Source: Acidobacteriota bacterium (lineage in GTDB: Bacteria > Acidobacteriota > Terriglobia > Bryobacterales > Bryobacteraceae). From it: 64,000 nt of DNA. The DNA is taken from contig JAPKZB010000080.1 of NCBI GenBank assembly GCA_026393985.1, positions 71,584 through 135,583 on the forward strand, in the 5' to 3' direction. Below, piece after piece: positions 1 through 64,000 of this stretch. Every line of letters begins with the position of its first letter. Position 1 is the stretch's first letter. The translations under genes and the position numbers were made by a program. The notes below the pieces were generated by a model, which saw only the letters and a program-made list of their open reading frames with translations, was not told the origin of the DNA and made no database searches.

Positions 1-91
1 CCGGCTGGGTGCGCAACAGTTTCTCGGCCGCGCGGGAGAAGCTTTTCTCATTGGCGACGGTTTGGAAGACACGAAGCGAATACAGTTCCAT
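1..91 (-). CDS. LysR-family transcriptional regulator, N-terminal HTH only (gene runs off the window)
   Basis: The reverse complement of 1-91 starts at ATG (89-91) and reads MELYSLRVFQTVANEKSFSRAAEKLLRTQP, a typical LysR wHTH start. It is divergent from leuA. It is absent from the ORF track because it is truncated. Confidence 0.7.
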   Translation of the reverse strand, partial: MELYSLRVFQTVANEKSFSRAAEKLLRTQP

Positions 92-207
92 CGAGGAATA
101 ACCTTAGCATATCGCATTACCCGCGCTTATCGAATACGCCAACGGAATAAATTTGCTAAATTGAAAATCCAATGCAAGAATCGAGTATTGACTGAGGTCA
201 TTAACCA

Positions 208-1386
208 ATGAATCAGCGCATTCACATATTCGACACGACCCTGCGGGACGGCGAACAGTCTCCCGGCTGTTCGATGACGGTACCCGAGAAGATGAAAATG
301 GCGGCCAAGCTCGTTGAGCTCGGGGTGGATATCATGGAGGCCGGCTTCCCGATTGCGAGCCAGGGCGATTTTGAAGCCGTGGAAGCGATCAGCCGGGAGT
401 TCGGCCGCGGGGATGTGACGATTGCCGCACTCGCCCGCTCGACGGCCAAAGATGTGGAGCGGGCCGGCGAGGCCCTGCGCCTGGCTAAGCGCTCCCGGAT
501 CCATACCTTTATCGCCACGAGCGACATTCACCTCCAATACAAGCTCAAGAAGTCGCGGGAGCAGGTGCTCGATGAGGCGGTCAAGGCCGTCGAGTTAGCC
601 CGCAAGTATACCGACGACGTCGAGTTTTCGGCCGAAGACGCCAGCCGGACCGATCCGGAGTACCTCGAGCAGGTTTCGCGCGCGGTGGTGGCCGCCGGAG
701 CCGGGACCGTGAATCTGCCCGATACGGTGGGCTTTTCGATTCCCACCGAGTATGCGGCTTTCATCCGCAAGGTGGTGCAGGCGATTGGGAACGAGGCGAT
801 TGTCTCGGTGCACTGCCACGACGATCTCGGGCTGGCCGTGGCCAACTCGCTGGCGGCGGTCGAAGCCGGCGCGCGGCAGGTGGAGTGCACCATCAACGGC
901 ATCGGCGAGCGCGCGGGCAACTGCTCGCTCGAAGAGATCGTCATGATCTTCAAGACGCGGCAGTCGGTGCTGCCCTACGAGACGCGGATCAACACCGAAC
1001 AGCTGTTCAGCGCAAGCCAGCTACTGACCTCCATCATCACCTTCGGCCCGCAGCCGAACAAGGCGATTGTGGGTGACAATGCCTTTGCCCACGAAGCCGG
1101 CATCCATCAGGACGGCTATCTAAAGAACAAGTCGACCTATGAGATCATAGACCCGAAGAGTGTCGGGGTGCCCCAGGGCAAACTGGTGCTCGGCAAGCAC
1201 TCCGGGCGCCATGCACTGGCCGATCGCTGCAGCGAACTCGGTTTTGCGGACTTCACAAAAGAAGAGATCGACGTGTTGTACCAGGGATTCACGGCGTTGG
1301 CGGATCGCGTCAAGGGCGTTCGCAACGACCAGATTGTCGCGCTGTGCAAGGAAATTGTGGCGAAGCGCGCGCCAGGATCAGCTTAA
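208..1386 (+). CDS. leuA: 2-isopropylmalate synthase-type enzyme, catalytic TIM barrel plus linker subdomains only (392 aa, no C-terminal LeuA regulatory domain)
   Basis: Carries [14 protein letters not shown] and the HxH motif (VHCHDDLG). It ends after the LGKHSGRHA region and is directly followed by leuBCD. Confidence 0.88.
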
Positions 1387-1392
1387 ACAGAC

Positions 1393-2464
1393 ATGCAACT
1401 GAACGTATTGATTCTCCCCGGCGACGGCATCGGGGTCGAGGTGACTCGGCAAGCCGTACGCGTTTTGGAAAAGGTGTGTTCGACTTTCGGCCATAACCTG
1501 CACCTGACGGAGGGTCTGCTGGGCGGCATCGCCATCCACCAGACCGGCACCCCGTTCCCCGACGAGACGGCGAAACTGGCCGTAGAGGCCGATGCAACTC
1601 TGATGGGTGCGGTCGGTTTGCCGGAGTTCGACAACGCTCCGCCCGAGCAGCGCCCCGAAAAGGGGCTACTGGGCATTCGTAAGGTTCTGGGCGTCTACGC
1701 CAACCTGCGCCCCGTGCGCGCCTACCCCGCGTTGATCGAGAGCAGCCCGCTCAAGAATCACCTGGTAACCGGGACGGACATGATCATCGTCCGCGAGCTC
1801 AACGGCGGCATTTACTATGGCACGCCGCGCGGCATTGAGGGCTCCGGCGATACCGAACGCGGCACCAACACGATGACTTACACGCGCGCCGAAATTGCCC
1901 GTATTACGCGCATGGCGTTTGGCCTGGCGCGGAATCGGCGCAAGAAGCTGGCGAGCGTCGATAAATCGAACGTGCTTGAAACCTCGCAGCTGTGGCGCCG
2001 GGTGGTCAACGAGATCGCTCCCGAGTTTCCCGATGTGGAGCTCGAGCATATTCTGGTCGACAACGCCGCCATGCAGTTGGTGCTGAACCCGCGGCGGTTC
2101 GACGTGCTGGTGATGGAGAACATGTTCGGCGACATTCTGAGCGACGAGGGCGCCGTGCTGGCCGGGTCGATCGGCATGCTGCCGTCGGCCTCGATCGGGG
2201 CGCAGCGGCCTTCGGGCGCCTGGGTGGGTCTGTACGAGCCGGTGCACGGTTCGGCGCCGGACATCGCGGGACAAAACAAAGCCAATCCGCTCGGGGCGAT
2301 CGGCTCGGTAGCGGCGATGCTCGAGTACTCGTTCGGCCTGCTCAAAGAGGCTGCCGCGGTGAACGCGGCGATTGAGGCCGTGTTGAACTCCGGCCGGACC
2401 ACGGCCGACCTGAAGCCGCAAGGCACCCCGGCCACGACCACGGAAGTAGGAGAGGCGGTAGCCA

Positions 2465-2478
<14 letters not shown>
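1393..2478 (+). CDS. leuB: 3-isopropylmalate dehydrogenase
   Basis: Begins [10 protein letters not shown] and contains [10 protein letters not shown] and the [14 protein letters not shown] motif. Confidence 0.95.
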
Positions 2479-3874
<1,396 letters not shown>

Positions 3875-3876
3875 CC

Positions 3877-4473
3877 ATGCAGATCCATTCGACGGTAGCC
3901 GTGCTGCCGAACGACAACATTGATACCGACCAGATCATTCCGGCGCGGTTTTTGAAGACGATCTCGAAAGAGGGTTTGGGCGACCAGTTGTTCTTTGACT
4001 GGCGCTACAACGCCGACGGTTCGCCCAAGGCCGACTTCGTGTTGAACACCCCGGCCGCCAAGGCCTCCAAGGTGCTGCTGGCCGGAGATAACTTCGGCTG
4101 CGGGTCGAGCCGGGAGCATGCGCCGTGGGCGCTGACGCAATACGGGCTCCAAGCCGTGCTTTCGACGAGCTTTGCCGATATTTTCAAGCAGAACTCGCTC
4201 AAGAACCGGTTGCTGCCGATCGTGATGCCTAAAGAGGCGCACACGGCTTTGTTTGCGGCGCTCGGCGAAAACCCGGCGCTGGCGGTCACCATCGACCTGC
4301 CCGCGCAGACGCTGACCTGGCCGGGCGGTCCGGTCGTCGCGTTCCCCATCGACGCGTTTGCCAAGGATTGCCTGCTGCAGGGCGTCGACGAGATAGGCTA
4401 CGTGCTGAAGCAGGAAGCGGCGATCGCGGCGTTCGAAGGGCAACGTTCGCTTTCTTTAAATACTTTAATCTGA
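3877..4473 (+). CDS. leuD: 3-isopropylmalate dehydratase small subunit
   Basis: Swivel-domain motif [13 protein letters not shown]. It starts 2 nt after the leuC stop. Confidence 0.95.
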
Positions 4474-4565
4474 GATTTTTCCTAGGCGGCAGGCACTCTG
4501 TCTCTGTAAGGCGGCGCTGCCCGCGCCCCCTGTGCGAGTTTCCTCCCATTCCCAGGATTAGGATA

Positions 4566-4597
4566 GACCCGGCTCCCTCGCCGGGTCTTGTTTTTTT
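4566..4597 (+). terminator. Intrinsic terminator after leuD (may also serve convergent hemL)
   Basis: GACCCGGC-TCCCTC-GCCGGGTC followed by TTGTTTTTTT. The T-run abuts the hemL stop codon. Confidence 0.7.
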
Positions 4598-4598
4598 C

Positions 4599-5858
4599 TC
4601 AGGCGAAAAAGCGGTGGATGGCCTGGCGGGTCCTCTCGATATCCTCTTCGGTGTGGGCGGCACTGACAAAGCCGGCCTCGAACTGGCTCGGGGCGAAGTA
4701 GATGCCTTCGCCGAGCAGGTGGTGGAAGAACTTGGCAAAGCGAGCGGTGTCGGACGTTTTGGCCGTCTCGTAGTCGGTGACGGGAGTTTCGGTGAAGAAC
4801 ATGGTGAACATGCTGCCGACGCGATTGACGGTTACCCCGGCCGGCGGATTTTCGCACAGGCGCGCGGTGATCTTTTCAAGGTACGGGTAGATCTCCGGAT
4901 GCGCCTTGAGGTGCCGGAGCATGGCCAACCCGGCGCTGACGGCGAGCGGATTGCCGCTCAGGGTGCCTGCCTGGTAGATCGGCCCCACGGGCGCCACTTT
5001 GTTCATCACGTCGCGTCGGCCGCCGTAGGCACCGATCGGCAGTCCGCCGCCGATCACTTTACCGAACGTGGACAGGTCGGGCCGGATGCCGAAGCGTTCC
5101 TGGGCGCCGCCGCGGGCGAGCCGGAAGCCGGTCATCACCTCATCGAAGATCAGCAGGGCGCCGTGCTTTTGGGTGAGGTGTTGCAGGGCGGCGAGGAACT
5201 CAGGTGCGGGGATGACGCAGCCCATGTTGCCGACGACGGGTTCGAGGATGACGGCGGCGATCTGGTCGCCGCGCTCGGCAAAAGCGAGTTTGAGCGCCTC
5301 GACCGAGTTGTACGGCAGCGCCAGCGTGGTATCCGAGAAGCCCTTCGGCACGCCCTGCGTATCAGCGATGCCAAGCGTGGCCATGCCGCTGCCGGCTTTG
5401 ACGAGGAGGCTATCGACGTGACCGTGGTAGCAGCCTTCGAACTTGATGGTGAGGTCGCGGCCCGTGAAGCCGCGGGCGACGCGGAGCGCCGACATGGTGG
5501 CCTCGGTGCCGGAGTTGACCAGGCGGAGCATCTCCATGCTCGGCACGGCGTCGATGATCTCTTCGGCGAGTTCGAGTTCGAGTTCGGTGGGAGCGCCGAA
5601 GGAGGTGCCGATGGTGAGCGCTTTTTCGATGGCCGCCAGGATGTCCGGATGGCGGTGGCCGATCAGCATGGGGCCCCAAGAGCCGATGTAGTCGATGAAT
5701 TCGTTGCCATCGACGTCGAACAAGCGGGCGCCCTGAGCGCGGGCGATGAAGCGGGGCGTGCCGCCTACGCTGCGGAAGGCGCGGACGGGAGAGTTGACGC
5801 CGCCAGGAATCAGGTGTTGGCCACGGGCGAGCAGGGCCTCGGAACGGGTAGTAGACAT
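4599..5858 (-). CDS. hemL: Glutamate-1-semialdehyde 2,1-aminomutase
   Basis: N-terminus LIPGGVNSPVRAF. Class III aminotransferase layout with FDEVMTGFR. Confidence 0.95.
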   Translation of the reverse strand: MSTTRSEALLARGQHLIPGGVNSPVRAFRSVGGTPRFIARAQGARLFDVDGNEFIDYIGSWGPMLIGHRHPDILAAIEKALTIGTSFGAPTELELELAEEIIDAVPSMEMLRLVNSGTEATMSALRVARGFTGRDLTIKFEGCYHGHVDSLLVKAGSGMATLGIADTQGVPKGFSDTTLALPYNSVEALKLAFAERGDQIAAVILEPVVGNMGCVIPAPEFLAALQHLTQKHGALLIFDEVMTGFRLARGGAQERFGIRPDLSTFGKVIGGGLPIGAYGGRRDVMNKVAPVGPIYQAGTLSGNPLAVSAGLAMLRHLKAHPEIYPYLEKITARLCENPPAGVTVNRVGSMFTMFFTETPVTDYETAKTSDTARFAKFFHHLLGEGIYFAPSQFEAGFVSAAHTEEDIERTRQAIHRFFA

Positions 5859-5864
5859 AGAGAT

Positions 5865-7016
5865 TTAGGGGGTGACCATGCGCCGGAGAAAGGAGTTGAC
5901 GGCGATCTCGGCCAGGGTGGATGGGAAGTTGCCACGGATGCGGGTGCGCAGATCCCGGTAGCTGATGGTTCCGGCGAACAGCTCCTGCAGAATACCGTGG
6001 ACACGGCGGCTGCGGCGGACAAACTGCAACAGGCGGGTCGTGTTGGACCCTCCGCAGAACCGGCCCAGGTAGACGCGTTGGGCGAGCGTGGCGGCATAGG
6101 CCAGATCGTCAACAAACTCGGCCCGCACGGCGGCGGCATACTCTTCGGGCCGTCCGGCGGCCAGCAGTTGACCGGCCAGATCGCCGGAGCGCATGGCGTA
6201 GTAGATCCCTTCGCCGGTGACCGGATCGACAAGACCGGCGGCATCGCCCACGGCGAGCCAGCCGGGGCCGGCCAGGCGGTTCTCCGCCCAGGAGCCCGGC
6301 GCCAGGGAGGGCAGCATGTGGGCGTAGAAGCGGGCGTCCTTGAAGCAAATGCCGCAGCCGCTGAGGTAGTGTTCCAGGCGCTGGCGCAGGGCGGCGGCCG
6401 CCTCCTGTTTGCCGCAGATGCCCGCCGACAGGTGGCCGTTGCGCGGGAAGACCCAGATGTAGCCTTCGAGGCCGGCAAAGAAGCGGAGATCGATGTGGGC
6501 TTGGGCGGAAGGGATGTAGTATCCGAGCGCCACCATCGAATCGGCGGCCTTCCAGGCCGTGCCGACCTGCCGAAGCGGGTTGCGCGCCCCGGTGGCGACC
6601 ACGAGAAAGTCCGCCGTCACGGCGGGCCCGGAGCGGGTGGTGATGCGCCAGGCGGGGCCGTCGCGGTCGATGCCGGTTACGCGGTTGGCGAGCAGGGCGG
6701 TGCCGGCGGCCGCCGCGCGGTCGAGCAAGAGTTGGTTGAGCTCGCGGCGGGAGAAGATCAGCAGGGGCTTCTCGAGGTCGATCCGTAGGGGCGCTGTTCC
6801 ATCGGCGTGCAACCAGGTCGCGGAGACGGAGTGGCTCGCAGCCTGCTGCAGAAATGGATAGCGATGATACGCCTTCCAGGTGACGCCGCCGCCGCAGGGC
6901 TTCTCCCAGGCCAGTTTTTCATCGATGAGCACGGTGCGGAGGCCGGCCGCGGCGAGACGCTCGGCGGCCATGGAGCCGGCGGGCCCACCCCCGAGGACAG
7001 CGACCGAGCGGATCAC
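5865..7016 (-). CDS. Geranylgeranyl reductase family FAD-dependent oxidoreductase
   Basis: VLGGGPAGS dinucleotide fold and the KPCGGG motif. Sits 6 nt upstream of hemL. Confidence 0.8.
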   Translation of the reverse strand: MIRSVAVLGGGPAGSMAAERLAAAGLRTVLIDEKLAWEKPCGGGVTWKAYHRYPFLQQAASHSVSATWLHADGTAPLRIDLEKPLLIFSRRELNQLLLDRAAAAGTALLANRVTGIDRDGPAWRITTRSGPAVTADFLVVATGARNPLRQVGTAWKAADSMVALGYYIPSAQAHIDLRFFAGLEGYIWVFPRNGHLSAGICGKQEAAAALRQRLEHYLSGCGICFKDARFYAHMLPSLAPGSWAENRLAGPGWLAVGDAAGLVDPVTGEGIYYAMRSGDLAGQLLAAGRPEEYAAAVRAEFVDDLAYAATLAQRVYLGRFCGGSNTTRLLQFVRRSRRVHGILQELFAGTISYRDLRTRIRGNFPSTLAEIAVNSFLRRMVTP

Positions 7017-7423
7017 GGTTTTCCGGGTGTCGCCGGGAGGGGCGGATGTCCGGCCGGCAGATCCGGGCTAGCGGCGCCACCATCGGGTGTGCCATGCGCG
7101 GGTGCGGGAATCGAGTGGGGGTTCGCCGTGGCTGCCGGAGCGGCGCCGGGCTTCCGCTTCACCACCCACTTGGCGCCCTCCGCCTCGAGCGAATAGGAGA
7201 TGCGGATGCCGTTTCCGGGTGAACCCTTCGGCCCGATGCTGGCTACCACCTCGGCCTCTTTCTCTTTGAAGTCGACGCTGATGACTTCGACATCCATCGA
7301 GGAGGCCATCATGTCGTCCCGCTTGGCCAGGTATTCGACGATCGCTTGCTTTACGGCGTCTTTGGTCTGTGGCGCTCTGGCACACGAACTGAGGAGAAGA
7401 AGAACAGCAAGAAAGCGACGCAC
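7013..7423 (-). CDS. Hypothetical lipoprotein
   Basis: Signal peptide with lipobox (LLLLSSC). Shows a 4-nt stop/start overlap with the reductase gene. Confidence 0.6.
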   Translation of the reverse strand: MRRFLAVLLLLSSCARAPQTKDAVKQAIVEYLAKRDDMMASSMDVEVISVDFKEKEAEVVASIGPKGSPGNGIRISYSLEAEGAKWVVKRKPGAAPAATANPHSIPAPAHGTPDGGAASPDLPAGHPPLPATPGKP

Positions 7424-7503
7424 ACCATAAGTATAATACCCGCGGCGTGTTAGCGGGACCCGCCAGGCCGGAATTCGTTGCCGCGGCTTTTGGTGCGGAG
7501 GAT

Positions 7504-7671
7504 CTAGCGAACTGGGTTGGGCATCGGCCCCGCCGTTTGGCTAGCCGGCAAATTCGCCAGTTGGTTGAGGGAGTCCGTAAACGCCGGAATCTGCGCCGGC
7601 GCGAACCGCTCGTGCTGGGCGACGGCCGAGGCCATCCGGATGAGATCGAATTGAAAGGATAAGTTTTCCAT
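7504..7671 (-). CDS. Hypothetical 55-aa protein (not in ORF track, below length cutoff)
   Basis: Reads ATG..TAG as MENLSFQFDLIRMASAVAQHERFAPAQIPAFTDSLNQLANLPASQTAGPMPNPVR. Its third codon positions are clearly more G/C-rich than those of the overlapping plus-strand ORF 7447..7662. No obvious SD. Confidence 0.3.
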   Translation of the reverse strand: MENLSFQFDLIRMASAVAQHERFAPAQIPAFTDSLNQLANLPASQTAGPMPNPVR

Positions 7672-7683
7672 GAAGCGCGTATC

Positions 7684-7725
7684 GAAAAAAAAGAGCCTGT
7701 CTTTAACGTTTATTTAAAGACAGGC
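7684..7725 (-). terminator. Intrinsic terminator closing the structured RNA
   Basis: The minus strand reads AGCCTGTCTTTAA-ATAAACG-TTAAAGACAGGCT, then C and eight T. Confidence 0.75.
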
Positions 7726-7922
7726 TACAAAGTTGTACTTCGGAGTGAACACAAACGGAAAACACAGAGAGAACAGTGACAAGCCCAGGCTGAAGGCTCA
7801 AACGGCTAGGTTGGGCGGGGTATATGGAGGGATTCAAGGGGTTACAACTTACTGGCAGGTTCAACTGGGGAAACTAGCGAGGAACAACCATCACCGTTTG
7901 AGCCCTTCCCGGCTTCATCACA
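7684..7922 (-). ncRNA. Candidate sigma-54-dependent structured RNA (sRNA or cis-acting leader); 5' end inferred
   Basis: AT-richer and ORF-poor. Contains a long imperfect hairpin: 7920-7910 pairs with 7784-7775, an 11-bp perfect helix pairs 7903-7893 with 7804-7794, and 7888-7884 pairs with 7812-7808. The hairpin encloses a G-poor 71-nt apical region with four C-runs, followed by an intrinsic terminator. Confidence 0.5.
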
Positions 7923-7932
7923 CCCTCATTGA

Positions 7933-7948
7933 TTGCAAACAGCGTGCC
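7933..7948 (-). promoter_or_regulatory. Sigma-54 (RpoN) -24/-12 promoter
   Basis: The minus strand reads TGGCACG-CTGT-TTGCA, an exact match to the consensus TGGCACG-N4-TTGCW. It lies in an intergenic region. Confidence 0.6.
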
Positions 7949-7949
7949 A

Positions 7950-7986
7950 AACACCAAAGGCGGGAAATCTGGGGATTTCCCGCCTT
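7950..7986 (-). terminator. Probable terminator of the TolC-like gene
   Basis: The minus strand reads AAAGGCGGGAAATC-CCCA-GATTTCCCGCCTTT followed by GGTGTTTGG. Confidence 0.55.
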
Positions 7987-8050
7987 TGAGAGCGGTTCCG
8001 GCGGAAAAAAATCCTGAGCGTGGCCGGACAGCGTGCAGTTTTGGGCGTGT

Positions 8051-8079
8051 GTTCCGTTTTGGGAATCCCGAAACGGAAC
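8051..8079. promoter_or_regulatory. 29-nt near-perfect palindrome, candidate enhancer-binding-protein site (UAS) or RNA hairpin
   Basis: GTTCCGTTTTGGGA-A-TCCCGAAACGGAAC. Its centre is about 118 nt upstream of the -24 GG of the sigma-54 promoter. No U-tract follows on either strand. Confidence 0.3.
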
Positions 8080-8085
8080 AGGAGG

Positions 8086-10023
8086 CTACTGGACGCCCGG
8101 AACGGTACTCGGCGGCCGCGAGACCACGCCCTGGATGGCCTCTTCCATATTGATGCTGTTCGCCGCGAGGGTTTGGCCGGTGGCACGTTCGAGGTCGTTG
8201 CGAGCGCGCGCGTAGGTGCTAAGCGCCGCCACTTCGTTGGCCTGGGCCGAGGTGAGGTCCCGCTGCGCCTGGATAACAAAGAAGATGGTCGAGGCGCCCA
8301 GACTGTACTTTTTCTGCTCGGCGTCGAGGGTCTGCTCCTGCAGCACCCGATTCTTCACGGCGGTCTGATACCGGGCCCGGGCCTGCTGGAGGCTGATCAG
8401 CGCATTCTGCACATCGACGCGCACCTGGTTCTGCTGCTGTTGGAAGCGGATTTCGCTCTGCCGGATGGAGAGCTGCTCGCGCACCATATCCGACTGCGCC
8501 GCGCGATTCCGGAGCGGTACGTTCAAGGTGACGCCCACGGCATAATCCGGGAAGTTCCGCCGGAAGACCTGACCGAGCGCCGTCCCGTATCCACCGAGGA
8601 AGAAGCCATCGACCGAGGCCGGGTTACGCGCCAGCGGCGTCGTGTTGGTGGCGCCAGGCACGGGCGGGATGGGCAGCGAGTTGAGCGAACCGGACAAGCC
8701 GTTGTTCTGGAAACGTCCAAAGGCATCAATCGACGGGCGCAGGGCGTTCCTGGTGCCGACGAGGCCGATCTTCGCGCTTTCAATGTTGATTCGGGACTGC
8801 TCCACCTCGGGGCGGTTGTCCATGGCCTTGGACACCAGATCCTGGATCGGTTCGATCGGTTCGGTCTCCGGAATCCGAATCTTGTCGGTAGCGATGACGC
8901 GGGCATCGGCCAGCGAGGCGCTGGTGACCCCGGTCCGCGAGAGCGCATTCTTGAGAATTGTCTCCTGCTGCAGCAGGTTGGTCTCGGAGATAGTCAACTC
9001 CTGCTGGCTGCGGGCCACTTCGGCTTCGGCGCGGATGATCTCGATCGGCGCCAGGGTGCCGATCTCCACCTGCTTTTTGTTGTCCTCGTACAGCTTCTGG
9101 TTGAGTGCCAGGGCCTGCCGCTTGACGAGCACATCTTCGTTGGCGGCTACCAGATCCCAGTAGCGGGCGATGACGCCAGCCACGGTGGTAATCACCTGCT
9201 GCTTGAACGCCAGACCGGAAACCTTCAAATTGTTCCGGCCAATGCGGATGTTCCGGTTGTTGACGGCAAGGCCGAAGCCCTGCAGGAGTCGCTGCTGCAC
9301 TTGAATGCTGGCGTTGACGTTGCGGGCGGGATTGAAATCGAGACGTCCCGAGTTCTGCTCCGAGATAAAGTTATTGAACCCCATCGAGACGGTGGTGCCC
9401 GAAACGAACGCCTTGCTAACGCTGAACTGCGAGACGTCACGCACCGAGATCAGCGAGCTGGTACCGGTGTTGAAGAGGGTAGTCTGCGGCTGGGTGGTTT
9501 TGCTCCTCTGAATCGTCGAGGTAAAGACCGGATCGAAGTTCGCCACGTTCAGACTGGTACCGGTCGCCTGCGCGGTAACCGCTTGCGAGGTACTTTCAAT
9601 GCCGCCGCCGCCCGCCAGACCGCCACCGCCGCCGCCGCCACCGTCGCCGCCGACCTGCGTGGTGCCGGTATTGATGAAGTTGCCCTGGTTCCGGGCGATA
9701 CCGCCGGAGATGGCGCGGTTCAAATCGGCTTCCGAAATCTTCGGGCCGTAGCGCTGCAATTCAATGTCGAGGTTGTTCTCGAGCGCCAGGGCGATTGCAT
9801 CCTGCAACGAGAGATACAGTTTGCCGGCGCGAAGCAGTTGCTCCAGGCGATTGGAGTTGCCCAGATTCGCAGGGGCGATATCCCGCCAGGTGTAGGGGTC
9901 GGTGAAGCGGCCCTGCCACCAGTTGCCAAAAGAACCGGCTTTCTTGGTCTGTTGGGGCAGCGCCGCCGGGCTGAACAGCAACAGAGCGGAGAGAAGGCTA
10001 AGGGGACGTCGGAGTGCATTCAT
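8086..10023 (-). CDS. TolC-family outer membrane efflux protein
   Basis: Signal peptide and a duplicated OEP-type repeat architecture with coiled-coil segments. Contains a poly-Gly insertion. Confidence 0.85.
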   Translation of the reverse strand: MNALRRPLSLLSALLLFSPAALPQQTKKAGSFGNWWQGRFTDPYTWRDIAPANLGNSNRLEQLLRAGKLYLSLQDAIALALENNLDIELQRYGPKISEADLNRAISGGIARNQGNFINTGTTQVGGDGGGGGGGGLAGGGGIESTSQAVTAQATGTSLNVANFDPVFTSTIQRSKTTQPQTTLFNTGTSSLISVRDVSQFSVSKAFVSGTTVSMGFNNFISEQNSGRLDFNPARNVNASIQVQQRLLQGFGLAVNNRNIRIGRNNLKVSGLAFKQQVITTVAGVIARYWDLVAANEDVLVKRQALALNQKLYEDNKKQVEIGTLAPIEIIRAEAEVARSQQELTISETNLLQQETILKNALSRTGVTSASLADARVIATDKIRIPETEPIEPIQDLVSKAMDNRPEVEQSRINIESAKIGLVGTRNALRPSIDAFGRFQNNGLSGSLNSLPIPPVPGATNTTPLARNPASVDGFFLGGYGTALGQVFRRNFPDYAVGVTLNVPLRNRAAQSDMVREQLSIRQSEIRFQQQQNQVRVDVQNALISLQQARARYQTAVKNRVLQEQTLDAEQKKYSLGASTIFFVIQAQRDLTSAQANEVAALSTYARARNDLERATGQTLAANSINMEEAIQGVVSRPPSTVPGVQ

Positions 10024-10210
10024 GGGTTTCGGGTCAGGTATCTCGGTTCGAGTATCAGGGGGTATGGGAAGAGACGATCTCTACGGGGCCGTTGTTCCAG
10101 GAAACACGTTTATGGTAGCGCAAGAGTTACCCCTCTTTCATACAAGGCAGGCATTTCCGGCGGGCCCGCCGGTTGGGGATTACCGGCGGCTCCTGTTATC
10201 CTGACGGGGA

Positions 10211-10813
10211 ATGTCTGATCCTGTTCTGGCGGTTTTTGAGACTACCGGCGCCTATCTGCGGGGCCATTTCCGGCTCACGAGTGGGCTGCACAGCCCGGAG
10301 TACCTGCAGTGCGCCAAGGTTCTGCAGTATCCGGCGCACGCCGCCACGTTTGGCGCGGCCCTCGGCAGACACTTCGCCGGCATGGCCGCAGGGGGAAAGG
10401 CCGCAGCCGGAAAAATTGATGCCGTGGTCAGCCCCGCCATGGGGGGACTGATCATCGGCCACGAGGTGGCGCGCGCCCTTGGCACCCGGTTCGTGTTCAC
10501 CGAGCGGGACGCTGCCGGCCGGATGACGCTGCGCCGGGGGTTTGCGATTGAGCCCGGCGAGACGACCGTGGTGATCGAAGACGTGATCACGACCGGCGGC
10601 AGCACGCGCGAGGTAATCGAGATATTGAAGGGCTGCGGCGCCACGGTGCTCGGCGCCGGGTCGATCATCGATCGCAGCGGCGGACAGGCGGACGTAGGCG
10701 TACCCCGGATTGCCTTGGCGACGCTCCAGGTGACGGCTTGGCCGCCCGAAAGCTGTCCGTTGTGCCAGCAGGGCCAGCCGATCATCAAGCCCGGCTCACG
10801 GAATGTCGGCTGA
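10211..10813 (+). CDS. pyrE: Orotate phosphoribosyltransferase
   Basis: HFRLTSGLHS N-terminal region and the PRPP-binding motif VVIEDVITTGGS. Confidence 0.93.
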   Translation: MSDPVLAVFETTGAYLRGHFRLTSGLHSPEYLQCAKVLQYPAHAATFGAALGRHFAGMAAGGKAAAGKIDAVVSPAMGGLIIGHEVARALGTRFVFTERDAAGRMTLRRGFAIEPGETTVVIEDVITTGGSTREVIEILKGCGATVLGAGSIIDRSGGQADVGVPRIALATLQVTAWPPESCPLCQQGQPIIKPGSRNVG

Positions 10814-11558
10814 GGGCCGGACTTTCCGGCTGACCATTGCCTACGACGGGGCCGACTACGCCGGCTGGCAGGTGCAACCGGACCAGGTCACCATTCAAAG
10901 CGAAATTGAGCGGGCGCTCTGGCAGGCCACCAAAGAAAAGGTCACCATCCACGGCAGCGGCCGCACCGACGCCGGGGTCCACGCCCTCGGTCAGGTGGCT
11001 TCGTTTCGCACAACGAATCCCATCCCGCCAGAAAACCTGCAGCGCGCCGTGAACCGGCTGCTGCCGCCGGCCATCCGCATTCTCGCCGTCGAGGAGGCAC
11101 CCGCCGACTTTCACGCCCGCTTTTCGGCGCGTGGGAAACGATACGAGTACCGCATCTGGCGGGAGCGGATCTGTCCGCCGCATCTGGCGCGCTACGTCCA
11201 TACCCATCCCTATCCGCTCAGCTTGCCGGCCATGATCGCCGCGGCGCCCCTGTTTGTTGGCGAGCACGACTTCTCCTCTTTCTCCGCCGCCGACGCCAAG
11301 GACGCCCTGGGCCATTCGAAGGTCCGGCGCATCTGGGTCTCCGAGATGGTCGAAGAGGGGCCCCTGCTGATGTACCGGGTGGAAGGCAGCGGTTTTCTTA
11401 AGCACATGGTGCGGAATCTGGTCGGTACCTTGATTGAGGTCGGCCGCGGCAACCTCTCGGCGGCCGGGCTGCGCGGATTGCTCGCTACCCCGCAGCGCGC
11501 CCGGGCCGGCAACACGGTGCCGGGGCACGGCTTGTACCTCGTGCGCGTAGACTACTAA
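10803..11558 (+). CDS. truA: tRNA pseudouridine(38-40) synthase
   Basis: YDGADYAGWQVQP and GSGRTDAGVHALGQV with the catalytic Asp. Confidence 0.93.
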   Translation: MSAEGRTFRLTIAYDGADYAGWQVQPDQVTIQSEIERALWQATKEKVTIHGSGRTDAGVHALGQVASFRTTNPIPPENLQRAVNRLLPPAIRILAVEEAPADFHARFSARGKRYEYRIWRERICPPHLARYVHTHPYPLSLPAMIAAAPLFVGEHDFSSFSAADAKDALGHSKVRRIWVSEMVEEGPLLMYRVEGSGFLKHMVRNLVGTLIEVGRGNLSAAGLRGLLATPQRARAGNTVPGHGLYLVRVDY

Positions 11559-12763
11559 GCCCGCATGGCAAAGCAGGTGAGCTTGTCCTGATCGCGGACA
11601 AACAGGCGACCGTCGGCCACCACGGGCTGCGTCCAGACCGGGTACTCGCCGCGCCCGAGGCGATGCCGGGCCAGCTCTTTGTATGCCGCCGGGGAGGCCT
11701 CCGCCAGCGCCAGCACGCCGTCCTCGCCTTGCAGATAGAGCATGCCGTCGGCGAACAGCAACTGTCCTTTGCCCACGCTGCGGTCCCGCCAGGCGACCTC
11801 GCCGGTGAGCAGCTTCATGCAGGTCAGGATGTTCGACGAGAAGCCGTAGAGATGCTCGCCCACCAGCACGCTTGAGCAGTAGTGATTGCGCATGTCCCGG
11901 TTGAAGTAGACCTCGCGGGCCTTCACCTTTCCGCCCTCGCCGCTCAACTGGAGCAGCGCGCAGCCGGTGCCGTAGTCGGAGCTGACAAACAGATGGCCGT
12001 TGGCATAGAGCGGCGTGGCGATATTGGCCGTCCGGTTGGCCACTTTGTCATAGCGCCATAACAGCTCGCCGGTGGCGGCGTTCATCCCCACCACCCCTTC
12101 GCCGGTAAAGGTTACGATATTGCGGATGCCGCCGAAATCGAACGCGATTGCCGAAGCGTATCCCGCGCGGTCGCTGCCCGACTTCCAAATGAGCTTTCCG
12201 TTGGTTTTGTCGATCGCCACGACGGCGGCGCCGCGGCCGCCGGGCTGCACGATCACCTTGTTGCCGTCGATCAGCGGCGATTCGCTCATGCCCCAGTGGG
12301 CGACTGCCCCGCCGAACCGGTCGACCACGTTCTGCTCCCACTGCTTCTTCCCGTCGGCTTTGCTGATCGCCGTCAGGGTGCCGTCGGCGGACATGCTATA
12401 GAGCATTGGCCCATCGACGGTCGGGGTGCCGCGCGGTCCGTTGCCGCGGCTCTCGTTGTAGCTGCCGCCGGCCGGCGTCGCCCACAGTTTTCGGCCCGTG
12501 GCGGCGTCATAGGCCACGACGAACTCCGAACGCCCTTGCTGGCCCTGGGTGAAGAGCCGGCCGCCTGCCACCGAAAATGACGAGTAGCCTTCGCCGAGGC
12601 CCGTGGCGGTCCACACGACCTTCGGGCCGTTGGCGGGCCACTGCTTCAGGAGTCCCGTTTCGGCGGCGCGGCCATCGCGGGCCGGGCCGCGCCACTGGGG
12701 CCATTCGGCGGCGCGGAGAGCAGCCGCGGCGGAGGCGGCCAGCAGCAGGCGGCGCGAGGTCAC
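11555..12763 (-). CDS. PQQ-like beta-propeller repeat protein, exported (Tat-type N-terminus)
   Basis: Begins MTSRRLLLAASAAAAL and contains the WPQWRGP motif plus repeated propeller blades. Confidence 0.8.
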   Translation of the reverse strand: MTSRRLLLAASAAAALRAAEWPQWRGPARDGRAAETGLLKQWPANGPKVVWTATGLGEGYSSFSVAGGRLFTQGQQGRSEFVVAYDAATGRKLWATPAGGSYNESRGNGPRGTPTVDGPMLYSMSADGTLTAISKADGKKQWEQNVVDRFGGAVAHWGMSESPLIDGNKVIVQPGGRGAAVVAIDKTNGKLIWKSGSDRAGYASAIAFDFGGIRNIVTFTGEGVVGMNAATGELLWRYDKVANRTANIATPLYANGHLFVSSDYGTGCALLQLSGEGGKVKAREVYFNRDMRNHYCSSVLVGEHLYGFSSNILTCMKLLTGEVAWRDRSVGKGQLLFADGMLYLQGEDGVLALAEASPAAYKELARHRLGRGEYPVWTQPVVADGRLFVRDQDKLTCFAMRA

Positions 12764-13257
12764 TTGGTAATCCCCTGAACCATCTGTTTAAACGCGGCTT
12801 CATGGGCGACGACTACTTTTTCCGGGGCCGTGAACTTGAAGAACACGCTGCCCTGCGGTGCTTCAACAATGGCCCCCAGCATGCGATAACCCGGCTTCAT
12901 GACCTTGTCGGGAGACATCGGCGAGGCCGACCAGGCGTAGGTGCCCGATAAGTCCAGATAGGTAACCGGGAAGCCGGCCACGGTGCCCGTGCTGCGCTTG
13001 GTCTGGCCGGTGCGGGTGGGGAACTGCCCCTCCCAGCGGGTGATGTTGGCTTCGACGCCGCCCCCCTGGCCGGGCCCGAAGTAGAAGACGGCGCACTCGC
13101 CCGTTTCGGGCGTGCCGGGGACGGTGTAGGTGGCGGCGCGCATGGGGCGCTCCGGCAGCGCCTTCCAGCCGGCGGGCATCTTCCAGGAGATGCCGGAGGC
13201 GCCATCGGCCAGCAGGAGGGCGGGCACTAGGAGAGCAGAGAGCAGAAAGCGGTACAT
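12760..13257 (-). CDS. Hypothetical secreted protein
   Basis: Has a signal peptide. Shows a 4-nt overlap with the downstream PQQ gene. Confidence 0.6.
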   Translation of the reverse strand: MYRFLLSALLVPALLLADGASGISWKMPAGWKALPERPMRAATYTVPGTPETGECAVFYFGPGQGGGVEANITRWEGQFPTRTGQTKRSTGTVAGFPVTYLDLSGTYAWSASPMSPDKVMKPGYRMLGAIVEAPQGSVFFKFTAPEKVVVAHEAAFKQMVQGITK

Positions 13258-13272
13258 ACCGATAGTCTATCG

Positions 13273-14955
13273 CTAGCGGAAGCCGAAGGCGCCCATGGGG
13301 ATGCCGAGGCGGCGCGGGTCGCCGTTCGAGGGCCGGAAGGGCGGGGTGACGAGGAACTCCACGCGGACCGCCCCGGCGGGCGCGGAGGCCAAGGGGTAGC
13401 GAACGGTTTGCCACCCCTGCCGGGTAAACGTGTGGCGGCCGAGCAGCGCGCCGTCCAGGCGGGTTTCGAGCGTCACCGCGCCGATCTCGCGGATGTAGTC
13501 CGGCCCGATGTTCAGGCGCATCTCGAAAGCGGCGGCGTCCGCGGGCCGGTGTAGGCGGGCAGCGGCCATCGGATGGGTCCAGCGGAAGGCGCCGTCGCGG
13601 CCATACCAGCCGGACTCCAGTTGCCAGAGCGGGGTAAGCCCGGACATGTCGATCCAGGAGGCATCGGGCTGGCCGGCGAGGCGGGCGAGGGAGTCGAGGC
13701 GTCGCGCCGGACGGTCCCAGGAGAGTAAGGCCAGGGAGCCATCTGCGGCGGGCCGGTCTTTTGTGGTGTGGGCCTCGGCGGCAAAGGCCTCAAGGTCGTT
13801 GGTGCCAAAGGCCAGGCGTAGGCACCCGGTCACGCCCCACCAGTGCAGGCTCGGCGGATAGCTGTCAATCAGAAACCGGCGGAGATCGGGCTGCTGGCGG
13901 GCCAATTCCTGCACCGCCGTGAAGTAGGCGCGGTGTTCGGCCGCCTGAAACAGCAGGGTAGAACGGACAGGCCGCATCTGCGCATAGTTGATCCCCAGCC
14001 AGAGGGCCAGCACCGGAGCCACCTGGCGCCAGCTGAATTGGTCGGCCACCGAGGCCAGCGCCACGGCCAAGCCCGCCAGCGGCAGATAGAGGTAGGCGGA
14101 CAAGGTGCGATTCGGCACCACGAACATGGGCGCCAGCAGCACCACAAAAGCCGCCAGGCCCCAGTGCACGCGCTTATCCCGGCTGAGCAGCGGCACCGCC
14201 AGCAACGCCCAACCGGCATGCGGCAGCAGCAGAATCTTCGAGGCGTAGTAATCCATGGTCTGGGCCAGAGACAGCGGCGTCAGCCGGAGACCATAGTCCC
14301 CTTCCCTGCCCCCTTGCACGCGCAGCGCCTGCAGGCCGAACAGGACCGACACGGCAAAGAAGGGAGACAGCGCCCGGTACCGCCGCTGTCCCAGCCAGTG
14401 CTCATACGCCAGCAGCACTACCGGCAGGCCAATAGCCAGCTCCTTCGATTTGTAAGCGCACCAGAACAGCAGCAGCGGCTGCCACCACGGCCGCCCGGCC
14501 ACCCACGCCCACAGCGCCGCCAGGCAAAAAGTGGCACAGAGGACATCGTAGAGGAACATCGGCTTCCAGTAGGCTTCGAGACACGCCACGTGAAAGGCGA
14601 ACAGGCCCAGACCGCACCACCGCGCGGCCCACGCCACACCCAGCCGCCCCAACAACCCCCACAACAGTCCCAGGTTCAGCAGGTGCAGCAGTTGCACCGC
14701 CAGCACATACCAGCGGAACTCGTAGCCGGCCCCGTGGTAGAGGCCCGTGAGCAGCGCATGGGTGACGGGCCGGAAGTTGGTGGCCGAGAAGGACGGCGTC
14801 AGAAACCCGGCGAGAAAGGTTCCGGGCCGCGCCCAGCGCATCCAGGCGAACGAGTCGAGGTCATCGCCGGCGAAGTAGCCCTCCCAGGCTCCTTTGTTGA
14901 CGACCCAAAGGAGCCACAGCAGGACGAGCCAGCCGGCCGGGGTGCGCCACTTCAT
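13273..14955 (-). CDS. Polytopic integral membrane protein with soluble C-terminal domain (possible GT-C-like glycosyltransferase)
   Basis: The N-terminal ~370 aa contain many hydrophobic helices. The function is only guessed from the architecture. Confidence 0.6.
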   Translation of the reverse strand: MKWRTPAGWLVLLWLLWVVNKGAWEGYFAGDDLDSFAWMRWARPGTFLAGFLTPSFSATNFRPVTHALLTGLYHGAGYEFRWYVLAVQLLHLLNLGLLWGLLGRLGVAWAARWCGLGLFAFHVACLEAYWKPMFLYDVLCATFCLAALWAWVAGRPWWQPLLLFWCAYKSKELAIGLPVVLLAYEHWLGQRRYRALSPFFAVSVLFGLQALRVQGGREGDYGLRLTPLSLAQTMDYYASKILLLPHAGWALLAVPLLSRDKRVHWGLAAFVVLLAPMFVVPNRTLSAYLYLPLAGLAVALASVADQFSWRQVAPVLALWLGINYAQMRPVRSTLLFQAAEHRAYFTAVQELARQQPDLRRFLIDSYPPSLHWWGVTGCLRLAFGTNDLEAFAAEAHTTKDRPAADGSLALLSWDRPARRLDSLARLAGQPDASWIDMSGLTPLWQLESGWYGRDGAFRWTHPMAAARLHRPADAAAFEMRLNIGPDYIREIGAVTLETRLDGALLGRHTFTRQGWQTVRYPLASAPAGAVRVEFLVTPPFRPSNGDPRRLGIPMGAFGFR

Positions 14956-16640
14956 TCCGCTTGCAGAAAGTCAAAGTCGCAGCCGAGATGGGCCTGCGTG
15001 ACGTGCGACAGGAACAGCTTGCCGTAGCCGCGGGTAAAGTGCGGCGGGGCGGGCTTCCAGGCGGTCAACCGCCGGGCGATCTCTTCATCGGACAGGTGCA
15101 GATGCAGCTGCCGCGCCTCGACGTCGAGCGTGATGAGGTCGCCGGTTTCAACAATCGCCAGCGGGCCGCCGATGGCGGATTCGGGCGAGACGTGGAGCAC
15201 AACGGTGCCGAAGCTGGTGCCCGACATGCGGGCGTCGGAGATGCGCACGCAATCCGAGACGCCCTGCGCAAGCAGTACCTTCGGCATCGGGATGTGGCCC
15301 CACTCGGGGAACCCGGGCGCGCCGTGCGGACCGCAGCCTTTCATCACCAGCACGGTGTTCGCGTCGATGGGGAGATCCATCGAGTCGATCGTGTCATGCA
15401 TCTGCTGGTAGGTTTCAAAGACGTAGGCCGGGCCGGTGTGCTTGCACAGGTGGGGGCTGGCGGCAGTCTGTTTGAACACCGCGCCGTTCGGCGAAAGATT
15501 GCCGCGTAGGACCACGGTGCCGCCTTCGGCGTGGAGCGGATTCGCGGCCGGGCGAATGACGTCGGAATTGTGATTCGGCGCCTCGGCCACGTTTTCCGCC
15601 ACGGTCCGGCCGTTGACCGTCAGCGCATGGCCATGCAGCTGCGGCAACAGCTCCCGCATCACGGCCGGGACGCCGCCGGCGTAGAAGAACTCCTCCATCA
15701 TGTGCTGGCCCGAGGGCCGGACATTCACGAGAAAAGGCGTGCGGCGGGAGATGGCGTCGAAATCGTCGAGCGTGAGTTTATGGGGCGTGCGGCCGGCGAT
15801 GGCGAGCAGGTGGACCACGGCGTTGGTGGAGCCGCCGATGGCCATATCGACCGTGACGGCATTTTCAAAGGCCTCACGGGTGAGGATGCGCGAGGGCTTG
15901 AGCCCTTCGGCGATCATCTCGACCATGCGCCGGCCGGCCATTTCGGCCATGGCCAGGCGTCGGGAATCCGGGGCCGGAATGGCGGCCGAACCGGGCAGCG
16001 ACATGCCGAGCGCTTCGGCGATGATGGCCATGGTGGAGGCGGTGCCCATGACGGTGCAGTGCCCGGCCGAGCGCACCATGCAGCCTTCAATCTCCTCGAG
16101 TTCTTCGGGCGACACTTCGCCGGTGCGGTACAGATCGAAAATCTTGCGGCCGTCGGTTCCCTGCCCGATGGTGCGGCCTTTGTAGTTCCCCGAGAGCGTC
16201 GGGCCGCCGGTGAGAATCAGGGCGGGCACATCGGCCGAGGCCGCGCCCATGAGCATGGCCGGGGTGGTCTTGTCGCAGCCGCACAGCATGACGACGCCGT
16301 CGAGGGGATTGGCCCGCACCGACTCTTCGACGTCCATCGCCATGAGATTGCGGAAGAGCATCGTAGTGGGCTTCATGTACTGCTCGCCCAGCGAGATGAC
16401 CGGAAACTCGAGCGGGAAGCCGCCCGCGGCCCAAACACCGCGCTTGACCGCATCGGCCACTTGGCGCAGATGAGCGTTGCAGTTGTTCAGCTCGCTGAAA
16501 GAGTTGCAGATGCCCACGACCGGCTTGCCGTGGAAGGCCTGCCGCGAAAGGCCCAGGGCGCGTATGTTGGCGCGGCGGGAGAAATTGTAGTACTCCTTGC
16601 CGTTGAACCAGGAGTAACTACGGAGCTTCGTCGGATCCAT
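14952..16640 (-). CDS. IlvD/Edd family dehydratase (dihydroxy-acid or sugar-acid dehydratase)
   Basis: CDKTTPAMLMGA, a family-typical FKQ/VFE region, and length 562 aa. Confidence 0.9.
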   Translation of the reverse strand: MDPTKLRSYSWFNGKEYYNFSRRANIRALGLSRQAFHGKPVVGICNSFSELNNCNAHLRQVADAVKRGVWAAGGFPLEFPVISLGEQYMKPTTMLFRNLMAMDVEESVRANPLDGVVMLCGCDKTTPAMLMGAASADVPALILTGGPTLSGNYKGRTIGQGTDGRKIFDLYRTGEVSPEELEEIEGCMVRSAGHCTVMGTASTMAIIAEALGMSLPGSAAIPAPDSRRLAMAEMAGRRMVEMIAEGLKPSRILTREAFENAVTVDMAIGGSTNAVVHLLAIAGRTPHKLTLDDFDAISRRTPFLVNVRPSGQHMMEEFFYAGGVPAVMRELLPQLHGHALTVNGRTVAENVAEAPNHNSDVIRPAANPLHAEGGTVVLRGNLSPNGAVFKQTAASPHLCKHTGPAYVFETYQQMHDTIDSMDLPIDANTVLVMKGCGPHGAPGFPEWGHIPMPKVLLAQGVSDCVRISDARMSGTSFGTVVLHVSPESAIGGPLAIVETGDLITLDVEARQLHLHLSDEEIARRLTAWKPAPPHFTRGYGKLFLSHVTQAHLGCDFDFLQAE

Positions 16641-16657
16641 GAAGCTCCTATTGTGTC

Positions 16658-16831
16658 TTATTCTACGGTGATCTTGGAGCCCGTCTTCGGCTTCGGCTCC
16701 AGTTCCTGAATCGAGGTATCGATCAAGAGCCGGAGACCCTTCAAGAACTCAACGCCGGCCGCGCGGAAGTGATTTTCAATCATTGCCGCGTTGCAGCCGC
16801 ACGCGGTGCTGCGGGGTTTATCGTCGTTCAT
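16658..16831 (-). CDS. Hypothetical 57-aa protein
   Basis: ATG at 16831 is preceded by GGAGGA and lies just downstream of the nagA stop. The longer track ORF would overlap nagA. Confidence 0.45.
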   Translation of the reverse strand: MNDDKPRSTACGCNAAMIENHFRAAGVEFLKGLRLLIDTSIQELEPKPKTGSKITVE

Positions 16832-16835
16832 ACTC

Positions 16836-18023
16836 TCAGTGTATCCTCCGGCCGGCCATCCAGGTGCCGTGAACCTGGCAGGCCTCATCGAGCAGAATCA
16901 GGTCGGCCGCCTTGCCCGGACGCAGGCTACCGAGTTCGTCGTCGACGCCCAGGATCTCGGCCGGCGTCAGCGAGGCCATCCGGATGGCCTGCCAGAGCGG
17001 CACCCCGGTCGCTTCCCGGAAGACGCGCACCATTTCGTCCATCGCGTAAACGCTTGAGGCGAGCGCGGTGCCGTCGGGAATGCGCGCCTCGCGATTTTTG
17101 ACCACGGCCACCATGCCGTGGCGGGGGCCAAAGGTGTACTCGCCGTCCGGCATGCCGGCGCCGCGCATGGCGTCCGAGATGATGGCGAGCTTGTCGAAGC
17201 CCTTGTTGCGCAGCGCCAGAGTCATCATCTCCTTCGACAGGTGCTTGCCGTCGGTAATCAATTCGCTCGATAGCCGCTCTTCGAGATAGACCGCTTCGAC
17301 AATGCCGGCCGTGCGCGGATTCGGCGTGCCGCGCCAGCGGTTGTTCATGGCGTCGGTCATGGCGCAGTACAGATGCGTGGCGTGCGCGGCACCCCAGTCG
17401 AGCGCCTCGACAATCTCGTGATAGAGCGCCTCGCTGTGGCCGATCGACGGGATGGCGCCCCGCCGTCGCAGCTCCTCGATTAACGGGCGCGCGCCGGGCA
17501 GCTCCGGCGCCAGCGTCATCGTCGCCAGCGGCCCGCGTTCGAGCAGTTCGCTCCACTCGGCCTCGACTGGGTTGCGGACGTACTCGGGCAGATGGCAGCC
17601 GCGCTTGGTCTGGCAGAGGTAAGGACCTTCAATGTGGGCGCCGAGCGCGCGGCCGAAGCGATTGCCGCGGCTGCGGTAGGCATTGATGGCATCGAGACCC
17701 GCCAGGATTTCCGCGTGCGGCGCCGTGGCCGTCGTGGGGCAGAGGGCCGTAACGCCATGGCGGGCGTGATAGGCGAAAATGCGGTCCACATCCTCCGGCG
17801 TCGCGTCCATGAAGTCGCTGCCGTCGCCGCCGTGGATGTGGATGTCAATCAGGCCCGGCGCAACATACAGGCCGGAGGCGTCGATGACCTCGGCCTTCGG
17901 AGGAGGCGCGGTCCACGGACCGGCATAGGCAATGCGGCCTTCCTCAACCAGCACCACGCCGTCCCGGACCTCGCCCGCGTCGGTAAGCAAGGTTCCGTGA
18001 GCAAAAGCAAGGCGTTCAGGCAA
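16836..18023 (-). CDS. nagA: N-acetylglucosamine-6-phosphate deacetylase
   Basis: Amidohydrolase motifs GLIDIHIHGG and HLYCAM. The start is set at TTG 18023, which overlaps the ArsA stop. The longer ORF extension to 18326 lies inside the arsA-like gene. Confidence 0.85.
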   Translation of the reverse strand: MPERLAFAHGTLLTDAGEVRDGVVLVEEGRIAYAGPWTAPPPKAEVIDASGLYVAPGLIDIHIHGGDGSDFMDATPEDVDRIFAYHARHGVTALCPTTATAPHAEILAGLDAINAYRSRGNRFGRALGAHIEGPYLCQTKRGCHLPEYVRNPVEAEWSELLERGPLATMTLAPELPGARPLIEELRRRGAIPSIGHSEALYHEIVEALDWGAAHATHLYCAMTDAMNNRWRGTPNPRTAGIVEAVYLEERLSSELITDGKHLSKEMMTLALRNKGFDKLAIISDAMRGAGMPDGEYTFGPRHGMVAVVKNREARIPDGTALASSVYAMDEMVRVFREATGVPLWQAIRMASLTPAEILGVDDELGSLRPGKAADLILLDEACQVHGTWMAGRRIH

Positions 18024-19191
18024 GCGGACGCATCTCCACGACGAGTGTCCGATCTTCGAGGCGGGCTCGGGCCGGTTCGAGCGCCGCCATCGAAGTGGGC
18101 AGGCCGACGTGGCGGCGGAGCGTGCCCACCTCGACCACGAGTTCGTCGCCCTTCTTGAACAGCCCGACCTCGCCCTTGACGGCGAACGGCAGCAGCAGGC
18201 GGACCTCATTCTTGCCAAACGAGTACGGCCGCTCGTCGCGCGTGACCCGCGCCGGGTCTTCGTCAGTGCTATAGAGCACTTCCGCCAACCGGTCCAGCCG
18301 GTCGAGGCCCATGACCTCTTCGGCAAACAGTGGCGCCTGCCGCAGCGGCACCGGATCGAAGTAGCCAGCCATCTCGCCGATTACCGCCGTCTGCGCCTCG
18401 CGCCAGCCCCGGAAGAAGCCGTCGGCTTCAGGCGGCAGCACGCGGTTGACAATGATGTTATCCACCGTGAGGCCGTGCAGCGAAAAGTAGACGAACGCCC
18501 GCTGCGTTTCGCGCATCACCATCCGTTCGGCGTTGGTGACCAGGCGGACGGAGGTGGCCTGCGGGTCTTCGAGCAGCTTGTCGATGCCCTCGATCCGACC
18601 GAAGAGTTCGAGCACGTTGGCGAAGTAGGAGTCGTTGGGCAACTCGACCGGCGAAAGCTTGTTGGCGATGGGCCGGATGGCTTTGAGCACGTTCCGCTCG
18701 ACCGTGAAGATGTGCTTCATGTACCACTCAAGAGTGGTCGGCATGGAGATGAAGCGCAGGCTTTCGGCCGTGGGCGCGCAGTCGAGCACGATGACATCGT
18801 AGCGCTCGTTGCGGCGGTACTGATTGACATACATCATGGCCGACAACTCCTCCATACCGGGCAGGATCGCCATCTCCTCGGCTTCGACGTCGGAGAGGCC
18901 GGAGGTGCGCAGGACACTGGTGACATAGCTTGAAATCTCGCGCCAGTGGCGCTTGATCTCGAGCTGGATGTTCACCTCCTGCACGTCGAGGTTGGGGCGA
19001 ACGGAGTAGGGGTCGGCCGTGGCGGCGTCGAACAGGCTGGTCTTGAGGGCGAAGGAGTCGGCGAGCGAGTGCGCCGGGTCGACGCTCATGACAAGGGTCC
19101 GGTAGCCGAGACGCGCCAGGTGCAGACCCGTGGCCGCCGCGACGGAGGTCTTGCCGACTCCGCCCTTACCGCTATAGAGCAATATGCGCAT
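18016..19191 (-). CDS. ArsA/GET3-family ATPase with C-terminal HSP20-like domain
   Basis: P-loop GKGGVGKT and the DPAHSL motif. Has a C-terminal beta-rich extension. Confidence 0.88.
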   Translation of the reverse strand: MRILLYSGKGGVGKTSVAAATGLHLARLGYRTLVMSVDPAHSLADSFALKTSLFDAATADPYSVRPNLDVQEVNIQLEIKRHWREISSYVTSVLRTSGLSDVEAEEMAILPGMEELSAMMYVNQYRRNERYDVIVLDCAPTAESLRFISMPTTLEWYMKHIFTVERNVLKAIRPIANKLSPVELPNDSYFANVLELFGRIEGIDKLLEDPQATSVRLVTNAERMVMRETQRAFVYFSLHGLTVDNIIVNRVLPPEADGFFRGWREAQTAVIGEMAGYFDPVPLRQAPLFAEEVMGLDRLDRLAEVLYSTDEDPARVTRDERPYSFGKNEVRLLLPFAVKGEVGLFKKGDELVVEVGTLRRHVGLPTSMAALEPARARLEDRTLVVEMRPLA

Positions 19192-19198
19192 GGGAGAA

Positions 19199-19915
19199 TC
19201 AGGACTTGCTGCGGACGGTGCCGAGGCCGCCGTCGACGCCGAAAGTCTGCCCGGTGATCCAGGCAGCCGCCGGCAGCAGCAGGAAAGCCATCATGGCGGC
19301 TACGTCCTCGGGTGCGCCGAGGCGGCCGAGCGGATGCATCGCCATCGAGGCTTTGGCGGCGGTCTCGTTGGCGGTAATCCGGGTGGTGAGCGGCGTAGCC
19401 GTCAGGCCCGGCGCCACGCAGTTGACGCGGATGTTGCGCGGGGCGTAGGTGGCCGCCGCCGACAGGGTCAGGCCGATGATGCCGGCCTTGGCCGCAGCAA
19501 TCGCTTCGTGGTTCTGCAGGCCCAGGCGGCCCGCCGCCGAGGAGACAAGCACGATGCTGCCGCCCGTGCTCATCATGGCCTTGGCGCCGGCGCGGAGAAC
19601 GTAGAAGGCGCTGTCGAGGTTGGTCCGCAACACCGCGGCCCACTCTTCGTCGGTGGTGATGTGCGCCGGTTTTAGCAGCAGGCTACCCACACAGTTCGCC
19701 ACCCCGTCCACGGCGCCTGCCTGCGCGAACGCATCGGCAACCTCGGCTGGCACCGTGGCGTCGGCCAACAGCGGAGGGGTGCCGAGTTCGCTCGACAGCA
19801 TCGCCAGCTTGTGCGGGTCCCGCCCCGAGGCAAATACCCGGTGGCCCGCCACCTGTAACTGCCGACAAAGCGTCGTACCGATGCCGCCGGTCGCGCCGAA
19901 GATGAGGTAGTTCAA
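19199..19915 (-). CDS. SDR family oxidoreductase
   Basis: GATGGIG Rossmann motif. The start is chosen at TTG 19915, which is preceded by AGGAGA and forms TTGA with the upstream stop. Confidence 0.85.
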   Translation of the reverse strand: MNYLIFGATGGIGTTLCRQLQVAGHRVFASGRDPHKLAMLSSELGTPPLLADATVPAEVADAFAQAGAVDGVANCVGSLLLKPAHITTDEEWAAVLRTNLDSAFYVLRAGAKAMMSTGGSIVLVSSAAGRLGLQNHEAIAAAKAGIIGLTLSAAATYAPRNIRVNCVAPGLTATPLTTRITANETAAKASMAMHPLGRLGAPEDVAAMMAFLLLPAAAWITGQTFGVDGGLGTVRSKS

Positions 19916-21477
19916 CGGGATCTCTCCTGCAAAGGAACCTGTTCGCCGGACGAGGGCGGCAGGGCGTCCTCCTCGGCCAGGTCCATCCGTTTCAGATTCT
20001 TGATCTGCAGTAGCATGCGCGGATTCTTCGCGAGCGCTTCGCGGTGGCGCTGCAGGTACTGCCAATACATAGTCGTGAAGGGGCACGCGGACTCGCCCTC
20101 GCGCTTGGCCGGGTCGAACTGGCATCCCGAGCAGTAGTTCGACATCTTGTCGATGTACTTGCCGGAGGCGACGTAGGGCTTCGACGCCATCACGCCCCCA
20201 TCGGCATACTGGCTCATGCCGACCGTGTTGGGTAGCTCCACCCACTCAACGGCATCGACATAGACGGCGAGATACCACTCGTGGACCTGCTTGGGATCGA
20301 TGCCGGCCAGCAGACAGTAAAGGCCGGTAACCATCAGACGTTGGATGTGGTGGGCGTAGCCGTAGTCAAGCGTCTGCCGCAGCGTATGCTTGAGACAGTT
20401 CATCTCGGTCTTCCCGGTCCAGAACCACTTGGGCAGCGGCTCGTGGGCCCCCATCTCGTTGCGGTCGGCGTACTCGGGCATGTAGCTCCAGTAAACGCCG
20501 CGCACATATTCGCGCCAGCCGAGAACCTGCCGGATGAAGCCTTCGGCCTGCGCCAGCGAAACCTTGCCCTCCCGGTAGGCCGCTTCGGCGGCCGTAACCA
20601 CCTTGCGGGGGTCGAGGAGCTTCAGGTTCATCGCCGCCGAGAGGCGCGAATGGTAGAGCCAGGGTTCGTTCGTCCACATGGCGTCCTGATACTGCCCGAA
20701 GTGCGGGAGACGGTGGGTGATGAAGTCGGCAAGGGCGGCGTCGGCCTGCTCCGCCGTCACCGGCCAGTCGAAGTTGTCGAGCGAGCCGGGGTGCCGGTTG
20801 AAGCGGAAATCGACCAGTTCGAGCACGTATTTGGTCGTGTTGTCCCGTTCGAAGCGGACCGGAGCGGGCAGCGGACCGGGGCCCGACTTCGGCAGGGAGC
20901 CGCGGTTCTCGACATCGTAGTTCCAACGGCCGCCCGCGGGTTGGCCGCCATCGAGCAGGACGCCGAACTTTCGGCGCATCTCGCGGTAGAAAAACTCCAT
21001 GCGCAGCTGCTTGCGCCCTTCGGCCCAGCGCTTGAACTCGTCCACGGAGCAGAAGAAGCTCCGGTCCTGGCGGATTTCGAGCCCGATACCAGCCTTCTTG
21101 GCCGCCTGCAGGAGTTCCCCCCGCACGCGGTAATCGCCGGGCTCAACCAGGATCAGTTTCGCCGGACGGAACTGCTCACAGGCCTTGATCAGCTCTTTGC
21201 GCAGCGAGTGCGAATTGTTGAAATCGTCCAGGCGCCGGTAGACTACGCAGTGCCCCTTCTGGGTTAGGCGCTGCTCAAAGTGCCGCATGGCCGAAAGGAA
21301 CAGCGCGATGCGCGCTTTGTGCGACCAGACGTGCGTGGACTCCTCAGCCACCTCCGCCATCCAAACGGCGTCTTTGTTCCGGTCGAAACCATCAAACGCT
21401 GACGAGTCATCGTTCAGTTGATCCCCCAGAACGATGACGAGATTTCGCATAAAGAAGCGGATGCGCGGCCCGGACAA
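19912..21477 (-). CDS. Cryptochrome/photolyase-family protein of the FeS-BCP (PhrB/CryB, COG3046) type
   Basis: N-terminus LVIVLGDQL and four Cys (MNCLKH, NYCSGC, ESACPF) positioned as in the [4Fe-4S] ligands. The start may be the Met at 21450. Confidence 0.85.
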   Translation of the reverse strand: MSGPRIRFFMRNLVIVLGDQLNDDSSAFDGFDRNKDAVWMAEVAEESTHVWSHKARIALFLSAMRHFEQRLTQKGHCVVYRRLDDFNNSHSLRKELIKACEQFRPAKLILVEPGDYRVRGELLQAAKKAGIGLEIRQDRSFFCSVDEFKRWAEGRKQLRMEFFYREMRRKFGVLLDGGQPAGGRWNYDVENRGSLPKSGPGPLPAPVRFERDNTTKYVLELVDFRFNRHPGSLDNFDWPVTAEQADAALADFITHRLPHFGQYQDAMWTNEPWLYHSRLSAAMNLKLLDPRKVVTAAEAAYREGKVSLAQAEGFIRQVLGWREYVRGVYWSYMPEYADRNEMGAHEPLPKWFWTGKTEMNCLKHTLRQTLDYGYAHHIQRLMVTGLYCLLAGIDPKQVHEWYLAVYVDAVEWVELPNTVGMSQYADGGVMASKPYVASGKYIDKMSNYCSGCQFDPAKREGESACPFTTMYWQYLQRHREALAKNPRMLLQIKNLKRMDLAEEDALPPSSGEQVPLQERSR

Positions 21478-21496
21478 AAAGCGGTAAAGTTTTCAC

Positions 21497-22462
21497 GTGG
21501 CCAATAATCTTCGCTGGGGAGTTCTCAGCACCTCTAAGTTCTTTCTGACCAAAGTTCTACCCGCCCTGACGCACTGCCGAACCGCCCGCCTGGAGGCCAT
21601 CGGCTCGGCCCAGGTGGCCAAGGCCGAGACGCTGGGGATTCCCCGCGTTTTCGACTCCTATGCCGGCGTTCTGAACGACCCGGCAATCGATGCCGTCTAC
21701 ATCCCTCTACCCAACCATTTGCACGTCGAATGGGCCGCCGCGGCCGCTCGCGCCGGCAAACACGTGCTCTGCGAAAAGCCCCTCGCCATGAACGTGGCCG
21801 AAGCCGAGCATCTGGCCACCGTACAACAGGAGTGCGGCGTGCAGATCGGCGAGGCATTCATGGTCGCCACCCATCCGCAGTGGCTGCAGGTGCGGGAGTG
21901 GGTCCGCGTGGGAAAAATCGGCCAGTTGCGCGCCATTCAGGGCTTTTTCAGCTATCACAACGTCGATCCGGCGAATATCCGGAACAAAGTGGAGGCTGGG
22001 GGCGGGGCACTGATGGACATCGGCTGCTACCCGATCTTCACTTCGCGCTTCGTCAGCGAACGGGAACCGATGCGCGTACTCGGCGTCGTCGAACGGGATC
22101 CGGTCTTCGGCACCGACCGGTTGACCTCCGCCCTGCTCGACTTCGACAGCCTGCAGGCCAGTTTCACCTGCTCGACGCAGCTTCATCCGTACCAGAAGAT
22201 GCATTTCTACGGCACCGCGGGGCACATTGAAGTGGAGATTCCCTTCAACGCCCCCCCGGACCGGCCCAGCCGCATCTTCCTGAACGGCGAGCCCACCGAG
22301 CTGCCCGTCTTGGACCAGTACACCGTCGAGTTCGATGCGTTTTCCGAGGCCGTGCTGGCCGGCACGCCGGTTCCAGTGCCGGCGGCGCAGGCGGTGAACA
22401 ACATGCGGGTAATCGAGGGCGTCTTCCGGTCAGCTGCCGCAAGCGGATGGGTCCGGCTGTGA
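21497..22462 (+). CDS. Gfo/Idh/MocA family oxidoreductase
   Basis: N-terminal Rossmann fold and the CEKPLA motif. Confidence 0.85.
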   Translation: MANNLRWGVLSTSKFFLTKVLPALTHCRTARLEAIGSAQVAKAETLGIPRVFDSYAGVLNDPAIDAVYIPLPNHLHVEWAAAAARAGKHVLCEKPLAMNVAEAEHLATVQQECGVQIGEAFMVATHPQWLQVREWVRVGKIGQLRAIQGFFSYHNVDPANIRNKVEAGGGALMDIGCYPIFTSRFVSEREPMRVLGVVERDPVFGTDRLTSALLDFDSLQASFTCSTQLHPYQKMHFYGTAGHIEVEIPFNAPPDRPSRIFLNGEPTELPVLDQYTVEFDAFSEAVLAGTPVPVPAAQAVNNMRVIEGVFRSAAASGWVRL

Positions 22463-22767
22463 GCCCCAAAACAAAACTTCTGATCCTTTTTTTATGTGCG
22501 CTGCCCGGATACGCACTGGTCGCCTGGTTCTCCCTGTCGATACTGCGCATCGGCGCGGTGTCGTTCGGCGTCTTCAGCGTGTTGGTGGCGTGTGGCTATG
22601 CGTTCTGGCTGGCCGGAGCAGCGCGGGAGTATGCCGAGTCGCCGGAGCCCCTCACGCCCGAGGCCCGGCGCATGGGCGAGGAGGCGCTGGCGCGCCTGCG
22701 GGCCAAACAGGCCGCGCGCAGCCCTCAAGCCGCGGACGGCGGCACCCCGCGCGCGACGAAATCGTAG
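22447..22767 (+). CDS. Hypothetical small membrane protein
   Basis: Two predicted TM helices. An alternative GTG start at 22459 overlaps the upstream stop. Confidence 0.5.
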   Translation: MGPAVSPKTKLLILFLCALPGYALVAWFSLSILRIGAVSFGVFSVLVACGYAFWLAGAAREYAESPEPLTPEARRMGEEALARLRAKQAARSPQAADGGTPRATKS

Positions 22768-23201
22768 CGCAGATCAATCCGGTCGAAGCCATGCCGGTAG
22801 CCCTCCGGCCACTCGGCGATCCGTTCAAATCCGCAATGTTCGAAAAAGGGTGCGATGGCGGGGGTCGTATCAACGGCCACATAACGGGGCGCCCGCCGCG
22901 CTGCGGCAATCCTGGTAAGACGGAACTCGAGCAGGCGCCGCCCGAGACCGCGGCCGTGGTGGGCGCGGTCTACCATACCAAAAACGAGGTACGCCACGTT
23001 GGCGAATTCGGCAATCTCAAAGCCGCCGAAGCCGAGGATTGCCTCCTTTTCCGTCAGGACAAATAGCGGGCAGTGGACCTCGCGGAGAACCTGTTTGAGC
23101 CAGGGCTCTTCGCCCGCCGCAAAGTAGTCGGGAACATTGCTGCGAAACACGCGCAGTACGGCCTGCCGGTCAGCGGAACGGTAGCGGCGGAAACGGAGCA
23201 T
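22725..23201 (-). CDS. GNAT family N-acetyltransferase
   Basis: Acetyl-CoA binding motif HHGRGLGRRLLE. Confidence 0.8.
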   Translation of the reverse strand: MLRFRRYRSADRQAVLRVFRSNVPDYFAAGEEPWLKQVLREVHCPLFVLTEKEAILGFGGFEIAEFANVAYLVFGMVDRAHHGRGLGRRLLEFRLTRIAAARRAPRYVAVDTTPAIAPFFEHCGFERIAEWPEGYRHGFDRIDLRYDFVARGVPPSAA

Positions 23202-23237
23202 TCACTCAGGGTAACGAAGGCGCGCCACCATCGGGGA

Positions 23238-24422
23238 ATGGCGGATAATCGAGCGATGGAATGGACCAGACGCGCGCTTTTGGCCTCGGGATCGAGCCAC
23301 CTGTTCGGCCGAGCCAAGCCGAAGATCAGGGGATGTATCCTGTGGCCGGTGCGCGCGACCTCCCGAACCGTCTGGTTGGTCGTCCAACTGCATACCGACA
23401 GCGGCATCAGCGGTCTCGGTGAGGCCTCCGACGCGTTCGGATTCGCCTCCACCTCCGCCGCCCAGGCGCGCGAGATGGAGCAGGCGCTCGCCGCCTTCGC
23501 CAACCTGGTTAAAGGCCGTTCGCCCCTTGAAATCGCCGCCTACCGCGAAGCCGCCGCGCCGCTGGCGCGGGCCGGCGGACTGCTCGCCGCGACCGCCTAC
23601 AGCGCCATCGAACAGGCCCTCTGGGACCTGGCCGGACAGACGCTGGGCGTCCCCACCCATAGCCTGTTTGGAGGCGCCATCCGGCAACGGATTCCCCTCT
23701 ATGCCAACATCAACCGCGCCACGACCGACCGCTCTCCGGCCGGCTTTGCCGCCTCCGCGCGCCAAGCCGTGGCCGAAGGCTACAAGGCCTTGAAAGCCGC
23801 GCCCTGGGATGGCTATCTCAGGATCTCGGCCAGCCAGGGGATAGACTGCACCCGGGCCATCCGGGAGGCCGTAGGGCCGGCGATTGACGTGATGGTGGAT
23901 GCGCACAGCAACTTCACCGTCGCCGAATCCGTGCGCGTCGCCCGGGAGTTGGAACCGGCCCGGCTGCGGTGGTACGAGGAGCCTGTTGCCCCAACGCGGG
24001 TAGCGGAGACGGTGGAAATCGCCCGCCAGATCCGCCAACCGCTTGCCGGCGGCGAGTTCCTGTTCGGCGTAAGCGGATTTCTGCCGCTTTGCCAGGAAAA
24101 AGCGGTGGCCATCATCATGCCGGACGTAAAGCATTGCGGCGGCCTGCTTGAAATGACCCATATCGCCGCCATGGCCGGCGCGCACGGAGTCTCGGTCGCC
24201 CCCCATAACCCCAGCGGCCCGGTGGCCACCACGGCCAGCCTGCACGCCATCGCCGGGCTCGGCAACTGCGAGATTCTCGAGCTGCAATGGGGCGAAGTGG
24301 CTTGGCGAGGAGAGTTGCTCGGTCCACCGGAACGGGTCACCGCCGGACAGATGGAGATCCCGCAGCGCCCCGGCTTCGGGATCTCCTGGAACGAAAAACT
24401 GGCTAGCCGCTACCGGCTCTAG
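23238..24422 (+). CDS. Mandelate racemase/muconate lactonizing enzyme (enolase superfamily) protein with Tat-like N-terminus
   Basis: GISGLGEA capping domain and a barrel with the DAHSNF, EEP and MPD metal-ligand pattern. The start is set after the divergent GNAT gene (alternative 23256). Confidence 0.85.
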   Translation: MADNRAMEWTRRALLASGSSHLFGRAKPKIRGCILWPVRATSRTVWLVVQLHTDSGISGLGEASDAFGFASTSAAQAREMEQALAAFANLVKGRSPLEIAAYREAAAPLARAGGLLAATAYSAIEQALWDLAGQTLGVPTHSLFGGAIRQRIPLYANINRATTDRSPAGFAASARQAVAEGYKALKAAPWDGYLRISASQGIDCTRAIREAVGPAIDVMVDAHSNFTVAESVRVARELEPARLRWYEEPVAPTRVAETVEIARQIRQPLAGGEFLFGVSGFLPLCQEKAVAIIMPDVKHCGGLLEMTHIAAMAGAHGVSVAPHNPSGPVATTASLHAIAGLGNCEILELQWGEVAWRGELLGPPERVTAGQMEIPQRPGFGISWNEKLASRYRL

Positions 24423-25501
24423 CGCTGGATACGCGCCGAACCACCCTTAGCCAGAGCGCGCACCTGCTCGACGGTGGCCATGGTCGTATCGCCGGGGAAG
24501 GTGGTGAGCAGGGCGCCATGGGCCCAGCCGAGCCGGACGCACTCCTCCGGCTCCTCGCCGGAGAGCATGCCGAAGATCAGGCCGGCCGCAAACCCGTCGC
24601 CGCCGCCGACACGGTCCACGACGTCGAGTTCACAGGTCGGCGAGACATAGGTTTTGCCATCAATCCAGGCCACTGCACCCCAGCTATGCCGGTTCGTCGA
24701 GTGGACTTCGCGCAGCGTCGTCGCCACTACCTTGATTTGCGGATGCTGCTCCCGCACCCGGTCAATCATTCCGAAGAAGGTCGACGGGTCCAGCTTAGAG
24801 GTGGCGGCCACCTCCGGCCCGGGAATACCCAAACCGAGTTGCAGATCCTCTTCGTTGCCGATCAGCACATCGACATTTTTGACAATGCGGCCAATCACTT
24901 CGAGCGCGCGCTCGTGCCCCCCGAGGATGTTCCACAGCTTGGCGCGGTAGTTGAGATCGAGGGAGACGATCGCCCCGGCTCGCCGGGCCGCTTCCATACC
25001 TTCGATGATCAGTTCCGGGGTCGACTTGGACAACGCGGCAAAGATACCGCCGCTGTGGAACCAGCGCACGCCGCCGGCGAAGATGTGATCCCAGTCAAAA
25101 TCGCCCGGCTTCAACTGCGCCGCCGCCTCGTTTGAGCGGTTGTAGAAGACCACCGGCGCGCGCATACCCTGTCCCCGGTCGCTGTACACGGTAGCCATGT
25201 TCGGACCGTGCACCCCGTCGTGCTTGAAGCGCTTGTAGAAGGACTTAACCCCCATCGCCTTGACGCGCTCGGCGATCAACTCCCCGATGGGGTAATCGAC
25301 CATGGCCGACGCGACGCCCGTGTGGAGCCCGAAGCAGTCAGCAAGGTTGGCCGCGACGTTGAATTCGCCGCCGCTTACATGGATATGACACTCGGTAGCC
25401 TTGCGGAAGGGAATAACTCCCGGATCGAGGCGATGAATCAGTGCGCCAAGCGCAAGAAAATCTAGAGCGCCGTCCGGACGAATGGAAAGACCGTATTTCA
25501 T
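24419..25501 (-). CDS. PfkB-family sugar kinase (2-keto-3-deoxygluconate kinase-like)
   Basis: GGEFNVA N-terminal motif and the C-terminal GGGDGFAAG motif. Confidence 0.85.
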   Translation of the reverse strand: MKYGLSIRPDGALDFLALGALIHRLDPGVIPFRKATECHIHVSGGEFNVAANLADCFGLHTGVASAMVDYPIGELIAERVKAMGVKSFYKRFKHDGVHGPNMATVYSDRGQGMRAPVVFYNRSNEAAAQLKPGDFDWDHIFAGGVRWFHSGGIFAALSKSTPELIIEGMEAARRAGAIVSLDLNYRAKLWNILGGHERALEVIGRIVKNVDVLIGNEEDLQLGLGIPGPEVAATSKLDPSTFFGMIDRVREQHPQIKVVATTLREVHSTNRHSWGAVAWIDGKTYVSPTCELDVVDRVGGGDGFAAGLIFGMLSGEEPEECVRLGWAHGALLTTFPGDTTMATVEQVRALAKGGSARIQR

Positions 25502-25561
25502 AGACGTGAAACCAGTTTATAACGGCCGGCCTTGCTGTTGAGGCAGACCGGCCGTCAAAAT

Positions 25562-28500
25562 TTAGCGAACCGCTATGGTGGTCTGAATCGGCGTTCCGCC
25601 CCCGCGGTTGGAGTTGCTGGGAATTCCCAGATGCAGAATGGCGACAACGATACTGTTGCCGGGCGGGACCGATTCAGGGACTTTCACATTGAGCTGCCAC
25701 ACCCCGACAAAGCCCGGCGCCAGACCCGAGAAAAGCACCTCGCCATCGGTCGTATTGACGATCACCCGCGGACGCAACGGAGTCGAGACGAGCCGGTTGG
25801 TCGGCGCGGGAACCCCATCGGGCGGAGCATCGGGCAGAAAGCCCTGCCCGGTGGCATAGAGTTGGATCACCTTGCCGCGCCCCACCGGATTCGAGGCCGA
25901 ATTCACGGTGTTGTCTTCGTTCAAGGCCGCAATCTGGCCCCGGCCGTTCTGCGTCGTCGTGAAGAATCCGGGCGTAGCCACCGCCGCCGGGAGGGTGGAA
26001 CTGGCCAGAATCTGCCCAGTGGACTTCTTCTGCACCAACACATCGATCGTGCCCGAAGTGGGCGTACTCATCGGAACGTAGAAGTTGATGATGGTCGGGG
26101 ACAAGTAATATAAGGGGGCCGCCACCCCGTTGACGAGCACCTCGACGTCGTCCATTTCCTTCGGTACGGGGACGGTCGAGAACGTCATCGTCTTTTCGGT
26201 GAAGCGAATGCCCAAGGGCGCCATGGTCGCCACCAGGCCTGGCGAAAGGTCGCGGTCCAGATAATGCGCCGCGCTGATCGCTACCAGGCGCGCGTAATGG
26301 AACGCCAGTCGATTGGTCCCATCCGCCACCACCAGATTGTCAAACGGATCAAGCGCCAAGGCCACCGGGGACGGAGCGTCCAAACGGAAATTTGCCAGGG
26401 GATTAAAGATCAAAAGGTCAAAACGCGGAAAGCGCACCAGCCGATTGTTCTGCCCATCGGCAACCCAGACCTCGCCGGTTCGCTCGCTGACCGTGATCGC
26501 CTGCGGATTCCGCAGATTGTCATTGGCTGTCAACGTCGAACGTAGAACCAGCACCGGAGCAGGATCGTTAGCCGCCGCCGTCACCCGGTCGAAGATCACG
26601 ATCCGGCTTTTCCCCATATCGCAAACATACACCCGGTCATCAGTATCCATCGCCATGTGTCCGGGGACGTTGAACCGGTTATCGGCATCGGCAGCACTCT
26701 GGGAAGTGAAGTCGCGCTGGCCAAACACCGTATCGGCGGCTTGGCCATTGGTAAAGTCACGGTTAGCCGGGCGGCGGAAGTACAACAGGCGGTTCAGCGC
26801 CGAGTCCGACACGATCAAATGACCGTCAATGGTGAGGGCAACTCCGTAGGGAGATCGCATGTTAGTCCGTGTGGGGTCGGTCAGCTTTATGTTGAAGCTG
26901 CTTTGGCCAATGACGAGGCTCGCCCGCTGCTGCCGGTCGCCGGGCCGATCAAAGGGGCGGGCAAATCGCAGTACCCGCCCGTTGCCGGTGTCGGCAACCC
27001 ACAGGTTCCCCTGGGCATCGGTGATCACCCCGGTCGGATTAAAAAGACCGGTATCATTCTGCACGTCCGGATCATTAGCTGGCGAGTTCACCACGGCCGA
27101 AAACCGATCCGCCTGTCCGATGATGATATCAGCCAAATCACCGGGCTTCACCGTCAGCGCATTAGCAAAACCCAAAATGCGGTTGTTCCCCGAATCCGCC
27201 ACGTAGAGCCGCGGCGGCGAGCTGGTGCGGTCAATGGTCACGCCGCCACTCAGAATGGCCCGGCCTCCATTGTTGGGAAGATCGAACAGGCCAGTGACGG
27301 TGAACAGTTCCCTCCCCTCGATCAGATTCCTGGAGTTGTAGGTCATCGCCAACTGCCCCTGAACCCGCACCGCCGGCTGCAGGTTATTCTGACTGATCGG
27401 AATAATCAACAGCCGATGATTCGCCGAATCACAAAGATAAAGGTCCGTACCCGCCACCGCCGCGGCGGCGGTCGGACGGAAAAACGAGGACTCCGTCGCC
27501 GACCGCCCGCCCCGGTTCGCCTTGAAACTCAACAGATCGGGCTGTCCGAAAACCGCCCGGGCTGGAGGCGAGGGGACAAGCAAAGTCTCCTCTGCCCAGG
27601 ACTCAAACGGGTCGTAGCGCACAATCCGGTTGACCACCGTGTCGACAACAAACAACGAGTTATTGACAACAAACAGTCCCTCCGGCGTCTCCAAGGAGTA
27701 CTCATTGACGGGTGGCCGGGGCGGCTGCCCCTGAACGTTCACCACCACCCCGATCACCCGGCTGGCCGCCAACCCCGTACGCAAGGAACCGGAGTACACC
27801 AACACCCGGCCTACTTGGTCCCCGACAAAAAGCCTTCCCCCACCATCGAGAGCCAACGTGCCGGGAAAGCGCAACCCAGTCTTGTGTAACGGACCAAGTT
27901 GGCCCAAGTCAAACGTGTTCCGCGAGCTGAAATCCCCTTGCCCCAGCACGAGGTCAGCCTCCGGGTTGTTCCCCGAACCCTGCGCCAGAGCGGCGACCGG
28001 GTACCGGAGAACCCGGTGGTTCCCGGGATCGGTCACCCACAAATTCCCCTGCGGATCAAACAGAATCGCCACTCGGTAGCTGATACCATCGCGCCGAAAA
28101 GCCAAACTCTTAGCGGAAGCGTTCAGCTCATTTTGGTTTGGAAAATTCGAGGTGAAGTTGCTCTGCCCAATTACAAAATCGGGCTGAATGAGATCCCCGG
28201 TCTGCTGCGCCGGCCGCGGAAAACGCAAAATCCGGTTGTTCCCGGTATCGGCGACATAAAGATTACCGCTTCGATCCACCGCCAGCCCGGTCGGCGAGGT
28301 GAACCCGATCGAAATCGCGGTCCCGGGCCCCCCGGCAAACGTCGTCACCAGATCCCGTTGCCCGATCACCCCGTCCGCCATCTGGGCGTTGGCGCTCCGG
28401 GCGTTGCGCCAGAACAGGACGCGGTTGTTTCCCGTGTCGGCTACGTAGGTAAGCGGCGGGTTGACACTCGTATCCACCGCCACGCCGCTCGGGGTATTCA

Positions 28501-28672
28501 ACTCCCGTCCCTCCACTAGGTTGGCTTCGACCGTATTCAACGTCTGGCGAGCATGCCCATAGGTTCGCGCCGGAATAGGGCTCAGCTCCACCGGAATCTG
28601 TCCCTGCAAGGACATCCCCACCAGGATCATCAGACCCGGAAGGGCCACTCGAAAACAATTGACAAATTTCAT
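25562..28672 (-). CDS. Large secreted NHL-repeat protein with Ig-like, Solibacter-type C-terminal domain
   Basis: Many YVAD-GNNRIL-type NHL blades. The C-terminus reads GFVGVWQLNVKVPESVPPGN..., as in the acidobacterial C-terminal domain family. Confidence 0.85.
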   Translation of the reverse strand: MKFVNCFRVALPGLMILVGMSLQGQIPVELSPIPARTYGHARQTLNTVEANLVEGRELNTPSGVAVDTSVNPPLTYVADTGNNRVLFWRNARSANAQMADGVIGQRDLVTTFAGGPGTAISIGFTSPTGLAVDRSGNLYVADTGNNRILRFPRPAQQTGDLIQPDFVIGQSNFTSNFPNQNELNASAKSLAFRRDGISYRVAILFDPQGNLWVTDPGNHRVLRYPVAALAQGSGNNPEADLVLGQGDFSSRNTFDLGQLGPLHKTGLRFPGTLALDGGGRLFVGDQVGRVLVYSGSLRTGLAASRVIGVVVNVQGQPPRPPVNEYSLETPEGLFVVNNSLFVVDTVVNRIVRYDPFESWAEETLLVPSPPARAVFGQPDLLSFKANRGGRSATESSFFRPTAAAAVAGTDLYLCDSANHRLLIIPISQNNLQPAVRVQGQLAMTYNSRNLIEGRELFTVTGLFDLPNNGGRAILSGGVTIDRTSSPPRLYVADSGNNRILGFANALTVKPGDLADIIIGQADRFSAVVNSPANDPDVQNDTGLFNPTGVITDAQGNLWVADTGNGRVLRFARPFDRPGDRQQRASLVIGQSSFNIKLTDPTRTNMRSPYGVALTIDGHLIVSDSALNRLLYFRRPANRDFTNGQAADTVFGQRDFTSQSAADADNRFNVPGHMAMDTDDRVYVCDMGKSRIVIFDRVTAAANDPAPVLVLRSTLTANDNLRNPQAITVSERTGEVWVADGQNNRLVRFPRFDLLIFNPLANFRLDAPSPVALALDPFDNLVVADGTNRLAFHYARLVAISAAHYLDRDLSPGLVATMAPLGIRFTEKTMTFSTVPVPKEMDDVEVLVNGVAAPLYYLSPTIINFYVPMSTPTSGTIDVLVQKKSTGQILASSTLPAAVATPGFFTTTQNGRGQIAALNEDNTVNSASNPVGRGKVIQLYATGQGFLPDAPPDGVPAPTNRLVSTPLRPRVIVNTTDGEVLFSGLAPGFVGVWQLNVKVPESVPPGNSIVVAILHLGIPSNSNRGGGTPIQTTIAVR

Positions 28673-28897
28673 AGGATTCCCAATACGGCGTCCACAAAAC
28701 GCCGGAACAAGGTCAGCGGATCAGGATTGAGCAGGACCAGGAAAGACCGCGTCTATCACCCGCTTCGTTAGGAGAGTATCGACATTTTGAGGATAACACT
28801 CCATACAAAGTGGGCAAAATAGGATCACTTTCTCCCTCGATTTCTCTCAGGCAGTGCACCCCCAGGCCAGTTCGCTATCATCTAGATCTGTAGATTC

Positions 28898-29680
28898 ATG
28901 TTTTTTTCCAAACCCCGCGTCGCCGCCGTCAGCTACCTCAACACCGTTCCCCTGGTCTGGGGCATGCTGCAGGGGCCCCAAAAAGACGCGGCGGACCTCT
29001 CCTTTTGCCTGCCGGCGGAGTGCTCCGACCGCCTGCGGGACGGCAAGGCCGACATCGGCCTCATCCCCGTCATCGAGGCTGCCCGCCAGAACCTGCCGGC
29101 CGTTCCCGGAACCGGTATCGCCTGCGATGGAGCGGTCCGCAGCATTCTCCTGTTCACCAAAACGCCCTGGACGCGGATCCGCCGCCTCGCCGTCGATCAT
29201 GGCTCCCGCACCTCGGTCATGCTCACGCGCATCCTGCTCCGCGAACGTTTCGGCGTCCAACCGGACCTGGTGGCCATGCGCCCCCACCTGCCCACCATGC
29301 TCGCCGATGCCGATGCCGCCCTCCTCATCGGCGATGCCGCGCTCCGTGTCCAGCCCGAACGCCAACCCTATGAATACCTCGACCTCGGCGCCGCCTGGCA
29401 CGAACTCACCGGCCTACCGATGGTCTTTGCCCGTTGGGCCGGCCCCCATCTGCCCCCCGACGCCGCCACCCTGTTCGACGGTTCCTGGCAGTACGGCCAG
29501 GAACGGCTCCCGGAGATAATCGACCACCAGGCCGACCGTCGCGGTCTCCCCCGCAATCTCGTCCGCGAGTACCTGCAGCATCACATCCGCTTTACCATTG
29601 GCCCGCGGGAACTGCAGGGACTCGACACCTATCTTCACTTCGCCGCCTCCCTCGAACCCGCCCTTAGCCCCCACTCTTAG
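28898..29680 (+). CDS. mqnA: Chorismate dehydratase (futalosine pathway)
   Basis: The N-terminus RVAAVSYLNTVPL matches my recollection of the MqnA/DUF178 family. Adjacent to a radical-SAM Mqn enzyme. Confidence 0.82.
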   Translation: MFFSKPRVAAVSYLNTVPLVWGMLQGPQKDAADLSFCLPAECSDRLRDGKADIGLIPVIEAARQNLPAVPGTGIACDGAVRSILLFTKTPWTRIRRLAVDHGSRTSVMLTRILLRERFGVQPDLVAMRPHLPTMLADADAALLIGDAALRVQPERQPYEYLDLGAAWHELTGLPMVFARWAGPHLPPDAATLFDGSWQYGQERLPEIIDHQADRRGLPRNLVREYLQHHIRFTIGPRELQGLDTYLHFAASLEPALSPHS

Positions 29681-29697
29681 TCCCCCACTCTTAGTCT

Positions 29698-30738
29698 ATG
29701 AGCCACCGCATCTCCACCGACCAAGCTCTCGAGCTGTTCGCTGACCATGACCTGATCGGCCTCGGCATGGCCGCCGACGCCGCCCGTCGCCGTCACCACC
29801 CCCACAACGTCGCCTCTTATATCATCGATCGCAATATTAATTACACCAACGTCTGCACCGAATACTGCAGCTTCTGCGCCTTCTATCGCGCCAAAGGCCA
29901 CGCTGAAGCCTACGTCCATCCGCAAGAGGTCATCTTCGCCAAGATCCAGGAGACCATCGACGTCGGCGGCACCGGCGTTCTCATGCAGGGCGGACTCCAT
30001 CCCGATCTCCCCATCACCTGGTACGAAGATCTCTTTGCCGCCATCAAACAGCGCTTCGCCATCCACCTCCACGTCCTCTCCGCCCCCGAAATCCTCAACA
30101 TCGCCCAGATCAGCGGCCTCTCCGTTCGCGACACCATCGCCCGCCTGCGCGACGCCGGAATGGACTCCATCCCCGGCGCCGGCGCAGAAATCCTCCACGA
30201 CGAGGTCCGCCACCGCATCGCCCGCCTCAAGTGCAACACCGAGGAGTGGCTCAGCGTCCATCGTACCGCCCACCAACTCGGCGTCCGCACCACCGCCACC
30301 ATGATGTGGGGCTGCGGTGAAACCCTCGCCCACCGCGTGCACCATCTCGACGCCCTCCGCCAACTCCAGGACGAAACCGGCGGCTTCACCGCCTTCATCC
30401 CCTGGAGCTTCCAGCGCGACAACACCTCCCTCGGCCGCTTCGTCAAGGAAGAGGCCACCAGCGTCGAATTCCTCCGTACCCTTGCCGTCTGCCGCCTCTT
30501 TCTAGACAACATCGTCAACGTGCAAACCTCCTGGGTCACCCAGGGCCTGAAGGTCTGCCAGCTCGGCCTCCGCTTCGGGGGCAACGACGTCGGCAGCATC
30601 ATGCTCGAAGAGAACGTCGTCTCCCAGGCCGGCGCCAACTTCCATGCCTCCGAGGAGGATCTCCGCCGGATCATCCGCGATGCCGGATTTATCCCCAAGC
30701 AGCGCGACACGCTCTACCGCACCTATTTCCTGAACTGA
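29698..30738 (+). CDS. Radical SAM menaquinone (futalosine pathway) enzyme, MqnC or MqnE
   Basis: NINYTNVCTEYCSFCAFYR contains the CxxxCxxC motif. I cannot separate MqnC from MqnE by eye. Confidence 0.85.
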   Translation: MSHRISTDQALELFADHDLIGLGMAADAARRRHHPHNVASYIIDRNINYTNVCTEYCSFCAFYRAKGHAEAYVHPQEVIFAKIQETIDVGGTGVLMQGGLHPDLPITWYEDLFAAIKQRFAIHLHVLSAPEILNIAQISGLSVRDTIARLRDAGMDSIPGAGAEILHDEVRHRIARLKCNTEEWLSVHRTAHQLGVRTTATMMWGCGETLAHRVHHLDALRQLQDETGGFTAFIPWSFQRDNTSLGRFVKEEATSVEFLRTLAVCRLFLDNIVNVQTSWVTQGLKVCQLGLRFGGNDVGSIMLEENVVSQAGANFHASEEDLRRIIRDAGFIPKQRDTLYRTYFLN

Positions 30739-31592
30739 TCCGCCCAGCCCGCCATCGCCACCCAGTCGAGCAAACCTGCGGTGGCCCCGGCCCGGCGCAC
30801 GCTCAGCGCCCCGGCGGCATTCCCCATCCGCGCCGCCTCCACCACACTCAGCCCCCTGGCCCGCCCTGCCAGAAAGGCCCCGCAAAAGCAGTCCCCCGCC
30901 CCGGTCGAGTCCCTCGTCTCCACCGCGAAGCCCGCCACGGACCTCCCGTCCACCGTGCAACCCTCCCCCCCGCGTTTAACGATCACCGGACAGGGATACG
31001 GCCCCGGCACCCGCACCGCCTCCTCAGCGTTGGCCAGCAGCAGATCTATCAACGGCAGGCACGGGTCAACCACCGCGCCCCATTCCCCCAACCGGTCCCA
31101 GCCCAGGTCCATCGAAGTATTCATCCCCCGCGCCCGCGCCTCGCGCAGTAGCTCCGCCGCGTGCCGCCGGACGTAGGGCATGGCGAAAGGATTGGCCACG
31201 TGCAGATGGTCAAAGCCCCCCGGCAGAGCGAAGGACGCCTCCTGGTTCACCCCGGGATGATGAAACAGCTGGCGCCGGCCATCCGGGTGGAACACGCCCA
31301 CGGTCGCCGCCGTCGCCCCGGCCAGCCGCTCCAGATAGGAGCAGTCCACCCCCGCCTCACCCAACCGCTGCTCCAGCCAATGCCCCGCCGCATCGTCGCC
31401 ACGCGCGCTCAACAGCGCCACCCCGTGCGCCGCCCCGCCCGTCAACTTGCCAAACGTATACGCCGTCGTCCCGCCGTTGCCCCCCAACCCGGCCGTCATC
31501 GAACCGACCCACCGGGTCGTCTCCCACTCCAAACCCTCCACCGGCCCCGCCAGCGTATCCCAAACCAGACTGCCCAGGACCAGCAACCGCAT
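30723..31592 (-). CDS. PfkB-family carbohydrate kinase
   Basis: GGNGGT N-terminal motif and the C-terminal DSTGAGDCFCGAF motif. Confidence 0.8.
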   Translation of the reverse strand: MRLLVLGSLVWDTLAGPVEGLEWETTRWVGSMTAGLGGNGGTTAYTFGKLTGGAAHGVALLSARGDDAAGHWLEQRLGEAGVDCSYLERLAGATAATVGVFHPDGRRQLFHHPGVNQEASFALPGGFDHLHVANPFAMPYVRRHAAELLREARARGMNTSMDLGWDRLGEWGAVVDPCLPLIDLLLANAEEAVRVPGPYPCPVIVKRGGEGCTVDGRSVAGFAVETRDSTGAGDCFCGAFLAGRARGLSVVEAARMGNAAGALSVRRAGATAGLLDWVAMAGWADQFRK

Positions 31593-31603
31593 AGGCCGCG
31601 CCG

Positions 31604-32521
31604 CTACAACTGCCCGCCCAGCAAATTAACCAGAAACGCACGCTCAAGCGGCCACCGTCCCGTCACCACCAAGCCCTGCCGGGAAAACGTCCCGGTGGTC
31701 AGAATCCCGCTCAAATCCGCCGGGTTCGGCTTCTGCTGCACGTTCTCAAGATATTTGCGAAACACCCCAGTCACTCCGCGCAACTGATTTTCCACCCCCG
31801 CCGCCGCCGTCTCGGTCCCACAATCAGCTCGCAACCGCAGCTCAGCTCCCGTTCCCCCAAGATGCAGGCCCAGCGTTACCACCTGAGCCTCCTCCAACGC
31901 CTTGGCAAACAGCTTGGTCCCCGCCGGCAGCGACGCAGACTCGCTCCAGGTCCGGCCCACCCCACCCACCCAAACCGGAGCATCCGGCAGCGCCAGCGGG
32001 CTCGGCGTCCGGTTCTGCAACCGCACGACCGCCCACTCGTCGCTTGAAACCGCCATCCCGATCATCCCCCTCGTGAATGGCGTAAACGAAATGACCCGCG
32101 GCGATGTCGAAGCCGGCAGCCGGCACACCCCGTTCCAGCACTTCCCGCCCGACCGCTCCGTGTGCGTCTGGATCGCCTTCCAGTCAAAACGCCCCGTCGC
32201 CACGACAAACACGTCCGCCCCGGCAAAGCCCAGCAACACCGAATCCAGGTCCTCGCGGTAGTTAAAACCAGTGGCAGCGACAAAGGACCGGTAATCGGGA
32301 TCCTCCGTCACGTTCCCGCCCGAAAGCAAGGCAAACAGCCCGGACCGCCGCATGCTTTCAAGGTCCAGCTGGATCACGGTCCCACCTGCGGGCAGACGGC
32401 TCATCCTCTCCGACAGGGGCGGGATCAACCGGGAGCGATACCATACCAAGCCCCCCCCGATCCCCACGCAGGCGGCCACTACCAGAATGGCCGCCATCCA
32501 ATTATGCCAGCGAAAACCCAT
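31604..32521 (-). CDS. Hypothetical membrane-anchored protein
   Basis: Single N-terminal TM helix. No recognisable domain. Confidence 0.55.
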   Translation of the reverse strand: MGFRWHNWMAAILVVAACVGIGGGLVWYRSRLIPPLSERMSRLPAGGTVIQLDLESMRRSGLFALLSGGNVTEDPDYRSFVAATGFNYREDLDSVLLGFAGADVFVVATGRFDWKAIQTHTERSGGKCWNGVCRLPASTSPRVISFTPFTRGMIGMAVSSDEWAVVRLQNRTPSPLALPDAPVWVGGVGRTWSESASLPAGTKLFAKALEEAQVVTLGLHLGGTGAELRLRADCGTETAAAGVENQLRGVTGVFRKYLENVQQKPNPADLSGILTTGTFSRQGLVVTGRWPLERAFLVNLLGGQL

Positions 32522-32533
32522 CGGCTCAGCCGC

Positions 32534-33589
32534 CTACCTTGACACCGCCACCGTGTCGCCAACCCGCGCGTTCTTCCACAACGCTATGTAGGGAGTCAAC
32601 TCCTTCATCATCTTCCGGAACTGGTCCAGCGTCAGGCTCTGCGCCCCATCGCTCACCGCCTTCTCCGGACACGGGTGCGTTTCCACAATCAAACCATCGG
32701 CGCCAATCGCCACGCCCGCCCGGCACAGCGGCGGCACCAGGCTGCGCTTGCCCACCGCGTGCGAAGGATCAAGCACCACCGGCAGATGCGTCAACTCGTC
32801 CAACACCGAAACGGCAGTGATGTCACACGTGTTCCGCGTCGCGGTTTCAAACGTACGGATACCGCGCTCGCACAGCATGATGTTCGGGTTGCCGTGCGCC
32901 ACAATGTACTCGGCCGACATCAGCAACTCTTTGATCTGCGCACTCAGCCCACGCTTAAGCATAATCGGACGGCCGCAGGATCCCAAACGCTTCAGCAGCG
33001 AAAAGTTCTGCATGTTCCGCGCCCCAATCTGCAGAATATCGGCGTACTCGGCCACCAGATCAACGTCCCTTTCCGCCATCACCTCGGTGATGATCGCCAG
33101 GCCCGTCGCCTCCCGCGCCTTGGCCAACAGCTTCAGGCCATCGCCTTCCATACCTTGAAAATCGTAGGGCGAGGTCCGCGGCTTGAACGCGCCACCGCGC
33201 AGAACCTTCGCGCCGGCCTCGGCCACCGCGTAGGCCGACTCCATGATCTGCGTCTCGTTCTCAACCGAACAAGGACCAGCCATCATGACAAACTCATCAC
33301 CGCCAATCTCCACCGGACCGGTGTGCGTGCGGACCGTAATCACGGTCGGAGTCGACTTGTACTCTTTCGAAACAAACTTGTAGGGCGCCGAGATCCGCAC
33401 CGCTTTTTCCACCTGCGGCATCGCCTCGAGCGACTCGAGACAGTTGGTGACATCGCCTACGCCGACAACGCCAATCACGCAGCGTTCCTCTCCCTCAATG
33501 GCATGAATCTTGTAACCGAAGTGACGGATGCGGTCGCAGACGGCTTCGATATCTTCCTTGGTGCTGTGGAGTTTCATTGAAATGATCAT
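32534..33589 (-). CDS. aroF: 3-deoxy-7-phosphoheptulonate (DAHP) synthase, type I-beta with N-terminal ferredoxin-like regulatory domain
   Basis: As I recall the Thermotoga-type [20 protein letters not shown] corresponds to its N-terminus. Also carries GPCSVE, KPRTSPY and the IQIGARN motif. The start is set at 33589, and the upstream extension in the track is leader sequence. Confidence 0.92.
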
Positions 33590-33630
33590 GGGTCTGTTCT
33601 GCTTTAAAAGTATGGGCTTCCGAAAATAGG

Positions 33631-33669
33631 AAAAGCGAAAACACAAAAACCCACTCTTTCGAGTGGGTT
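33631..33669 (-). terminator. Intrinsic terminator (attenuator) in the aroF leader
   Basis: The minus strand reads AACCCACTC-GAAA-GAGTGGGTT followed by TTTGTGTTTTCGCTTTT. It ends about 40 nt before the aroF ATG. Confidence 0.7.
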
Positions 33670-33721
33670 GGTTTTTTGGATTAAGAACCTTTCGAGTCCT
33701 ACCTCCGGGCCAACGCCACTC
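33661..33721 (-). promoter_or_regulatory. Candidate antiterminator helix competing with the attenuator
   Basis: GAGTGGCGTTGG (33721-33710) is complementary to CCAACCCACTC (33671-33661). That gives 11 bp with one bulged C, and it uses the 5' arm of the terminator. Confidence 0.5.
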
Positions 33722-33782
33722 GTTCAATCCGGCAATAACGCCAAAATCGAAACGCGCGAAAGCTGTGCACCGGGGCTGACAT
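33699..33782 (-). CDS. Candidate leader peptide [27 protein letters not shown]
   Basis: AGGAGA lies 3 nt before the ATG. The ORF has 27 codons. F, F, F, W and Y fall within nine consecutive codons, and the stop is 8 nt past the antiterminator segment. Confidence 0.55.
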
Positions 33783-33873
33783 CTTCTCCTAGTGTATAGG
33801 CACCCGGAACAGATTGCAAGAGGTAGTAAACAGGTAATTTTTTCGTTACACCTTGCCAAGGTGTTATAGACCC

Positions 33874-34452
33874 CTACCAGGCCCGCGACCAGCGCGGCCC
33901 GGGCTTATCGTTTAGCTCCCGCAAAGCGGCCTGCGCCTGGGCGTCCACCTCCAGTTTCCGCCCGAACAGCCACAGCAGGTCGCTCAGTCGGTTCAGATAC
34001 GCCAGCACATGCGGCGCCAACTCTTCCTCCTCGCCCAACCGCACCACGCATCGCTCCGCCCGGCGGCAAACCGTCCGCGCCAGATCATAAAACGCTCCCG
34101 CCGGGTCCCCCCCCGGCACCGACCAGTCGCTCAGCAACCCGCTCACCGCCTCGAGCGCATGCACCTGCCCGGTCAATTCATCCACCATCGCCTGCGTCAC
34201 CGGCGGAGCGCCCTTCCGCGCCTCGGTGGGCGTTGCCAGCGCCGCCGCCACCTGAAACAGCTCCCGCTGAATCGCCAGGGTCGCCGTGGCGATCCCCTCG
34301 TCGCTGCAAATGGACCGCGCAAAACCCAGCGCGGCGTTCAGTTCATCCACCGTGCCGTAGGACTCGACCCGCAAAGCCCCCTTCGAAACACGTTGGCCCC
34401 CGACGAGGCTGGTCTGGCCGGCATCGCCGAGCTGAGTTGCAATAGATGTCAT
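33874..34452 (-). CDS. PduO-type ATP:cob(I)alamin adenosyltransferase
   Basis: [31 protein letters not shown] motif. Confidence 0.9.
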
Positions 34453-34475
34453 GGTGTTTTTAGCCGAAGTGTTTT

Positions 34476-35876
34476 TCAGGCAAAAAGCCGGTCGTGAACC
34501 TTTCCCTTGCCATCTCTAGTGACGTAAAAAGGGCGCTGTTCGATTTCGTATTTTGTATCGGGAGCGATTCCCAGGGCCGAATACAGCGAGGCATGCAGGT
34601 CTTCGATCCCAATCGGGTCCTTAATCGTCTTGCACGGGCGCTCCGTCGCGGTCTCCCCGTAAACGAACCCCTTGCGAATGCCGCCGCCAAACGCCAGCAC
34701 GCTCACGGCGTCCGTAAAGTGCCGGTGCATCCCGTAATGCTTGGTCTCGGTCATCACCTCGGGCACGGTTACCTGGTTTTTCACCTCCAGGCCCGGCTTG
34801 CCTTCAGTCATCATGTCGCGGCCAAACTCGGTCGCCACCACCACCAGCGTCTTTTCCAGCAGGCCGCGCTGCTCAAGATCGCAGATCAGTTGCGCAATCG
34901 GAGCGTCGATGGTCCGCTTCATCGCCTCCACGCGCGCATGCCCGTTCTCGTGCGTATCCCAGAAGCGGAACGGGATGTACTCGGTGGTCACTTCAATAAA
35001 TCGCGCCCCGGCCTCCACCATCCGCCGCGCCAGCAGACAGCCCAAACCGAACCGCGACGTGTTATAGGTCCGGTAGCTCTTCTCCGGCTCCAGCGACAAG
35101 TCAAACGCCTTGGCCGCCGGCGAGGTCAGCAGCCGGTGCGCGTTGTCGAGCGAGTTCAAAAAGCTCTCCTTCTGCGCGTTGCTGCCCTGCTCGAGCGGCG
35201 AGGCCGCCAGGATCTTGCGGTACAACTCCCGCCGGCTCGCAAACCGGCTCTGCCCGATCAGCTCATTCGGCCGCGTCACCGCCACGGCGTCCCGCGGGTC
35301 CACAATGTGGAACGGCCCGTACTCGGCGCCCAGAAAACCGGCCGTGTGAAACGCCTTCACCGCATCGGACTCCCCGCCAATTTCGAGGTTCTGCCCAATC
35401 GACAGAAACGCCGGAATATCCGGGTTCTTCTTGCCGAGTGTCCGCGCCACAAACGCGCCGAAATGCGGACACGCCACACTCTGCGGCGGCGCATAGCCCG
35501 TATGCCAGTGGTACTGATGCCGCGAATGCAGAATGAAGCCCAAATCGCCCACCCGGTGCGACCGGATCAGCGTCCCGCGGTCGAGCACCCCGGCGATCTT
35601 CTCAAGACCCTCGGAGATCTGCACCCCGTCGACGGCCGTTGGAATCGGCTTGAAGGTCGACAGCACCCGGTCGCTCGCCAGGCCGGTCGAAAACGGCGTG
35701 TACCGCTTCGGGTCAAACGTCTCGGTCTGCGCCATGCCGCCGGCCATCCACAGCAGAATCATGCTATCGGCCTTGCCCGTGCGCGGGGCCGATACCAGCC
35801 GGGGGCTCGCCCCGTGCAGCGCCGCCAGGGTGGCCGTGGCCCCGTGGCGAAGGAAAAAGCGGCGATCAATCGACAT
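34476..35876 (-). CDS. DUF1501 (sulfatase-like) protein with Tat signal
   Basis: Begins MSIDRRFFLRHGATATLAAL, and the family-typical core includes the FGR motif. The start at 35876 overlaps the stop of the upstream gene. Confidence 0.88.
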   Translation of the reverse strand: MSIDRRFFLRHGATATLAALHGASPRLVSAPRTGKADSMILLWMAGGMAQTETFDPKRYTPFSTGLASDRVLSTFKPIPTAVDGVQISEGLEKIAGVLDRGTLIRSHRVGDLGFILHSRHQYHWHTGYAPPQSVACPHFGAFVARTLGKKNPDIPAFLSIGQNLEIGGESDAVKAFHTAGFLGAEYGPFHIVDPRDAVAVTRPNELIGQSRFASRRELYRKILAASPLEQGSNAQKESFLNSLDNAHRLLTSPAAKAFDLSLEPEKSYRTYNTSRFGLGCLLARRMVEAGARFIEVTTEYIPFRFWDTHENGHARVEAMKRTIDAPIAQLICDLEQRGLLEKTLVVVATEFGRDMMTEGKPGLEVKNQVTVPEVMTETKHYGMHRHFTDAVSVLAFGGGIRKGFVYGETATERPCKTIKDPIGIEDLHASLYSALGIAPDTKYEIEQRPFYVTRDGKGKVHDRLFA

Positions 35877-37944
35877 ACTGAAACTCCGGATGATTGAGCA
35901 AAATCCACAGCAGATCTTCCACCTCGGCCTGCTTCGCCAACTTCCGCTCGGGCGGCGTCGGCGCCCGGCCCAGCGTCTGCAGAAAGAGGTCATCAATCAG
36001 CTGAGCCGGCTTGCGCAGCGGCACCGGCGGCGGATCCGTAACCCGCGCCAGCAGATTCCGGTCCGGCGCAGATGGGAAGATGTAGCCGCGCACAGCGCTG
36101 TTGATATCACTCTGCTTGCCCGAAACGTCCAACTCGAGCGCCCCGGTCAACCGGTGTTCGCCCGGCGGAATCGCTACTTTCACCACCGCCCCCAGCTTTC
36201 CTTCCACGGACAGCGGCTTGCCGTCCACCTGCACGTCCAGCCAACGCACCACCGTCCGCTCGGGGTCGAAGCTCCCGATGTCGTCCACGAAGAAATGCAG
36301 CTCCGGCCCCCGCACGTGCACCTCGAACGGGCGCTTACCCTCCCGGCGCAAACCCGCACTGTCCCATAAGCTCGGCGGCGGCGCTGGCAGCATGCCGACC
36401 AGACGCTGCGCCCCGCGCCGTAGCTGTTGGTGGATCGTCGTCCCATTGACCAACTCAAGCGCCTGCAGCGTGGAGCTCTCGGCGTTGCGCGTCGTGATCA
36501 CCTGATCGCGGATCGGCCGCCCCAGCGCCCGCGTCAGCGCCGTGCTGCGCAGCTCCCACTCCCGCGCAAAACGCGCCGCCGTGTCGGTCTGCACCACCCG
36601 CCACTCGCCTGTAATCGCCGACAGCGTGTCCACCACCTGCTCGGCCGTCAGCCGCCGCGGCAGCGGGCCGCGGAACTGGCTCGTCAGGTTGGCCTCGGCC
36701 GGCTGCTGCCAGGCGCGGCTTGTCAGAATCAGCTTCACCAGCCGGTGAATGTCGTAGTCGCGCGCAAACTCGACGGCCAGCCAGTCGAGCAGATCAGCGT
36801 TGAACGGCTCGGCGTCCAGGTCATCGACCGGTTCGACAATTCCCCGCCCGAACAGCTTGGCCCAGATCCGGTTGACGAAGGTGCGCGCCAGCCGCCCGTT
36901 CTTCGGACTCGTAAACAGCGCCGCGGCATCGGCCCGGCGGTTCTCGCCCACCGGCGGCCCTACGGCCGGAAACAGAAACTGCGGGCCCACCTTCTCGCCG
37001 GTCTTCACATCGCAGCGGTAAAGCTCCAGCTCCCGCTCTTCGCTGAACAGCGCCGCCATGCCATAGGCCTGCTTCAGCTTGTAGTGGTTGATGAAGGAGT
37101 CGTGGCAGCTGGCGCACTTCAGGTTCACCCCGAGAAACACCTGCGCCGTGTTCTGCGCCGCCTGGATCATCGGCCGCTGACTGGCGTTGACGTCGCCGCG
37201 CCAGTTGATGCCCAGCAGGAAACCCTCCGGCGAGTCCGGTCCGATGGGGTTGACCAGTTCCCGCACCATCTGGTCGTAGGGCATATTCCCGTTCAGCGCC
37301 TTGACGAGCCACGGCCGGATCGACTTCTCCCCGCCGTGGTAGGCCCGCAGGTCATCCCGCAACAGATCGTTCCAGAAACTGATCCAGTGGCCGGTCACCA
37401 TCTTGCGGTCAGCGAGCAACTGCTCCACCAGCTTGGCCCGGTTGCCGTCAAAGGCCCGCAACTGCTCCGGCGTCGGGGTAATCCCCCACAGGTCGAGGTA
37501 GACGCGGCGCACAAAGACGGCTTCCGAAACCACGGGCCGCCATTTCATCTCCCGGTCGAGCAGCTTATCAATTGGGTTCGTTTCGTCACTGGCGGGCAAC
37601 GCCACCGCGCGCGGTTCGAGCGGTGCCTGCCAGATCCGGGGCGCCCGTTTCGCAACGTCCGTCCATGGCAGGTCCTCTTTTACCCACGCTTCGAGTATGG
37701 CGATCTGTTTTTCGTCCAGGCTCTTGCCCGTCGGCGGCATCGGCAGCCCCGCCTCGCCCCGCACCCGGGCCACAATCTCGCCCTTGCTCTTGAGCGCCCC
37801 TTCGCGCGTGGCGAGCGAAAAGCCGCCCTGCGGCGTCGCGCCACTGTGGCAGCCCAGACAGCGCGAGGCGAGAATCGGGTGCACGTCAGTCGCAAAATCG
37901 ACGGCCCCCAGCGAGCCGGCCACGAAAAACAGAAGCCAACGCAT
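35866..37944 (-). CDS. PSCyt1/DUF1549/DUF1553 protein (planctomycete-type cytochrome c domain)
   Basis: N-terminal FATDVHPILASRCLGCHS heme-binding CxxCH-like motif, followed by DUF1549- and DUF1553-like regions. Confidence 0.88.
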   Translation of the reverse strand: MRWLLFFVAGSLGAVDFATDVHPILASRCLGCHSGATPQGGFSLATREGALKSKGEIVARVRGEAGLPMPPTGKSLDEKQIAILEAWVKEDLPWTDVAKRAPRIWQAPLEPRAVALPASDETNPIDKLLDREMKWRPVVSEAVFVRRVYLDLWGITPTPEQLRAFDGNRAKLVEQLLADRKMVTGHWISFWNDLLRDDLRAYHGGEKSIRPWLVKALNGNMPYDQMVRELVNPIGPDSPEGFLLGINWRGDVNASQRPMIQAAQNTAQVFLGVNLKCASCHDSFINHYKLKQAYGMAALFSEERELELYRCDVKTGEKVGPQFLFPAVGPPVGENRRADAAALFTSPKNGRLARTFVNRIWAKLFGRGIVEPVDDLDAEPFNADLLDWLAVEFARDYDIHRLVKLILTSRAWQQPAEANLTSQFRGPLPRRLTAEQVVDTLSAITGEWRVVQTDTAARFAREWELRSTALTRALGRPIRDQVITTRNAESSTLQALELVNGTTIHQQLRRGAQRLVGMLPAPPPSLWDSAGLRREGKRPFEVHVRGPELHFFVDDIGSFDPERTVVRWLDVQVDGKPLSVEGKLGAVVKVAIPPGEHRLTGALELDVSGKQSDINSAVRGYIFPSAPDRNLLARVTDPPPVPLRKPAQLIDDLFLQTLGRAPTPPERKLAKQAEVEDLLWILLNHPEFQYVD

Positions 37945-37954
37945 GGCGCTTAGC

Positions 37955-39097
37955 CTAGACCTTAACCCACTTCTGCTTCTTGGCCGATTCGGCCACCTTT
38001 TCAAGCAGAATCATGCCGCGCAAGCCGTCCTCAAAGGTCGGGTAGTCCACCGGCGCCGACGGGTCGGCCACCTTGCGGTAGAAGCGCTTGTAGAGCGCCT
38101 TGTGCGAGTCATCGTAGCCCTCGCTGTGGCCGCCGGGCAGTTCGGCGTATTCGGCCGCCTTCGGATGCAGCAGCGAACCATCTTTGACAATCAGTTGATT
38201 CGGGTGGTTCCGGTGGCCGATCCACAACCGGTCCGGCTCCTCCTGATTCCACTGCACGCCGGCCTTGGTGCCGTAGATTTCAAAGGCGAAGCGGTTCTTA
38301 CAGCCCGCGGCCACCTGGCTTACGGTGAAAGCGCCCCGGGCGCGGTCGCCGAGGTGCAGCATCACGGCGCCCCAGTCGTCGGTCGTGATCTCGACGTCCT
38401 CGTAATCTTTGGGTTTCAACTTCTTGCCGGCGAAGGTCTGGATGGCGACCTTCGGCTTCTTCCGGGTCTTGCGGAAGGTGGCCAGGTCGGCGCAGACGCC
38501 GGTAATGGGCAGGCCGGTGAGATGTTGAATCATGTCCATCCAGTGCGAGCCGATGTCTCCCATGGCGCGCAGCGCGCCGTTGCGCTCGGTCTCAATGCGC
38601 CAGTTGTAGTCGGTCTCATAGAGCAGCCAGTCCTGCGAATAGGTGCCCTGCACGTGCAGAATCTCGCCCAGTTCGCCCGACTCAATGATCCGCCGGATAT
38701 GCTGCACCACCGGGTAGTAACGCAGGTTATGGCAGACCGCGTTGGCCAGATTGTTCTTGGCCGCCAGCGCCACCATCGCCTTAGCCTCTTTCGAGGTGAC
38801 CGTCAGCGGTTTTTCGCACAACACCGCCTTGCCCGCTTCGAGTGCGGCCATCGACATCGGGTAATGCAGCGCATTGGGCGTCAGCACGTGGACGGCGTCA
38901 ATCGAAGCATCGGCGAGCAGCGTCTTATAGTCGCCCGTCGAACGCTCCACTCCCATGGCCGCGGCAAAGCTCTTGGCCGAGGCCTCCGAGGAGCCGGCCA
39001 CAGCGACAACTTCTACGTTGCCCAGCCGACGAACGCCTTCAATGTGAACCCGGCCCATGAACCCGGTGCCGAAGATTGCGGTGGTCAGTTTCTTCAT
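37955..39097 (-). CDS. Gfo/Idh/MocA family oxidoreductase
   Basis: IFGTGFMGRVH Rossmann motif and the CEKPL motif. Confidence 0.88.
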   Translation of the reverse strand: MKKLTTAIFGTGFMGRVHIEGVRRLGNVEVVAVAGSSEASAKSFAAAMGVERSTGDYKTLLADASIDAVHVLTPNALHYPMSMAALEAGKAVLCEKPLTVTSKEAKAMVALAAKNNLANAVCHNLRYYPVVQHIRRIIESGELGEILHVQGTYSQDWLLYETDYNWRIETERNGALRAMGDIGSHWMDMIQHLTGLPITGVCADLATFRKTRKKPKVAIQTFAGKKLKPKDYEDVEITTDDWGAVMLHLGDRARGAFTVSQVAAGCKNRFAFEIYGTKAGVQWNQEEPDRLWIGHRNHPNQLIVKDGSLLHPKAAEYAELPGGHSEGYDDSHKALYKRFYRKVADPSAPVDYPTFEDGLRGMILLEKVAESAKKQKWVKV

Positions 39098-39116
39098 ACC
39101 CTAACTCTATCTTAGA

Positions 39117-39422
39117 GTGGGCTATGCTGTTAACAGCTTCCCTATGAGGTTGACCATTCGCTTAGGCTCCGGACCGCGTGTCAAGCGGAGAGGTACCCGG
39201 AATCAGCGGCTCGCGCTGGCGGCCGCCGCTCTCCTGATCCCGTTTTCTCTCATGGCCTTCGCGCTCGGTTTCTGGCGCCTGGCGGCTGACATGCAGTGGG
39301 CGAAACAGTTCGCCTTCGCCGAAGGCCCTCTCTCGCACTGGCAGATCTGGATCGGCGTCGGGCTGTTTCTGCAGGCGGCGGCGGCGCTGCTCAACCGCTA
39401 CGGCACCCCATCGTCCGAGTAG
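39117..39422 (+). CDS. Hypothetical membrane protein
   Basis: Two hydrophobic helices. The start is uncertain (GTG 39117 or ATG 39144). Confidence 0.45.
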   Translation: MGYAVNSFPMRLTIRLGSGPRVKRRGTRNQRLALAAAALLIPFSLMAFALGFWRLAADMQWAKQFAFAEGPLSHWQIWIGVGLFLQAAAALLNRYGTPSSE

Positions 39423-39480
39423 GGAACCTCAGGCGCTTCGAATGCGTCTATGGGCGTGAGCGAGTGCTGCTATTCTGAAA

Positions 39481-40251
39481 ATGTCCATGGGCTCCCCCTT
39501 CCGCTCCTTCTCTTCGGGACCGTCATCTTCGGGCTTTGTTACTCCCGGCGTGAAGTGGCTGTTGATCGGCAACACAGCGATTTTTGTCTTCACACTATTG
39601 GGCAGAGCCTTCGCCGGGTGGCACTTTCAGGCGTTTAAACTCATTCCGCAGGACGTTTTCTCGGGCAGCCTCTGGCAGTTGGTCACCTACCAGTTCCTGC
39701 ATGATGTGAATGGCTTCCAGCACATCCTGTTCAACATGGTCTCGCTGTTCTTCACTGGCCCCATGCTTGAAAGCGCGTGGGGCACTACCCGCTTTCTCCG
39801 CTACTACCTGCTGAGCGGCATCGGTGCCGGCATCCTCGTCTGCCTGGCGAGCGTGCCCTTTGGGACGACCGAACAGGTCACCGTCGGCTGCAGCGGCTCC
39901 ATTTTCGGCCTGATGATCGCCTACGGCCTTCTCTTCCCCAACCTCCTGTTTTTCGGCGCCATTCCCGCCCGCTACTTCGTCATGATTTTTGGCGCCATCA
40001 GCCTGCTCGGGGCGATCGCCATGGACGGTACCCGCGTCAGTTATATCGCCCACCTCGGCGGACTGTTGACCGGCTGGCTCCTGATCCGGACCGGAACGCT
40101 GCAGCGCCTCGGCGGTAAGCCCGGCAAGGCCTGGGATCCGTTGGCTTCGTTTCGTCAACAGTGGAAAGAGTGGAAACTCCGCCGGGCCCGCAGAAAGTTC
40201 CAGGTCTACATGAAGCAGAAGAGCGGACGGGACCCGTTCGACGTTCAATAG
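39481..40251 (+). CDS. Rhomboid family intramembrane serine protease
   Basis: Catalytic GCSGSIFG and AHLGGLLTG motifs with a polytopic layout. Confidence 0.88.
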   Translation: MSMGSPFRSFSSGPSSSGFVTPGVKWLLIGNTAIFVFTLLGRAFAGWHFQAFKLIPQDVFSGSLWQLVTYQFLHDVNGFQHILFNMVSLFFTGPMLESAWGTTRFLRYYLLSGIGAGILVCLASVPFGTTEQVTVGCSGSIFGLMIAYGLLFPNLLFFGAIPARYFVMIFGAISLLGAIAMDGTRVSYIAHLGGLLTGWLLIRTGTLQRLGGKPGKAWDPLASFRQQWKEWKLRRARRKFQVYMKQKSGRDPFDVQ

Positions 40252-40258
40252 GAGTAGA

Positions 40259-41404
40259 GTGTTCCTCATGCGCAATCGTCTTTTCCTGCTCGCGTTCGTT
40301 TTCACGATGTCGTTCTCGGTGGTGTGGAGCCAGCAAGGCCCCGGACCCATCGGGTCCGAGACCAAGGCAAGACCGCGCAAGAAGACCGCCGAAGGCGCGC
40401 CCGCCCCGGAACCGGAACAACAAAAGGTCGAGTCGAAGTTTAAGAAGAAAGAAGGCGATCAACTGCCCGAGGGTCTGCCCACCTTCAAAAGCGACGTGGC
40501 CACGGTCAGCGTCGATGTGGCCGTGCTCGACAAGAACGGCCGCTTCATCCCCAACATCCCCCGCGGCAACTTCCGGATTCTCGAAGACGACGTCCCGCAG
40601 AACATCGGCGGCTTCACCATGGGTGAGGCGCCGATGACGGTCTGCCTCGTCATCGAGTTCTCGAACCTCTACCAGCAATACTGGAGTTCCGGCTGGTATG
40701 AGACTCTGCAGGCCTCCTACGGCTTCCTCGAAACCCTGAAGCCGGAAGACTACGTCGCCGTGGTCGCCTACGATCTGCGCAGCGAGATCCTCAGCGACTT
40801 CTCCACCGACAAGCGCAAAGCCTACGAAGCCATGCAGCGGCTCCGCATAGCCGCCTACAGCGAAAGCAACCTCTACGATGCCCTGACCGATACGGCCGAC
40901 CGCATGTCTACCATCGAAGGCCGCAAAGCCATCGTCGTCATCGCCAGCGGTGTCGATACCTTTTCAAAGCTCACCTTCGACAAGACCCGGAAATCGCTCC
41001 AGCAGAGCAGCGTACCCATTTACGCCATTGGCATTATGCAGGCGCTCCGCGAGTGGATGGACTCCCGCGGATACATGGGTGCGATCGAGCGGCTCGACTT
41101 CCTCCAGGCCGACAATCAGATGCGCACCTTCGCCCGCGAAACCGGCGGCCAGTCCTATTTCCCCCGCTTTTTCGGCGAGTTCCCCAATATTTACCAGCAG
41201 ATTCACCAAGCCCTGCGCAACCAGTACGCCATTACTTACACCCCGACCAACCAGGCCAAGGACGGCAAATTCCGCAAGATCAGGGTGCAACTGGTCAACC
41301 CGGCCACCAACGAACCCCTGCGCATCGTCGACGAGAAGGGCAAGCCGATGAAGTACACCATCATTGCCAAGGCCGGCTACAACGCGCCCAAAGAAGTCGA
41401 ATAG
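40259..41404 (+). CDS. VWA domain protein of the acidobacterial VWFA-related type
   Basis: Signal peptide, the VSVDVAVLDKNGRFI...NFRILEDDVPQ module, then a VWA fold. Confidence 0.8.
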   Translation: MFLMRNRLFLLAFVFTMSFSVVWSQQGPGPIGSETKARPRKKTAEGAPAPEPEQQKVESKFKKKEGDQLPEGLPTFKSDVATVSVDVAVLDKNGRFIPNIPRGNFRILEDDVPQNIGGFTMGEAPMTVCLVIEFSNLYQQYWSSGWYETLQASYGFLETLKPEDYVAVVAYDLRSEILSDFSTDKRKAYEAMQRLRIAAYSESNLYDALTDTADRMSTIEGRKAIVVIASGVDTFSKLTFDKTRKSLQQSSVPIYAIGIMQALREWMDSRGYMGAIERLDFLQADNQMRTFARETGGQSYFPRFFGEFPNIYQQIHQALRNQYAITYTPTNQAKDGKFRKIRVQLVNPATNEPLRIVDEKGKPMKYTIIAKAGYNAPKEVE

Positions 41405-41447
41405 TCAAGAAAAACATCTGACGCGTTTTGATGCCGATACAAGTGCG

Positions 41448-41477
41448 TTGACACTCCGTTTACGCCTCTGTTAACGT
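41448..41477 (+). promoter_or_regulatory. Possible sigma-70-type promoter
   Basis: TTGACA-N18-TAACGT, ending about 22 nt upstream of the receiver gene. Confidence 0.25.
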
Positions 41478-41499
41478 CTGGTAGTCTTCTGTTGCCTCA

Positions 41500-41955
41500 A
41501 TGAAGTTGAAAGCTGAAAGAACGCCTCCGGCAGCCGTGTCTTTGCTGCTGGTAGACGACAACGCCTCCGGTTTGGCAGCTCGTACGATGGTACTTGCCGA
41601 ACTGGGTTACGAGATCACCACTGCACCGAATGCTGAAAAAGCCATAGAGTTGTTTCGCCAGAGTCCGTTCCCGCTGTTGGTAACCGACTACAAGATGCCC
41701 GGCCAGAACGGCGTCGAATTAATCCAGGCAGTAAGAGAAATCGCCCCGCAGACGCGCATTGTTCTCATCTCCGGTTTTGTGGATGCCATGGGCATCACCG
41801 AAGAGAACAGCGGCGCCGATGCGGTCATCATGAAAAGCGCTAACGAAGTTCTCCAACTCGTTCGCACCATCAACCGGCTCAGCAAGCGTTCCGCCGCCAA
41901 GCAGCCCGCCCGGGCCAAAGGTGCGTTAAAGCTGAGGAAGTCCGCCGGGTCCTGA
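41500..41955 (+). CDS. Stand-alone response regulator receiver (CheY-like)
   Basis: LLLVDDN, the phospho-acceptor context LLVTDYKMPGQNG, and a conserved Lys region. Confidence 0.85.
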   Translation: MKLKAERTPPAAVSLLLVDDNASGLAARTMVLAELGYEITTAPNAEKAIELFRQSPFPLLVTDYKMPGQNGVELIQAVREIAPQTRIVLISGFVDAMGITEENSGADAVIMKSANEVLQLVRTINRLSKRSAAKQPARAKGALKLRKSAGS

Positions 41956-41959
41956 TAGC

Positions 41960-42774
41960 ATGGGCAAGCTGCCTCGCTGGCGCCTTGCCCTATTCCTCCT
42001 CCTCGCCGCTCTCCTCGCCCCCCTCCTCCGGGCCGCGCCCCCCGCGAGGAGAGCCGAGCCCGCCAGCCCCCTGCAGCGGTGGCTGAATGCCATGACGCCC
42101 CGCCAGCGCGCGGCGCAACTCGTCATGATCAAAAGTACCGGCGCGCTGCCGCCCACCCGCTCGCGCGCGTATCGCGTCTTTGTACAGTCGGTGCAGACGG
42201 ACGGCGTCGGCGGCGTCGGCGTCAACAACCGCGTCGGCCGCGCCGGGGCCGTCAACGCCGAACCCTTTGAAATCGTCTCGTTCCTCAACCGGATGCAGAA
42301 ACTCTCCCGCATCCCCCTGTTGATCGGCGGAGACTTCGAGCGCGGCGCCTCCATGCGCGTCGCCGGAACCATCAAATATCCCCACGCGATGGCCTTCGCC
42401 GCCACCGGCAGCCCGGAGTACTCCCGCGAGCTTGGCCGCGCCACCGCGCGCGAAGCCCGGGCGCTCGGGGTGCACTGGATTTACGCGCCCGACGCCGACG
42501 TCAACAACAACCCGGCAAACCCGATCATCAACATCCGCTCCTACGGCGAAAATCCACACCTGGTCGCGCAACACGTCAAAGCCTACCTCGAAGGCGCCCG
42601 CCGCGACCCCGACCATACGGTCCTCGTCACCCTCAAACACTTTCCCGGCCACGGCGACACGGCTGTAGATTCGCACGCCGGCATGCCCCGGCTCGACGTG
42701 GACCGCGAGCGGCCGTGCGCGCTCTGTTCGGCGATGCCCCGATGACCGGCAAAAAAGTGGTAACTGTGGAGTAA
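41960..42774 (+). pseudogene. Glycoside hydrolase family 3 gene remnant (internal out-of-frame deletion)
   Basis: The N-terminal GH3 domain runs up to KHFPGHGDTAVDSH and the frame then stops at 42745. A different frame reads AAVRALFGDAPMTGKKVVTVE*, which resembles the GH3 C-terminal LFG..P.G.LP.T motif. That frame ends in TAATG, coupled to the next gene. Confidence 0.6.
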
Positions 42775-43463
42775 TGCCGCAAATCACCTGGTTAGGCCAC
42801 TCCACCTTTTCGTTGACCCTCGCCTCGGGCGAGGTGATCGTGATTGATCCCTTCATCGCCGGAAACCCCAGTTTCCCGGCCGGCTACGCCTTCTCGCGGG
42901 TCGATACGATCCTAATCACCCACGGCCATGGCGACCACCTGAGCGGGGTGCAGGGTCTGGCCGACGAGTTCGCGCCGCACGTGGTGGCCAACTATGAGAT
43001 CTGCAACTGGCTCACCGCTCAGGGCGTGAAGAATACGGCGCCCATGAACTTCGGCGGCACGGTACCCATCGGTGGCGTAAAGGTCACCATGACCCCGGCG
43101 CTGCATTCGAGCGCCATCGAACAGCCCGATGGCCGCAACGTCTACGGCGGCCAACCCGGCGGCTACGTCGTCCGGTTCGACGATGGGCGAGCCGCCTACT
43201 TCGCCGGCGACACCGATGTGTTCGGCGACATGGCCCTGATTCGCGAGATGCATGCGCCGGAGCTGGCCGTGCTCCCCATCGGCGACGTGTACACGATGAG
43301 TCCGCGCGGGGCCGCCGTGGCGGCCCGACTGCTGCAGCCGAAGCTCATCGTCCCGGCGCACTATGGCACCTTCCCGGTCCTCACCGGCACGCCCGCCGAG
43401 TTGCAGGCACTGGTGGAGGTCCCGGTTCTGGTGCTCACCCCGGGCCAGCCCGTTACTTGGTAG
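42774..43463 (+). CDS. Metal-dependent hydrolase, MBL fold (UPF0173 type)
   Basis: ITWLGHSTF and ILITHGHGDHL motifs. Confidence 0.88.
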   Translation: MPQITWLGHSTFSLTLASGEVIVIDPFIAGNPSFPAGYAFSRVDTILITHGHGDHLSGVQGLADEFAPHVVANYEICNWLTAQGVKNTAPMNFGGTVPIGGVKVTMTPALHSSAIEQPDGRNVYGGQPGGYVVRFDDGRAAYFAGDTDVFGDMALIREMHAPELAVLPIGDVYTMSPRGAAVAARLLQPKLIVPAHYGTFPVLTGTPAELQALVEVPVLVLTPGQPVTW

Positions 43464-44085
43464 CCTTGGCTTCCTTCAAGCGAATGTTGCGGAACTCGAC
43501 CTTCATGTCGGGTCCGCGGTGCAGCTGGATGGCCAGGATACCGGAGGGCTTGGAGGTGTCCTTCAGCTCGCTGGTCACCTGGCCATTGATCTTGATCACG
43601 ATGTTCTCGCCAATGGCGGAGAGCTCAATCTGGTTCCACTCGTCTTTCTTGTAGAACTTCTCGCCCTTACCCTTCCAGCCGTTGACGATCACGCCGCGCT
43701 TGCCCTTCTCGTCGTAGATGGAGCCGGTCCAGTTGTCGTAGGCGATGTCGGCCTGCAGACCCTGCACGACGAAATCGGGCAGCTCCGCGCTGCGGAACTG
43801 AATGCCGGAATTGTGATTCCGCAGCTTGAATTCAGCGCGCACAACAAAGTCGCTGTACTCGCGTTCCGAGATCAGAAAGGTATTATTGTTGATCTTCACC
43901 CCATCGGTGGAGCCGATCAGGATCCCTTTTTCCACTTTCCAGAGGCGGGAGTCGCCCTTCCAGCCCTTCAGCGACTTGTTTAGCAGGGGCTTGAAGCCTT
44001 CTTTCTTTTCCGCCTTATCGAGTTGGGCAAACAGCGACGTGCAGACGAGCGTGCAGACGAGTAGGAGTAGAGTTGCGCGTTTCAC
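43453..44085 (-). CDS. DUF1080 (3-keto-disaccharide hydrolase-like) secreted protein
   Basis: Signal peptide, W..W.VE.G.L pattern, and Y.DF..R.EF.....NSGI. GTG 44085 is preferred over ATG 44124, which would overlap the P450 start. Confidence 0.8.
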   Translation of the reverse strand: MKRATLLLLVCTLVCTSLFAQLDKAEKKEGFKPLLNKSLKGWKGDSRLWKVEKGILIGSTDGVKINNNTFLISEREYSDFVVRAEFKLRNHNSGIQFRSAELPDFVVQGLQADIAYDNWTGSIYDEKGKRGVIVNGWKGKGEKFYKKDEWNQIELSAIGENIVIKINGQVTSELKDTSKPSGILAIQLHRGPDMKVEFRNIRLKEAKATK

Positions 44086-44110
44086 AGCATAAATCCTATC
44101 ATCAAGAGCA

Positions 44111-45418
44111 TTGAGCCGCGCCAAAATCTCTCCTTGGGAGATGATCCAGAATCCCCTGCGCTACTTCGCGCACCTCGCCGACTCGCAAGGTCCCCGCGCC
44201 CATCTGCAGTTGGGCAATCGTCACTTCTACCTTCTCAACGACCCGGAACTCATCCGCGACCTGTTGATTACGCAAGGCGCGCTGTTTGAAAAATTCCCGC
44301 GCATTGAACGCACCAAAGGGCTGTTCGGCGAAGGGCTGTTGACCAGCGAAGACCCCATCCATCTCCGGCAGCGGCGGCTGATGCAGCCCGCCTTCCAGCG
44401 TGAGCGCATCGCCGAATACGGCCGCATGATGACGCGCTGCACCCAAGCGCTGATGGCCCACTGGCGGGACGGCCAGGAGATCGACGCCACGGCCGCCATG
44501 AGCGAACTCACGCTCGAGATCGTCGCCCGCAGCCTGTTTACCACCGAAGCCGGCGACAAGGCGGCCACCATCGCCCACGAACTCGAAGTCGTGCTGAAGA
44601 TGCTGAACCAGCTGGTGATGCCCTGGGGCCCGCTGCTGCTTGGCCTGCCCCTGCCGGCCAGCCTCCGCTACCGGGCCGCGCTCCGAAAGCTCGACGCGAT
44701 CGTCTACGGCATCATCGACGAGCGCCTCGCGAGTGGCCGCGAGCACGACGACCTGCTCGGCATGCTGCTCAGCGTCCGCGACGCCGATACCGGCGAGCGG
44801 ATGGACCGCCTGCAGATCCGCGACGAGGTGATGACCATTTTTGTCGCCGGCCACGAAACCGCGGCCAACGCGCTGGCCTGGACGCTCTATCTGCTCTCGG
44901 AAAATCCAGACGCCCGCCGGCAGTTGGAGGCCGAACTCGACGCGGTGCTCGGCGGCCGGCCGCCCGGCCCGGAGGACTACCCGAATCTGCCCTTCTGCCA
45001 GCGCGTGTTCCAGGAATCAATGCGCCTGTATCCGCCCGTCTGGATCCTGGGAAGGCGGGCGCTTGCCCCCTACACGTTTCAGGATTTCGCGGCCCCCCAA
45101 GGGTCGATTCTGCTGGTTTGCATGGCCGTGCTGCACCGGCGGGCCGAGTTCTATCCCGACCCGGACCGTTTTCTGCCGGACCGCTGGCTGCAATCAAACG
45201 CGCCGAAGTTCGCCTTCATGCCCTTCGGCGGCGGCGGCCGCCTCTGCATCGGCGAGCGCTACGCGTGGATGGAAGGGGTTCTCTGCCTAGCCAACCTGGC
45301 GCAGCGTTACCGGTTGGACCTGCTTGCGGGCCACCAGGTGGAGCCGCTGGGGCTGCTCACCCTCCGGCCGAAGCATGGTCTGCGGATGCGGATAAGCCAC
45401 CGGGTCGAGCAGCGATAG
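44111..45418 (+). CDS. Cytochrome P450
   Basis: Heme loop FMPFGGGGRLCIGERYA, the EXXR motif (ESMR) and the AGHETAA I-helix. The start is TTG 44111 or ATG 44141. Confidence 0.92.
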   Translation: MSRAKISPWEMIQNPLRYFAHLADSQGPRAHLQLGNRHFYLLNDPELIRDLLITQGALFEKFPRIERTKGLFGEGLLTSEDPIHLRQRRLMQPAFQRERIAEYGRMMTRCTQALMAHWRDGQEIDATAAMSELTLEIVARSLFTTEAGDKAATIAHELEVVLKMLNQLVMPWGPLLLGLPLPASLRYRAALRKLDAIVYGIIDERLASGREHDDLLGMLLSVRDADTGERMDRLQIRDEVMTIFVAGHETAANALAWTLYLLSENPDARRQLEAELDAVLGGRPPGPEDYPNLPFCQRVFQESMRLYPPVWILGRRALAPYTFQDFAAPQGSILLVCMAVLHRRAEFYPDPDRFLPDRWLQSNAPKFAFMPFGGGGRLCIGERYAWMEGVLCLANLAQRYRLDLLAGHQVEPLGLLTLRPKHGLRMRISHRVEQR

Positions 45419-45637
45419 GGACGCCGCGGGTGGGTTCGGCGAGTTGGTCTCGCGCACGGCGCGGTAATAGGATCGCTCGGCCGATTCCACATGGCGCTGG
45501 GCCAGTTCAAAGGCAGCGCCCACGGCGACGTTCTCCGGGTTGGCGGCGAAACGCTCGAGCAGGCTCGTCTCCAGCCGCTGGGCCCGATCCAGCCGGGCCT
45601 GGGCGATGGCAATCTGGCAGGGAAAACTTTTCTTCAT
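45287..45637 (-). CDS. Hypothetical protein (3' end overlaps the P450 gene)
   Basis: Third codon positions are G/C-rich and the N-terminal part looks helical. It has a 132-nt convergent overlap with the P450 gene, so the true 3' end is doubtful. Confidence 0.4.
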   Translation of the reverse strand: MKKSFPCQIAIAQARLDRAQRLETSLLERFAANPENVAVGAAFELAQRHVESAERSYYRAVRETNSPNPPAASLSLLDPVAYPHPQTMLRPEGEQPQRLHLVARKQVQPVTLRQVG

Positions 45638-45921
45638 GCCTACAACCTACGGCCGGCGCCTTCGCCAAGCAGCTCCCGAACCCAGGCAAGTGGTTGATAA
45701 AAAAAGGAAAATAAATTTAGACCGGGTGTCACCCATTGAGCGAAGCCTCGCGTTGCCGGGGAGCCGGGCGCCGGAAAATTGCCGGATTAGGAAGCGATGC
45801 GGCGAGGTACCAGCGGCCTTAGTACCAGTTCAATACAGGTACTTATGAGGCGGTTCTGGGAGCACCGTAATCTTGTTTGCAGAGTTGGCGCGGGCTAGTC
45901 TTTCCATAGGGACAAATCAGC

Positions 45922-46233
45922 GTGAGTCAGCTCATCTACCAATACTCTTACCTGCAGATGCTGGACTTTCTGACCACCGTCGCTTTCCTGTTAAACGGGG
46001 TCAAGGAAGGCAATCCCGTGGTGCGATGGGCGATCTCCGCGGCACCGTCGCCGGTTCTGGGGCTGCTGCTGGTCAAGCTGGCCGCTATCGCCCTTGGCGT
46101 CTACTGCTGGCACACTGGTAAGCTCCGCCTGCTGTCGAAAATCAACATCGGCTTTGCGGCGCTTATTGCGTGGAATCTCTTCTCGCTGATCCTGAAGTCC
46201 GCTCAGCCGGTCTCCGGATCGATTCTCCAGTGA
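45922..46233 (+). CDS. DUF5658-like small membrane protein
   Basis: LDFLTT....G..EGNP motif and three TM helices. Uses a GTG start. Confidence 0.65.
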   Translation: MSQLIYQYSYLQMLDFLTTVAFLLNGVKEGNPVVRWAISAAPSPVLGLLLVKLAAIALGVYCWHTGKLRLLSKINIGFAALIAWNLFSLILKSAQPVSGSILQ

Positions 46234-46237
46234 CGGC

Positions 46238-46969
46238 TTAGCGGGCCGAAGTGGCGCCTTCGGCGGCCTCATCGGGGGAGCCGAGCGCGCCACTGTCATT
46301 AAAGCTGTAGCCGAACCCGCGCACACTGCGGATGTAGTGCGGGTTGGCCGGGTCCTTTTCCACCTTCTGGCGGAGCCGCAACACGTAGACGTCCACCGTG
46401 CGGTCCGTCACCGCGCGGTCATGCCCCCACACCGCATTCAGCAGTTGCTCGCGGCTGAAGACCACGCCCGGGCGCGACATCAGAAACTCGAGCAGGCGGA
46501 ATTCGGTAGCCGTCAGGGTCAGCTCCTCGCCGCTCAGATAGACCCGGCAGGCGTTGCGGTCGAGTTCCAGCGTACCCGCTTTAAGCGAACGCACCGGCTG
46601 CGCTTGCCCGCGGAACTGAATCTTGATGCGGGCAATGAGTTCGCGGACAAAGAACGGCTTGACGATGTAGTCGTTGGCGCCGAGTTCGAGGCCGACGATG
46701 CGGTCGGTTTCCGTGGCGCGCGCCGTCAGAAAAATCACCGGGATGTTGGCCAGCTCCGGATGACTGCGGATGGCCTTGCAGATTTCGAGCCCGTCGGAAT
46801 CCGGCAGCATGATGTCGAGGATGACCAGGTCCGGACGCTCCCGTTTACAAAGCTCCAGCGCGCCTTTGCCCGTCTGCGACCCCGCGAAAAAGTAACCTTC
46901 TTTTTCGAGGTTGTACTTTAACAGCGCGAACAGGTCGGCATCGTCTTCGATCAGCACAATCTTTTTCAT
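46238..46969 (-). CDS. OmpR/PhoB-family response regulator
   Basis: The receiver domain (DLVILDIMLPDSDG, LTAR..E.DR..GLE.GA.DYI.KPF) is closely PhoB-like. It is followed by a winged-helix output domain. Confidence 0.92.
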   Translation of the reverse strand: MKKIVLIEDDADLFALLKYNLEKEGYFFAGSQTGKGALELCKRERPDLVILDIMLPDSDGLEICKAIRSHPELANIPVIFLTARATETDRIVGLELGANDYIVKPFFVRELIARIKIQFRGQAQPVRSLKAGTLELDRNACRVYLSGEELTLTATEFRLLEFLMSRPGVVFSREQLLNAVWGHDRAVTDRTVDVYVLRLRQKVEKDPANPHYIRSVRGFGYSFNDSGALGSPDEAAEGATSAR

Positions 46970-47007
46970 GACTTCTTCACGCTACTGCGACAATCATTTC
47001 AATTCAA

Positions 47008-48528
47008 TTACGAAACCATTAACTGTGAGCGAATATCGCTCTGCTCGCTCATACCCAGGTCGTCATGCGGCAGGGTGAAGGAAAACTCGGAGCCGCAACC
47101 CACGTCACTGGTCACGCGCACCTCCCCGCCCTGTGCCCGCACGAGGTGCTTGACGATCGCTAGTCCTAGACCGGTGCCCCCGAGTTCCCGCGAACGCGCC
47201 TTGTCCACCCGGTAGAATCGTTCAAACAGCCGCGGCAGATCCTCCTTGGGAATGCCAATGCCGGAATCCTTGACGTACACCTCGACAAACGGCTGCGGGC
47301 TCAACTCACGGACCCCGACCTCGATCGTACCGTTCTCGGGCGTGTACTTGAGCGCGTTATCGACCAGATTGGTCAGCACCTGATTCACCGCCTCGGCATC
47401 GCAGAAAGCCTCCAGGCGACTGGCACAGGGAGCGAACTCGATGGTGATGTTCTTCCGCTGCGCGAGTGGCAGCATGGAGTCCACCGTGTTCTGCACAAGC
47501 TGATCGACAAAGTAGGAGGCGAACTGGAATTTCTGCTGCTTCAATTCGACGCGCGAAAGCGTGAGCAGGTCGGCGGTCAGGTTGGCGAGGCGCTCAGCAT
47601 TCTGCCGGATGATGCCGAGGAAGCGGACGTTGTGCGCCGGATCGTGGATGGCGCCGTCAAGCAGCGTCTCGGTGTAGCCCTGAATGGACGCCAGCGGCGT
47701 GCGCAGCTCGTGCGAGACGTTGATGACGAAGTCTTTACGCACCCGCTCGAGCTTTTCGAGTTCGGCGTGCTCCCGTTCAAGCTCCTGGAACATGCCTTCG
47801 AGCGTTTGTCCGGTTTCGTTCAGCTTGCGTTCGAGCAGGCCGAGTTCGTCCTGGCCGGGCGAGGCCAGCCGCGCCTGAAAGTTTCCCTTGGCCAGTTCGG
47901 TCGAGTATTCAATGATGAGCCCGAGACGCCGGGACACCCAGCGGGCAAACAACGCCGCCAGCAGGATGGCGGGCAGAAACGCGAGAGCCGTCGAGGCGAG
48001 CATCCGGCGGCGAATGGCGTCCACCTGACTCTGAATCTCGGACAGCGGCACGGCCAACCGCAAGGCTCCGTCCGCCACCGGAACGGCCACGTAAAGAAAC
48101 GGCACGCCGAGCGTGGGGCTATGCCGGCGGCTCGATCCGGGCCGCCCGGCCAGCGCGCTCTGCACCTCGCTGCGGTTGGCGTGGTTCTCCATCTTGTCCG
48201 CCGAAGCCTCGGAGTCGGCAATCACGCGGCCGTCCCGCGCAATCATCGTCAGGCGGCCCCGGGCCGCCCGCGCATAGCCGACATAATGAGCCGGGTTGGA
48301 CGGCACAACCAGCGCCAGCATGTTACCTTTATCCACCAATTCCCGTTCGAGCGTTTCGAGATAGGTCGACTCGGCCACCTTCGAGGCGAAAAAGTCCACG
48401 GCCACCAGCGCCAAGACGAGCAGAAAGAGAACCGCAGTAATGAGTTTAAAGAAAATCTTCCCGGTCAACGGCGAACCGCTCCTTCGCTTGATTGTAGCCG
48501 GGGAATCCAAATTTTGAGCATGAAACAC
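47008..48528 (-). CDS. PhoR-like sensor histidine kinase
   Basis: TM, periplasmic domain, TM, HAMP, H-box SHELRTPL, and N/G boxes. Confidence 0.9.
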   Translation of the reverse strand: MFHAQNLDSPATIKRRSGSPLTGKIFFKLITAVLFLLVLALVAVDFFASKVAESTYLETLERELVDKGNMLALVVPSNPAHYVGYARAARGRLTMIARDGRVIADSEASADKMENHANRSEVQSALAGRPGSSRRHSPTLGVPFLYVAVPVADGALRLAVPLSEIQSQVDAIRRRMLASTALAFLPAILLAALFARWVSRRLGLIIEYSTELAKGNFQARLASPGQDELGLLERKLNETGQTLEGMFQELEREHAELEKLERVRKDFVINVSHELRTPLASIQGYTETLLDGAIHDPAHNVRFLGIIRQNAERLANLTADLLTLSRVELKQQKFQFASYFVDQLVQNTVDSMLPLAQRKNITIEFAPCASRLEAFCDAEAVNQVLTNLVDNALKYTPENGTIEVGVRELSPQPFVEVYVKDSGIGIPKEDLPRLFERFYRVDKARSRELGGTGLGLAIVKHLVRAQGGEVRVTSDVGCGSEFSFTLPHDDLGMSEQSDIRSQLMVS

Positions 48529-48544
48529 CGGCGGTTACAAATTC

Positions 48545-48562
48545 ATGAACAGACATGAAACA
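48545..48562 (-). promoter_or_regulatory. Pho-box-like direct repeat upstream of the kinase gene
   Basis: The minus strand reads TGTTTCAT-GTC-TGTTCAT, with 11-nt periodicity. Compare the Pho box half-site CTGTCAT. Confidence 0.25.
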
Positions 48563-48573
48563 TTTCATTAATC

Positions 48574-49446
48574 CTATGGTTTCAGGTCGATCACGGTATA
48601 GGCAGGTACCAGGGGAAGGGAGAATTCGGTCGTCCCGGCCGTCACCAGCAGGTCGCGCACAGCCAGCGGCCCGGCCGAAGAGGCGATCTCCACCTTCGGA
48701 AACATGCCGAGCAGACGGACGCGCAGGCCCTCCACGTTCCGGTTGCCGTAGTTGAGCAGGATCACGCGGCGGACGGAGGCGTCACCTTCCAGGTGCGCAA
48801 TCACCACATCGGAGCCATACAGCCGCAGGAGGCGGCGCTCATCGCCGATCTTCTGGCGCACCTCGTAAGCGAACCGGGAGGGGTCGCCGCCCTGCGGCCG
48901 CACCGTGAGCGGCAGCGCCGGGTCCGGAGCAGATACCAAACGGAACAGCAGATTGCGCCGGACCAGCAGGTTGAGGTTCTCCCCGGCGGCGGGCGAGCCG
49001 TCGTCCAAGAAAGCGAAATTGGCAAGCCCAGGCAGCCGGGACGCGGGCAGCCGCCCGAGCAGGCGGACCGCTTCGGCATACTTCGGCCAGTCCGGGGGCG
49101 CCACCTTGAGGATGACCTCCCGGCCGTAGGCGTGAGCCTCGGCGGCAGCCAGCAATGGGTTCGTGGCATCGACCAGCACCGCCCCCGGCAACCCGCGGCG
49201 ATACTGCCAGCCGTTCGAGTTCACCCAGGGCGCGTTCGAAGCCGAAGCCAGGTTCATCCGGTACTGCACCCCCGGCGCGGGCAGCCGCGTGACCGCCGGC
49301 AGAGCCTGGGCGCAGACCCCGGCCGCTGTCCACGCGGCCACGGCCTCCGGCGCCACGTAGACGCAGCCGATGTCGAGGGCCTTCAGTTGAGGCGCAGCCG
49401 AGGGCGGCGCGTCCGTAAACAGACTGAGCAGAATGAGAGCGAGCAT
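48574..49446 (-). CDS. Hypothetical secreted protein
   Basis: Has a signal peptide. It starts immediately after the stop codon of the DUF362 gene (49447-49449). Confidence 0.55.
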   Translation of the reverse strand: MLALILLSLFTDAPPSAAPQLKALDIGCVYVAPEAVAAWTAAGVCAQALPAVTRLPAPGVQYRMNLASASNAPWVNSNGWQYRRGLPGAVLVDATNPLLAAAEAHAYGREVILKVAPPDWPKYAEAVRLLGRLPASRLPGLANFAFLDDGSPAAGENLNLLVRRNLLFRLVSAPDPALPLTVRPQGGDPSRFAYEVRQKIGDERRLLRLYGSDVVIAHLEGDASVRRVILLNYGNRNVEGLRVRLLGMFPKVEIASSAGPLAVRDLLVTAGTTEFSLPLVPAYTVIDLKP

Positions 49447-50577
49447 TTAGAGGGTCAACTGCCGGAAGTCGATTTTGTTCTTGTCGTATTCGCCGAGACC
49501 GAGGCTGGCAGCGTATTCGATGTGGCCGGGTTCCCGCACAAACCGGTTCCAGTTGGGTCCGGTACGGCGCTGTCCGGCCGGGATTAGATGTTCGGGCGAA
49601 CGGTTCCAGACGCTGACGGCTCCCTTGCGCTGCCGCTGCTCTTCAATCACGTCGAGCAGCATCCGGTCCATGGCCACCGGGTCGGTGCCGAACATGATCT
49701 TGGCCGGGTAGAAGCGAAAGTCCCGGTTCGGCGAGAACGGGCCGCCGTGCCAGACGCCTTTCAATCCGTCCATTAGATGCAGCACCGTGCGGGAGCGGAC
49801 CGGCTCCACCGTCGCCAGCGTGCCGATGAAGGAGTAGGTGTGCGTCTTGGCAAAGCGGTGCGACCGGGCGACGTTATGAAAGTTGCCGTAGGCGATGTTC
49901 TTGAGACAACCGGTGACCCCCGAAGCACCATGGTCCTTCATGTTCGGGATGTTGATGATCTTGGTGAACGTTTCGGCCACCTGGCGGATGACGTTCGAGC
50001 GGGTGTCCTCCTCGCCGAAGAAATCCACCTCGACGTAGGTTTTCGGGTCGTAGCCGTTCAGGGTGTCGCGCAGCGCCGAAGCCGCGAGGATATGCACCCC
50101 CTCCGGTACGTATTTGTCGTAGCCCACGGCGTCCATCTGGTCCCGGAACCGCTCATAAATCCAGATATTGGCGGGTTTGACGCCCGTGGCAATCAACTGC
50201 CGGACGGTTTCGGCGACAATCACCGGATGGGAGCAGATGCCCGGGGCGCCTGAGCAGTTCACCTTGAGCCCGACCACGTCGCCGGGCGAGATAAAGCGCC
50301 GCCAGGCTGAGCGCAAATCCTGCTCTCTCGTCAGTGCCAGCAGGCCGCGGCGCATCATCTCCTGCACGGTGGGCACATCGACGGTTTCCGTCGCCACATC
50401 GATCGACGCCGGAGCGTGCACCGCGGCCACCCGGCCGCGAAAAGCCCCGGGCATGCCGGGATGGGCCCACGGCGCGTAGGTGGACTGAACGCGATACTGG
50501 GGCAGATCGACCGGGGCGGGCGCGGCGGCGGCGCCGGCGGCCAGCGGCGGAAGAGTCAGAAAGCTGCGGCGTCGCAT
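49447..50577 (-). CDS. DUF362 domain protein with Tat signal
   Basis: Begins MRRRSFLTLPPLAAGAAAA and contains the DVVGLKVNCSG motif. The longer track ORF extends upstream past Met 50577 into the divergent RidA gene. Confidence 0.8.
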   Translation of the reverse strand: MRRRSFLTLPPLAAGAAAAPAPVDLPQYRVQSTYAPWAHPGMPGAFRGRVAAVHAPASIDVATETVDVPTVQEMMRRGLLALTREQDLRSAWRRFISPGDVVGLKVNCSGAPGICSHPVIVAETVRQLIATGVKPANIWIYERFRDQMDAVGYDKYVPEGVHILAASALRDTLNGYDPKTYVEVDFFGEEDTRSNVIRQVAETFTKIINIPNMKDHGASGVTGCLKNIAYGNFHNVARSHRFAKTHTYSFIGTLATVEPVRSRTVLHLMDGLKGVWHGGPFSPNRDFRFYPAKIMFGTDPVAMDRMLLDVIEEQRQRKGAVSVWNRSPEHLIPAGQRRTGPNWNRFVREPGHIEYAASLGLGEYDKNKIDFRQLTL

Positions 50578-50592
50578 ACAATGCAACGTAGC

Positions 50593-51048
50593 ATGAAAAA
50601 ACCATCCAACTCTCGACGTACTCTGTTGACCGCCGCGGCCGGTCTGGCCGGAGCCGCCGCCGCCCAGGCCCAGACGCCGGCCAAGCCGGTGAAGAAGGTT
50701 CACTACAAAGGCGCCAAACCCGAAAAGACCCCGCTGTTCAATGGCGCCGTCTCCTACGGCAACCTGCTGTTCATCGCCGGCAAGGGCGCCCACTTCCCGG
50801 GCGACATCAAGGCTCACACCAAGCACGTGCTCGACGAAGTGGAAAAGGAGCTCGTCAACGCCGGGTCGTCCATGGAGAAGGTGCTCAAGTGTAACGTCTA
50901 CCTGCACGACCTGAACGATTACGCGGGCATGAACGAGGTCTTCCGCGGCCGCTTTGGCGAAGAGCCGCCGGTGCGCACGACCATTGCGGCCTACGGTGGC
51001 ATTCCGGGCAACTCACTGGTCGAAATCGACGTGATTGCGTTTATCTAG
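50593..51048 (+). CDS. RidA/YjgF family protein with Tat-type signal peptide
   Basis: Begins MKKPSNSRRTLLTAAAGLAGAAAAQA, followed by a RidA core (LFIAGK, VEIDVIA). An alternative start is 50581. Confidence 0.85.
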   Translation: MKKPSNSRRTLLTAAAGLAGAAAAQAQTPAKPVKKVHYKGAKPEKTPLFNGAVSYGNLLFIAGKGAHFPGDIKAHTKHVLDEVEKELVNAGSSMEKVLKCNVYLHDLNDYAGMNEVFRGRFGEEPPVRTTIAAYGGIPGNSLVEIDVIAFI

Positions 51049-51603
51049 CTAGAAGCCGTACAGGCCTTCGGCGCGAATGCAATCGGCGACGGCGGGGGGA
51101 AGTTCAGCCGGCATCTCCCCGCGGGCCAGTTCGGCGCGGATCCGCGTCGAAGAGACGTCGAGCTCCAGGGTTTCGAGGGGCAGCACCCGGGCGCCCTCCG
51201 GAATCGCGTAGGTGCTGCCCGGGCGCGAAACAACGATGAAGGTTACCAGCGCCAGCACCTCGCGCCAGCGGAACCAGGTGGTGATCTCGGCAAAGGCATC
51301 GGCGCCGATCAGGAAGAACCATTCCCCGCCCGTGGGCAGCAGACGTTCCAGCGTGAGAATGGAGTAGCTCTTCTCGTTCGCCTGTTCGATGTCGGAGACG
51401 GCAAACTGCGGATAGCCCGCGCAGGCCGCCTGCACCATGCGCAGCCGCTGCGCGTAGGGCGTACGGCCCGGCTTGTGGGGCGGGACGGCATTGGGAATGA
51501 ACAGAATCTGGTCGAGATGAAACTGCCGCGCCGCTTCGGCGGCTACCACCAGATGGGCCGAATGAATCGGGTCGAACGTTCCACCGAAGATGGCAATGCG
51601 CAT
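51049..51603 (-). CDS. nadD: Nicotinate-nucleotide adenylyltransferase
   Basis: GGTFDPIHSAHL motif and C-terminal SSTRIR. Confidence 0.93.
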   Translation of the reverse strand: MRIAIFGGTFDPIHSAHLVVAAEAARQFHLDQILFIPNAVPPHKPGRTPYAQRLRMVQAACAGYPQFAVSDIEQANEKSYSILTLERLLPTGGEWFFLIGADAFAEITTWFRWREVLALVTFIVVSRPGSTYAIPEGARVLPLETLELDVSSTRIRAELARGEMPAELPPAVADCIRAEGLYGF

Positions 51604-51606
51604 GGG

Positions 51607-52113
51607 CTAAAAGCTGAATCCCACCAGCGCGTCCACTTGATTGGTCCCGGTCAGCAGACCGGAACTGGGGCGCTGTTCATTGAACCGCGTGTAGCGCAAC
51701 TCCGGCGTGATACGCAGGCGCGGCAGCTTGAACTCGACACCGCCGCTGGCGGCAACCCCCTTGCGGTTGTTTAGTCCCGGCAGATCGCTGAGACGCTGAA
51801 AGGTGTATCCACCGCCAAGCACTGGCCGCACCAGCACACCCGGAAAACGGTATTTGACCAGCAGCGGCAACTCCCAGGTGCGGCTGCCCGCGCCCTGGCG
51901 GTAGAGCGCGTTTAACTCAATCCCAAGCCCGGCCGGCAAACGGACCTCGAACAGAGGGCCAATCACAAAGTCGCCGTCCCGTTTCGTCGTGATGCCCTGG
52001 CGGGTAAAACGATACGCGTCCTTGAGGGGCACACCGCCCTTGAAGCCGATGCCGATGTTCTGAGCGGAAAGAAGAGTTGCCGCGGCCAGAAGCAGGGGCA
52101 AGAGACGAAGCAT
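51607..52113 (-). CDS. Small outer-membrane beta-barrel protein
   Basis: Signal peptide, alternating beta-strand pattern and a C-terminal Phe. The start is set at Met 52113. Confidence 0.65.
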   Translation of the reverse strand: MLRLLPLLLAAATLLSAQNIGIGFKGGVPLKDAYRFTRQGITTKRDGDFVIGPLFEVRLPAGLGIELNALYRQGAGSRTWELPLLVKYRFPGVLVRPVLGGGYTFQRLSDLPGLNNRKGVAASGGVEFKLPRLRITPELRYTRFNEQRPSSGLLTGTNQVDALVGFSF

Positions 52114-52125
52114 TTTTCTATTGTA

Positions 52126-52998
52126 GTGTGCATTACGGGGCAATCCGGGGAGAGTCCGCTCTCGAGAAAAACACTTCCTGGCGTGATTCTGCATCTTTCT
52201 TGGAGTGCGCAGCGCGCCCTCGATCCGGTCGTTGAGCAGCAACGCCAATTCGCCCAGACGCTTGGCTATGCGCAACGCCAAACGCGGTTCTACCGCGACT
52301 GGCCCCAAGCCACGGCGCTGACCGACCTGCCGCGAGTGCAACTGCTCGACTTTCTCCGCCATCCGGAACGATTCGAAGTGGCCTCCGCCCGGCCGGATCG
52401 ACCCCAGGAACTCGCCTATCCCCTCGGCCGCCCGCCGCGCACCGCCGTGCTCAGCCAGGAGATTCGCGGCAGTTGGCGCGTGCGCAACTTCACCAGTTAC
52501 CGCAGCGAAACGCTTCGGCAGTTCGCGCCGCAGGCCCTCGCCGCGCCCGGCGACACCATCCGGGCCCTGGCGCAAAGCATCGAGGAGGGAGAGATCATTT
52601 GGCAGCCCTTGAGCCATGCGCTCATTGTTTTCACCGACCTGATTCGCGGTTCGCTCAGTAAGGAGGACCGCGATTACTTCTGGAGAGTCTTTCAAGTCCC
52701 CATCTTCGAGCAGTTCCGCGGTTTTGCCGGAGAGCTGCTCGCTCGGGAGTGCGAGGCGCATAACGGCATGCACATCCATGTGACAAACGCCATCTTCAGC
52801 GTTGGACCGGACGGACAATTGGAGACCAGTTTTTTGGGCAATCCGCGGGCGCCGCTCTTTCGCCTGGCAACTAACTTGAGCGCCCGCCTCGCGCCGGGAC
52901 GCTGCGCCTGCGGCCAAACCACGCCCCGCCTGCTCGACATCCGACGCCGCACGGCCGTCTCCCCTTCGCCCCGGAGACTGATGGTGGTAAACTCATAG
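52126..52998 (+). CDS. Hypothetical protein resembling the core/C-terminal part of PaaK/F390-synthetase adenylate-forming enzymes, without a P-loop
   Basis: ARECEAHNGMHIH and PLFRLATNLSARLAPGRCACGQTTPRLLDIRRR resemble PaaK motifs. No SSGTTG-type motif is seen, and the start is uncertain. Confidence 0.45.
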   Translation: MCITGQSGESPLSRKTLPGVILHLSWSAQRALDPVVEQQRQFAQTLGYAQRQTRFYRDWPQATALTDLPRVQLLDFLRHPERFEVASARPDRPQELAYPLGRPPRTAVLSQEIRGSWRVRNFTSYRSETLRQFAPQALAAPGDTIRALAQSIEEGEIIWQPLSHALIVFTDLIRGSLSKEDRDYFWRVFQVPIFEQFRGFAGELLARECEAHNGMHIHVTNAIFSVGPDGQLETSFLGNPRAPLFRLATNLSARLAPGRCACGQTTPRLLDIRRRTAVSPSPRRLMVVNS

Positions 52999-53013
52999 GG
53001 TATTGTGCCACGG

Positions 53014-53100
53014 GCGCATGTGGCGGAATTGGCAGACGCCCCGGATTTAGGTTCCGGTACTCGAAAGGGTGTGGAGGTTCAAGTCCTCTCATGCGCACCA
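53014..53100 (+). tRNA. tRNA-Leu (anticodon TAG)
   Basis: Acceptor stem GCGCATG/CATGCGC plus A-CCA. Anticodon stem CCGGA/TCCGG with loop TTTAGGT. Long variable arm and T-loop GGAGG-TTCAAGT-CCTCT. Confidence 0.93.
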
Positions 53101-53133
53101 TCTGAAACTCTAGAATGGAATCCGGTACTCTTA

Positions 53134-53703
53134 ATGAACATGAAATCTTGGTTTTCTTCGCTCGCGGTACTAGCTCTTGCCGCACTCCCCTTGGCCGCTG
53201 AAACCGGCTATGTGCGTGTGCGCTCCTCGCCCGTTGGCGCTGGCCTGTTTGTCGACGGCAAGTATGTCGGTCCGGCTGGCCGGTTCTCGGTTCCGGAGAA
53301 ATGGCCGGTCGAGGCGGGCTCCCATGAAATCGCCCTGAAGGACCCCCGCTATGAGGACTTCAGCGCCAAAATCGACGTCAAAACTGGCAAAACCACCAAG
53401 CTGCGCGCCAAGCTGAAGAAGCGCGAAGTGCCGCAGGGACCCTTCGGTCGTCTCCGCCTGCGCGGCGGCGAAGCGGAGTCGTTCTGGTCGGTCGCCCAGG
53501 GCGATACCGGCCCCTTCTATCTCAATGGCCGCTTCATGGGCTTCGTGGACGAGTTGAATAACAATGGCGGCGGGATCCTCATCCCGGCCGGCACCTACGA
53601 ATTGACCGTCGAAAGCCAGATTTATGGCAATGTCAAGAAAAGTATCACCATCGAAGCGAATAAAGTGAATCGCGTCGATTACGGTTCGAAGAAAGAGCAA
53701 TAA
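53134..53703 (+). CDS. PEGA domain secreted protein
   Basis: Signal peptide followed by GYVRVRSSPVGAGLFVDGKYVG. The track ORF start at 53005 reads through the tRNA. Confidence 0.7.
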   Translation: MNMKSWFSSLAVLALAALPLAAETGYVRVRSSPVGAGLFVDGKYVGPAGRFSVPEKWPVEAGSHEIALKDPRYEDFSAKIDVKTGKTTKLRAKLKKREVPQGPFGRLRLRGGEAESFWSVAQGDTGPFYLNGRFMGFVDELNNNGGGILIPAGTYELTVESQIYGNVKKSITIEANKVNRVDYGSKKEQ

Positions 53704-53728
53704 CCTCCGGCCTCCCGCGCCACTAACA

Positions 53729-53771
53729 AGAGCCCGGTTCTCCCCCGCGGAGAACCGGGCTCTCTGTTTTC
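53729..53771 (+). terminator. Intrinsic terminator
   Basis: GAGCCCGGTTCTCC-CCCGC-GGAGAACCGGGCTC followed by TCTGTTTT. Confidence 0.8.
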
Positions 53772-53783
53772 CGGATGCTCGAC

Positions 53784-53825
53784 CCGCACGCCAGCGAACC
53801 GCACGCCAGCGAACCGCACGCCAGC
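53784..53825. repeat. Tandem 15-nt repeat, 2.8 copies
   Basis: CCGCACGCCAGCGAA x2, then CCGCACGCCAGC. The repeat ends at the stop codon of the DUF507 gene. Confidence 0.85.
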
Positions 53826-54415
53826 TATGGGCGGGACAGGTCGATGCCGATCTTCTTCAACTCCTCGGCATAGTAGCGGCGCTGCAGCAGTTCAAACTCC
53901 TCGCTGCCTTCAAGAATCTCCCGCTTCTGCTTCCGCACCTTCTCCCGCGCCGCCTTGTCGATCTTGTCCTCGGCAACTAGCAGTTCGGTGAAGCCTTTGA
54001 CAATCTCCAGCCGGATATCGTTCTCGGGCTTCTTCAGCCGGAACTCGCGCGACTTCCGGAACGTCGCAATCAGCTTATGCGAGATATCGGTAATCTTGTC
54101 GCGGGAAAGCTTCATCGCATCCCCGGTGTCCCGGCCCGAAGCCCGGATTACCTTCCGTTCGGCGATCAGCTGATTCTTGATCTTCCGGAACATATCGGAG
54201 TAGCTGATCTGATTCTCGCGCATGTAGTTGGCATATTGCTCGAGAATGCCGCGCACTTCGTCGTTCAGTTTGTCCTCGGCCGACAACTCCTCCACGATCA
54301 GTTCACTCCCAAGCAAGGCCCCTTTTGCCGGGTCGGCGACCTCCACATAAAGCGGGTTCAGCCGCTTAATCAATTGGCGGGAGAGATACTCGATCAGTTC
54401 CTTCGGCAGCAGCAT
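53825..54415 (-). CDS. DUF507 family protein
   Basis: The N-terminus and charged helical layout resemble DUF507. Recognised from memory only. Confidence 0.7.
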   Translation of the reverse strand: MLLPKELIEYLSRQLIKRLNPLYVEVADPAKGALLGSELIVEELSAEDKLNDEVRGILEQYANYMRENQISYSDMFRKIKNQLIAERKVIRASGRDTGDAMKLSRDKITDISHKLIATFRKSREFRLKKPENDIRLEIVKGFTELLVAEDKIDKAAREKVRKQKREILEGSEEFELLQRRYYAEELKKIGIDLSRP

Positions 54416-54444
54416 TGGGTGTCAGGCACGAGTGTACCAAACGC

Positions 54445-54963
54445 TCAGCGGATACCGGGGAAATACCGCCAGCGGGTCCGCGCCCGATAGGCCGCGTAGG
54501 CCGCCCCCGCCAGCGCCGACTCCTCATGGGCCGCCCGCAACTCTGACCCAACCAGATAAACCGCCAACGCCGGCACGGTCCGCCACGCGGCGTGCGCCAA
54601 CGCCGCGGTTGCCCCCAGCAGCAGGAAAAACGCCAGGTACATCGGATGCCTCACCACGGCAAACGGCCCGGTCGTCACCAGCCCGCCGCGCCTCCCTGCC
54701 GCCACCGTCGCCAGATACAACACCGCCCCGGCCGGCGCCAGCACGGCCGCGATCGCCTGCTCCCCCGGCCCCGGCTGTAGCGCTCCCGCTGGAAGAAACA
54801 GCGTAATCAGCAGCACCCCGGCTAACTGCAGCAGCATCCCCACCGGATGATGGGGCGCCGGCGTCCGCTCCCGGCCAGGCAGGCAAGTCCACAACGCACC
54901 GGCCGCCACCCCCATCCACGAGAGCAGATAAACGAGAAACGAAAACAGTCGCAGCGATGGCAC
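54445..54963 (-). CDS. Isoprenylcysteine carboxyl methyltransferase (ICMT/PEMT-like) family membrane protein
   Basis: GPFAVVRHPMYLAFF motif and multiple TM helices. The start is set at GTG 54963, after GGAAGGA. Confidence 0.7.
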   Translation of the reverse strand: MPSLRLFSFLVYLLSWMGVAAGALWTCLPGRERTPAPHHPVGMLLQLAGVLLITLFLPAGALQPGPGEQAIAAVLAPAGAVLYLATVAAGRRGGLVTTGPFAVVRHPMYLAFFLLLGATAALAHAAWRTVPALAVYLVGSELRAAHEESALAGAAYAAYRARTRWRYFPGIR

Positions 54964-55011
54964 CAGTCCTTCCAGTGTAGACAGGCCATAAAGTGGTAGT
55001 GTAACGATGAT

Positions 55012-55935
55012 ATGAAGACTTCGACCATCCAGAAAGCTGACTGGCAAGGGGTGTTCTCCGTTCCCCCGCTCGCGCGGCATCGCGATGCCGCCCGTTCCAT
55101 CAACTGGGAGGCCAGCGCCAGGATCGCGGCCCACATCCACAAAGGCGGCGTCACCCGCCTCCTCTACGGCGGCAACGCGTTCCTCTACCACATCACCCTC
55201 GCCGAGTTCGAAGCCCTGCTCGATTGGCTCTCCTCGTTTGACGATGCCCTCTGGGCCATCCCCTCAGCCGGACCCAGCTTCGGCCGCCTCATCGACCAGG
55301 CCCCGCTCCTACGCCGCTATAAGTTCCCCACCGTCATGCACCTGCCCTGCGGCGACCCCCGCGACGCCAAGGGCCTTGAAGCCGGCCTCACCGACTTCGC
55401 CAACGCCTCCGGCCTCCCGCTCATCCTCTACCTCAAGGAGGAAAACAACTTCGGCGCCGATAAACTCGCCGGCCTCGACGCCGTCGCCCGCATGGTCGAC
55501 CGCGGTCTGTGCGTCGGCATCAAGTACGCCGTCGTCCGGCAGGAGCCCGCCGACGACCCCTATCTCACCGCCCTGCTCGCGCGCGTCGACAAGTCGCTCG
55601 TCATCAGCGGCATCGGCGAACGGCCCGCCATCGTGCACATGCAACAGTTCGGCCTGCCCGGCTACACCACCGGCAGCGGCTGCATCGGCTCCGCCTGGAC
55701 CCAGCAGATGTTTGAACTCTGCCAGAAGGGCGAATGGGAGACCGCCGCCGCCATCCGCGAACGCTTCATCCCGCTCGAAGACATCCGCGACTCGCTCGGC
55801 CCCGCCCGCGTCCTGCACGCCGCCACCACCGCCGCCGGCATCGCCGACGCCGGCGCCATCCCCCCCTTCATCACCGAACTCACCGACGAACAGTCCGCCG
55901 CCCTGCCCGGCGCCGTCGAAAGCCTGCAATTCTAA
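55012..55935 (+). CDS. Dihydrodipicolinate synthase/N-acetylneuraminate lyase family (class I aldolase) protein
   Basis: TIM-barrel family layout with the GIKYA Lys motif. The substrate is unknown. Confidence 0.68.
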   Translation: MKTSTIQKADWQGVFSVPPLARHRDAARSINWEASARIAAHIHKGGVTRLLYGGNAFLYHITLAEFEALLDWLSSFDDALWAIPSAGPSFGRLIDQAPLLRRYKFPTVMHLPCGDPRDAKGLEAGLTDFANASGLPLILYLKEENNFGADKLAGLDAVARMVDRGLCVGIKYAVVRQEPADDPYLTALLARVDKSLVISGIGERPAIVHMQQFGLPGYTTGSGCIGSAWTQQMFELCQKGEWETAAAIRERFIPLEDIRDSLGPARVLHAATTAAGIADAGAIPPFITELTDEQSAALPGAVESLQF

Positions 55936-55947
55936 GGAGACCTCCCC

Positions 55948-56838
55948 ATGCTCAGACGCACTTTCCTGGCCGCCATGGCCCCGGCGCCGCAGCCGGTCAT
56001 CGATACCCACATCCACCTGTTCGACCCCCGCCGCCCTCAGGGCATCCCCTGGCCCAAGTCCGAAAACAAAGCCCTCTATCAGCCCGCCCTCCCCGATCGC
56101 TACCGGAAACTCATCGCCCCCCACAACGTCGTCGGCGCCGTCATGGTCGAATGCAGCCCGTGGCTCGAAGACAACCAATGGGTGCTCGACATCATCCGCA
56201 ACGAACCCATCATGGTCGGCATGATCGGCAACATCGAGCCCGGCCAGCCCAACTTCGCCCAAAACCTCGACCGCTTCCGCAAGGACCCCCTCTTTCTCGG
56301 CCTCCGCTACGGCAACCTCTGGGACCGCGACTTCCACTCCGCCATCAGCAAGCCTACCGTGATCGCCGACATCAAGCGCATCGCCGACGCCGGCCTCACC
56401 ATGGACAGCGCCAACCCCAACCCCCAACTCATCGCCGACCTCGTCCGCGTCACCGACGCCGTCCCCAACCTCCGCCTCGTCGTCGACCACCTCCCGCAGA
56501 TCGAACCGCCCGCCGACCTCGCCAAACTCGCCCAGCGCCCGCAGGTCTTCATCAAAATCTCGGAGGTCCTCCGCCGCGTCGACGGCAAAGTCATCACCGC
56601 CCCGGCTTTCTACAAAGCCCGCCTCGATCAGCTCACCGGCCTGTTCGGCCCCGACCGCATCCTGTTCGGCAGCGACTGGCCCAACAGCGACAACTGGGCC
56701 CCCTACGCCCAGGGCTTCGAACTCGTCAAAGCCTACTTCGCCCCGAAAGGCCCCGAAGCCATGGCCAAGTACTTTGCCCGCAACTCCCGGGCCGCCTACC
56801 GCTGGAAGCCCCGCACCGCGGCCCAACGCGCCCTCTAG
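55948..56838 (+). CDS. Amidohydrolase-2 family metal-dependent hydrolase (lactonase-like) with RR N-terminus
   Basis: Begins MLRRTFLAAMAPAPQ, followed by the VIDTHIHLFDP HxH motif and C-terminal FGSDWP. Confidence 0.8.
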   Translation: MLRRTFLAAMAPAPQPVIDTHIHLFDPRRPQGIPWPKSENKALYQPALPDRYRKLIAPHNVVGAVMVECSPWLEDNQWVLDIIRNEPIMVGMIGNIEPGQPNFAQNLDRFRKDPLFLGLRYGNLWDRDFHSAISKPTVIADIKRIADAGLTMDSANPNPQLIADLVRVTDAVPNLRLVVDHLPQIEPPADLAKLAQRPQVFIKISEVLRRVDGKVITAPAFYKARLDQLTGLFGPDRILFGSDWPNSDNWAPYAQGFELVKAYFAPKGPEAMAKYFARNSRAAYRWKPRTAAQRAL

Positions 56839-56891
56839 AAACTTTCGGAACGCGCGGGGCCAAAGCGACGTCTTCCCTGCAGGAGTAGCCC

Positions 56892-58286
56892 ATGTTTCGT
56901 ACCCTCTTGCTCGCCGCTTTGGCTCCGGCTGTCTTCCTCGCGCAGGACGCCGATAACCCGGTCTTCCGCAGCGATGTCTCGCTCGTCCGCGTCGACGTCC
57001 AGGTCCTCGACCGGACCTCCCGGCCCGTAGCCTACCTGCAGAAAGAGGATTTCACTCTCCGCGAGAACGGCAAAACGCTGCCGATTGTTAACTTCGCCAG
57101 CGAGAAGATGCCGATCGATATCCTGTTTCTGCTCGACGTCAGCGGCAGCATGCGCCCGCACGTCGAACGGATCGCCCGCGCCGCGCAGTCTGCCCTCGAC
57201 AGCCTGAGCGAAGAGGATCGCCTCGCCATCATGGTCTTTGACCGGCAGACCCGCACCCGCCTGCCCTTCACCCCCATCGGCGACAACGTCTACCGCCAGT
57301 TCGACCTCGTCCTCGACCGCGAACGCTTCAACGGCGGTACCGACATCACCCGCGGCATGCTCGACGCGGCCTCCTACATGCAGCGCCACGCGCGCAAAGA
57401 CGCCCGCCGCGCTATTATCATCCTGACCGACGATCAGACCGAGTTCGGCCGCGACGACGAAGGCGTCGGCCAAGCGCTGATCGACGCCGACTCCGTCATG
57501 AGCGCCCTGCTCGCGCCCAACGCCATGCACGGCTATCCGGGCGGGGGCGGGGGCGGCGGCTATCCGCCCTCCGGACGGCGGCGGGGCGGCGGCGGCTGGG
57601 GCGGTCTGGGGACCATTGTTCTCGGCGGGGGCGGTTATCCCGGGGGCGGCTATCCCGGCGGCGGGGGCGGCGGCATCAGCCTCGGACGCCTCTCCTCGGC
57701 CGGGACCGCCGAAATCGCCCGGGCCTCGGGCGGGGACAGCATGGCCGTCGATGGCGCCTCGGCGCTCGAAACCACCGTCGCCCGGCTCCGACAGCGCTAC
57801 GCCCTCTACTTCAACCTCCCCGCCGGCGCCCGCCAGGGCCAACAGCGTCGGATCAACATCACCCTGGCCGGCGATGGCGCCCGCCGCCACCCCGACGCCG
57901 AACTGCGCTACCGCCAGAACTACCTCGCGCCCGTCTCGAACGACAGCGACCCGAACGTCACCGTCATCTCGGAGGCGAAGCCCGACGCCCCCGCCTCGAA
58001 CGCCCCGGAGCGGCCCGCGCTGCGCCGCCGCCCGGTCGGCGATGGGACGGGCGGCGGACGCGGACCGAATCCGGCTGTCGGCACCGCGGACGCGCCCCCC
58101 TCCGCCTCTGCCAGCGGAGGATGGCGCCGCGCCGATGCCGCCGACACCCCGGCGCCTGCATCCGAACCAGCGCCCGCAACCATCCCCGCACCCGCAACAG
58201 CCGCACCCGCCAAAAAGGGCGGCTGGCGCCGCGTCACGGACCAGGACGCTCCGCCGCCCCCGCCGCCCCCGGCTAAACAGCCCTGA
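56892..58286 (+). CDS. VWA domain protein of the acidobacterial VWFA-related type with Gly-rich and Pro/Ala-rich tails
   Basis: VSLVRVDVQVLDR...DFTLRENGK module, a VWA MIDAS region LLDVSGSM, and GGYPGGG repeats. Confidence 0.8.
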   Translation: MFRTLLLAALAPAVFLAQDADNPVFRSDVSLVRVDVQVLDRTSRPVAYLQKEDFTLRENGKTLPIVNFASEKMPIDILFLLDVSGSMRPHVERIARAAQSALDSLSEEDRLAIMVFDRQTRTRLPFTPIGDNVYRQFDLVLDRERFNGGTDITRGMLDAASYMQRHARKDARRAIIILTDDQTEFGRDDEGVGQALIDADSVMSALLAPNAMHGYPGGGGGGGYPPSGRRRGGGGWGGLGTIVLGGGGYPGGGYPGGGGGGISLGRLSSAGTAEIARASGGDSMAVDGASALETTVARLRQRYALYFNLPAGARQGQQRRINITLAGDGARRHPDAELRYRQNYLAPVSNDSDPNVTVISEAKPDAPASNAPERPALRRRPVGDGTGGGRGPNPAVGTADAPPSASASGGWRRADAADTPAPASEPAPATIPAPATAAPAKKGGWRRVTDQDAPPPPPPPAKQP

Positions 58287-58470
58287 TCAGGGAACGGGCG
58301 GCACGGCCAGCGAACGCACGAACCCCACCGCCTCAGCCGCAGGTGCCCCTCCCTGCCCCGCCACCAGGCACCGGATCGCCGCGACGCCGGGCAGCACCCG
58401 CACCCGAACCCACGAAGGACAGCGTTGTCGCCCACCGCAAAGGGCAGCGCGCGCCGGCGGCGGACGAGGC

Positions 58471-59841
58471 TTAGTTGCCCGCGCGCACCGGAATAAACAG
58501 AGTCTGTCCCAACGCCTCGCCGTTGACGGTCACCTTCAGCGCCGTATCCCCATCGGGAAGCCCCGCCGGAACCCGCACGTTGAACTGGTAGACCCCCACC
58601 AGCCCACCCGCCAGTCCCGAGTAGATCACCTCAGCCTTCTCGGCGCCAAACTCAAACACCACCGGAGCCGCCACCGATGCCGCCGTCTCCACCACCCGAC
58701 CCGCAATCGGCACCGTCGCCGGATTCACCGGCCCGAAGCCCACGCCGTAGAACAATAACAGTTCACCCGGCTTCGCCGGCGCCGCGGCCGTCACAAAGCT
58801 CCCATCGGTCGCCCGCACCGTCGCCACGAACTGCTTCTCGCCCACCTTGAAACTCGGCGGCGCCAGCAACCCCGGCGCCAGCGCCCGCACCGGCAGCGAA
58901 TACGCCGCGCTCTGCTCATTCCGGTTGAACACGACGATGTCGACGTTGCCGCCCACCGGCAGACTCGCCGGCAGTTGCACGTTGATCTGGTTCTTGCTCA
59001 CGAAGTTCACAAACGCCAACTGCCCCCCAGCCGTCACCCGGACGTTTTCGAGCGTCTGCGGCGCAGCGCCGGCGACAAAGTCGGCCGTGTTCCACCCGCG
59101 GCTCACCTCGCCCCCCAGGTTGTTGCCGTAGATCTCAATGTAGGAGCCCGGGGCGGCAAACGGCATCGCTCCAAAGTTTCCGGCCGAGATCACGCCATTG
59201 GGCGAAATCTCCGGCAGCGGCGTCTCATCGAGAATGGTGATCGAACGCACGAAGACCACGTTCGACTCCGTCACCGTCTGGCCCGAACGGAAGTTCAGCA
59301 GCGGAATGTCGGTCAACTCGGCCGAATTCAACCGGAAGACCGGGGTCGCCGCAATGCGGTCCATGTTGGCGAGGCCATTAGTGATGCGCCCGAACACTGT
59401 AAAGCCGCCGTTCTGATTGTCCAGGTTCGAGGCGTTATTAGCCAGGTTGAAGAACCATTGGTTGGTGGCGCTGTTCGGATTGTTCCCCAGCTTGGCCATG
59501 GCAATCGTGCCGCGCGAGTTCGACGTACGAAACTCGTTGCGGACAGGCGGATCGGCCGCCAACGCCCGGAACGTTCCACTCGAGAACGTAAATCCGCCGC
59601 CCTGAATAATGAAACCGGGCACGGAACGATGGAAGATCGAATTGTTATACGTCCCCCGGCGCACGTAGTTCAGGAAGTTCTGCACCGTCGCCGGCGCCGA
59701 ACCGGGCAACAGGAGAACATCAATCTCCCCAAGCGAGGTGTTAAACCGCACCGTCGGCCCCGTTGCCAACTGGGCCCAAAGACCGGAGGCGGCCCACAGG
59801 CCTCCCGCGATTGCCAATGCCATGCGCTGCATCATGGCCAA
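58471..59841 (-). CDS. Secreted cyclophilin-type peptidyl-prolyl isomerase fused to a Solibacter-type C-terminal domain
   Basis: FHRSVPGFIIQGGG and the WFFNL cyclophilin motif. The C-terminus reads GLVGVYQFNVRVPAGLPDGD. Confidence 0.88.
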   Translation of the reverse strand: MAMMQRMALAIAGGLWAASGLWAQLATGPTVRFNTSLGEIDVLLLPGSAPATVQNFLNYVRRGTYNNSIFHRSVPGFIIQGGGFTFSSGTFRALAADPPVRNEFRTSNSRGTIAMAKLGNNPNSATNQWFFNLANNASNLDNQNGGFTVFGRITNGLANMDRIAATPVFRLNSAELTDIPLLNFRSGQTVTESNVVFVRSITILDETPLPEISPNGVISAGNFGAMPFAAPGSYIEIYGNNLGGEVSRGWNTADFVAGAAPQTLENVRVTAGGQLAFVNFVSKNQINVQLPASLPVGGNVDIVVFNRNEQSAAYSLPVRALAPGLLAPPSFKVGEKQFVATVRATDGSFVTAAAPAKPGELLLFYGVGFGPVNPATVPIAGRVVETAASVAAPVVFEFGAEKAEVIYSGLAGGLVGVYQFNVRVPAGLPDGDTALKVTVNGEALGQTLFIPVRAGN

Positions 59842-59884
59842 TATTCTACCGTCTTACGCCCTCCCCGGACGTAAAACCTGCCGG

Positions 59885-60226
59885 CTACCCCCGCGCGCCC
59901 AGCAGAAACCGCGCCACCTGCGCCGGAGGAGTCGACCGCACCGCCAGCGCCTGATGCGCTGACCGCCCCTCCACCATCACTTCCCCGCCCCGCCGGTGCA
60001 CCCGGTAAGCCGCCGCTGCGCCCGTATGCACCTGCAGCGAATCGAGCGGCCAGTCGGAGTCGGCGATCATCCGGACTCCCCCGGGTCCACCGGTCAGAAT
60101 CGTCCAGTTCGTACCCTCACCGCTACACTGCGCGGTCTCGAGGATCGAATTGGCGTCCTGCAAAAAGGCGGTCACAAAACCCTTCTCGGCGGCCACCGCT
60201 GAAGTTTGAGCGTATAATTGCGGCAT
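59885..60226 (-). CDS. Hypothetical small protein (possibly cupin-like)
   Basis: ORF with moderately G/C-rich third codon positions. The start is ambiguous (60226 or 60238) and clashes with the divergent gene start. Confidence 0.35.
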   Translation of the reverse strand: MPQLYAQTSAVAAEKGFVTAFLQDANSILETAQCSGEGTNWTILTGGPGGVRMIADSDWPLDSLQVHTGAAAAYRVHRRGGEVMVEGRSAHQALAVRSTPPAQVARFLLGARG

Positions 60227-60878
60227 GCGGCTCAGCATTCCGGCACTCCCGCTTCCCCTCGTCCTCTGCGCGGTCGTCCTCGGCGCCGCCGAACGCAAGT
60301 TCCCCGCCGGCGTCTACGAAGATGACCGCATCCAAATCAAAGCCACCGTCTACCCCGACCGCGCCGACATCAAGCGCCTGCTCGGCAGCGACTTCGACGG
60401 CGCCATCATCGTCGTCGACCTCACCGTCACCCCCCTCGGCGAAGAGCCGCTCGATATCCAACGCGAACAGTTCCAGCTCTTCTCGACGCGCGACGCCCAA
60501 CGCTCTCCCCCCTTCCACCCCGCCCAACTCGCCGGCCGCGGCGCCCTCGTCCTCGGCCAAGCGCCCGGCGGCGGCGGCACCTACGTCGGCAACAACCCCA
60601 CCGGCCCCCGCCTCGGCGGCATTCCGCTCGGCAACGGCGGTATGGTCGGCGGCGCCGGCGCCGGCGCCGGAACCTCGCTCGAAAGCAAAGGCATGACCGA
60701 CACCAAAGAGCACCCGGTTCTCAAAGTGTTGAAAGAAAAGGTGCTGCCCGAAGGCAAAAGCCTCAAACCCGTCAGCGGCCTCCTCTACTTCGGCTTCGAC
60801 GGCAAGCAGAAAGCCAAAGACCTCGAACTCTTCTACCGCGGACCAGCCGGCAAGTTCGCGGTACGATTTAAAAACTGA
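60225..60878 (+). CDS. Hypothetical secreted protein with Gly-rich linker
   Basis: Has a signal peptide. Its stop overlaps the next start (TGATG). Confidence 0.55.
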   Translation: MRLSIPALPLPLVLCAVVLGAAERKFPAGVYEDDRIQIKATVYPDRADIKRLLGSDFDGAIIVVDLTVTPLGEEPLDIQREQFQLFSTRDAQRSPPFHPAQLAGRGALVLGQAPGGGGTYVGNNPTGPRLGGIPLGNGGMVGGAGAGAGTSLESKGMTDTKEHPVLKVLKEKVLPEGKSLKPVSGLLYFGFDGKQKAKDLELFYRGPAGKFAVRFKN

Positions 60879-61915
60879 TGCACATCTCTGAACTCGATAC
60901 CCCCGCTCTCGTGATCGACCTGGACATCATGGAGCGCAATCTCCGACGAATGTCGGAATACGCCGCCTCCCATGGCATCCGCCTCCGGCCTCACACCAAA
61001 ACCCACAAGATTCCCGCCCTCGGCCGCCTCCAACTCGACCTCGGCGCCGCCGGCCTCACCGTCGCCAAGGTCAGTGAGGCCGAGGTCATGCTCGCCTCCG
61101 GCGTCGAAGATCTCCTGATCGCCTATCCCCTCTACGGCCCCAAAAAGTGGCCCCGCGTGGCGGAGGTCGCCAAGAAGACCCGCCTGACCGTTTCCGTCGA
61201 CAGCTATGAGGTCGCCGAACCCCTGATTCCTACAGGAGTAGAATTCTTGATCGAAATGGATGCCGGTCTCGGCCGCGTGGGCGTTCGCCCGGAAGAGGTC
61301 GTCCCCCTGGCCAAGCGCATCGGCACCAACGTCCGCGGCCTCGCCTTCTACCCCGGCCATCTGAAGTCAAACGACCCCGCCGGACTTTTACAGGTGTCGA
61401 ATCTAGTCCAGCAGGTCCTGCGCGAGGCGGCGGCCGCCGGTATCGAATTCGAACTCGTCAGCGGAGGCTCCACTCCCACCATGTGGCAGTCCCATCTGGT
61501 TCAGGGCATGAACGAGATGCGCCCCGGCACCTATATCTTCAACGACCGCAATACCATCGCCAGCGGCGCCTGCGGTCCCGAGGACTGCGCGGCCAGCATT
61601 CTCTGCACCGTAGTTTCTACAAGCGTAGACGATCAAATGATCATCGATGGCGGCTCGAAGACCTTCACTAGCGACCAGACCGCCGCCGGCGGATACGGCG
61701 AAGTCCTCGGCAGCCCGGAAGCGTTTTTCTTCAAAATGAACGAGGAACACGGTTACATCAAGCGCAACGGGGCAAAGTTTAAAGTGGGAGACCGAGCCAG
61801 GGTGTTGATGAATCACGTTTGCGTGAGCGTCAACATGGAGGAGAGGATTTACGGGGTGCGGGGAGAGGAAGTGGTGGAGACTTGGGAGGTTGCGGGGCGC
61901 GGTAAGCTGCAATAG
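60878..61915 (+). CDS. D-TA/DSD1-type PLP enzyme (alanine racemase N-terminal fold; D-threonine aldolase or D-serine dehydratase-like)
   Basis: TPALVIDLD..RN and RPHTKTHK with the PLP lysine. Confidence 0.85.
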   Translation: MHISELDTPALVIDLDIMERNLRRMSEYAASHGIRLRPHTKTHKIPALGRLQLDLGAAGLTVAKVSEAEVMLASGVEDLLIAYPLYGPKKWPRVAEVAKKTRLTVSVDSYEVAEPLIPTGVEFLIEMDAGLGRVGVRPEEVVPLAKRIGTNVRGLAFYPGHLKSNDPAGLLQVSNLVQQVLREAAAAGIEFELVSGGSTPTMWQSHLVQGMNEMRPGTYIFNDRNTIASGACGPEDCAASILCTVVSTSVDDQMIIDGGSKTFTSDQTAAGGYGEVLGSPEAFFFKMNEEHGYIKRNGAKFKVGDRARVLMNHVCVSVNMEERIYGVRGEEVVETWEVAGRGKLQ

Positions 61916-61937
61916 CCGACCGCGCCCCGGGGGCAAA

Positions 61938-62234
61938 TTACATCTTCACCGAGTCGATGTGGACGGAGCCGTCCTTCAACTTACCGGTGATGGTAACCTT
62001 GTGGCCGAGGTGATCTTTCACGGAGTCGGCGTTGTGGATCGGAACCACTTTGCCGTCCTCGGTCACGAACACGGGGGCGGAACCACCCTTCACGCAGCCC
62101 TTCACGCAGCCCATCGACTTCTCGGAAGCATCAGCGTGCTTGGCGCCGCACTTGGCGTCGGAAACGGTGCCCTTCCAGGTGTCCGCGAACGCAGCCACCG
62201 AGCAAAGAGCCAAACACAGAGCAAACTTTTTCAT
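61938..62234 (-). CDS. Small secreted Cys-containing protein
   Basis: A strong SD (GGGAGGA), a signal peptide, and a mature part of ~80 aa with CG...GC..GC. Confidence 0.55.
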   Translation of the reverse strand: MKKFALCLALCSVAAFADTWKGTVSDAKCGAKHADASEKSMGCVKGCVKGGSAPVFVTEDGKVVPIHNADSVKDHLGHKVTITGKLKDGSVHIDSVKM

Positions 62235-62337
62235 AACTGGATAATCCTCCCTGGATTGTTGGGCGCCGGAACGGTTGGCCGAATCACCCAAGCTGAGTGT
62301 AATCAAAAAAACGAGTGAGAGCAACTGCGTCCCTGTT

Positions 62338-63270
62338 TCAAAGGCCGGAGTGCAGCAGCCGAATCGAAGCGTTCGACGTTTGGATGTCGACCAGCGGTCC
62401 GCCGTTGCCAATTTTGCCGTCCACCCGCGTCCTGGTCGCCACGCCGCCGCTCCCGGCCAGCGGGAACTCGTTCGTGATGGCGGCGTTCGAGGTGCCGAGC
62501 CGCACCCGGGCGTTGGTCGCCTCCGGCAATCGCACCGTCACCGCGCCGTTGCTCGTCTGCACGCGCAGATCGCTCCGGGGCGCCTGCCGCAGCTTGAGGG
62601 TGACGCTCCCGTTGGTCGTGGCGAACCGCAGCGGGCCCTCCGCCGGAGTTTCCAGCAATGTCGCCGTGATCGACCCGTTTGCAGTGGCCGCGTCGAGCCC
62701 CCCTTTGAGATCTTCGACGCTCACCCGGCCGTTCGAGGTGCGCGCCGTCACGGGCCCAGTGACGCCGCCGATGTCGATGGCCCCGTTCGAAGTACTCAGG
62801 TCTAGCGCCCCCAGATGCTGTCCCACGCGGATAGCCCCGTTGGATGTCTGCACCCGTCCCGGCCCCTCCAGGCCCTCCAACCGCACGGCGCCGTTCGAAG
62901 TCACCAGCTGCTCGATCGCGTTCCGGCGCGGCACACGGATCGTGAACCGTGCGCCGGTCTGGCCCCGTCCTTCAGCTGGCGGTAGTGTCCGGATGGCCAC
63001 CGCGTCCGGCCCGGCGGCCCGCGCCTCTACCCGCACCTCGGCCAGTTGCTCCTTCGAGGCGGCGTATTTGCTGCCCCGGACCTCGACCTGGTCCTTATCC
63101 CAGGCCCTAATCTCCACCGGCCCATTGTAGTTCTCGAGCGTCAGCCGCCCCCCGGCGCGCAGGGAGAGATCGAAAGAGAACTCCTCGAACTCTCGTGGGG
63201 CATCCGGCCAGGGTTCGAGATCACAACCGCCCAGCAGAAGGGCAAAGGGGGCCAGCAGGAGCAAGCGCAT
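62338..63270 (-). CDS. DUF4097-type beta-strand repeat lipoprotein (putative adhesin)
   Basis: Lipobox LLLGGC and reiterated TSNGAI/TSNGSV repeats. Confidence 0.75.
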   Translation of the reverse strand: MRLLLLAPFALLLGGCDLEPWPDAPREFEEFSFDLSLRAGGRLTLENYNGPVEIRAWDKDQVEVRGSKYAASKEQLAEVRVEARAAGPDAVAIRTLPPAEGRGQTGARFTIRVPRRNAIEQLVTSNGAVRLEGLEGPGRVQTSNGAIRVGQHLGALDLSTSNGAIDIGGVTGPVTARTSNGRVSVEDLKGGLDAATANGSITATLLETPAEGPLRFATTNGSVTLKLRQAPRSDLRVQTSNGAVTVRLPEATNARVRLGTSNAAITNEFPLAGSGGVATRTRVDGKIGNGGPLVDIQTSNASIRLLHSGL

Positions 63271-63366
63271 GCCGCAGAGTACGCAGCGGCAGGCAAAAAG
63301 GTTCAGAATGCTTATCGACGCAACCCTGTCCGGCCCCGCCAGCCCCTCGCGCACTCCCCCTCCCCA

Positions 63367-64000
63367 TCACCCCCGCGCCAGCCGGGCGATCCCCTCGGCC
63401 GTCCACTCCGTCCGCGGCAACACCGCAACCCGCCCGGCCGCCCCCAAAGCCTCCCGCACCGCCGCCGCCTCCATCGTTCGCCCCGCCCCGTCCACCGTCC
63501 CGGCCACTGTGATCGAACGGTCCCCCAACCGAGCCATGATCTCCGGCAGATCGGTCGCCTTGAGCCAACCCGGCACAAAATTGGCAAAAGCATGCTGGTA
63601 GCTCTCCGTGGCCGCCACACTCGCAAAGCTCACCAGACCACCCGAAAGATAAAGCCGGCCAATCTCCGCGCTCAGCGCCGCCGCGCACTGCGCCACTACC
63701 GTAAACTGCCCCTGCGCCGCCACCACCACCGGCCGGTCCCGGTGCGCCGGATGCCGCCGCAAACCGCGCACCACCGCCAACAGATCGCTCACCCGCTGGC
63801 CCAGCAAGCTGCGCCCCAGCATCAGCGAGGCCCACGCATAGGCCTCCTCTTCGTTATGCGACCGCACATAGCGCGGGTTGCCCGGCCCCAGCTCCGGCAG
63901 CAGGTCACCCACGCCCCGGAGGTCCGGCACGCACACCGCAAAGCCCTGCCGGGCCAGCGTCTGGTGCAACTCATCCTCGTGCCAGCCCGTCCGCCGCCCT
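63367..64000 (-). CDS. Alpha/beta hydrolase-like protein, 5' end outside the window
   Basis: The reading frame stays open to the window edge. The fold assignment is weak. Confidence 0.45.
   Translation of the reverse strand, partial: GRRTGWHEDELHQTLARQGFAVCVPDLRGVGDLLPELGPGNPRYVRSHNEEEAYAWASLMLGRSLLGQRVSDLLAVVRGLRRHPAHRDRPVVVAAQGQFTVVAQCAAALSAEIGRLYLSGGLVSFASVAATESYQHAFANFVPGWLKATDLPEIMARLGDRSITVAGTVDGAGRTMEAAAVREALGAAGRVAVLPRTEWTAEGIARLARG

Follow-up and report, generated by a model that had tools for sequence, protein, structure and literature searches.

What lies in the gap between a TolC-like gene and the hemL operon in a genome of Bryobacteraceae, and does it encode an RNA of its own? 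The window examined here is the whole stretch of 64,000 nucleotides that was analysed, and within it the gap (7672..8085) stands out as AT-richer, with 51.2% G+C against 63.9% for the window. A first-pass annotation, made from the letters alone, had proposed that a sigma-54 promoter in this gap drives a structured, C-rich non-coding small RNA (sRNA). The features it described are all present, although every coordinate was 1 nt too low, and its central proposal is borne out by a conserved promoter, covarying stems, the composition of the loop and the lack of a conserved reading frame. From this comparison of sequences we consider it very probable that the locus is a true non-coding RNA gene of Bryobacterales, conserved and preceded by a sigma-54 promoter.

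The promoter and its upstream region

Sigma-54 promoters are defined here by a GG and a GC element 10 nt apart, with the consensus TGGCACG-N4-TTGCW. The RpoN promoter of the gap (TGGCACG-CTGT-TTGCA) agrees with this consensus at 16/16 positions, and it is the sole match to TGGCACGNNNNTTGCW in the 64-kb window, a match that none of 100 dinucleotide shuffles produced; the full match had rightly been called rare by chance, and it runs from 7949 to 7934, not from 7948 to 7933. A relaxed search (TGGY-N7-TTGCW) gave 3 matches in the window against 1.96 expected, which leaves the other two at chance level, and no further credible sigma-54 promoter emerged from relaxed patterns in the window. More telling is the behaviour of the element among relatives: the GG-N10-GC pair (TGG-N9-TGC) stands at a fixed distance from the RNA in all 40 family members with upstream sequence, the window included, while the sequence around it diverges. 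Seven of these loci (L026, L050, L051, L054, L056, L062 and L066) were not part of the seed alignment. By its motif, the promoter would be of the sigma-54 (RpoN) class, and expression of the RNA is expected to depend on RpoN.

The upstream activating sequences (UAS) of enhancer-binding proteins typically lie about 80-150 nt upstream, and two candidates are found in the gap. One of them is a perfect palindrome that begins 7 nt past the stop codon of the TolC-like gene, 102-130 nt upstream of the -24 element. It has no second copy within the window, and no exact copy of its half-site occurs in any fetched locus; homologous palindromes with symmetric changes are present in L001-L006, and related GTYCC-N5-GRGAC pairs lie upstream in L051, L054, L064, L074 and L079. 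This palindrome is a candidate UAS for an enhancer-binding protein, its alternative being an RNA hairpin at the 3' end of tolC. The other candidate corresponds to recurring AATTGCAYG ... AAWTTTTGC boxes that many members carry 60-110 nt before the promoter (by eye in L001, L026, L030, L035, L038, L039, L043, L050, L077 and L082), and the only strongly enriched upstream 7-mer in a de novo search was TTTTTGC, in 7/34 loci against 0.24 expected. We propose these A/T-rich boxes as an upstream element with low confidence. The type of upstream motif, either palindrome or A/T-rich TTGC boxes, differs between clades.

A probable terminator of the TolC-like gene, a hairpin with TTTGGTGTTT behind it, stands just before the promoter and extends into the -24 element. 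Its stem is near-identical in the window and L001-L006 (one substitution each in L004 and L006) and its loops differ; L044 has a comparable terminator abutting the promoter. As for the activator itself, the window had been reported to hold no enhancer-binding-protein gene, and we agree: a six-frame search for a GAFTGA-type motif and a tblastn search with an NtrC central domain (an approximate query sequence) gave no match in the window, and the 80 fetched loci likewise yielded no activator gene.

Predicted structure of the RNA

With C7935 taken as position -12, transcription would start near G7923. The minimum free energy fold of 7923..7684 has -70.3 kcal/mol (z = -3.98), and none of 200 shuffles folded as well; refolding returned the helices of the long imperfect hairpin that had been described downstream of the promoter. 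Covariance model R1 finds a single match in the window, with 107.4 bits (E = 1e-23). The positions of all the elements, from the candidate upstream sites to the terminator, are collected in Table 1. The count of 10 G in a 71-nt apical region proved exact, and the 13-bp stem with its 8-U terminator is present as described. The U-rich linker that joins the main hairpin to the terminator keeps its sequence only within the closest clade.

Table 1. Features of the locus, in window coordinates
Feature	Position	Strand	Remarks
Perfect inverted repeat, two GTTCCGTTTYGGGA half-sites	8051..8079	.	Both half-sites exact; candidate UAS
Second candidate upstream element	8000..8042	-	AAAACTGCACG (8042..8032), then GGATTTTTTTCCGCC (8014..8000)
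Hairpin GGCGGGAAAT-CCCCAG-ATTTCCCGCC, then TTTGGTGTTT	7959..7984	-	Runs into the -24 element; probable TolC terminator
Sigma-54 promoter TGGCACGCTGTTTGCA	7934..7949	-	Full TGGCACG-N4-TTGCW match, unique in window
Predicted primary transcript, about 238-240 nt	7685..7923	-	Start placed from -12; end at the U-tract
Conserved family core (5' tail, P2, P3, loop, 3' arms)	7781..7926	-	Covariance model R1
5' tail of the RNA, GCGUGAUGA
P1 5' arms GUGAUGA (7921..7915) and CCGGG (7912..7908)	7908..7921	-	Pair with 7782..7776 and 7789..7785
P2 5' arm AGGGCUCAAACGGU	7893..7906	-	Pairs with 7806..7793
P3 5' arm GGUUG	7885..7889	-	Pairs with CAACC, 7813..7809
Apical loop, 71 nt (27 C, 10 G, 20 U, 14 A)	7814..7884	-	Predicted largely unstructured; presumed effector
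P3 3' arm CAACC	7809..7813	-	Conserved CCCCGCC just before
P2 3' arm GCCGUUUGAGCCUU	7793..7806	-
P1 3' arms CCUGG (7789..7785) and UUGUCAC (7782..7776)	7776..7789	-
U-rich linker, main hairpin to terminator	7727..7775	-
Intrinsic terminator	7685..7726	-	13-bp stem 7726..7694, 7-nt loop, C + U8 (7692..7685)

A conserved RNA family in Bryobacterales

The covariance model detects 40 homologues among 80 Bryobacterales loci and the window, one per locus and always on the strand of the TolC-like gene; 40 of the TolC loci were without it. Members were gathered by blastn, which reached the six closest relatives only, then by a promoter regular expression combined with inspection by eye, and then by the covariance model. 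So far the family has been found only in Bryobacterales, a soil and freshwater order of Acidobacteriota, with one member in the cultured strain KBS 96 (L066), where the RNA occupies 10080-10231 and its terminator is a hairpin with a T-rich tail. Exact-pattern scans of metagenomes had poor recall, as candidate patterns match at most 19 of the 40 known members; the chosen 22-base pattern returned 19 loci, only two of them real and near-identical to each other. The metagenome member found in this way, by RNA pattern alone, lies again directly after a TolC-like gene.

The structure is well supported by covariation. RNAalifold recovers P2 from an alignment built on sequence only. In alignment A2, P2 is 90.0% paired and P3 90.7%, and in total 23/24 pairs have changed on both sides; the observed values were reached by 0/500 shuffles, and slid registers are just 25-51% paired. 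Alignment A3 (39 members) gives 90.4% pairing for the structure, with both-side changes in 18/19 pairs. P2 is a 14-bp helix throughout the family, both sides having changed in 14/14 pairs, and P3 a helix of 5 bp with compensatory changes in 4/5. What the comparison reveals is a gene family and not a hairpin that arose by chance. Against the possibility raised in the first-pass annotation that the locus might not be conserved in related genomes stand 40 homologues with stems about 90% paired. G:U pairs exceed A:C pairs modestly (36 versus 25), so that the strand assignment rests on the promoter, the asymmetry of the loop and the terminator.

Not all of the elements of the window extend to the family. 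The outer helix and the terminator of the original description hold for the window's clade and a few others, but not family-wide. P1 was rejected as a general helix, being 52.8% paired on A2 and significant in a duplex test (z < -1.5) in 9/39 members, namely those of the window's clade together with L016, L056, L067 and L073. Equivalent intrinsic terminators are seen in L001-L005, L014 and L066, perhaps also in L016, but could not be recognised in most of the remaining members.

The family was previously uncatalogued. A cmscan with all 4227 Rfam 15 families at gathering score reported only a tRNA in the window, and the check that had been suggested against Rfam, including Acido-1, Acido-Lenti-1 and 6S, matched no family. 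Permissive scans of window positions 7400-8300 (E up to 10) and of two other members (E up to 5) returned nothing meaningful, and no Rfam family was found in the loci of ten other members. Weak matches to tp2 and mir-4524 were rejected, as they reflect the terminator hairpin only. Literature searches that paired sRNA, sigma-54 or RpoN with Acidobacteria or Bryobacter brought to light neither a description of the RNA nor a characterised sRNA linked to sigma-54 or to Bryobacter, and we are aware of no acidobacterial sRNA whose function has been characterised. An Rfam family could now be seeded with the alignment and the covariance model.

Coding potential and genomic context

The comparison gives the RNA no conserved reading frame. 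Of 35 members, just 4, 10 and 11 keep the respective three frames open through the loop, fewer than shuffled sequences would, and all three are closed in the window. The ORF that begins with TTG (7864..7703), which had been judged non-coding-like at about 44% GC3, has a measured value of 0.444 against 0.71-0.85 in neighbouring genes, and it is frameshifted in close relatives, between which the ORFs differ.

Most often the RNA is found directly downstream of the TolC-like outer-membrane gene, on the same strand. In loci such as L050, L051, L054, L056, L062, L063 and L066 the element is intact 0.6-5 kb away from tolC, with intervening genes. What follows the RNA differs by clade (hemL-operon genes, molybdenum-hydroxylase subunits, a zinc-ribbon protein and others). 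Many loci have a gene on the same strand that begins 30-200 nt past the RNA, and in seven (L015, L016, L033, L043, L062, L063 and L064) the next gene is convergent. These observations argue that the RNA is not a 5' leader, and they disfavour the earlier alternative of a conditional terminator controlling a small ORF, lipoprotein, reductase and hemL genes, a set that lies downstream only in the closest clade. In the window, a 55-aa ORF without a visible Shine-Dalgarno (SD) sequence begins 13 nt past the U-tract; it was not found in other clades, and restricted as it is to that of the window, it is not part of the family module.

Two other predicted ORFs, p178 and p247, had been considered as an operon with tolC and were rejected: they are antisense shadows of pyrE-like and truA-like genes that are read from the opposite strand, and searches of Pfam and NCBIfam matched neither ORF. 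A crude RNAduplex scan of 57 predicted start regions of the window produced duplexes with G-rich regions that were long and implausible, and no target could be read from it. The start region of the adjacent TolC-like gene is C-rich, has no SD sequence and forms a poor duplex (-10.2 kcal/mol).

The apical loop

The most peculiar part of the RNA is its loop, which measures 67-84 nt and contains 41% C and 12.5% G (C/G about 3.3) in 39/39 full-length members, over a background of 31% C and 30% G. The C/G ratio of the window's own loop ranks within the highest 0.64% when the 71-nt windows of both strands are compared. Its sequence is poorly conserved except at the two ends, GAUCCYC and CCCNCCCAACC; these conserved positions form the base of the loop, adjoining P3, and other motifs are not at fixed positions. 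No motif is repeated at regular spacing.

The loop had been likened to those of sRNAs that target SD sequences. In a shuffle test that ignores sequence relatedness, UCCUC (32 versus 11.2 expected), CCCGCC (14 versus 2.7) and UCCC are enriched in the loops, but the canonical anti-SD pentamer CCUCC is not (14 versus 16.1). Likewise, the two CCCC-N-(G)UUGAA copies and the four exact C-runs that had been pointed out are present in the window but not conserved, and are probably incidental. The loop also fits the composition described for rut sites (at least 70-80 nt unstructured, C > G), in a test of composition only.

Proposed function and alternative explanations

For the role of the RNA, the reading that we favour is a stand-alone, activator-dependent regulatory sRNA of about 240 nt whose loop base-pairs with G-rich mRNA sites; taken as a whole, we give it roughly even chances. 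In such a scheme, the sigma-54 polymerase would wait at TGGCACG-N4-TTGCA and fire only upon activation of an enhancer-binding protein, whose probable binding sites are the palindrome, the A/T-rich boxes or both, 60-130 nt upstream. The transcript would then fold so that the stem of P2 (14 bp) and P3 (5 bp) presents a loop of about 70 nt, predicted to be unstructured because it is G-poor and C/U-rich, and in the window's clade it would end at the intrinsic terminator. The loop would be the effector, acting in trans and most likely pairing with G-rich SD or translation-initiation regions of several mRNAs, with their translation or stability altered as a result. The seed of classical base-pairing sRNAs is usually their best-conserved part, and the poor conservation of the loop sequence outside its two ends counts against the base-pairing step. 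NfeR1 (PMC10746234) is an established precedent, one of the sRNAs in which C-rich anti-SD motifs, several of them redundant and all unpaired, block ribosome-binding sites. A role in the cell envelope or in efflux is suggested by the constant placement of the RNA next to a TolC-like channel gene. Control of such functions by an RNA would fit the link between sigma-54 and the bacterial exterior that Francke et al. reportedly proposed in 2011.

One alternative is that there is no RNA gene, and that the stems belong either to an inverted repeat acting at the DNA level (in recombination, in replication or as a palindrome bound by a protein) or to a 3'-UTR structure of the TolC-like mRNA, with the sigma-54-like motif being silent or an unrelated binding site. 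It is true that DNA inverted repeats also evolve symmetrically, that G:U pairs outnumber A:C pairs by little, and that the linkage to the TolC-like gene is tight. We nevertheless hold this to be very improbable, given that the promoter elements keep their fixed distance in every member with upstream sequence while their surroundings diverge, and that the loop is strongly asymmetric, being C-rich on the promoter strand. Arms about 80-110 nt apart would also be unusual for a protein-binding palindrome, and further points against this reading are the terminator-like hairpin between the tolC stop codon and the promoter and the elements that persist 0.6-5 kb away from tolC.

Other explanations accept the RNA and dispute the function of its loop. 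It could be a sponge or decoy that sequesters an RNA-binding protein, with Rho as the most specific candidate and ribosomal protein S1, KH-domain proteins or cold-shock proteins as others; sigma-54 induction would then retune the activity of the sequestered protein cell-wide, as with CrcZ and Hfq. Conservation of loop length and composition instead of sequence is the pattern expected for a protein that reads composition or motifs, the conserved positions near P3 would suit a defined binding platform, the window loop is extreme in its C/G ratio, and published rut criteria fit both its length and its C>G bias (PMC6407284). On the other hand, titration requires a high abundance of the RNA, the loop has no regularly spaced repeated motif, and avoidance of G to keep a C-rich seed single-stranded would also yield a rut-like composition, so that composition alone cannot discriminate between the pairing and sponge models. 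We regard the sponge as unlikely, yet as the main rival to base pairing. Smaller still is the probability that we assign to the loop being the RNA's own rut site, at which Rho would end the transcript shortly downstream, setting its 3' end without an intrinsic terminator and possibly controlling read-through into a same-strand gene. This would meet the need of the many members that lack a convincing hairpin and U-tract, and that must end somehow even when facing a convergent gene, and it agrees with the rut criteria (PMC6407284) as well as with the short distance to the next same-strand gene in many loci, including the 55-aa ORF of the window. However, a covarying 19-bp stem is needless around a rut site, the window's clade already has a strong intrinsic terminator, and the unrelated or convergent downstream genes speak against a gene-specific attenuator. 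Rho-dependent termination would explain 3'-end formation at most, and not the existence of the RNA, and it complements the other models.

A bolder version of the decoy, which we consider improbable, is directed at the core expression machinery instead of at a few mRNAs. Here the loop would be a rut mimic that traps Rho, or its base (GGUUGAUCCUC / CCCNCCCAACC) would mimic the 3' end of 16S rRNA and soak up SD sequences or a factor that binds this end. If so, an environmental signal sensed through one enhancer-binding protein would bring about a global retuning of termination or translation initiation in Bryobacterales.

Whatever its mode of action, the family, with an unambiguous promoter class, clear covariation and more than 40 members, is a well-supported sRNA candidate in Acidobacteria, one of the most abundant groups of bacteria in soil. 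Its sigma-54 promoter would tie it to a single activator-gated signal and so open the regulatory input to testing. For a bacterial sRNA it is built in an unusual way, with a long conserved stem and a loop of about 70 nt that is conserved in composition and length, not in sequence. As this loop also answers to the description of a Rho loading site, the RNA could reveal a multi-seed anti-SD regulator of a new type or a decoy of a general factor.

Comparison with known regulatory RNAs

An sRNA gene kept beside a gene for an outer-membrane protein has parallels in enterobacteria, where micF lies beside ompC and micC beside ompN, divergent from the porin gene, with sigma-70 promoters and 5' seeds. 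The Bryobacterales RNA is instead found downstream of the TolC-like gene, on the same strand, and has no convincing complementarity to its start region. From another soil bacterium outside Gammaproteobacteria, the Pxr sRNA of Myxococcus was reported to be of the sigma-54 type; it has several stem-loops, and apart from the promoter type it is unrelated in sequence and different in architecture.

The Qrr RNAs are about 100 nt long, fold into four short stem-loops and have a seed that is highly conserved. In Vibrio they depend on sigma-54 and on LuxO, an NtrC-type activator bound upstream (PMC4878744, PMC11407668). Both Qrr1-5 and the Bryobacterales RNA are intergenic, stand-alone sRNA genes with their own sigma-54 promoter, the use of RpoN being predicted for the latter. 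The resemblance to Qrr noted in the first-pass annotation stops at this promoter class: Rfam gave no match, there is no similarity of sequence or structure, a single long stem with a variable C-rich loop of about 70 nt replaces the four stem-loops, and no activator gene is adjacent.

In its loop, the RNA can be compared with the C-rich anti-SD sRNAs, NfeR1/alpha-r14 and CcsR of alpha-proteobacteria, RsaE/RoxS of Firmicutes and 6C of Actinobacteria, which also display unpaired C-rich motifs able to pair with G-rich ribosome-binding sites. To our knowledge, none of their promoters is sigma-54 dependent. NfeR1, whose promoter has no sigma-54 signature, occludes ribosome-binding sites through three redundant CCUCCUCCC motifs in unpaired regions (PMC10746234). 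In these families the motif is short, ultraconserved and placed in small hairpin loops, whereas the Bryobacterales RNA has a continuous, variable loop of 67-84 nt, and it matched none of their Rfam models.

CrcZ of Pseudomonas titrates Hfq through repeated A-rich motifs, and both CrcZ and CrcY depend on sigma-54 and CbrB. They share with the Bryobacterales RNA a sigma-54 promoter and a useful part made of single-stranded stretches of biased composition instead of one conserved seed, but the loop described here is C/U-rich and without a regular repeat, and no homology was found in Rfam. Finally, rut sites have been described as unstructured stretches, rich in C and poor in G, that measure at least 70-80 nt and show C>G over a 78-nt window (PMC6407284); the loop, with its 67-84 nt and C/G of about 3.3, resembles them. 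While rut sites are normally loose features of nascent mRNAs, the loop of the Bryobacterales RNA is set inside a covarying 19-bp stem, behind a sigma-54 promoter.

The intergenic sigma-54 promoter and its predicted transcript

The element in the intergenic gap is very probably a real, conserved, structured and non-coding RNA with a sigma-54 promoter. This gap, described in the first-pass annotation as AT-richer and about 400 nt long, measures 414 nt at 51% G+C, compared with 64% window-wide. The promoter proposed there, TGGCACG-CTGT-TTGCA, was confirmed as a sequence match, its coordinates being shifted by a constant 1 nt (7949..7934 of the minus strand instead of 7948..7933). No second match to TGGCACGNNNNTTGCW occurs in the window, and 100 shuffles that preserved dinucleotide content gave none. 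With C7935 set as position -12, the predicted transcription start falls close to G7923.

The predicted fold of 7923..7684 (240 nt) has -70.3 kcal/mol (z = -3.98; 0/200 shuffles as stable), and the long hairpin, G-poor 71-nt loop, U-rich spacer and 13-bp terminator recognized earlier are all present, again offset by 1 nt. Only 0.64% of the 71-nt stretches in the window reach the C/G ratio of this loop.

Features of the RNA and its neighbourhood
Feature	Coordinates	Strand	Remarks
P1, outer helix	7921..7915 with 7782..7776; 7912..7908 with 7789..7785	-	predicted fold
P2, 14-bp helix	7906..7893 with 7806..7793	-	predicted fold
P3	GGUUG 7889..7885 with CAACC 7813..7809	-	predicted fold
Apical loop, 71 nt	7884..7814	-	27 C, 10 G
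Terminator, 13-bp stem	7726..7694	-	then C plus U8; U-rich linker 5' of stem
Candidate upstream site, perfect palindrome	8051-8079		102-130 nt upstream of promoter; unique in window
TolC-like outer-membrane efflux protein	10023..8086	-	Pfam OEP, 1.9e-39; upstream of RNA
55-aa ORF (MENLSFQFDLIRMASAVAQHERF...)	7671..7504	-	downstream of RNA; GC3 0.77, looks coding
Putative lipoprotein, 136 aa		-	next minus-strand gene after 55-aa ORF; signal-like N-terminus ending in Cys; no family match
FAD-dependent reductase, geranylgeranyl-reductase/lycopene-cyclase type		-	after putative lipoprotein
Class-III aminotransferase (hemL-like)		-	after FAD-dependent reductase
pyrE-like gene	10211-10813	+	orotate phosphoribosyltransferase motif VIEDVITTGGS
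truA-like gene	10803-11558	+	motif GSGRTDAGVHA

A family with covarying stems

Using the TolC-like protein as query, we collected 80 loci from species-representative genomes (TolC identity 47-94%); apart from one isolate, the sources are assemblies assigned to Bryobacterales or to unclassified Acidobacteria. The proposed BLASTN comparison matched the RNA in the six closest loci only. In many distant loci the 500 nt 3' of the tolC stop share one layout: TTTGG-N10-TGC is followed, some 10 nt later, by GCGUGA, then by a long stem (GGCUCAAGGAG / CUCCUUGAGCC type), GGUUGAUCC, a stretch rich in C and U, and finally CCCAACC. RNAalifold recovered the long stem unaided from a MAFFT alignment of 32 sequences, with compensatory changes in at least one sequence for 13/13 pairs. 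In a sequence-only alignment of 30 sequences (A2), P2 is 90.0% paired with 14/14 pairs changed on both sides, and P3 is 90.7% paired with 4/5 such pairs; 0/500 shuffles match the observed pairing or covariation score, and pairing falls from 82.6% to 25-51% when the 3' partner is displaced by 1-3 columns.

The covariance model built from A2 (R1), searched against the window and the 80 loci (about 1 Mb), gave 40 matches of 27.8-114.5 bits, one per locus and always on the tolC strand, seven of them outside the seed alignment; the single match in the window (7926..7781) scores 107 bits. The model-guided alignment of 39 members (A3) is 90.4% paired, with 18/19 pairs changed on both sides, and since it leans toward the model, A2 is the cleaner covariation test. 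Conservation in related genomes, which the first-pass annotation had wished to see checked, is supported by A2, A3 and R1. P1 is not general among members. In many of them (for example L035, L043, L064, L074, L077) the P2 arms read 5' AAGGAG, a perfect Shine-Dalgarno (SD), and 3' CUCCUU, the anti-SD core, so that by sequence their main stem would literally be an SD:anti-SD duplex; this form is not essential, because the window and its closest relatives have the covarying AAACGG / CCGUUU instead.

A sigma-54 promoter helps to define the family: (T)TGG-N9-TGC(A/T/C) occurs in 40/40 members with upstream sequence, among them the window and the seven loci outside the seed, and its spacing to the conserved 5' GCGUGA is constant within a few nucleotides. 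As noted earlier for the window, no gene for an enhancer-binding protein was found: a GAFTGA-type motif is absent from the window and all loci, and an NtrC AAA+ domain query gave no tblastn match in any of them, so the activator would be encoded elsewhere. Two recurring types of upstream site, paired GTYCC-N5-GRGAC-like sites (represented in the window by the palindrome of the table) and A/T-rich boxes AATTGCAYG ... AAWTTTTGC, are candidate activator sites, to be taken as leads and not findings; TTTTTGC lies upstream in 7/34 loci vs 0.24 expected.

A context-free metagenome scan with a 22-base two-gap RNA pattern returned 19 loci, of which only L082 and L098 are genuine members; the other 17 (L081, L083-L097, L099) gave no R1 match with E as high as 0.01. 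Scanning for exact patterns is a poor way to find members of this family.

Coding potential and genomic context

The claim that the RNA is ORF-free is supported. The three frames across the loop are open in 4, 10 and 11 of 35 members, below shuffled expectation, and all are closed in the window; the longest ORFs over the RNA differ even among close relatives, and the TTG ORF judged non-coding-like has a GC3 of 0.444 vs 0.71-0.85 in flanking genes.

The RNA is strongly linked to the TolC-like gene: in 32 loci it starts 51-347 nt 3' of the tolC stop, in seven it lies 0.6-5.1 kb away, and it again directly follows a TolC-like gene in both metagenome members. At half of the TolC loci, no copy is present within 6 kb. 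L082 (3-242, 2759-2989) and L098 (29-343, 2918-3049) each carry two same-strand TolC-like genes about 2.5 kb apart, with the RNA after the second. The window's protein, at 56.6 bits against an NCBIfam TolC cut-off of 225, is a divergent outer-membrane factor, and has a glycine-run insertion at residues ~125-142 (GGDGGGGGGGGLAGGGG). The truA-pyrE / tolC arrangement is kept in most of the 80 loci. Minus-strand ORFs 10252-10788 and 10785-11528, considered as an operon with tolC, were rejected as antisense shadows of the pyrE-like and truA-like genes; their translations still show tblastn "conservation" across loci.

Genes 3' of the RNA form unrelated sets from clade to clade, and in seven loci the RNA is followed by a gene of opposite orientation (L015, L016, L033, L043, L062, L063, L064), which argues against the alternative raised earlier of a leader controlling the small ORF, lipoprotein, reductase and hemL genes. 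The 55-aa ORF begins 13 nt past the terminator's U-tract with no visible SD, is found at 43-53% identity in L001-L005 only, the closest clade, and matches neither Pfam nor NCBIfam; since no promoter is evident for it, read-through of the sRNA terminator may be needed for its expression. The most frequent alternative neighbour is a molybdenum hydroxylase (xanthine-dehydrogenase/aldehyde-oxidase type, assigned by motifs alone): in the clade of L030, L038, L049, L050, L056, L073 and L074, genes for a Tat-signal 2Fe-2S subunit and for the hydroxylase large subunit lie downstream of the RNA in the same orientation.

The loop and its possible mode of action

The loop enclosed by P3 spans 67-84 nt in 39/39 full-length members, with 41% C and 12.5% G, against a locus background of 31% C and 30% G. 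Its sequence is variable save at the base (5' GAUCCYC; 3' CCCNCCC ahead of CAACC). Compared with composition-matched shuffles, UCCUC (32 vs 11.2), CCCGCC (14 vs 2.7) and UCCU (50 vs 27.4) are enriched, figures overstated because the test ignores shared ancestry. The C-rich, G-poor loop of the first-pass annotation is a family trait, but its anti-SD-like CCUCC is not enriched (14 vs 16.1 expected). The P3 5' arm and loop start (7889-7878, minus strand, GGUUGAUCCYC; family consensus GGUUGAUCCUC) resemble the E. coli 16S rRNA 3' end (...GCGGUUGGAUCACCUCCUUA), a helix followed by AUC-CCUC. The likeness could be a coincidence or an anti-SD mimic.

We would regard the RNA as a stand-alone, activator-gated sRNA whose stem would present a long single-stranded C/U-rich effector region. 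Ranked first is pairing of this loop with G-rich translation-initiation regions, by analogy with NfeR1 type sRNAs, which carry redundant unpaired anti-SD motifs (PMC10746234); the chances that the RNA acts in trans through base-pairing seem about even. This reading is weakened by a loop kept more in composition than in sequence and by the lack of CCUCC enrichment, two observations that are about equally compatible with a protein-binding role. Rho would be the most specific candidate partner, since the loop agrees in composition and length with the published description of rut sites (PMC6407284): an unstructured stretch of 70-80 nt or more, rich in C and poor in G, in which C exceeds G over a 78-nt window. 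A hairpin plus U-tract is missing in most members, and Rho could explain their termination. As for the base-pairing reading, a rough search for duplexes with the 57 start regions in the window, in line with the suggested target check, gave no interpretable target, and the neighbouring tolC start region (10024-10063, minus strand), C-rich and without an SD (ACCCCCUGAUACUCGAACCGAGAUACCUGACCCGAAACCC-AUG), pairs poorly with the RNA. Any assignment of targets and physiological role is held with low confidence.

Relation to known systems

The suggested Rfam/Infernal search was run, and no family matches the RNA, whether at gathering score window-wide or with E as high as 10 over 7400-8300; eleven other members tested were likewise without a match. 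The window's only gathering-level match is a tRNA at 53014-53097 of the plus strand (52.5 bits). The Acidobacteria literature searched holds no description of such an RNA, which, together with the missing model match and the different architecture, points to a new family. The likeness drawn earlier to Qrr and RsaE/RoxS extends to promoter class and C-rich loop, but not to covariance-model match or architecture. More broadly, the RNA shares its promoter class with Qrr, CrcZ and other sigma-54-dependent sRNAs, resembles RsaE/RoxS, 6C, CcsR and NfeR1 in its presumed C-rich unpaired effector, and recalls micF and micC by its position beside an outer-membrane protein gene. Its architecture differs and it belongs to none of these families. 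It is best classed as a new architectural variant among sigma-54-dependent regulatory sRNAs, a known kind.

Follow-up and report, generated by a model that had tools for sequence, protein, structure and literature searches.

In Escherichia coli, the trpL, pheL and pheM leader peptides govern terminal-branch or synthetase genes; each leader ORF is led by a Shine-Dalgarno sequence and carries codons for one regulatory amino acid. The enterobacterial thr (Thr, Ile) and ilvGMEDA (Leu, Val, Ile) attenuators have one leader peptide with codons for several end products, and a shortage of any one of these relieves termination. Acidobacteria are among the most abundant soil bacteria and, to our knowledge, their gene regulation is almost unexplored.

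Attenuation in front of aroF itself was shown experimentally for aroR of Corynebacterium glutamicum (Neshat et al. 2014, as summarised in PMC11802643; first noted in PMC4046766). The aroR peptide is described as containing Phe-Tyr-Phe, a response is reported for Phe but not for Tyr, and ribosome stalling at the aromatic codons raises transcription of the operon; leader peptides without a ribosome binding site are also in use in Actinobacteria, such as the ilvB leader (cited in PMC4046766). The uORFC-13-1 motif, a predicted upstream ORF of Acholeplasma (Mollicutes), occurs exclusively upstream of aroF; it is U-rich, codes for at least one Phe, adjoins an intrinsic terminator and has promoter boxes (PMC8632094). 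According to a 2010 survey, hardly any of the attenuators predicted in Acidobacteria had an assigned function (PMC2965389). The original prediction for the locus studied here, which held such attenuation to be undescribed for Acidobacteria and for a type I-beta DAHP synthase with an allosteric N-terminal domain, was too strong on novelty given the Corynebacterium and Acholeplasma cases; our literature search found no description of an acidobacterial aromatic leader-peptide attenuator. The element reported below is very probably a leader-peptide attenuator before aroF, of a family apparently undescribed in Acidobacteria.

The locus lies in a 64-kb stretch of acidobacterial DNA (the window), and every coordinate predicted for it was correct when checked against the minus-strand sequence, on which all features below are encoded. 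The aroF gene (33589..32534) specifies a DAHP synthase of type I-beta that carries an FXD domain at its N-terminus, as had been proposed, with matches to PF00793 (2.9e-78), PF18152 (3.8e-18) and NF006421 (474 bits, cut-off 335). No obvious Shine-Dalgarno sequence precedes the window's aroF. It is followed, after a 12-nt gap, by a gene for a 305-aa protein that matches no family (32521..31604), which also lies 3' of aroF in 18 related loci, and after a further 11-nt gap by a PfkB-family kinase gene (31592..30723). An automated scan of 29500..33000 returned no terminator-like site, and both genes (32521..30723) are probably co-transcribed with aroF.

Upstream of aroF is an ORF of 27 codons plus stop (33782..33699; ATG at 33782, TAG at 33701..33699), present as predicted. 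It was missed by gene callers and is therefore a candidate for genome annotation. Its regulatory codon cluster, FRAFRFWRY (33761..33735), has five F/W/Y among nine codons: TTT at 33761-59, 33752-50 and 33746-44, TGG at 33743-41 and TAT at 33737-35. The third TTT belongs to a conserved CGA-TTT pair (33749..33744). When the 284-nt intergenic region of the window alone was shuffled with dinucleotide content preserved, 2.9% of shuffles (P = 0.029) contained an ORF that began with ATG or GTG, spanned 10 codons or more and had five or more F/W/Y in nine codons. The window's own evidence for a leader beyond chance is only moderate; what we regard as decisive is that 49 other loci retain the arrangement in full.

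These 49 loci, found among 166 fetched aroF loci, have, immediately before the start of the DAHP synthase gene, a short F/W/Y-rich ORF and then a terminator, so the aromatic-rich mini-ORF expected in relatives is conserved. The loci that carry the element are from MAGs of the Bryobacterales/Solibacteraceae type and of Terriglobales. The leader peptides are 14-32 codons long and vary in sequence except for their aromatic content. The leaders form two sequence families, one Bryobacterales/Acidoferrales-like (family B, the family other than the Terriglobales-type one) and one Terriglobales-like, with unrelated terminator sequences; the Terriglobales-type terminator reads GCCGCGA...TCGCGGC and has its own matching upstream TCGCGGC segment. 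About ten close orthologues (e.g., L021, L022, L046, L090, L092, L094 and L098) lack the element, and three loci (L017, L020 and L088) have the promoter and the terminator hairpin with no leader ORF. With a covariance model (R1), the 64-kb window showed no second full-length copy, and the orthologous loci without a leader showed no hidden ones.

The aromatic signal is specific to one reading frame. Among 48 unique leaders, F/W/Y made up 28.6% of 1083 residues, versus 4.5% in the adjacent AroF proteins; the remaining two frames had 6-7% F/W/Y and 33-34 stop codons each. All three aromatic residues were present in 43 of the 48. Rare codons are enriched in the leaders relative to aroF: TTT accounted for 74% of Phe codons in leaders versus 31% in aroF, TAT stood at 49% versus 24%, and CGA at 37% versus 8%. 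The rare codon pair CGA-TTT (CGA-UUU in the mRNA) occurred in frame in 36/48 leaders, at positions that differ between the two families. Coding alone does not account for this conservation of CGATTT at the nucleotide level. A palindrome around CGATTT that could serve as a repressor operator was considered; judged from the alignments, none was consistent across sequences.

Alignment of the regions upstream of the leader ORFs showed a promoter whose position had been predicted correctly; the description of it as weak did not hold, as few parts of the element are better conserved. The -35 box TTGCAA (33819..33814) is separated by a 17-nt spacer from the -10 box TACACT (33796..33791). In nearly all family-B relatives a TTGnnn lies 17±1 nt upstream of the -10 box, its first T invariant and its G nearly so, and in alignment A1 the A and T of TAnnnT do not vary. 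In the window, the 8 nt AGGAGAAG (33790..33783) separate the -10 box from the leader ATG; in the family-B loci with a called box, this distance is 6-12 nt (mode 7-9). An 8-nt distance implies a 5' UTR of ~0-3 nt, and this conserved spacing suggests that the mRNA from which the leader ORF would be translated is probably leaderless or nearly so. The AGGAGA proposed as its Shine-Dalgarno element is conserved in no relative. It sits 3' of the -10 box and 5' of the ATG, and transcription probably starts within it or downstream of it.

The sequence of the predicted intrinsic terminator (33669..33631), which separates the leader ORF from aroF, was confirmed, with a GC-rich 9-bp stem (AACCCACTC/GAGTGGGTT) closed by a GAAA loop (33669..33648) and followed by the U-rich tract TTTGTGTTTTCGCTTTT, which runs to 33631. 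Two evaluations gave hairpin energies of -15.0 and -15.3 kcal/mol. Across 20 sequences, 100% of alignment cells were paired and three pairs showed compensatory changes, values reached by 0/500 shuffles. The terminator was the sole consensus structure returned by RNAalifold for 36 family-B leaders, which argues that there is no conserved aptamer, and the 13 leaders of the window's subtype gave no consensus structure beyond it. Our own scan of both strands of the 64 kb gave seven sites at which a T-run accompanies a hairpin with a stem of 7 bp or more; none of the other six follows an ORF in which a single type of amino acid is enriched. Several of those six fall within long ORFs or at their ends.

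The original prediction also proposed an antiterminator of 11 bp that shares the terminator 5' arm. We found this helix, at 12 bp with one bulged C and -16.75 kcal/mol. The last leader codons (GAGTGGCGTTGG, 33721..33710) are complementary to CCAACCCACTC (33671..33661). The 5' strand of the antiterminator, segment 2 (CGAGTGGCGTTGG, 33722..33710), lies inside these codons, its end 8 nt short of the stop codon; segment 3 (CCAACCCACTCG, 33671..33660) is common to the antiterminator, as its 3' strand, and the terminator, as its 5' arm. Segment 2 is nearly invariant in relatives, and its offset from the stop codon is -24 to +16 nt in 19/20 sequences. In register, 74% of segment 2:3 cells were paired, versus 28-45% when the partner was slid. 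In one relative, L007, CGCTC/GAGCG replaces CACTC/GAGTG, a change seen in each arm of the terminator and also in segment 2. Each leader's upstream region paired better with its own terminator arm than with arms of the other family (-16.1 vs -12.7 kcal/mol; Wilcoxon p = 1e-6, in a test that treats sequences as independent and ignores phylogeny).

Compensatory changes, which the original prediction proposed to look for, were found in the terminator; in the family-B antiterminator, covariation was no higher than in shuffles because the segments are so conserved. Per-sequence duplex z-scores for the antiterminator were also individually weak (-0.1 to -4.5), since a 9-nt GC-rich arm readily finds partners; we therefore draw support for this helix from position, register and the between-family comparison. 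Minimum free energy (MFE) folds further placed segment 1 (33771..33756), the 5' side of a leader hairpin, in a 1:2 helix with segment 2 that would act as an anti-antiterminator. The 1:2 helix was predicted in 13/13 members of the window's GTTGG subtype and not in all subtypes. Its support is moderate: 62.7% of alignment cells were paired versus 37-51% with a slid partner, and its count of double-change pairs was matched by 12/500 shuffles, in a test using the structure of one sequence, RNAalifold giving no consensus there.

Comparison of the alternative helices in the window made a switch energetically plausible. Without a ribosome, the terminator state was at -57.7 and the antiterminator state at -47.3 kcal/mol; placing a ribosome at codon 13 changed these values to -32.0 and -32.1 kcal/mol, so near to equal that the order of synthesis would decide. 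In full-length MFE folding with a masked ribosome the terminator usually persisted, being thermodynamically at least as stable, and the states separated only in co-transcriptional folding, before the terminator 3' arm is made. In this masked folding model, with pairing scored when at least 5 of 7 core nucleotides of the terminator arm were paired upstream, a ribosome on an F/W/Y codon left the arm paired upstream in 37/39 and 9/11 sequences, and a ribosome at the stop codon in only 3/39 and 1/11. The predicted geometry, in which a stall at F/W/Y frees segment 2 and a ribosome at the stop masks it, was therefore borne out in the model. Naked RNA formed the antiterminator in 28/39 and 10/11 members in a truncated-transcript model, and with such a preference absence of translation may not lead to termination everywhere.

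The comparative and folding analyses support the prediction of an F/W/Y leader peptide with mutually exclusive helices controlling aroF read-through, and we consider it very probable that the element acts on the DAHP synthase gene as a ribosome-mediated (leader-peptide) transcription attenuator. Transcription would start at the conserved sigma-70-type promoter, whose -10 box lies 8 nt before the leader ATG. With charged tRNA-Phe, tRNA-Trp and tRNA-Tyr plentiful, a ribosome would translate the leader to its stop codon and cover segment 2 (33722..33710); the terminator hairpin would then form and RNA polymerase would halt before aroF. Were any one of the three charged tRNAs scarce, the ribosome would stall in the FRAFRFWRY cluster and melt the segment 1:2 hairpin. 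The segment 2 thus freed would pair with the terminator 5' arm once that had been transcribed, no terminator would form, and aroF, probably along with the two genes 3' of it, would be transcribed in response to aromatic amino acid shortage.

CGA is read through an inefficient inosine:A wobble. A wider proposal is that Terriglobia use leaderless tri-aromatic attenuators throughout the class to sense the charging of tRNA-Phe, tRNA-Trp and tRNA-Tyr jointly at the entry to the shikimate pathway, with CGA-UUU as a ribosome brake that sets sensitivity. This is speculative and, in our judgment, rather unlikely; if true, sensing would be programmed by a codon pair and not by simple repetition of regulatory codons.

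The conservation of CGATTT in 36/48 leaders, at family-specific positions, would also fit a leader RNA recognised by a regulatory protein, an uncharged tRNA or a small ligand that stabilises the antiterminator or the terminator, with the F/W/Y codons and CGAUUU serving as nucleotide motifs, as would the unusual invariance of segment 2 and the terminator across orders. We consider such a sensor improbable: the signal is confined to the one open frame, the start codon keeps a fixed distance from the -10 box, and F/W/Y enrichment is constant while peptide length and sequence vary. RNAalifold saw no conserved structure upstream of the terminator, and no Rfam family (T-box, riboswitch or other) reached half its gathering score; a scan of 33300..34100 at E up to 10 returned only sub-threshold noise, with no T-box or riboswitch match.

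Promoter, short ORF and strong terminator also make a complete small transcription unit, and the mini-ORF and terminator could be read as an independent small-protein or sRNA gene with the aroF promoter downstream of the hairpin. This is very improbable, as the gap from the U-tract to the aroF ATG, 41 nt in the window, is 18-27 nt in seven loci (L004, L008, L009, L011, L014, L015 and L019), too short for a separate promoter, and an automated scan of 33000..34500 saw no promoter-like site. The peptides share little beyond aromatic content, and the unit is always attached to aroF though the upstream genes differ. That last point also bears on whether the hairpin simply ends transcription of the upstream cob(I)alamin adenosyltransferase gene, possibly as a bidirectional terminator, with the F/W/Y ORF arising by chance. 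This gene does end at 33874 on the same strand as aroF, and the hairpin, flanked by an A-run 5' and a T-run 3', scores as a terminator on both strands. However, the gene (cobA) is found in 0 related loci, where ORF and hairpin remain, the upstream neighbour is on the opposite strand in L003, L005, L009 and L017, and the ORF is separated from the upstream gene by a conserved promoter. An unconserved and in several loci divergent upstream gene indicates that the terminator belongs to aroF; the comparative data already contradict the upstream-gene reading, to which we give almost no credence.

The aroF attenuator thus appears to be a real and well-supported case of a known mechanism. Because that mechanism is textbook, the gain is in breadth and not in principle. 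The element is a concrete, testable cis-regulatory RNA family of about 50 members in two sequence families, and a candidate Rfam family. It would control carbon entry into aromatic amino acid synthesis, atop a presumed allosteric control through the FXD domain, would add a phylum to the users of classical attenuation, and probably represents a leaderless leader peptide from outside Actinobacteria.

Compared by description only, the arrangement resembles aroR-aroF of C. glutamicum in having a short aromatic leader peptide upstream of a DAHP synthase gene. Unlike the actinobacterial peptide, with Phe-Tyr-Phe only, 43/48 acidobacterial leaders contain F, W and Y, and the enzyme is of type I-beta with an FXD domain, whereas C. 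glutamicum AroF is of the I-alpha class; an origin independent of aroR is likely. As in uORFC-13-1, a predicted ORF with Phe codons and promoter boxes lies next to an intrinsic terminator before aroF, but the Acholeplasma motif lacks a tri-aromatic cluster and its sequence context is unrelated. The four-segment logic is that of E. coli trpL, pheL (RF01859) and pheM, with regulatory codons in or beside segment 1, a 2:3 antiterminator, a 3:4 terminator with U-tract, and a ribosome at the stop that would mask segment 2. The best matches to RF01859 (Phe_leader) scored 20.1 and 16.1 bits (gathering score 55), so the element is not a member of that family; unlike the E. coli leaders, it would control the common first enzyme of the pathway through codons for three end products in a probably leaderless ORF. 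Like thr and ilvGMEDA, it has codons for more than one end product of a branched pathway, a multivalence suggested here by codon content only; it differs from them in pathway and phylum.

The -35 and -10 boxes, leader ORF, terminator and competing segment of the original prediction were all found at their claimed minus-strand coordinates when checked on the sequence. Read from the window, a -35 box (TTGCAA, 33819..33814) and, after a 17-nt spacer, a -10 box (TACACT, 33796..33791) are followed by AGGAGAAG and the ATG at 33782 of a 27-codon leader ORF rich in Phe, Trp and Tyr codons, which closes with TAG at 33701..33699. Beyond it lie a 9-bp hairpin, AACCCACTC-GAAA-GAGTGGGTT (33669..33648), then TTTGTGTTTTCGCTTTT, and the aroF ATG at 33589, all on the minus strand. 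A segment near the end of the leader ORF had been claimed to be complementary to the 5' arm of this terminator; on the same strand, this segment 2 (CGAGTGGCGTTGG, 33722..33710) can pair over 12 bp, interrupted by a single bulged C, with CCAACCCACTCG (33671..33660), which contains the arm, and the complementarity is kept in relatives. The product of aroF is an I-beta type 3-deoxy-7-phosphoheptulonate (DAHP) synthase with an N-terminal FXD domain (PF00793, 2.9e-78; PF18152, 3.8e-18; NF006421, 474 bits against a cut-off of 335; TIGR01361).

By itself, the window was suggestive of an attenuator, not conclusive. When the intergenic region was shuffled, an ORF equally rich in F/W/Y turned up in 2.9% of cases, and our own scan of the 64 kb, covering both strands, gave seven hairpins with a stem of 7 bp or longer and a T-run. 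The covariance model matched at full length nowhere else in the window. The whole leader folds better than its shuffles (z = -2.97). In an Rfam scan every family scored far below threshold (16-20 bits for Phe_leader, whose gathering score is 55); the element is outside all Rfam families. Gene callers left the mini-ORF uncalled. In a mechanical ORF list the aroF frame is open upstream to a TTG at 33859 (32534..33859, minus strand), giving a 441-aa ORF that spans terminator and leader. The ATG at 33589 is favoured as the start, as the orthologue alignment begins at residue 1 (MIISMKLH); automatic annotation could over-extend aroF and mask the leader.

The window is part of a soil metagenome contig, and 17 contigs carry an identical AroF protein. 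Searching one genome per species and the JGI metagenomes with the AroF protein yielded 160 related loci (L-numbers below). Comparison of their upstream regions, proposed as a check, bore out conservation of the aromatic mini-ORF in two families. In family B (38 of the 160 loci plus the window; record titles Bryobacterales, Solibacteraceae, Sulfopaludibacter, Acidoferrum/Acidoferrales and Terriglobia; 53-83% AroF identity to the window), the arrangement ahead of the DAHP synthase gene is that of the window: an ORF of 14-27 codons (e.g., MRYPAYTFAYRFWWRSPAY, MFFTYAGWFSFRFWRFTPSG, MNRGAYSYWFRFWYPPI), a conserved segment, GAGTGGCGTTGG or CGAGGGGCG, at or adjoining the stop codon, and a CCCACTC...GAGTGGG hairpin with a T-run. 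Family T comprises 11 loci upstream of the aroF match (L035, L043, L045, L059, L124, L128, L133, L134, L159, L165 and L166), titled Terriglobales or unclassified Acidobacteriota, with about 51-53% AroF identity. Their leaders start MTRF or MPRF (e.g., MTRFSTFRLFGRYWFPFAAAVQNRSESPEK) and hold a second F/Y/W cluster; the terminator, GCCGCGA...TCGCGGC, is unrelated to that of family B, and, unlike in family B, the leader stop lies ~30-40 nt past segment 2. L043 is labelled Candidatus Aquilonibacter (Vulcanimicrobiota), which suggests a mis-binned contig or gene transfer.

Phe, Trp and Tyr make up 310 of the 1083 residues (28.6%) of 48 unique leaders, against 4.5% in the adjacent AroF proteins; read in its two other frames, the same DNA gives 6-7%, with 33-34 stop codons in each. 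Phe is present in all 48 leaders, Trp in 46 and Tyr in 45, and 43 hold all three. The length and remaining sequence of the peptides vary freely, which is what a leader peptide would show and a functional small protein would not. Relative to aroF, the leaders favour rare codons: TTT for Phe (74% versus 31%), TAT for Tyr (49% versus 24%) and CGA for Arg (37% versus 8%).

The promoter, originally called weak, proved to be one of the element's most strongly conserved parts (TTGnnn-17-TAnnnT in family B). The start codon, ATG (GTG in one), follows 6-12 nt past the -10 box, and these nucleotides differ in every relative; the AGGAGA taken for a Shine-Dalgarno sequence is thus not conserved. If initiation occurs at the usual distance of ~7 nt from the -10 box, the RNA would have its 5' end near 33784, 0-3 nt ahead of the AUG, so the leader ORF is probably leaderless, judging from promoter geometry. 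This reading is consistent with the prediction that roughly 13% of acidobacterial genes are leaderless (PMC3160421), and with Corynebacterium, where leader peptides lacking a ribosome-binding site are known (cited in PMC4046766). In several relatives the U-tract is 18-27 nt from the aroF ATG, a gap which implies that aroF is transcribed there by read-through only. Our analysis is wholly computational, and from it we infer transcription start, leader translation, termination and amino acid responsiveness alike.

Compensatory changes, another proposed check, were present in the terminator but not, above shuffles, in the antiterminator of family B. In a 20-sequence alignment all terminator cells were paired, with compensatory changes at three pairs, and 0/500 shuffles reached the observed pairing or covariation. 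RNAalifold on 36 sequences recovered the terminator and no other conserved structure, which speaks against a riboswitch-like aptamer. The family B antiterminator segments are very conserved; 74% of cells pair in the window's register, compared with 28-45% in slid registers. In 19/20 sequences, the segment pairing best with the terminator arm lay -24 to +16 nt from the leader stop. In locus L007, CGCTC/GAGCG replaces CACTC/GAGTG in both terminator arms and segment 2; elsewhere, segments ending in GTTGG accompany CCAAC or CCAGC flanks, and CGAGGGGCG-type segments other flanks. Family T carries an upstream copy of its own terminator 3' arm (TCGCGGC) just past the aromatic codons, encoded by F-A-A-A codons. 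Duplexes reached -16.1 kcal/mol with the own arm versus -12.7 kcal/mol with the other family's arms (Wilcoxon p = 1e-6, over sequences that are not phylogenetically independent). In the predicted fold of the free leader, codons about 4-8 (segment 1) pair with segment 2 around the regulatory F/W/Y codons in 13/13 members of the window's subtype. The alignment gives this putative 1:2 helix moderate support: 62.7% paired versus 37-51% slid, and double changes at 12 pairs, a count reached by 12/500 shuffles.

To model ribosome position, we folded the RNA at the stage before the terminator 3' arm is made, masked to 12 nt past the A-site codon, and scored leaders with at least 5 of 7 core arm nucleotides paired upstream. 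With the ribosome on an F/W/Y codon, 37/39 family B and 9/11 family T leaders scored; at the stop codon, 3/39 and 1/11 did. The predicted logic, in which a ribosome at the stop blocks the antiterminator and a stall permits it, was thus reproduced by the model. Naked RNA scored in 28/39 and 10/11, so the leg of the trp model in which an untranslated leader terminates may not be general here. Modelled pairing in the window was 7/7 stalled, 0/7 at the stop and 4/7 naked. The proposed comparison of helix energies agreed with the expected switch: the terminator state (with 1:2) is predicted to be favoured in the full ribosome-free leader (-57.7 versus -47.3 kcal/mol for the antiterminator), and placing a ribosome at codon 13 makes them isoenergetic (-32.0 and -32.1 kcal/mol). 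There the antiterminator would win kinetically, because it is made first.

A rare codon pair, CGA-TTT (Arg-Phe), occurs in frame in 36/48 leaders of both families (33744..33749, minus strand, in the window), at ORF nucleotides 21-36 in family B and codons 3-4 in family T. It accounts for 37/50 Arg-Phe dipeptides (74%), against about 2.5% predicted from aroF codon usage. Its pairing partners covary (CGAUUUUGGG/CCCAAAGUCG in locus L099, CCGGUUCUGG/CCAGAUCCGG in L108), and pairing alone therefore cannot account for CGA-UUU retention. Inosine:A wobble decoding is inefficient; we speculate that CGA-UUU is a programmed slow step right ahead of a Phe codon.

The window's upstream neighbour, a cob(I)alamin adenosyltransferase gene, was found in 0 related loci, and the upstream gene is divergent in four (L003, L005, L009, L017); the element therefore moves together with aroF. 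It is absent from about ten close orthologues. Three orthologous loci (L017:2920-2990, L020:840-880, L088:500-560) lack a leader ORF but retain the -10 box and a CCCACTC...GAGTGGG hairpin with T-run that starts about 12-20 nt past the box; only the terminator part of the covariance model matches them. They may be attenuated constitutively, may have decayed, or may employ the hairpin in some other role. Other aromatic-rich mini-ORFs precede aroF at L118:1-200, L132:1320-1500 and L163:1320-1500 (...GYACFAFYFTSP..., MDLRHLWSWWFYFSG... and ...GFCFGWYFYRP..., respectively), each followed by its own distinct terminator hairpin, which suggests that this combination arose or diverged repeatedly.

Downstream, 12 nt after aroF (33589..32534, minus strand), the gene at 31604..32521 (minus strand) encodes 305 aa, hydrophobic at the N-terminus and without a Pfam or NCBIfam match. 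It also follows aroF in 18 related loci (28-41% identity); the two genes form a conserved pair, presumably under the same attenuator. Convergent with this cluster, 29698..30738 (plus strand) and the gene beyond encode radical-SAM/CofH_C and VitK2_biosynth-family proteins, families of the futalosine route to menaquinone, a route that starts from chorismate; here they lie beside the DAHP synthase gene. Elsewhere, a 12-bp perfect hairpin (GCCCGGTTCTCC...GGAGAACCGGGC, 53731..53761, both strands) between convergent coding regions, with tandem repeats CGCACGCCAGCGAAC past it on the plus strand, is probably a bidirectional terminator unrelated to the attenuator.

The logic of the window's probable attenuator is that of trpL, pheL and pheM. 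Its claimed novelty may hold for the phylum, as our literature search returned no report of such an attenuator for Acidobacteria, but not for aroF leaders as such. The closest functional precedent is aroR-aroF of C. glutamicum, in which the aroR leader peptide (Phe-Tyr-Phe) precedes aroF and a response to Phe limitation was shown (PMC11802643, PMC4046766); in Acholeplasma a uORF-plus-terminator motif upstream of aroF has been predicted (PMC8632094). The mechanism is a known one, and what sets this element apart is that codons for Phe, Trp and Tyr are conserved together, that its start is probably leaderless, and the phylum in which it occurs.
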